12,779 nt of DNA from Thermoproteota archaeon (GTDB taxonomy: Archaea > Korarchaeota > Korarchaeia > Korarchaeales > Korarchaeaceae), in the NCBI GenBank assembly GCA_027491435.1, contig JAOZFG010000039.1:1-12779 (forward strand), written 5' to 3'. Below, one piece after another: positions 1-12,779 of the stretch (position 1 is the stretch's first letter; every line of letters starts with the position of its first letter). The notes below the pieces were generated by a model. That model was given only the letters and a program-made list of their open reading frames with translations, was not told the DNA's origin and made no database searches. The position numbers were made by a program, and so were the translations under genes.

Positions 1-20
1 GAAATCCTTTTTTAGGTAAG

Positions 21-1328
21 GTGAGAGGGCAGGTTGTGCGGAAGGAAAGACTGGCCCTCATGATAACCCTGCTGATAAGCTTGGCCATAGGCGTCGGCTT
101 CTCGGCGGCGATGCCCACCTTCCCTTACCTGGTCCTGGCCCTGAAGGGGGTGTTGAAGCAGCTCCCAGAGACTACAAAGGGGGTTATAATGGCCCACAAG
201 GGGGCTGTGGAGTTCGGAGCACTCATGGCAGCTTTCATGCTGTTCAGAGCTCCAGTAGCGGCGTTCTCAGGTACGTTGAGCGACCTCCTGGGCAGGAAGA
301 CCATGATACTCCTGGGAATGGTCATGTACACGGCTACCTCCCTGGGGATGCTCCTGGTGGACGACGTCCTGGGCTTGATAGCCCTGAGGGCGTTAACGGG
401 GGTGGCCTCAGGCATAACCTGGCCTGTGGCTGAAGCTTACCTGGCTGACGTGACCACGCCGCAGGAGAGGGGGAGGGCCATCTCCCTCTACATAATGACC
501 CAGAACCTGGGCGACGTAGTGGGCCCTGGCATAGGGGCGGGGGTCTACAAGCTTTACGTTCAGCTCTACGGGCCCGAGGATTACTTATTCGCCCTTAAAA
601 CGCCCTTCCTGTTAATGGGAGGGCTCAGCCTGGTGGCTACCGTCATGGCCCTGGCCTTGCCCAGGGTGGCTCCCTCCAAAGGCGTCAGGTCCGGTTTTAA
701 GGAACTAGTTAAGGTGCTTAGGTCCCTGCCCAGGGAGGTGGCCACCAGCGTGAAGGCCATCTACGTAAACGGAGTGGGAAATGGGCTGGCCATGGGGATA
801 ATGAACACGGCCCTCATAGTTTACGCTGTGGAGAGGGTCGTCAAGGATCCGGCGGTGATAGGGCTGGCCTTCACCCTGATGGGCATCACTGCCCTCCCGA
901 TGACACTTCTATCAGGATGGCTCAGCGACCGCTTCCAGAGGAGGAAGCCCTTCGTCCTGGCCAGCTACTTAGTTAGCAGGCCGGTCATATTCCTCATGCC
1001 CTTCCTGGCAGACGTCACCTCATTCATGCTGGCCCTGATAGCCTTCATGGCCGCCTTCAGCGTTGGGATGCCAATAATGAGGGCCCTCCAATCCGAGCTC
1101 ATAAGCTCGGAGGTGAGGGGCACGGTTTTCGGGGTTCAACAGCTCTTCTTCAACGCCGGCGTGGTCGTGGGCGCCTTGGTGGGGAGCTACCTGACTGCAG
1201 CGTACGCCCCCAGGGAGGTGATGGGCCTGACCGGGTACGTGGTTCCCTTCTGGCTGGCCGGAGTCCTGACGGTGCTGACCACGCTGATCTTCGCCTTCTA
1301 CGTGAAGGAGCCCGAGGTGAGGATGTGA
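21..1328 (+). CDS. MFS transporter (DHA1/drug:H+ antiporter-like)
   Basis: 435 aa, about 12 hydrophobic segments. MFS motif A in both halves (SGTLSDLLGRK; SGWLSDRFQRRK), motif B-like LRALTG, and YLADVTTPQERGRA. GTG start. Confidence 0.92.
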   Translation: MRGQVVRKERLALMITLLISLAIGVGFSAAMPTFPYLVLALKGVLKQLPETTKGVIMAHKGAVEFGALMAAFMLFRAPVAAFSGTLSDLLGRKTMILLGMVMYTATSLGMLLVDDVLGLIALRALTGVASGITWPVAEAYLADVTTPQERGRAISLYIMTQNLGDVVGPGIGAGVYKLYVQLYGPEDYLFALKTPFLLMGGLSLVATVMALALPRVAPSKGVRSGFKELVKVLRSLPREVATSVKAIYVNGVGNGLAMGIMNTALIVYAVERVVKDPAVIGLAFTLMGITALPMTLLSGWLSDRFQRRKPFVLASYLVSRPVIFLMPFLADVTSFMLALIAFMAAFSVGMPIMRALQSELISSEVRGTVFGVQQLFFNAGVVVGALVGSYLTAAYAPREVMGLTGYVVPFWLAGVLTVLTTLIFAFYVKEPEVRM

Positions 1329-1346
1329 TCGTTCATAGGACCGACG

Positions 1347-2036
1347 TCAGAGGCCTACCGTCCCCTGCCGCAGCCTCAGCATCCTCTCGACGTCGTCCGT
1401 TATCACCATGTAGGCAGGAATGGCGGGAACCAGCCTGGGGGCCCACTTCTGAAGCAGCTGGTCCTTCTCAGTCCACAACACCACCTTTTCCTTGAAGTTT
1501 AGGGGTACCCCGGTGAGAGCCAGCTCTACCGGAACGTGAACCGAGAAGAGCTCTCCGTTAAACAGGGAGAGGGGTTTCAAGTCCCCCTCAACCAGGAGGC
1601 CCATCCTCACCCTCCTGCAGGAGTTCCAGATCCTAAGGAGGGCCTCTGGATGGAAGGAGGAGAAGAGAACCCTGTCAAGGGCCCCTTCCTCCCTGACCAC
1701 CTGGAGGCTGGGAAGGGCGGCCTCAACCTCCTTCACCTCAACGTTTATGAGGCCCTCCACCTCCTCTAGGACCTCCCTGAGAGTTGGAACTTTTTGCCCC
1801 ATCCCCAGGCTGGCCTCCTTCACCTCCTTAAGGGTCTTATCCCTGACCCTCCCCCTCACGTTGGAGGTCCTGTCTAGGGTGGGGTCGTGGATCACCACCA
1901 CTTCCCCGTCTCTGGTGAGCCTTACGTCCAGCTCAACCCCGTCAGCTCCAGCCTTTACAGCCTCCCTGAAGGCGAGCAGGGTGTTCTCCGGGTAGCGGGC
2001 GCTGTACCCCCTATGTCCAAGGATCAGGAAGCGCAA
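1347..2036 (-). CDS. Glycerophosphodiester phosphodiesterase (GDPD/UgpQ family)
   Basis: GHRG...[42 protein letters not shown] and C-terminal ITDD motifs. TTG start overlapping the upstream ferredoxin gene. Confidence 0.93.
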
Positions 2037-2419
2037 GTTGACCCCCAGTTGTTCTTGAGGAACCTCCTAACGTGTTCTCTCTTAAAAACGAACCTAAGCC
2101 CGTACCTCTTGAAGGGTATCCTGAGAACGCTCTTCAAGAACCTGAGCAGCTCGATGCACTTCCCTCCAACGAGAACGTCAGACCTCCTTAAGGCTCCAGT
2201 TGGACAAGCCTCTACGCAGATGAAGCAGCCCCTGCAGGCCTGCGGGTTTGCGAAGACAGGCCTTAGCCTGACCTTTTCCCTGAATCCGAAGAGAGGCGCC
2301 CTTATAGGCCTTACCTCCCAGACGTCAAAGGGGCAGGCGGTTATGCACTCCTCTCCCCCTCCACAGGCTGGGTAATATATGTAGAGGGGCTTCGTGTTCA
2401 GGAGGTCCCTCCAGCTCAC
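2024..2419 (-). CDS. Dicluster Fe-S ferredoxin-like protein with basic C-terminal extension
   Basis: Canonical [12 protein letters not shown] motif and a degenerate [12 protein letters not shown] motif. GTG start 22 nt from a TATA-like element. Confidence 0.85.
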
Positions 2420-2472
2420 ACCCCGTCGGGGCGAGAGAAGTTAAAAAGTTACCCTGCACGTAGGGGGTGTGA
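2416..2472. promoter_or_regulatory. Symmetric bidirectional archaeal promoter
   Basis: TTAAAAA at 2441-2447 lies 22 nt from both divergent GTG starts (2419 and 2469). It is flanked by a perfect 9-bp inverted repeat TCACACCCC (2416-2424) / GGGGTGTGA (2464-2472). Confidence 0.6.
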
Positions 2473-3401
2473 TACCTGAGGGAATCATAAAGCCGGAGTT
2501 CGAGAGAAGGTATAGGGAGCTCATGGGCCCCGAGTACGAGCTCTTCCTCAAGTTCATGGCCACGAAGCCCAGGCCCACCATAAGGGTAAACCCCATGAAG
2601 GTCGATCCGGGCTGGCTCCTGGACAGGCTTGAGGGGGAGGGCTGGGAGCTCAAGCAGGTCCCCTGGTACGAGCACGGTTACTGGGTCTCAGGGGTTGAGA
2701 GGCCTGGGGGCACGAGGTGGCACGCCTTGGGCCTCTACTACGTCCAGGAAGCCGCTTCCATGATCCCTCCAGTAGCTTTGGATCTGGAGCCCGGGCTCAG
2801 GGTCCTGGACCTGGCGGCCGCCCCAGGCTCTAAGACGACCCAGATGTCTGAGATGATGGGGTGGAGGGGGTTAATCTACGCCAACGACGTCTCCCCAGAC
2901 AGGGTGGACGCTTTAGCGGCTAACGTGCAGAGGATGGGGAGCGTCAACGTCCTCATCTTCATGAGCGACGGTAGGAGGGCTGTCCAGACCTTCGGGAGGG
3001 AGAGGTTCGACAGGGTCCTTCTAGACGCCCCCTGCAGCTCCATAGGGGAGGTGAGGAGGAGCTGGGGGGCCTTGGCCAGGTGGAGCCCTAAAGCGGTCAA
3101 CAGGATATCCAGGTTACAGCTTAGCCTGGCCTTGGCGGCTTACGAGACGCTTAAAAGGGGCGGGGTGATGGTCTACTCCACCTGCACCCTGGAGCCTAAA
3201 GAGAACGAGTGGGTCGTGCACCAGCTGGTGGAGAGGGGAGCTTTAATAGAGAGGCCTGAGATAAAGGGGTTGAAATGGAGGCCCGGCCTGAAGAGGTGGA
3301 TGGATTGGGAGTTCCACGAGGACGTCCAGAAGACGGTGAGGGTGTATCCCCAGGACAACGACACCATAGGCTTCTACGTGGCGAAGCTGAGGAAGCCCTA
3401 G
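2469..3401 (+). CDS. NOL1/NOP2/Sun (RsmB/RsmF) family RNA m5C methyltransferase
   Basis: YYVQEAASMIPP, motif I VLDLAAAPGSKT, motif IV DRVLLDAPCS and motif VI VYSTCTLEPKENE, with both catalytic Cys present. Confidence 0.96.
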   Translation: MIPEGIIKPEFERRYRELMGPEYELFLKFMATKPRPTIRVNPMKVDPGWLLDRLEGEGWELKQVPWYEHGYWVSGVERPGGTRWHALGLYYVQEAASMIPPVALDLEPGLRVLDLAAAPGSKTTQMSEMMGWRGLIYANDVSPDRVDALAANVQRMGSVNVLIFMSDGRRAVQTFGRERFDRVLLDAPCSSIGEVRRSWGALARWSPKAVNRISRLQLSLALAAYETLKRGGVMVYSTCTLEPKENEWVVHQLVERGALIERPEIKGLKWRPGLKRWMDWEFHEDVQKTVRVYPQDNDTIGFYVAKLRKP

Positions 3402-3412
3402 TCCAGGAGTTC

Positions 3413-3793
3413 GTGTCCTTCCTGAGGGAGAGGTTCGGGTACGTGCCCGACCTGCACTTCTTCGCCTCAGGCAAGAGGAAGGTCAGGGCCGTGGTGAAGG
3501 AGGGGGCCGACGAGAGGGCCGACCTCAAGGGGGTCTACGTGGGGAAGAAGGCCCCTTACGGCTTCATAATAAGCGTGGAAGGCTCCTTCCTGGTGGGCAG
3601 GGGAGCTAAAAAAGGGATAATAGAGCTGAACGACGAGGAGTTTGACAGGTGGATGTCCGGCCAGGACCTGGAGCTCAGGGAGGACCTGCCCAAGGGCGTC
3701 TACATAGTGAAGTACCAGGAGGTGTTCGCGGGCTCCGGCTACTTCAACGGGAGGGTGCTCAAGAACCTGCTGCCCAGGGTCAGGATTCAGTGA
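3413..3793 (+). CDS. RsmF C-terminal-like / NIP7-PUA-like RNA-binding protein (start uncertain)
   Basis: Protein-like region FLRERFG...GVYVGK...ISVEGSFLVG...IIELNDEEFDRWMSGQDL...GVYIVKY...GSG...LKNLLP resembles the RsmF C-terminal pre-PUA/PUA region. The ORF-track start at 3275 overlaps the methyltransferase by 127 nt; in-frame GTG at 3413 is the likelier start. Confidence 0.75.
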   Translation: MSFLRERFGYVPDLHFFASGKRKVRAVVKEGADERADLKGVYVGKKAPYGFIISVEGSFLVGRGAKKGIIELNDEEFDRWMSGQDLELREDLPKGVYIVKYQEVFAGSGYFNGRVLKNLLPRVRIQ

Positions 3794-5303
3794 GCCGGTT
3801 CGCCCACTCCCTCAACCTCCTACCGACTCTCACGATCCCGCTTTCCCTATCAGCCTTGGGGTCAACCGTTATTAGGAAGAACGCCGTGTAGAGTACGAAG
3901 TAAGACGCCGTGTTAACGTACTTGTAGTCCCCGAAGGAGCCGAACGAGAAGTACCTGACGCTCACCCTGTCCCTCTCTACGTACCCCCCAATTGAATTGT
4001 AGCTCATGCCGTCGAAGACGCAGGCCGAGAACCACTTCCTACCCTCGCCGACCTTAATTGTGGCTAGCTGAGTTGAGCCCTCGACCTCCACCGGAGGGGT
4101 TGACTTCTCGAAACAATGGGAAGGTTTGTCGGAGACCCTCACCTCGTAGAACACCTTGTGGGGGTAGGGCTTGAGGCTCCTGTGGATTATCCTTATCTCA
4201 TCGAATGACATGTGCACGTCCCCGTTCACCTGAACGAACCTCCCATTGCGAACCCCGTAAACCCTGATCAGGGGGCTGTGGAAGCTGAACGCGTAGAAGT
4301 ACAGCGACAGGGCTAGCAAAGCCACCAGGGTTAAGGCCAGGATCCTGTCCCAGCGCCTTCTAATCAGGGCCCACAGGAGGAGCAGGGTCAGGGAGTAGAG
4401 GTTTAGCATGGGCGTGTACGAAAAGACAAGTAGGAGGGAGAGGCCAAGGTTTATCACGGGCCCTCCTGGAAAAAATACGGAGGAGGTCGCCAGCATCAGG
4501 GAGATTGAGAGGAGGATCGTTAGCGACATCAGGGCCCCTGTGAGGGGCCTGAGCCTGTAGACCAGCTCATCCTCCTCGGGGTACTCCTCCCTCTTCATCC
4601 TGGAGACGGCCCAGTCCACGATCAGGTAGATTGGGACGATGATCAGGAGGGTTAGCAGGATGTATTCCCTGAGGTAGTAGACCATGTACGAGTAAGAGGT
4701 GGAAAACTGCTTGTAGGTGACCCGGTAGAGGTCGCCATCCCTCTCTATGACTCCCTGCACCATGTAGTCCTCGTAATACTTAACCGGAACGCAGGCTGTA
4801 AAGTAGGTCACGTTTCCCACCGGCACGACCTCGCCGATAAGATCCCCCCTCCTGTAATTCACCGAGAAATCCCTGAACAGGCAGGGGATTGGGTCGCTGG
4901 AGTAGAACACCCTCCCCCCATGCGTGATAGGGATGTTCGATATTATCAGAAGGGAGTCCAGCTTTAGGAGGTCGCCGCTCCTAACTAGGAACACGTTACC
5001 CCTGTAAATGGCTGAAATCACGAAGGGTTCGGGTGAGACCTCGTTTTCTGACATGGAGAAGGCCCCTACGACTAGCAGTAACAGCAAGAGGGCTGCGACG
5101 TTCTGGGATTGATACCTGGTCAACTTCATGGTTACTACGGTGGAGAACCAGGAAACCAGCACCAGCAGGGAGATAAACACCAGAGGAGAGTCCTTCTCAG
5201 TATAAGGGAAGAGTATTGGCCTTCTCACTGCCCAGTTAACGGCTACCAACGTGATTACCGCCGATATCGCTATGTTCACCGCCGACAGCTGTGAGATTTT
5301 CAT
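3780..5303 (-). CDS. Hypothetical multi-pass membrane protein with two tandem homologous halves
   Basis: Long ORF with genome-typical codons and about 8 hydrophobic segments. ATG at 5303 is preceded by GGGGGT, with TTTTAGAG about 30 nt upstream (ORF track starts at TTG 5315). Internal repeat visible (FTACV / FSACV; GVIERD / GYVERD). Confidence 0.8.
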   Translation of the reverse strand: MKISQLSAVNIAISAVITLVAVNWAVRRPILFPYTEKDSPLVFISLLVLVSWFSTVVTMKLTRYQSQNVAALLLLLLVVGAFSMSENEVSPEPFVISAIYRGNVFLVRSGDLLKLDSLLIISNIPITHGGRVFYSSDPIPCLFRDFSVNYRRGDLIGEVVPVGNVTYFTACVPVKYYEDYMVQGVIERDGDLYRVTYKQFSTSYSYMVYYLREYILLTLLIIVPIYLIVDWAVSRMKREEYPEEDELVYRLRPLTGALMSLTILLSISLMLATSSVFFPGGPVINLGLSLLLVFSYTPMLNLYSLTLLLLWALIRRRWDRILALTLVALLALSLYFYAFSFHSPLIRVYGVRNGRFVQVNGDVHMSFDEIRIIHRSLKPYPHKVFYEVRVSDKPSHCFEKSTPPVEVEGSTQLATIKVGEGRKWFSACVFDGMSYNSIGGYVERDRVSVRYFSFGSFGDYKYVNTASYFVLYTAFFLITVDPKADRESGIVRVGRRLREWANRLTES

Positions 5304-5398
5304 CTCGACCCCCAACGGGTTTGCCCTCTAAAAGTTGATGCCCCGAAATTTCAGGCAGAGAAGGCGTCTGGGAGAGATAAGTTACAGGGAGAGACAAG

Positions 5399-5406
5399 TT
5401 TAAAAA
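5399..5406 (+). promoter_or_regulatory. TATA box candidate (TTTAAAAA) with purine-rich BRE-like upstream sequence
   Basis: GACAAG-TTTAAAAA. The expected + strand start site (~5429-5432) coincides with the left end of the intergenic element. It could instead serve the minus-strand membrane protein gene. Confidence 0.45.
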
Positions 5407-5431
5407 GCGCAGCCTGTTACCTGAAGACCCC

Positions 5432-5756
5432 GAGTAACGTAGGAGTACTCATAGCTCCTCAACCCCTGAAGAAAGCGCTTAGCGTGACACATTGGGAATG
5501 GAGCGTGAGGTGGCCTTAAGTTGACGGCCTCTCGGTTAAGTGTAAAGGTGATTAGTGTGTTGAGGGTCTCAAGCGATGAGTCAAGCGAGGGCAGCACCGT
5601 TCTGTTTATCCGCCACTTTTAAAACGTGTTAACCAATCTGGTGGATAACCTTCCAGCCTCTAATTGGCTTTCGGGAGGACGGTAATCCCACATCTTCAGG
5701 GCTTTTCAGCGGTCCCCATTCACTTACAAACCCCACTTGAGACCGCCACATTACTC
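5432..5756. other. Unexplained ~325 bp structured non-coding element (candidate ncRNA or MITE/IS remnant)
   Basis: Imperfect terminal inverted repeat GAGTAACGTAGGAGTACTCA vs GAGTAATGTGGCGGT-CTCA. Internal complementary pairs 5464-5472/5693-5701, 5565-5573/5736-5744, 5606-5615/5639-5648. No convincing ORF. Confidence 0.4.
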
Positions 5757-5835
5757 AAAAATAAAACTAAGAAATTAATTATGGAAAATAAAAGCCCATA
5801 AAAGTCATGAATTACTAATCATGAAACAGCCCATG

Positions 5836-5857
5836 CGTTATCCGATGATGAATAACG
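5836..5857. promoter_or_regulatory. ModE-like operator CGTTAT-N10-ATAACG upstream of tupA
   Basis: Perfect 6-bp inverted half-sites matching the CGTTAT/ATAACG core of ModE boxes, ending 35 nt before the start of an oxyanion ABC transporter operon and abutting the TATA-like GATATATC (5857-5864). Confidence 0.6.
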
Positions 5858-5891
5858 ATATATCTTTGCGCCCCCCGCGAGGAGGGGGAAC

Positions 5892-6761
5892 ATGAAGAAG
5901 TTGATCTCAGGCTTAGCCCTAATAGCAGTTGTCCTCCTGATCATAAGCCTTCCTAGGCACGAGGTTAGGGTTAGAGCTACTACCACCACCAGCCTCTACG
6001 CTACAGGCCTCCTAGACTACCTGGAGGAGAAGTTCAGGGAGAAAAATCCTTACGTGAGGGTAGACTTCATAGCCGTGGGAAGCGGGGAGGCCCTCAGGAG
6101 GGCTGCCAACGGGGACGCTTGCCTAGTTCTGGTGCACGCTCCCAGCCTGGAAAAGAAGTACTTGGACGAGGGCTCCATAACTGAGGGCAGGATTTTCGCT
6201 TACAACTACTTCGTGATAGCTGGCCCCTCAAATGACCCGGCAGGCGTTAAAGAAGCTAACAGCCCGGTGGAGGCCTTCGCCCTGATATACAAAGCTGGTC
6301 GGGAGGGCAAGGCTCTATTCGTGAGCAGAGGCGACAACTCCGGGACGCACGTCAAGGAGCTGAGCATCTGGAGGAAAGCCGGTTTGAAGCCCGAGGGAGG
6401 CTGGTACCTGGAGACGGGAAGCGGGATGGGGAACACCCTCCTGGTGGCCAACGAGAAGATGGGCTACGTCCTCACGGATCTGGGCACCTACCTGAAGTTC
6501 AAGAGGGAAGGGAAGCTGCCCAACCTGGAAGTCCTATTCCAGGGGGGTGAAGAGCTCCTAAACGTCTACAGCGTCTACCTGGTTTCGTCCTGTAAGGGGG
6601 AGGAGGCCAAAGCCGCTAGGGAGTTCGCTTCCTTCGTCGCCGAGGAGGCCCAGCCCCTAATAGGGGAGTACGGAAAGGAGTACGGGATGCCCCTATTCTA
6701 CCCGGCCCAGGGCAAGGAGGAGTGGCTCTCCTCAATGTGGAATAAGATGGCTGGTGGTTAG
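5892..6761 (+). CDS. tupA: Tungstate ABC transporter substrate-binding protein
   Basis: N-terminal membrane anchor, TupA signature ATTTTSLYATGLL, AVGSGEAL, VHAP, FVSRGDNSGTHVKE, GSGMGNTL, YVLTDLGTY, LLNVYSV. SD GGAGGGGG at 5881-5888. Confidence 0.95.
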   Translation: MKKLISGLALIAVVLLIISLPRHEVRVRATTTTSLYATGLLDYLEEKFREKNPYVRVDFIAVGSGEALRRAANGDACLVLVHAPSLEKKYLDEGSITEGRIFAYNYFVIAGPSNDPAGVKEANSPVEAFALIYKAGREGKALFVSRGDNSGTHVKELSIWRKAGLKPEGGWYLETGSGMGNTLLVANEKMGYVLTDLGTYLKFKREGKLPNLEVLFQGGEELLNVYSVYLVSSCKGEEAKAAREFASFVAEEAQPLIGEYGKEYGMPLFYPAQGKEEWLSSMWNKMAGG

Positions 6762-7397
6762 ATGCAGCTTGAGGTGGTGGTGAGGAGCCTAACCGTTTCC
6801 GGGACAGCCACGCTGCTAGCTGCCAGCTGGAGCGTTCCCCTAGCCTACTTTCTGGTGAAGTCCAGGTCCTCCAGGGTGCTGATCCCCCTCCTTGAGGGGC
6901 TCGTGGGAGTTCCAACCGTCTTGATAGGGCTCCTGCTCTACATGCTGCTGAGCAGCAAGGGGCCTTTAGGCCCCTTGAGGCTCCTGTACACCCCTCAGGC
7001 CATAGCTGTGGGCCAGTCCATCCTGATAACCCCCCTGATAACTTCGGTCTCCTACAGGGTTCTCACCCACTCCTGGGGCAGGTACGGGGAGCTGGCCCTC
7101 TCCCTGGGAGCCGATGAGGTCGAGGCGATGAGGTTGGTGCTCTCCGAATCCCTACCCGGCCTGCTGGGGGCTGTGATAATGGGCTTCTCCAGGGCGCTGG
7201 GGGAGCTGGGCATAGCTTTAATGGTCGGGGGGAACATAAAGGGGTACACGAGGGTCATGACCACCGCCATAGCCTTGGAGGTCTCTAAGGGGGAGTTCGA
7301 GCTCGCCACGTGGCTGGGCATCTTCCTAGTAGGGATAATAGCCCTTATCTCCCTGTCCCTCAGGTTCCTGGGGGTAAAAGATGATAGAACTCCGTGA
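6762..7397 (+). CDS. tupB: Tungstate ABC transporter permease
   Basis: RSLTVSGTA, GVPTVLIGL, GPLGPLRLLYTP, EAA-like loop ELALSLGA, GFSRALGELG, MVGGNIKGYTRVMTTAIALE. Confidence 0.95.
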   Translation: MQLEVVVRSLTVSGTATLLAASWSVPLAYFLVKSRSSRVLIPLLEGLVGVPTVLIGLLLYMLLSSKGPLGPLRLLYTPQAIAVGQSILITPLITSVSYRVLTHSWGRYGELALSLGADEVEAMRLVLSESLPGLLGAVIMGFSRALGELGIALMVGGNIKGYTRVMTTAIALEVSKGEFELATWLGIFLVGIIALISLSLRFLGVKDDRTP

Positions 7398-8061
7398 CGT
7401 CTGGTACAGGTACCCAGGAGGCCCTTGGGCGATCTCAGGGGTTAACCTGAGGTTTGAGGGCAGGCACGTGCTGGTGGGCCCAAACGGAAGCGGGAAGACC
7501 ACCCTGCTTAAGGTCTCCTCCTTAATCTACAGGCCGACTAGGGGGAAGGTCCTGGTTAACGGGGTGGACTTCTGGGGGCTTGACGGGAGGAGGCGTAGGG
7601 AGTTGAGGAGACAGGTCGTCTACGTCCACGAGAGGCCAATACTGATAAGGGGCACCGTCCTAGACAACCTGGCCTACCCGCTGATAATGAGGGGGTACAG
7701 TAGAGAGGAGGCCCTTAAAATAGGCAGAGAGGCCCTTTCCACAATAAACGCAGAACATCTAGCTGAGAAGAGGAGGAAGGAACTATCAACCGGTGAGGCT
7801 CAGCTCATATCGGTGCTCAGGGCCCTGATCCTGAGGCCCAAGGTTTTAATGTTGGACGAGCCCACGGCTCACCTGGACTTCGACAGGAGGGAGGTCCTGC
7901 TCAACCTGCTGAAGGGGGTCGAGGTTCTTATAGTGGCGACCCATGACCCCCTCCTGGTGGAGGAGCTTGGAGGCTCCCTGATCAGGATGTCCGGGGGAAG
8001 GGCCGAGTATGAAGGTGCTCATGATCTCTCCAAAGGCTTCTGGAGAAGGGGGAATAGCTAG
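7381..8061 (+). CDS. tupC: ABC transporter ATP-binding subunit of the tungstate transporter
   Basis: Walker A GPNGSGKTT, signature LSTGEAQ, Walker B/D-loop LMLDEPTAHLD, H-switch ATHD. Directly follows tupAB. Confidence 0.9.
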   Translation: MIELRDVWYRYPGGPWAISGVNLRFEGRHVLVGPNGSGKTTLLKVSSLIYRPTRGKVLVNGVDFWGLDGRRRRELRRQVVYVHERPILIRGTVLDNLAYPLIMRGYSREEALKIGREALSTINAEHLAEKRRKELSTGEAQLISVLRALILRPKVLMLDEPTAHLDFDRREVLLNLLKGVEVLIVATHDPLLVEELGGSLIRMSGGRAEYEGAHDLSKGFWRRGNS

Positions 8062-9043
8062 ACACGTTTCAACCCTTTCCAGGAAGCTCTCTGAGCTTGG
8101 ACATGAGGTAACCGTGATCTCGTGCACCGGGATGGGCTGGAGGGGAGTCAAGGACGTAAGGGTTAACTGCCTATCCAGAAAGGGTCTGGCGAACGTGAGC
8201 TTCATGTTCAGGGCCCTGTCAAGGATATCCGGGAAGTACGACGTGGTTCACGGGCACAACGCCCCTTCCGTTTTGCCTGTGGCTATAGCAAAGGCCAGGA
8301 AGAAGGTGATAACTATACACGGGCCCTACAGTCGGCAGGTCTCGACTTTACTTAAGCCTGGGGCCAAGTTCCTGGAGTGGCTCACCTTCAGGGTAGCCGA
8401 GGTGACCGTGGTGTCCAGGGCGACCCAGAGGTGGTACAGGGAGAGGGGGTACGAGCCCCTTTACGTCCCAAACGCTATAGATCCTGAGGACTTTCGGGGG
8501 GTGGATGAGGTCAGGCTTTTCAACCCACAGGTAGCCTACGTGGGGAGGATGTCCTGGGAGAAGGGGGTCGACCTGCTCGTTCAGGCCGTACCCAAGGTTG
8601 AGGCCGGCTTCGTCCTGGTTGGCGGGGGGCCCATGCTGGGCCACGTGAGGGAAAAACTGGAAGGCCTTGAAAACGTCGTGATAACAGGGGAGGTGAGCAG
8701 GAGGGAGGCCCTCGGCTACATTAAGGGCTCCGACCTCCTGGTTCTCCCGTCCAGGAGCGAGGGGTTAAGCACGGTGCTCCTGGAGGCCGGCTACCTGGAG
8801 GTGCCGGTGGTGGCATCCTCAATAGAGGAGAACAGGGAGGTTTTGAACGGTTACGCTCACCTATTCGACCTACATCCGGGCAGGGAGGTGGAAAACCTAG
8901 TTAAAGCCTTGAAAAAGGCGTTAAGCGAGGATAACGGGGAGAGGGTCAAGAAGCTCAAGGAGAGGATCGTCAACAACTACACGTGGGATGCCGCCCTTAA
9001 GCGCTACCTGAGGGTCTACGATGTGGGAGCTCAGGAGGGATGA
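8009..9043 (+). CDS. GT4 family (GT-B, retaining) glycosyltransferase
   Basis: MKVLMI...GGIARHV, YDVVHGH, VITIHG, VPNAID, YVGRMSWEKG and the EX7E motif PSRSEGLSTVLLEA. Confidence 0.93.
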   Translation: MKVLMISPKASGEGGIARHVSTLSRKLSELGHEVTVISCTGMGWRGVKDVRVNCLSRKGLANVSFMFRALSRISGKYDVVHGHNAPSVLPVAIAKARKKVITIHGPYSRQVSTLLKPGAKFLEWLTFRVAEVTVVSRATQRWYRERGYEPLYVPNAIDPEDFRGVDEVRLFNPQVAYVGRMSWEKGVDLLVQAVPKVEAGFVLVGGGPMLGHVREKLEGLENVVITGEVSRREALGYIKGSDLLVLPSRSEGLSTVLLEAGYLEVPVVASSIEENREVLNGYAHLFDLHPGREVENLVKALKKALSEDNGERVKKLKERIVNNYTWDAALKRYLRVYDVGAQEG

Positions 9044-9626
9044 GGCCCTCTCAAGGCTGGAGGAACACCTGAAGGCCGGCAGGGTGGACCAGGATATAGT
9101 GGACCTGTTGAGGCTCATAAACTCCTTGAGTTACGCTTTCACCACAAGCTCCTGTTCCGGGCGAATCCAGCTTTACGAGGCCAAGCTCCCTGGAAGCAAG
9201 TTCGACATGAGGACCACGGGCAAGTGGCACAGGCCCATCAGCTTGGAGGAGCTTAGGCCCCTCATAAAGGGAGAGAACCTGTGGCTTGCTGTCCTGCCCC
9301 CAATCCTGCACGTGTCGGTTAAGAGGGGTGAGGAGCTCAGGTTCCTCCAGCTCCTCAGGGATTCTGGGTTCAAAAGGGCCGGCATCATCTCCATCAGTGA
9401 GGACGAGGCCATAATAGAGGCCTCCGGCACGGAGAGGCTTGAGGCCCCCCTGATCTTAGAGGGGGTGAGGGTGTACAGGGATGAGGCCCTCCCCCTGTTG
9501 GTTGAGAGGGCCAACCAGTTACTGTTAAAATCCAAGGACAGGCTTCGAAGGTTGAAGGAGGTGCTCTCAGTTGAGGTTGCCGGAGGCCTGGATAATATCG
9601 GTGGGAAACGAGCTCCTGAACGGTAG
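9021..9626 (+). CDS. taw3: tRNA wyosine-pathway methyltransferase Taw3/Tyw3
   Basis: VDQDIVDLLRLINS, hallmark FTTSSCSGRI, KWH, PPILHV, SGFKRAGI, TERLEAPL. Confidence 0.93.
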   Translation: MWELRRDEALSRLEEHLKAGRVDQDIVDLLRLINSLSYAFTTSSCSGRIQLYEAKLPGSKFDMRTTGKWHRPISLEELRPLIKGENLWLAVLPPILHVSVKRGEELRFLQLLRDSGFKRAGIISISEDEAIIEASGTERLEAPLILEGVRVYRDEALPLLVERANQLLLKSKDRLRRLKEVLSVEVAGGLDNIGGKRAPER

Positions 9627-10365
9627 GATAACCAACACCAACCTCACCTGGCTGGCCAAGAGGCTTACAGTCATGGGCTACCTGGTTAGGGGGGCCATAA
9701 CGGTGCGTGACGAGTGTGAGGACATATCCTGGGCCTTCAGGACCGCCCTCTCTAAGGGGGCCTCCCTGATCCTCTCTACAGGCGGGCTAGGCCCCACCTT
9801 CGATGACAAGACCTCTGAGTGCCTCTCCAAGGCCCTGGGAAGGGAGTGGGTGGTTAACGAGGAGGCCCTTAAAATGGTGGAGGAGAAGTACAGGAGGGCC
9901 GGGCTCCCAATGACCGAGCACAGGGTTAAGATGGCCAGGATGCCCGAAAAGGCTGAGCCAATACCCAACAGGGTTGGTACTGCCCCTGGAATCCTCGTCA
10001 GGGAGGGACAGAGCCTCATAGTGGTCATGCCTGGAGTCCCGGCGGAGATGAAGGCCATATTCGAGGAGGTCGAGCCGCTCCTGAGGGAGAGGGCTCCCAG
10101 GCTGGAGATGGTCAGCGTTGACGTCATCATAAAGGGGGTTCCAGAGTCCAGCCTGGCGCCCGTTATAGAGAGGGCCATGAAGTCGGCAAACGTCTACGTA
10201 AAGAGCCATCCCTCCGGCAGGGAGGTTGAGGAGCCGGTGATAAGGTTGAACGTGGTGGCCTCGGCCCCCACCAGGGAGGAGGCGGTGGAAGAGGTCAAGA
10301 AGGCTTTGAAGGTGATATACGAGCACATGCCCCCTGGGGGCAGGGTAGAGGGTGAAGAGTGGTGA
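9571..10365 (+). CDS. CinA N-terminal / MocF-domain protein (COG1058 pyrophosphatase-like), no PncC domain
   Basis: IISVGNELLNGRITNTN, TGGLGPTFDDKT, KMARMP, PNRVGTAPG, MPGVPAEMKAIF, then a KH-like domain (GVPESSLAP, YVKSHP). TTG start at 9571 or 9577. Confidence 0.9.
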   Translation: MRLPEAWIISVGNELLNGRITNTNLTWLAKRLTVMGYLVRGAITVRDECEDISWAFRTALSKGASLILSTGGLGPTFDDKTSECLSKALGREWVVNEEALKMVEEKYRRAGLPMTEHRVKMARMPEKAEPIPNRVGTAPGILVREGQSLIVVMPGVPAEMKAIFEEVEPLLRERAPRLEMVSVDVIIKGVPESSLAPVIERAMKSANVYVKSHPSGREVEEPVIRLNVVASAPTREEAVEEVKKALKVIYEHMPPGGRVEGEEW

Positions 10366-11495
10366 TCCCCGGCTTTGAGATAACCCCCTGGCTTGTGAAG
10401 GGGGACAGGGTGGACTACAGGAAGGTCCTTTCCTACTTCAACCTGAGGCCGATAACCCCGGACGTTAGGAACATGATGAGGGACGCCTTCGGGGACGTGA
10501 ACTACTTGGTGAGGAGAGGCCTTTTCTTCGCCCACAGGGAGATGAGACAAGCCTTACTGGACCTGAAGTACAGGAGGAGAAGAGTGTACCTGTTCACAGG
10601 CAGGGGGGCCTCCGGCCCCATGCACATAGGCCACCTGGTCCCCTTGCTGTTGGCCAGGTGGATGCAGAGGAGGAGGAACCTGACTCTAATCTTCCAGATA
10701 TCCGACGACGAGAAGTTTGTTCTCAGGCCCAAGTTCACCTTGGAGCAGGTCAGGGTCTTCGCCAGGGACAACGCCCTGGACTTCCTGGCCCTGGGCTTCG
10801 ACCCGGATAGGACGAAGATAATATGGGACACGATGGTGGCGAGCTGGCTTTACCCCCTCACCCTCAAGGTGGCCAAGCACGTAAAGATAAGCGAGCTTAA
10901 GACGGTTGTCAAGATAGACGACAGCTGGAACGTCGGGATAGCCTTCTACATAGCTGTGCAGTCCCTCCCAGCCCTGATGTACGAGCTGGAGGTGGCCTTC
11001 CCCGTCAGGTCGATAGTGCCCATGGCCGTGGACCAGGACCCGATACTGAGGGTAGCCCAAAGGCTTGCTGACAGGCTGGGGCTGACTAAGCCAGCGTTGA
11101 TACACAGCAGGTTCCTGCCAGGCCTCAGGGGGGAGCCTAAAATGGGGGCCAGCAACCCCAAATCAGCAATATTCCTGACGGACGGGCCTGAGGAGGTTAA
11201 GGAGAAGGTTGAGGGGTCCAGCTGCGGGCCCCCTGAAATATGCCCCTCAGTCCAGTACCTGAAGGTCTTCGAGGAGGACGACCACGTTTTCTACAGCGTT
11301 TGGGAGCAGTGCTTAAAGGATAGAGTTCAGGGGTGTGATTTAGCCAAGAGGAAGCTCCTGGACATCTTAATACCCTTCATGGAGGAGCACCAAAGGCTGA
11401 GGAGGGAGTACCAGGACAAGGTGGATGAGTTCCTCATGAAGGAGCCGCCTAAAATGGAGGACCTGGGGGAGGGGCTACTGCCTCCTCATCATTAG
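10359..11495 (+). CDS. trpS: Tryptophanyl-tRNA synthetase-like protein (archaeal/eukaryotic type, divergent)
   Basis: RRGLFFAHR, LFTGRGASGPMHIGH, QISDDEKF, GFDPDRT, AVDQDP, KPALIHSRFLPGL, KMGASNPKSAIFLTD. Start GTG 10359 or 10362 after SD GAGGGTGA. Family is clear; canonical function is doubtful (see findings). Confidence 0.85.
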   Translation: MVIPGFEITPWLVKGDRVDYRKVLSYFNLRPITPDVRNMMRDAFGDVNYLVRRGLFFAHREMRQALLDLKYRRRRVYLFTGRGASGPMHIGHLVPLLLARWMQRRRNLTLIFQISDDEKFVLRPKFTLEQVRVFARDNALDFLALGFDPDRTKIIWDTMVASWLYPLTLKVAKHVKISELKTVVKIDDSWNVGIAFYIAVQSLPALMYELEVAFPVRSIVPMAVDQDPILRVAQRLADRLGLTKPALIHSRFLPGLRGEPKMGASNPKSAIFLTDGPEEVKEKVEGSSCGPPEICPSVQYLKVFEEDDHVFYSVWEQCLKDRVQGCDLAKRKLLDILIPFMEEHQRLRREYQDKVDEFLMKEPPKMEDLGEGLLPPHH

Positions 11496-12779
11496 GGCTG
11501 CCCCCAGGAGCATTAGGGCCAGCAGGGCTAATAGGATGAACCCTCCCCACCTCCCTTTCCCTCCCTCGTTACCTCCCTGGCCGCTCACCTCTAGGTTGCC
11601 AGTAGGCGTTTTCGTTTCCGTCAATTTTTCTGAAGTCGTGCTCCTCCAGGCCTCTTCAGTTCTAGTCAGGCCTCCCCCTTCAACAGTTTTCACGCTACCC
11701 CCTTCGCCGTTGACCTTCGCCATTCCATCCTGGGTGGGGACCTCACTCCCTTCCTTAATCCCTCCCTCAATTTCTATGGTCGTAGCGTCTCCAACCGCTT
11801 GGGTGTCGGGGTTATCGGTCAGCAGGTCCCTCTTAACCCCCTGACCCACCACCTCAACCTCGCCCTGCAGCTGGTACTTTCCGGGTTTCCCGTTAACCGA
11901 TAAGGTAAGCTTCCTGATGGACCAGGGTGGTAAGTCAACCTTCCAGATCAGGGGGCTCAGCCTAACCACCTCGCCCCTGCTGGCGTAGAACGAGGTAACT
12001 GAGAGGTCCCTTAAGTCCAGCCTGACGGTCGCGTTGAGAGCAGCGTTCCCCAGGTTCCTCAAGGTTATCAGGAGCTTCCTGTTCAAGGACTTCAGATAAG
12101 CTCTCACGTTAACCACGGGTTCAACCCTGAATAGGGCTTTGGAACCATCAAGGGAGACCAAGCACTCCTCCCCGGCCAGCGCTTTCTTCGGAGGGGTTAC
12201 CGAGAGGTAGCCGGACCTCAGGCTTACGTTCCACCCCTCGCACCCCTTGAACTCCGTGGAGTTAACCCTAACCTTGAGCTCCTCTCCTGGCTTGACGTTG
12301 AAGACGGCCCACTGGACCTTCGTCACCGTCGGGTCACCCAGGGACTTGGTGCTTGGGTCGTCGCTGAGCACCTCATGCGAGGCACAGGAGGGGGATAGGC
12401 ACTCTGCCCTCCCCTGGGCGACCAGGTCCTCGCCCAGGGATAAGTTAACTACCTTCACCACGAAGGTGACGTTCACCCCCTCAACCCCCACCTGGCCCTC
12501 CCAGCTTATGGAGCCGTTCAGGACCTCGTAATCCCCTGATGTGGCGGTCAAGTTGACTAGCCTAGTTCCCCTGGGTATCGGGTTCTCATAGCTTACCTTA
12601 ACCTTGCAGGAGCTCCTTAAAGTGGCGTTGTACCTAACGTAGTCCCCGAGCTCTAACGGTGGGCCGTCCAAGTCTTTGTAGTCTAGTTGGGCCCTCAGGT
12701 AACAGGTTTCCTCCCCAGCCTCCTTGGCGTATAGGAAGACCCTGGCCTGGTCCCCCTTCACCGGGTCGCTGAGCGATTC
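11475..12779 (-). CDS. Cell-surface protein with DUF11-like Ig-type repeats, Thr/Glu/Gly-rich linker and C-terminal membrane anchor (5' end outside window)
   Basis: Frame is open to the window edge (ESLSDPVKGD...). DUF11-like pattern LGDYVRYNATL...NPIPRGTRLV...SISWEG; repeated DDP/DNP motifs; 8 N-X-S/T sequons; terminal hydrophobic helix followed by RRQ. Confidence 0.8.
   Translation of the reverse strand, partial: ESLSDPVKGDQARVFLYAKEAGEETCYLRAQLDYKDLDGPPLELGDYVRYNATLRSSCKVKVSYENPIPRGTRLVNLTATSGDYEVLNGSISWEGQVGVEGVNVTFVVKVVNLSLGEDLVAQGRAECLSPSCASHEVLSDDPSTKSLGDPTVTKVQWAVFNVKPGEELKVRVNSTEFKGCEGWNVSLRSGYLSVTPPKKALAGEECLVSLDGSKALFRVEPVVNVRAYLKSLNRKLLITLRNLGNAALNATVRLDLRDLSVTSFYASRGEVVRLSPLIWKVDLPPWSIRKLTLSVNGKPGKYQLQGEVEVVGQGVKRDLLTDNPDTQAVGDATTIEIEGGIKEGSEVPTQDGMAKVNGEGGSVKTVEGGGLTRTEEAWRSTTSEKLTETKTPTGNLEVSGQGGNEGGKGRWGGFILLALLALMLLGAALMMRRQ

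Follow-up and report, generated by a model that had tools for sequence, protein, structure and literature searches.

What remains of a tryptophanyl-tRNA synthetase (TrpRS) once the element that reads the anticodon is gone? This question is raised by a gene on the forward strand of a korarchaeal contig, in a stretch of 12,779 nucleotides that was analysed as a whole and is here called the window. The open reading frame (ORF) lies at positions 10359/10362–11495 and encodes 378 aa from the GTG at 10359 or 377 aa from the GTG at 10362. Of the two, the second GTG is the more likely start (MIPGF...); database entry P0002 has this 377-aa form, and the codon overlaps the stop codon (TGA) of the gene upstream. 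A first-pass annotation, made from the sequence alone, had read the ORF as a second-copy TrpRS without an anticodon-reading loop. The coordinates and residues that it gave for the paralog were confirmed when the sequence was read again (11199–11258, KEKVEGSSCGPPEICPSVQY). Among the papers listed in literature searches, none dealt with a korarchaeal TrpRS paralog, as judged by titles and abstracts.

A divergent second TrpRS gene

The window protein is a TrpRS-fold paralog with the overall fold of a TrpRS. It matches PF00579, the class Ic Rossmann-fold catalytic domain, at 2e-24. A Foldseek search with its AlphaFold2 model (pLDDT 93) gave at least 40 top matches, every one of which was a TrpRS (TM 0.75–0.86). 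The paralog is most readily compared with the canonical archaeal/eukaryotic enzymes (3jxe; human 2quh/2ake), with a TM of 0.84–0.86 and 33–35% identity; 3jxe was matched by phmmer at 6e-66. The protein scores below every NCBIfam TrpRS equivalog cut-off, with 320 vs. 478 bits for the best model (NF008927), 280 vs. 644 for NF008924, and 169.4 vs. 176.75 for TIGR00233. When a profile of 23 family members was compared with 1.84 billion representative sequences, a single family-type representative was recovered (753 bits), and the next match reached 338 bits.

The genome contains three PF00579 genes, which encode TyrRS, a canonical TrpRS, and the paralog. The canonical TrpRS (393 aa) is 77–79% identical to the Thermococcus enzymes and passes three NCBIfam models, including NF008924 with 723 bits against a cut-off of 644. 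The proposal that the window ORF is a second copy was thus borne out by the search, and the paralog is not the sole trpS. Its co-residence with the canonical gene in this genome rests on binning, because the window contig is GC-rich (0.575 vs. 0.518), the second highest of the 43 contigs in the bin. In three genomes (G011, G017, and G028), both genes are located on one contig.

Only a single genus was found to have the paralog, which occurs in 19 of its 21 genomes; 17 of these carry both copies. It is absent from G014 (92% complete), and its ORF is intact in 18 of the 19 carriers, being shortened in G011 by a C-terminal frameshift. In G023 (96% complete), the paralog and TyrRS were the only such genes found, and the canonical TrpRS was not found even as a fragment. 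The G023 contig expected by synteny to carry the canonical gene ends about 5 kb short, and the missing gene may reflect an assembly gap. If the absence is real, charging of tRNA(Trp) in that organism would fall to the paralog.

Loss of the anticodon-reading segment

The paralog lacks exactly 14 residues, which correspond to the α10-α11 loop and helix α11. The first-pass annotation had estimated roughly 14 from a manual alignment; the exact figure was obtained with three independent alignments, namely phmmer against Pyrococcus horikoshii 3jxe and human 2quh/1ulh, MAFFT with 66 rows, and hhalign, and the AlphaFold2 models agree with it. In the hhalign comparison of the paralog profile with the canonical profile, the gap is placed between KVEG and SSCG and stands opposite FAFTGGRATAKEQR of the co-resident canonical TrpRS. 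In the MAFFT alignment, the segment is missing from 17/17 paralog rows and kept in 48/48 canonical rows; the gap is therefore a character of the family rather than a chance event. The canonical rows include very divergent sole TrpRSs from other Korarchaeia genera. A short loop shared by the sole-copy enzymes of related genera, which the annotation had considered as an objection to its proposal, was found in 0/48 of these rows. The models show the same difference: the paralog has helix 277–285, loop 286–295, and helix 296–304, whereas the canonical copy (pLDDT 91) has helix 271–281, loop 282–289, an extra helix 290–296, and then helix 304–313.

The canonical loop, helix α11, and GG turn are replaced by a short linker, GSSCGPPEICP (11214–11246, forward strand), with the deletion junction between G286 and S287 (11216/11217). 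S287 and P296 do not vary among 23 family members, at least 90% of which have C289. Conservation in this region peaks in the canonical enzymes (0.62) and reaches a trough between the paralog subclades (0.35). In Shen et al. 2006 (PMC1538984), residues F377, S378, G380, R381, D382, I384, and H387 of human TrpRS are described as contacts of C34, C35, and A36. All seven fall inside the missing stretch, in keeping with the annotation's statement that this segment contacts the anticodon. In human TrpRS, the lost elements carry 7 of the 11 anticodon contacts, and according to the same source, helix α11 is critical for C34 recognition.

Part of the tRNA-binding surface is retained. The element CDLAK (11334–11348, forward strand) matches (T/C)GExK, where α14 begins, and the Gly-to-Asp change first noticed there was reproduced by hhalign, in which C326 takes the T427 position, D327 corresponds to G428, and K330 corresponds to human K431. 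Residues G325, C326, and K330 are invariant across 23 paralogs; the K330 column, aligned to the canonical Lys by both hhalign and phmmer, is invariant in 63 sequences. In PMC1538984, K431 is given as a C35 contact that is strictly conserved in TrpRSs. Since the K431 equivalent is invariant in the paralog family, the anticodon pocket is cut down, not wholly abandoned. The segment D19-Y-R-K22 (10413–10424, forward strand) was aligned by phmmer with human D99...K102 in helix α1', which reads the discriminator A73 according to the same text. D19 (D99) is kept in 17/17 paralogs, and the K22 position varies among K, A, E, V, R, and I. The N-terminal TPWEV hairpin, common to canonical TrpRS, is invariant in the paralogs. 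Judged from the alignments, the retained K431 and D99 equivalents would fit continued binding of tRNA(Trp).

Catalytic core and tRNA 3'-end site

The motifs of the catalytic core are recognisable in the window sequence. HIGH (10623–10634) and DDEK (10704–10715) were read directly from the sequence on the forward strand. The segment Q113-I-S-D-D-E-K119 (10695–10715, forward strand) supplies the equivalents of Gln194, Thr196 (here Ser), Glu199, and Lys200 of the Trp pocket. The AIDQ-type motif DQDPIL (11031–11048, forward strand) retains the invariant D312 and Q313 and has Ile and Leu in place of Tyr316 and Phe/Trp317, and the KMGAS loop (11139–11153, forward strand), equivalent to KMSAS/KMSKS, retains the invariant K and M. 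Ten residues are unchanged in 17/17 paralogs: G161, H170, G172, Q194, E199, Q284, D312, Q313, K349, and M350. The KMSKS region is the best-conserved part between paralog subclades (0.74). The earlier view that HIGH and DQDP are intact holds for the window sequence itself; 8/17 relatives have HIGN and DQHP there (H173N and D314H), with the H170 and G172 equivalents of HIGH invariant. R318 is lost in 11/17.

Other positions of the pocket have changed throughout the family. T196S and C309M occur in all 17 paralogs, besides Y159F. The last of these is found in YLFTGRG (10587–10607, forward strand), where alignment places F79 at the Tyr159 position; this position is F in 17/17 paralogs and Y in 42/48 canonical rows. 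Tyr159 binds the Trp indole; in the human enzyme, the loss caused by Y159F is no more than about 7-fold, and Phe is the residue found here in bacterial TrpRS, as described in PMC1538984. The Phe79 change says nothing against Trp and nothing for a new substrate. The S351 position is S in 48/48 canonical rows and G in 17/17 paralogs. S351 is crucial for the ATP α/β phosphates in human TrpRS, and given S351G in every paralog row, adenylation by the paralog would not be assured.

The site of the tRNA 3' end has been remodelled. The CP1 segment VVKIDDSWN (10905–10931, forward strand) replaces the (I/V)FGF segment, which holds C75/A76 in canonical enzymes according to PMC1538984. The G268 position is G in 48/48 canonical rows and K in 17/17 paralogs, and F267 is replaced by V, L, T, or I in 17/17. 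The Y316 position is Tyr in 36 and His in 12 canonical rows and L, I, or M in 17/17 paralogs; F/W317 is replaced by M, L, I, or A. R321, a contact of the tRNA backbone, is replaced by the non-basic V, Q, I, or L in 17/17. Taken together, residues at the A76/C75 site and R321 that are invariant in 46–48 of 48 canonical enzymes are replaced in 17/17 paralogs. As far as can be judged from sequence, the replacements at the 3'-end and ATP sites would point further from ordinary tRNA charging than the loss of the loop alone.

These 17/17 replacements, at the tRNA 3'-end site and near the phosphates of ATP, had been missed in the first-pass annotation.

Origin, selection, and gene neighbourhood

In the phylogenetic tree, the paralogs form a clade with 100/100 support and a stem of 1.78 substitutions per site. 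This clade lies inside a group (98/89) that also contains the single-copy TrpRSs of the sister genera g5 and g6, and the canonical copies of the genus group with Thermococcales (100/99). Forcing the paralogs together with the canonical copies of the genus cost 95.6 lnL in an AU test (p-AU 6e-7), for which the group was defined after inspection of the tree. A recent duplication within the genus was ruled out by the AU test and the tree.

The paralog is under purifying selection and is not decaying. Its dN/dS is 0.02–0.17 in within-subclade pairs (dS 0.1–1.2), compared with 0.035–0.12 for the canonical copy, which agrees with the earlier impression that the gene does not look decayed. The paralog lineages are only 46–63% identical to one another. 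Over the same 15 genome pairs, the evolutionary rate of the paralog exceeds that of the canonical copy by a median factor of 2.5.

The paralog belongs to a conserved same-strand run that begins with TYW3, a tRNA methyltransferase of the wyosine pathway (PF02676; 9021–9626, forward strand), and continues with a CinA-like MoCF_biosynth gene (PF00994; 9571–10365, forward strand), whose stop codon is the TGA that overlaps the paralog's GTG. Synteny of the paralog with this run was found in 15/15 relatives that have enough flanking sequence. The sole TrpRS genes of g5 and g6 have no TYW3 or MoCF neighbour within about 4 kb, and synteny is therefore neutral on whether they share a locus with the paralog. 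Between the MoCF gene and the paralog, other genomes carry a HAD phosphatase. It was rejected as an obligate partner, since the window does not contain it and a search of this genome with the query used did not find it.

Possible functions of the paralog

We propose, with a probability of roughly 45%, that the paralog is a displaced native TrpRS that has turned into a Trp-adenylating enzyme and no longer reads the anticodon. On this view, it arose by neofunctionalisation from the TrpRS native to the lineage, and the housekeeping charging of tRNA(Trp) would be carried out by the second, canonical, Thermococcales-type enzyme. The aminoacyl-adenylate machinery is retained in HIGH, the KMSKS-loop Lys-Met, R82, K119, and the AIDQ Asp-Gln, and the pocket still offers Gln113, Glu118, Gln201, and Gln226 to a tryptophan-like substrate. 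The elements that close around the CCA anticodon, a loop and a helix, are lost and the surface for C75/A76 is rebuilt; the acceptor would therefore most likely be chosen without reading of the anticodon. The paralog would most likely activate Trp or a close indole analogue and then pass it on, either to a tRNA recognised only via its acceptor end and the retained Lys330, or to a non-tRNA acceptor. The anatomy of the protein, its pattern across the family, the second canonical copy, the purifying selection, and the position in the tree are observed; we infer the continued adenylating activity, Trp as the amino acid, and the nature of the acceptor. Against the proposal count the invariant K431 and D99 equivalents, S351G, and, if its lack of a canonical copy is real, the G023 genome.

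A narrower form of this proposal is possible, if doubtful. After displacement by a horizontally acquired synthetase, the native enzyme would have become an anticodon-blind archaeal ligase that passes Trp-AMP, or the adenylate of an indole analogue, to a non-translational acceptor. Candidates for this acceptor would be proteins, small molecules, and RNA ends, the last of these seen via the K185/DQDP(I/L) pocket in its remodelled form. The neighbours, which are TYW3, the CinA-like MoCF gene, and, in other genomes, the HAD phosphatase, include neither a carrier protein nor an obvious acceptor.

Alternatively, the paralog may still be a genuine TrpRS in an auxiliary role and charge tRNA(Trp)(CCA) via A73/G1-C72 and the Lys330-C35 contact. 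It would then serve as a backup, as an isozyme under different regulation, or as a copy that a natural TrpRS inhibitor does not affect. The invariant K330 (K431), D19 (D99), and TPWEV hairpin would suit such an enzyme, as would the helical domain, which is retained whole and confidently folded in the AlphaFold2 model, and the failure to find the canonical copy in G023. A73, G1:C72, and CCA, the usual identity set in archaea, are all present in the single tRNA(Trp) gene that was detected. Divergent inhibitor-resistant aminoacyl-tRNA synthetase paralogs, TrpRS included, are documented (PMC5388404). However, seven anticodon contact residues are deleted from the paralog, and the archaeal TrpRS of Aeropyrum pernix has C34 and C35 among its major identity elements, according to the review PMC9976931. 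The 17/17 replacements of R321 and the A76/C75-site residues, the 2.5-fold faster evolution, and the scores below all NCBIfam equivalog cut-offs also argue against ordinary charging, and we regard an auxiliary TrpRS as rather unlikely.

It is improbable that the paralog is a non-catalytic pseudo-synthetase that serves as a Trp- or tRNA-binding regulator or sensor. S351G in every paralog row, together with the partial losses of H173, D314 (8/17 each), and R318 (11/17), would be expected of such a protein. The organism may also have a use for one: TrpA (PF00290) and IGPS (PF00218) were not found in the 99.5%-complete genome, although both were matched in 14/14 control genomes. The Trp supply would then be external and might need sensing. 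A solved Entamoeba TrpRS homolog (3hzr, by its PDB title), which we take to be a pseudo-enzyme, could offer a precedent. On the other hand, ten core catalytic and pocket residues are invariant, and the conservation of the KMSKS region exceeds what a mere binding role would lead one to expect. Bacterial TrpRS functions with TIGN instead of HIGH, so that HIGN in the relatives is no proof of inactivity.

A still smaller chance is given to reading of another tRNA or anticodon, such as a tRNA(Trp) with a changed position 34 for recoding or ambiguous decoding. In its favour, helix α11, with its role in C34 recognition, is gone and the C35-contacting Lys is kept, and the replacement linker has its own invariant S287 and P296 and near-invariant C289. 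Against this, neither a further tRNA(Trp)-like gene nor a tRNA with a stop or other unusual anticodon was revealed by a census based on 40 ARAGORN matches, 45 Rfam matches, and a T-arm/acceptor scan; this census is incomplete, as tRNA(Met) was also unseen. The window ORFs all read through under table 11. Finally, a redundant relic heading for loss since the canonical gene was acquired is very unlikely: the faster evolution, the absence from G014, the G011 frameshift, and the looser conservation of the anticodon-domain tip are outweighed by an ORF intact in 18/19 genomes, low dN/dS across lineages of 46–63% identity, family-specific invariant residues, and a conserved same-strand position with stop/start overlap.

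Comparison with known systems

Canonical TrpRS and the paralog share the TPWEV hairpin, HIGH, DDEK, (A)xDQ, the K-M of the KMSKS loop, the Lys431 equivalent, and the Trp-pocket residues Gln194, Glu199, Gln284, and Gln313. They differ in the 14 missing residues and in G268K, S351G, aliphatic Y316, non-basic R321, Y159F, T196S, and C309M. The bacterial auxiliary TrpRSs (Deinococcus radiodurans TrpRS II, 1yi8/2a4m; indolmycin-resistant copies) are likewise divergent second genes; 1yi8 and 2a4m are weak matches to the paralog (about 2e-10). They are of the bacterial type and still charge tRNA(Trp), and the literature covered records no loss of their anticodon loop. Auxiliary and inhibitor-resistant synthetase paralogs are treated as a general phenomenon in PMC5388404.

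The family can also be compared with the [4Fe-4S] TrpRS of Thermotoga maritima (2g36). The canonical copy matches its motif, C-x(21-24)-C-x6-C-x2-C in the anticodon-binding domain, with C-x23-C-x6-C-x2-C at the corresponding place. The paralog has C-x5-C-x22-C-x7-C, that is, three of the four positions and a new upstream Cys, and 8/17 paralog relatives keep two Cys only. In organisms with several TrpRS genes, only one bears the [4Fe-4S] motif, according to PMC2954223. The same pattern holds here, with the motif present in the canonical copy and absent from the paralog.

Some other TrpRS-like proteins among the representative sequences (P0255, P0271, P0293, P0296, P0315, P0325, P0376, and the second half of P0241) also lack the xGG loop and α11 downstream of the KMSxS loop. 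Most of them keep Y159, F267, G268, Y316, F317, R321, and S351 (most also R318), and K431 is mostly lost; this overall pattern is the reverse of that in the window paralog family. They are not close relatives, with at most 338 bits against 753 for the paralog family.

In GluQRS/YadB, PoxA/GenX, and the amino acid:carrier-protein ligases, the adenylation core is kept, anticodon recognition is lost or ignored, and the true synthetase is co-resident. The paralog resembles them in its retained core, lost anticodon loop, and co-resident true synthetase, as a functional analogy and not by homology. Enzymes of the GluQRS/PoxA type usually lack the entire anticodon-binding domain, whereas the paralog keeps the domain and only the reading loop has been excised. 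To our knowledge, none of these enzymes derives from TrpRS.

Implications

New enzymes have arisen repeatedly from synthetase paralogs, as illustrated by GluQRS, PoxA, HisZ, and the ancestors of cyclodipeptide synthases; we know of no TrpRS-derived new enzyme from archaea. If the paralog were merely a sluggish backup TrpRS, its interest would be modest. The genus presents a natural experiment, in which a working TrpRS and a sister protein minus the anticodon-reading element share genomes and the adenylation site is under selection. It would allow a test of how much tRNA(Trp) identity depends on the α10-α11 loop in an archaeal-type enzyme. The paralog is also a candidate scaffold for anticodon-independent charging, with relevance to genetic-code expansion. 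For the lineage itself, it would provide a dated case of the fate of a native synthetase after displacement by a foreign one.

Loss of the Anticodon-reading Segment

The final plus-strand ORF of the window (10359-11495) encodes 378 amino acids from its first GTG; a second GTG at 10362, overlapping the upstream gene's TGA stop, gives a MIPGF... start that agrees with a 377-aa database entry and with all relatives. Pfam detected the class-I W/Y synthetase domain PF00579 (2e-24), and every NCBIfam TrpRS equivalog model matched, none at its curated cut-off (NF008927, 320 vs. 478; TIGR00233, 169.4 vs. 176.75). The residues and coordinates in the first-pass annotation of this protein, hereafter the paralog, were all correct on rechecking. 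No published account of a korarchaeal TrpRS paralog was found among the papers listed in literature searches on archaeal TrpRS and aminoacyl-tRNA synthetase paralogs.

The paralog aligned end to end with Pyrococcus horikoshii TrpRS (3jxe, 6e-66) and human TrpRS in a phmmer comparison with PDB sequences, leaving a single 14-residue gap directly after ...KEKVEG. MAFFT and profile-profile hhalign gave the same gap, facing FAFTGGRATAKEQR of the canonical TrpRS of the same genome. In confident AlphaFold2 models (pLDDT 93 for the paralog and 91 for the canonical copy), the canonical copy continues from alpha10 (271-281) into a loop (282-289) and on to a short helix (290-296) before reaching alpha12; alpha10 of the paralog (277-285) leads through a 10-residue linker directly into alpha12. 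The proposed deletion of about 14 residues was thus borne out, as was the proposal that the segment touches the anticodon: F377, S378, G380, R381, D382, I384, and H387, described as contacts to C34, C35, and A36 in human TrpRS (PMC1538984), all seven fall inside the missing stretch. For the archaeal A. pernix TrpRS, a review names C34 and C35 as main identity elements (PMC9976931). In a 66-row MAFFT alignment the segment was absent from 17/17 paralogs and present in 48/48 canonical rows; these take in 18 Korarchaeia rows, including the very divergent sole TrpRSs of three other genera (g2, g3, and g7), and none of the sole-copy TrpRSs has the same short loop. The paralog has had its anticodon reader excised.

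Unrelated TrpRS-like representatives (P0255, P0271, P0293, P0296, P0315, P0325, P0376, and residues 401-793 of P0241) are likewise without the xGG loop and alpha11. Their A76-site and ATP residues are retained in most cases, and the Lys at K431 is mostly lost. This indicates that the anticodon loop was lost several times in TrpRS-like proteins, with differing accompanying changes.

Catalytic and Acceptor-end Residues

Human numbering was mapped by eye on the phmmer alignment, and 9 + 8 paralogs were tabulated against the 48 canonical rows. G161, H170, G172, Q194, E199, Q284, D312, Q313, K349, M350, and D99 were kept in 17/17 paralogs, and the column of paralog K330 (K431) was invariant across 63 sequences. 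The adenylation core is thus largely retained, except for S351, which binds the ATP alpha/beta phosphates (PMC2275098) and is Ser in 48/48 canonical rows and Gly in 17/17 paralogs; with this replacement, adenylation by the paralog is no more than a prediction. All 17 paralogs also have Phe for Y159, Ser for T196, and Met at position 309; Y159F is described as costing only about 7-fold, Phe occupying the same position in bacterial TrpRS (PMC1538984). One deep paralog subclade (8 rows) carries HIGN and DQHP.

In human TrpRS, as described by Shen et al. (PMC1538984), C75/A76 are held by G265-G268 and Y316, and R321 touches the acceptor-stem backbone. All 17 paralogs have Lys for G268 (Gly in 48/48 canonical rows), V/L/T/I for F267, L/I/M for Y316 (Y/H in canonical enzymes), and V/Q/I/L for R321 (Arg in 46/48). 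With these four positions replaced, the tRNA 3'-end site has been rebuilt. M/L/I/A occurs at F/W317 in 17/17 paralogs. All of the positions changed in every paralog show little or no variation among the canonical enzymes. R318, present in 48/48 canonical rows, is missing from 11/17.

Distribution, Origin, and Selection

The source genome (1.64 Mb, 43 contigs, 99.5% complete) contains three PF00579 genes: the paralog, a TyrRS (NF006330, 379 bits), and the canonical trpS that the idea of a second copy called for. The latter (L002:1387-2568, minus strand; about 181.0-182.2 kb of contig G000:C5) encodes 393 aa with a full AFTGGRATAKEQREKGG segment and scores 723 bits against NF008924 (cut-off 644). 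Its cysteines form a C-x23-C-x6-C-x2-C motif that resembles the [4Fe-4S] site in TrpRS of T. maritima.

A protein search returned about 23 paralog clusters at 45-100% identity, and ordinary TrpRSs only at 41% or less; two clusters are labeled "hypothetical protein [Candidatus Korarchaeota archaeon]" by NCBI and one "tryptophanyl-tRNA synthetase" by JGI. A 23-paralog profile run against 1.84 billion representatives gave one family-type match (753 bits), the next scoring 338 bits. Among 40 genomes of the class, the paralog was present in 19/21 of the window's genus and 0/19 of six other genera. Both copies occur in 17/21 genomes of the genus (one canonical copy being a contig-end fragment) and share one contig in G011, G017, and G028. 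Genomes G023 (96% complete) and G029 (63%) have only the paralog, G014 (92%) only the canonical copy, and G021 (70%) neither. The window contig has 57.5% G+C vs. 51.8% for the bin and ranks second among the 43 contigs; of 211 12-kb windows, no other reaches 57% (paralog GC3, 0.80). This rank counts as counter-evidence, since co-residence of the two copies in this genome depends on the binning. In the single-contig genome G011, the paralog ORF (L022, G011:C1:387237-388235, minus strand) ends at 336 aa and its final ~30 conserved residues run on in another frame; P0022 is a near-identical intact 361-aa version, and the break is either a frameshift or a sequencing error.

In an unrooted IQ-TREE phylogeny (65 rows, LG+C20+F+G4 PMSF), the paralog clade (support 100/100, stem 1.78 substitutions per site) was nested in a group (98/89) that also contains the sole TrpRSs of g5 and g6, two further Korarchaeia genera, along with a few more archaeal sequences, and quick trees agreed. 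The canonical copies of the genus clustered with Thermococcales (100/99) and away from the single TrpRSs that other Korarchaeia genera have, and that of the source genome is 77-79% identical to Thermococcus/Palaeococcus TrpRS, which indicates cross-phylum transfer of a housekeeping synthetase. As the unrooted tree places Thermococcales within the copies of the genus, the transfer may have run in either direction. Uniting the paralog and co-resident canonical copies, a group named after seeing the tree, lowers the log-likelihood by 95.6 units (p-AU 6e-7). Most simply read, these results make the paralog a descendant of the TrpRS native to the lineage, with the canonical copy acquired in a transfer that involved Thermococcales. 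In g2, g3, and g7 (L033-L035, L043, L031-L032), the only TrpRS detected has diverged extremely far: it is 27-32% identical to the paralog, and its stems measure 1.3-2.0 substitutions per site. It keeps the full anticodon loop and four-Cys motif; the g2 and g3 rows have KMSKR in place of KMSAS.

Nei-Gojobori dN/dS for within-subclade pairs (dS 0.1-1.2) was 0.02-0.17 for the paralog vs. 0.035-0.12 for the canonical copy, in agreement with the first-pass view that the gene is not decayed. Amino-acid differences in the paralog were a median 2.5 times (0.7-3.2) those in the canonical copy over 15 pairs from six genomes with both genes. Identity between the two paralog groups was highest in the KMSKS region (0.74) and fell to its lowest values, 0.35 and 0.28, in the linker and alpha12-13; conservation in canonical enzymes peaks at the loop region (0.62 vs. 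0.60 overall). S287 and P296 of the linker, G325-C326, and K330 are invariant, and C289 nearly so. Cys289 (linker, window 11214-11246; found in 90% or more of 23 family members) and the invariant Cys326 (11334-11336) are the sole Cys common to both subclades. A disulfide between them, or a partial metal site, could anchor the linker to alpha14 beside Lys330.

Gene Neighborhood and tRNA(Trp)

TYW3 (9021-9626) and a CinA-like MoCF_biosynth gene (9571-10365) precede the paralog on the plus strand, an order kept in 15/15 relatives with enough flank. In those relatives a HAD/Acid_PPase gene (PF12689, MDP-1-like, ~165 aa) separates the CinA-like gene from the paralog, its ends overlapping or abutting its neighbors (L007:999-1496, L012:903-1415, L018:1020-1496); the window lacks it, and a search of the source genome with the relatives' gene did not detect it. 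None of these neighbors suggests an acceptor. Elsewhere in the window, an RsmB/F-type RNA methyltransferase ORF (PF01189 + PF17125; 2469-3401, plus strand) overlaps, in a different frame, one for its expected C-terminal PUA-like domain (PF13636; 3275-3793, plus strand); the split could be a gene frameshift or an assembly error.

A single tRNA(Trp)(CCA) gene was detected (G000:C35:19517-19653, plus strand), with two introns, A73, G1:C72, and an encoded CCA end. One intron lies in the D-loop region with GATGA (box C-like) and one at 37/38 with CTGA (box D-like); the gene scores just 27 bits in Rfam and was overlooked by ARAGORN. An incomplete tRNA census of the source genome found no second Trp-like tRNA. 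TrpA (PF00290) and IGPS (PF00218) had no match in this genome and were detected in 14/14 control genomes, so tryptophan auxotrophy, with import of the amino acid, is probable.

Discussion

The first-pass interpretation of a repurposed paralog stands in part: a second copy exists and the loop is lost across the family. HIGH, noted there as intact, is so in the window's protein and reads HIGN in the 8-row subclade, and the incomplete tRNA census gave no second Trp-like tRNA. The main rival, a genuine but sluggish second TrpRS, seems rather unlikely. The retained K431 and D99 equivalents are compatible with continued tRNA(Trp) binding, and no canonical copy is detectable in G023; however, the G023 contig stops ~5 kb short of the canonical gene's syntenic position in G017.

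In sum, the paralog belongs to an already known kind of protein, the synthetase paralogs. The likeliest account, with a probability of roughly 0.45, is that it is a displaced native TrpRS that would now adenylate tryptophan with an altered acceptor site and no longer read the anticodon.
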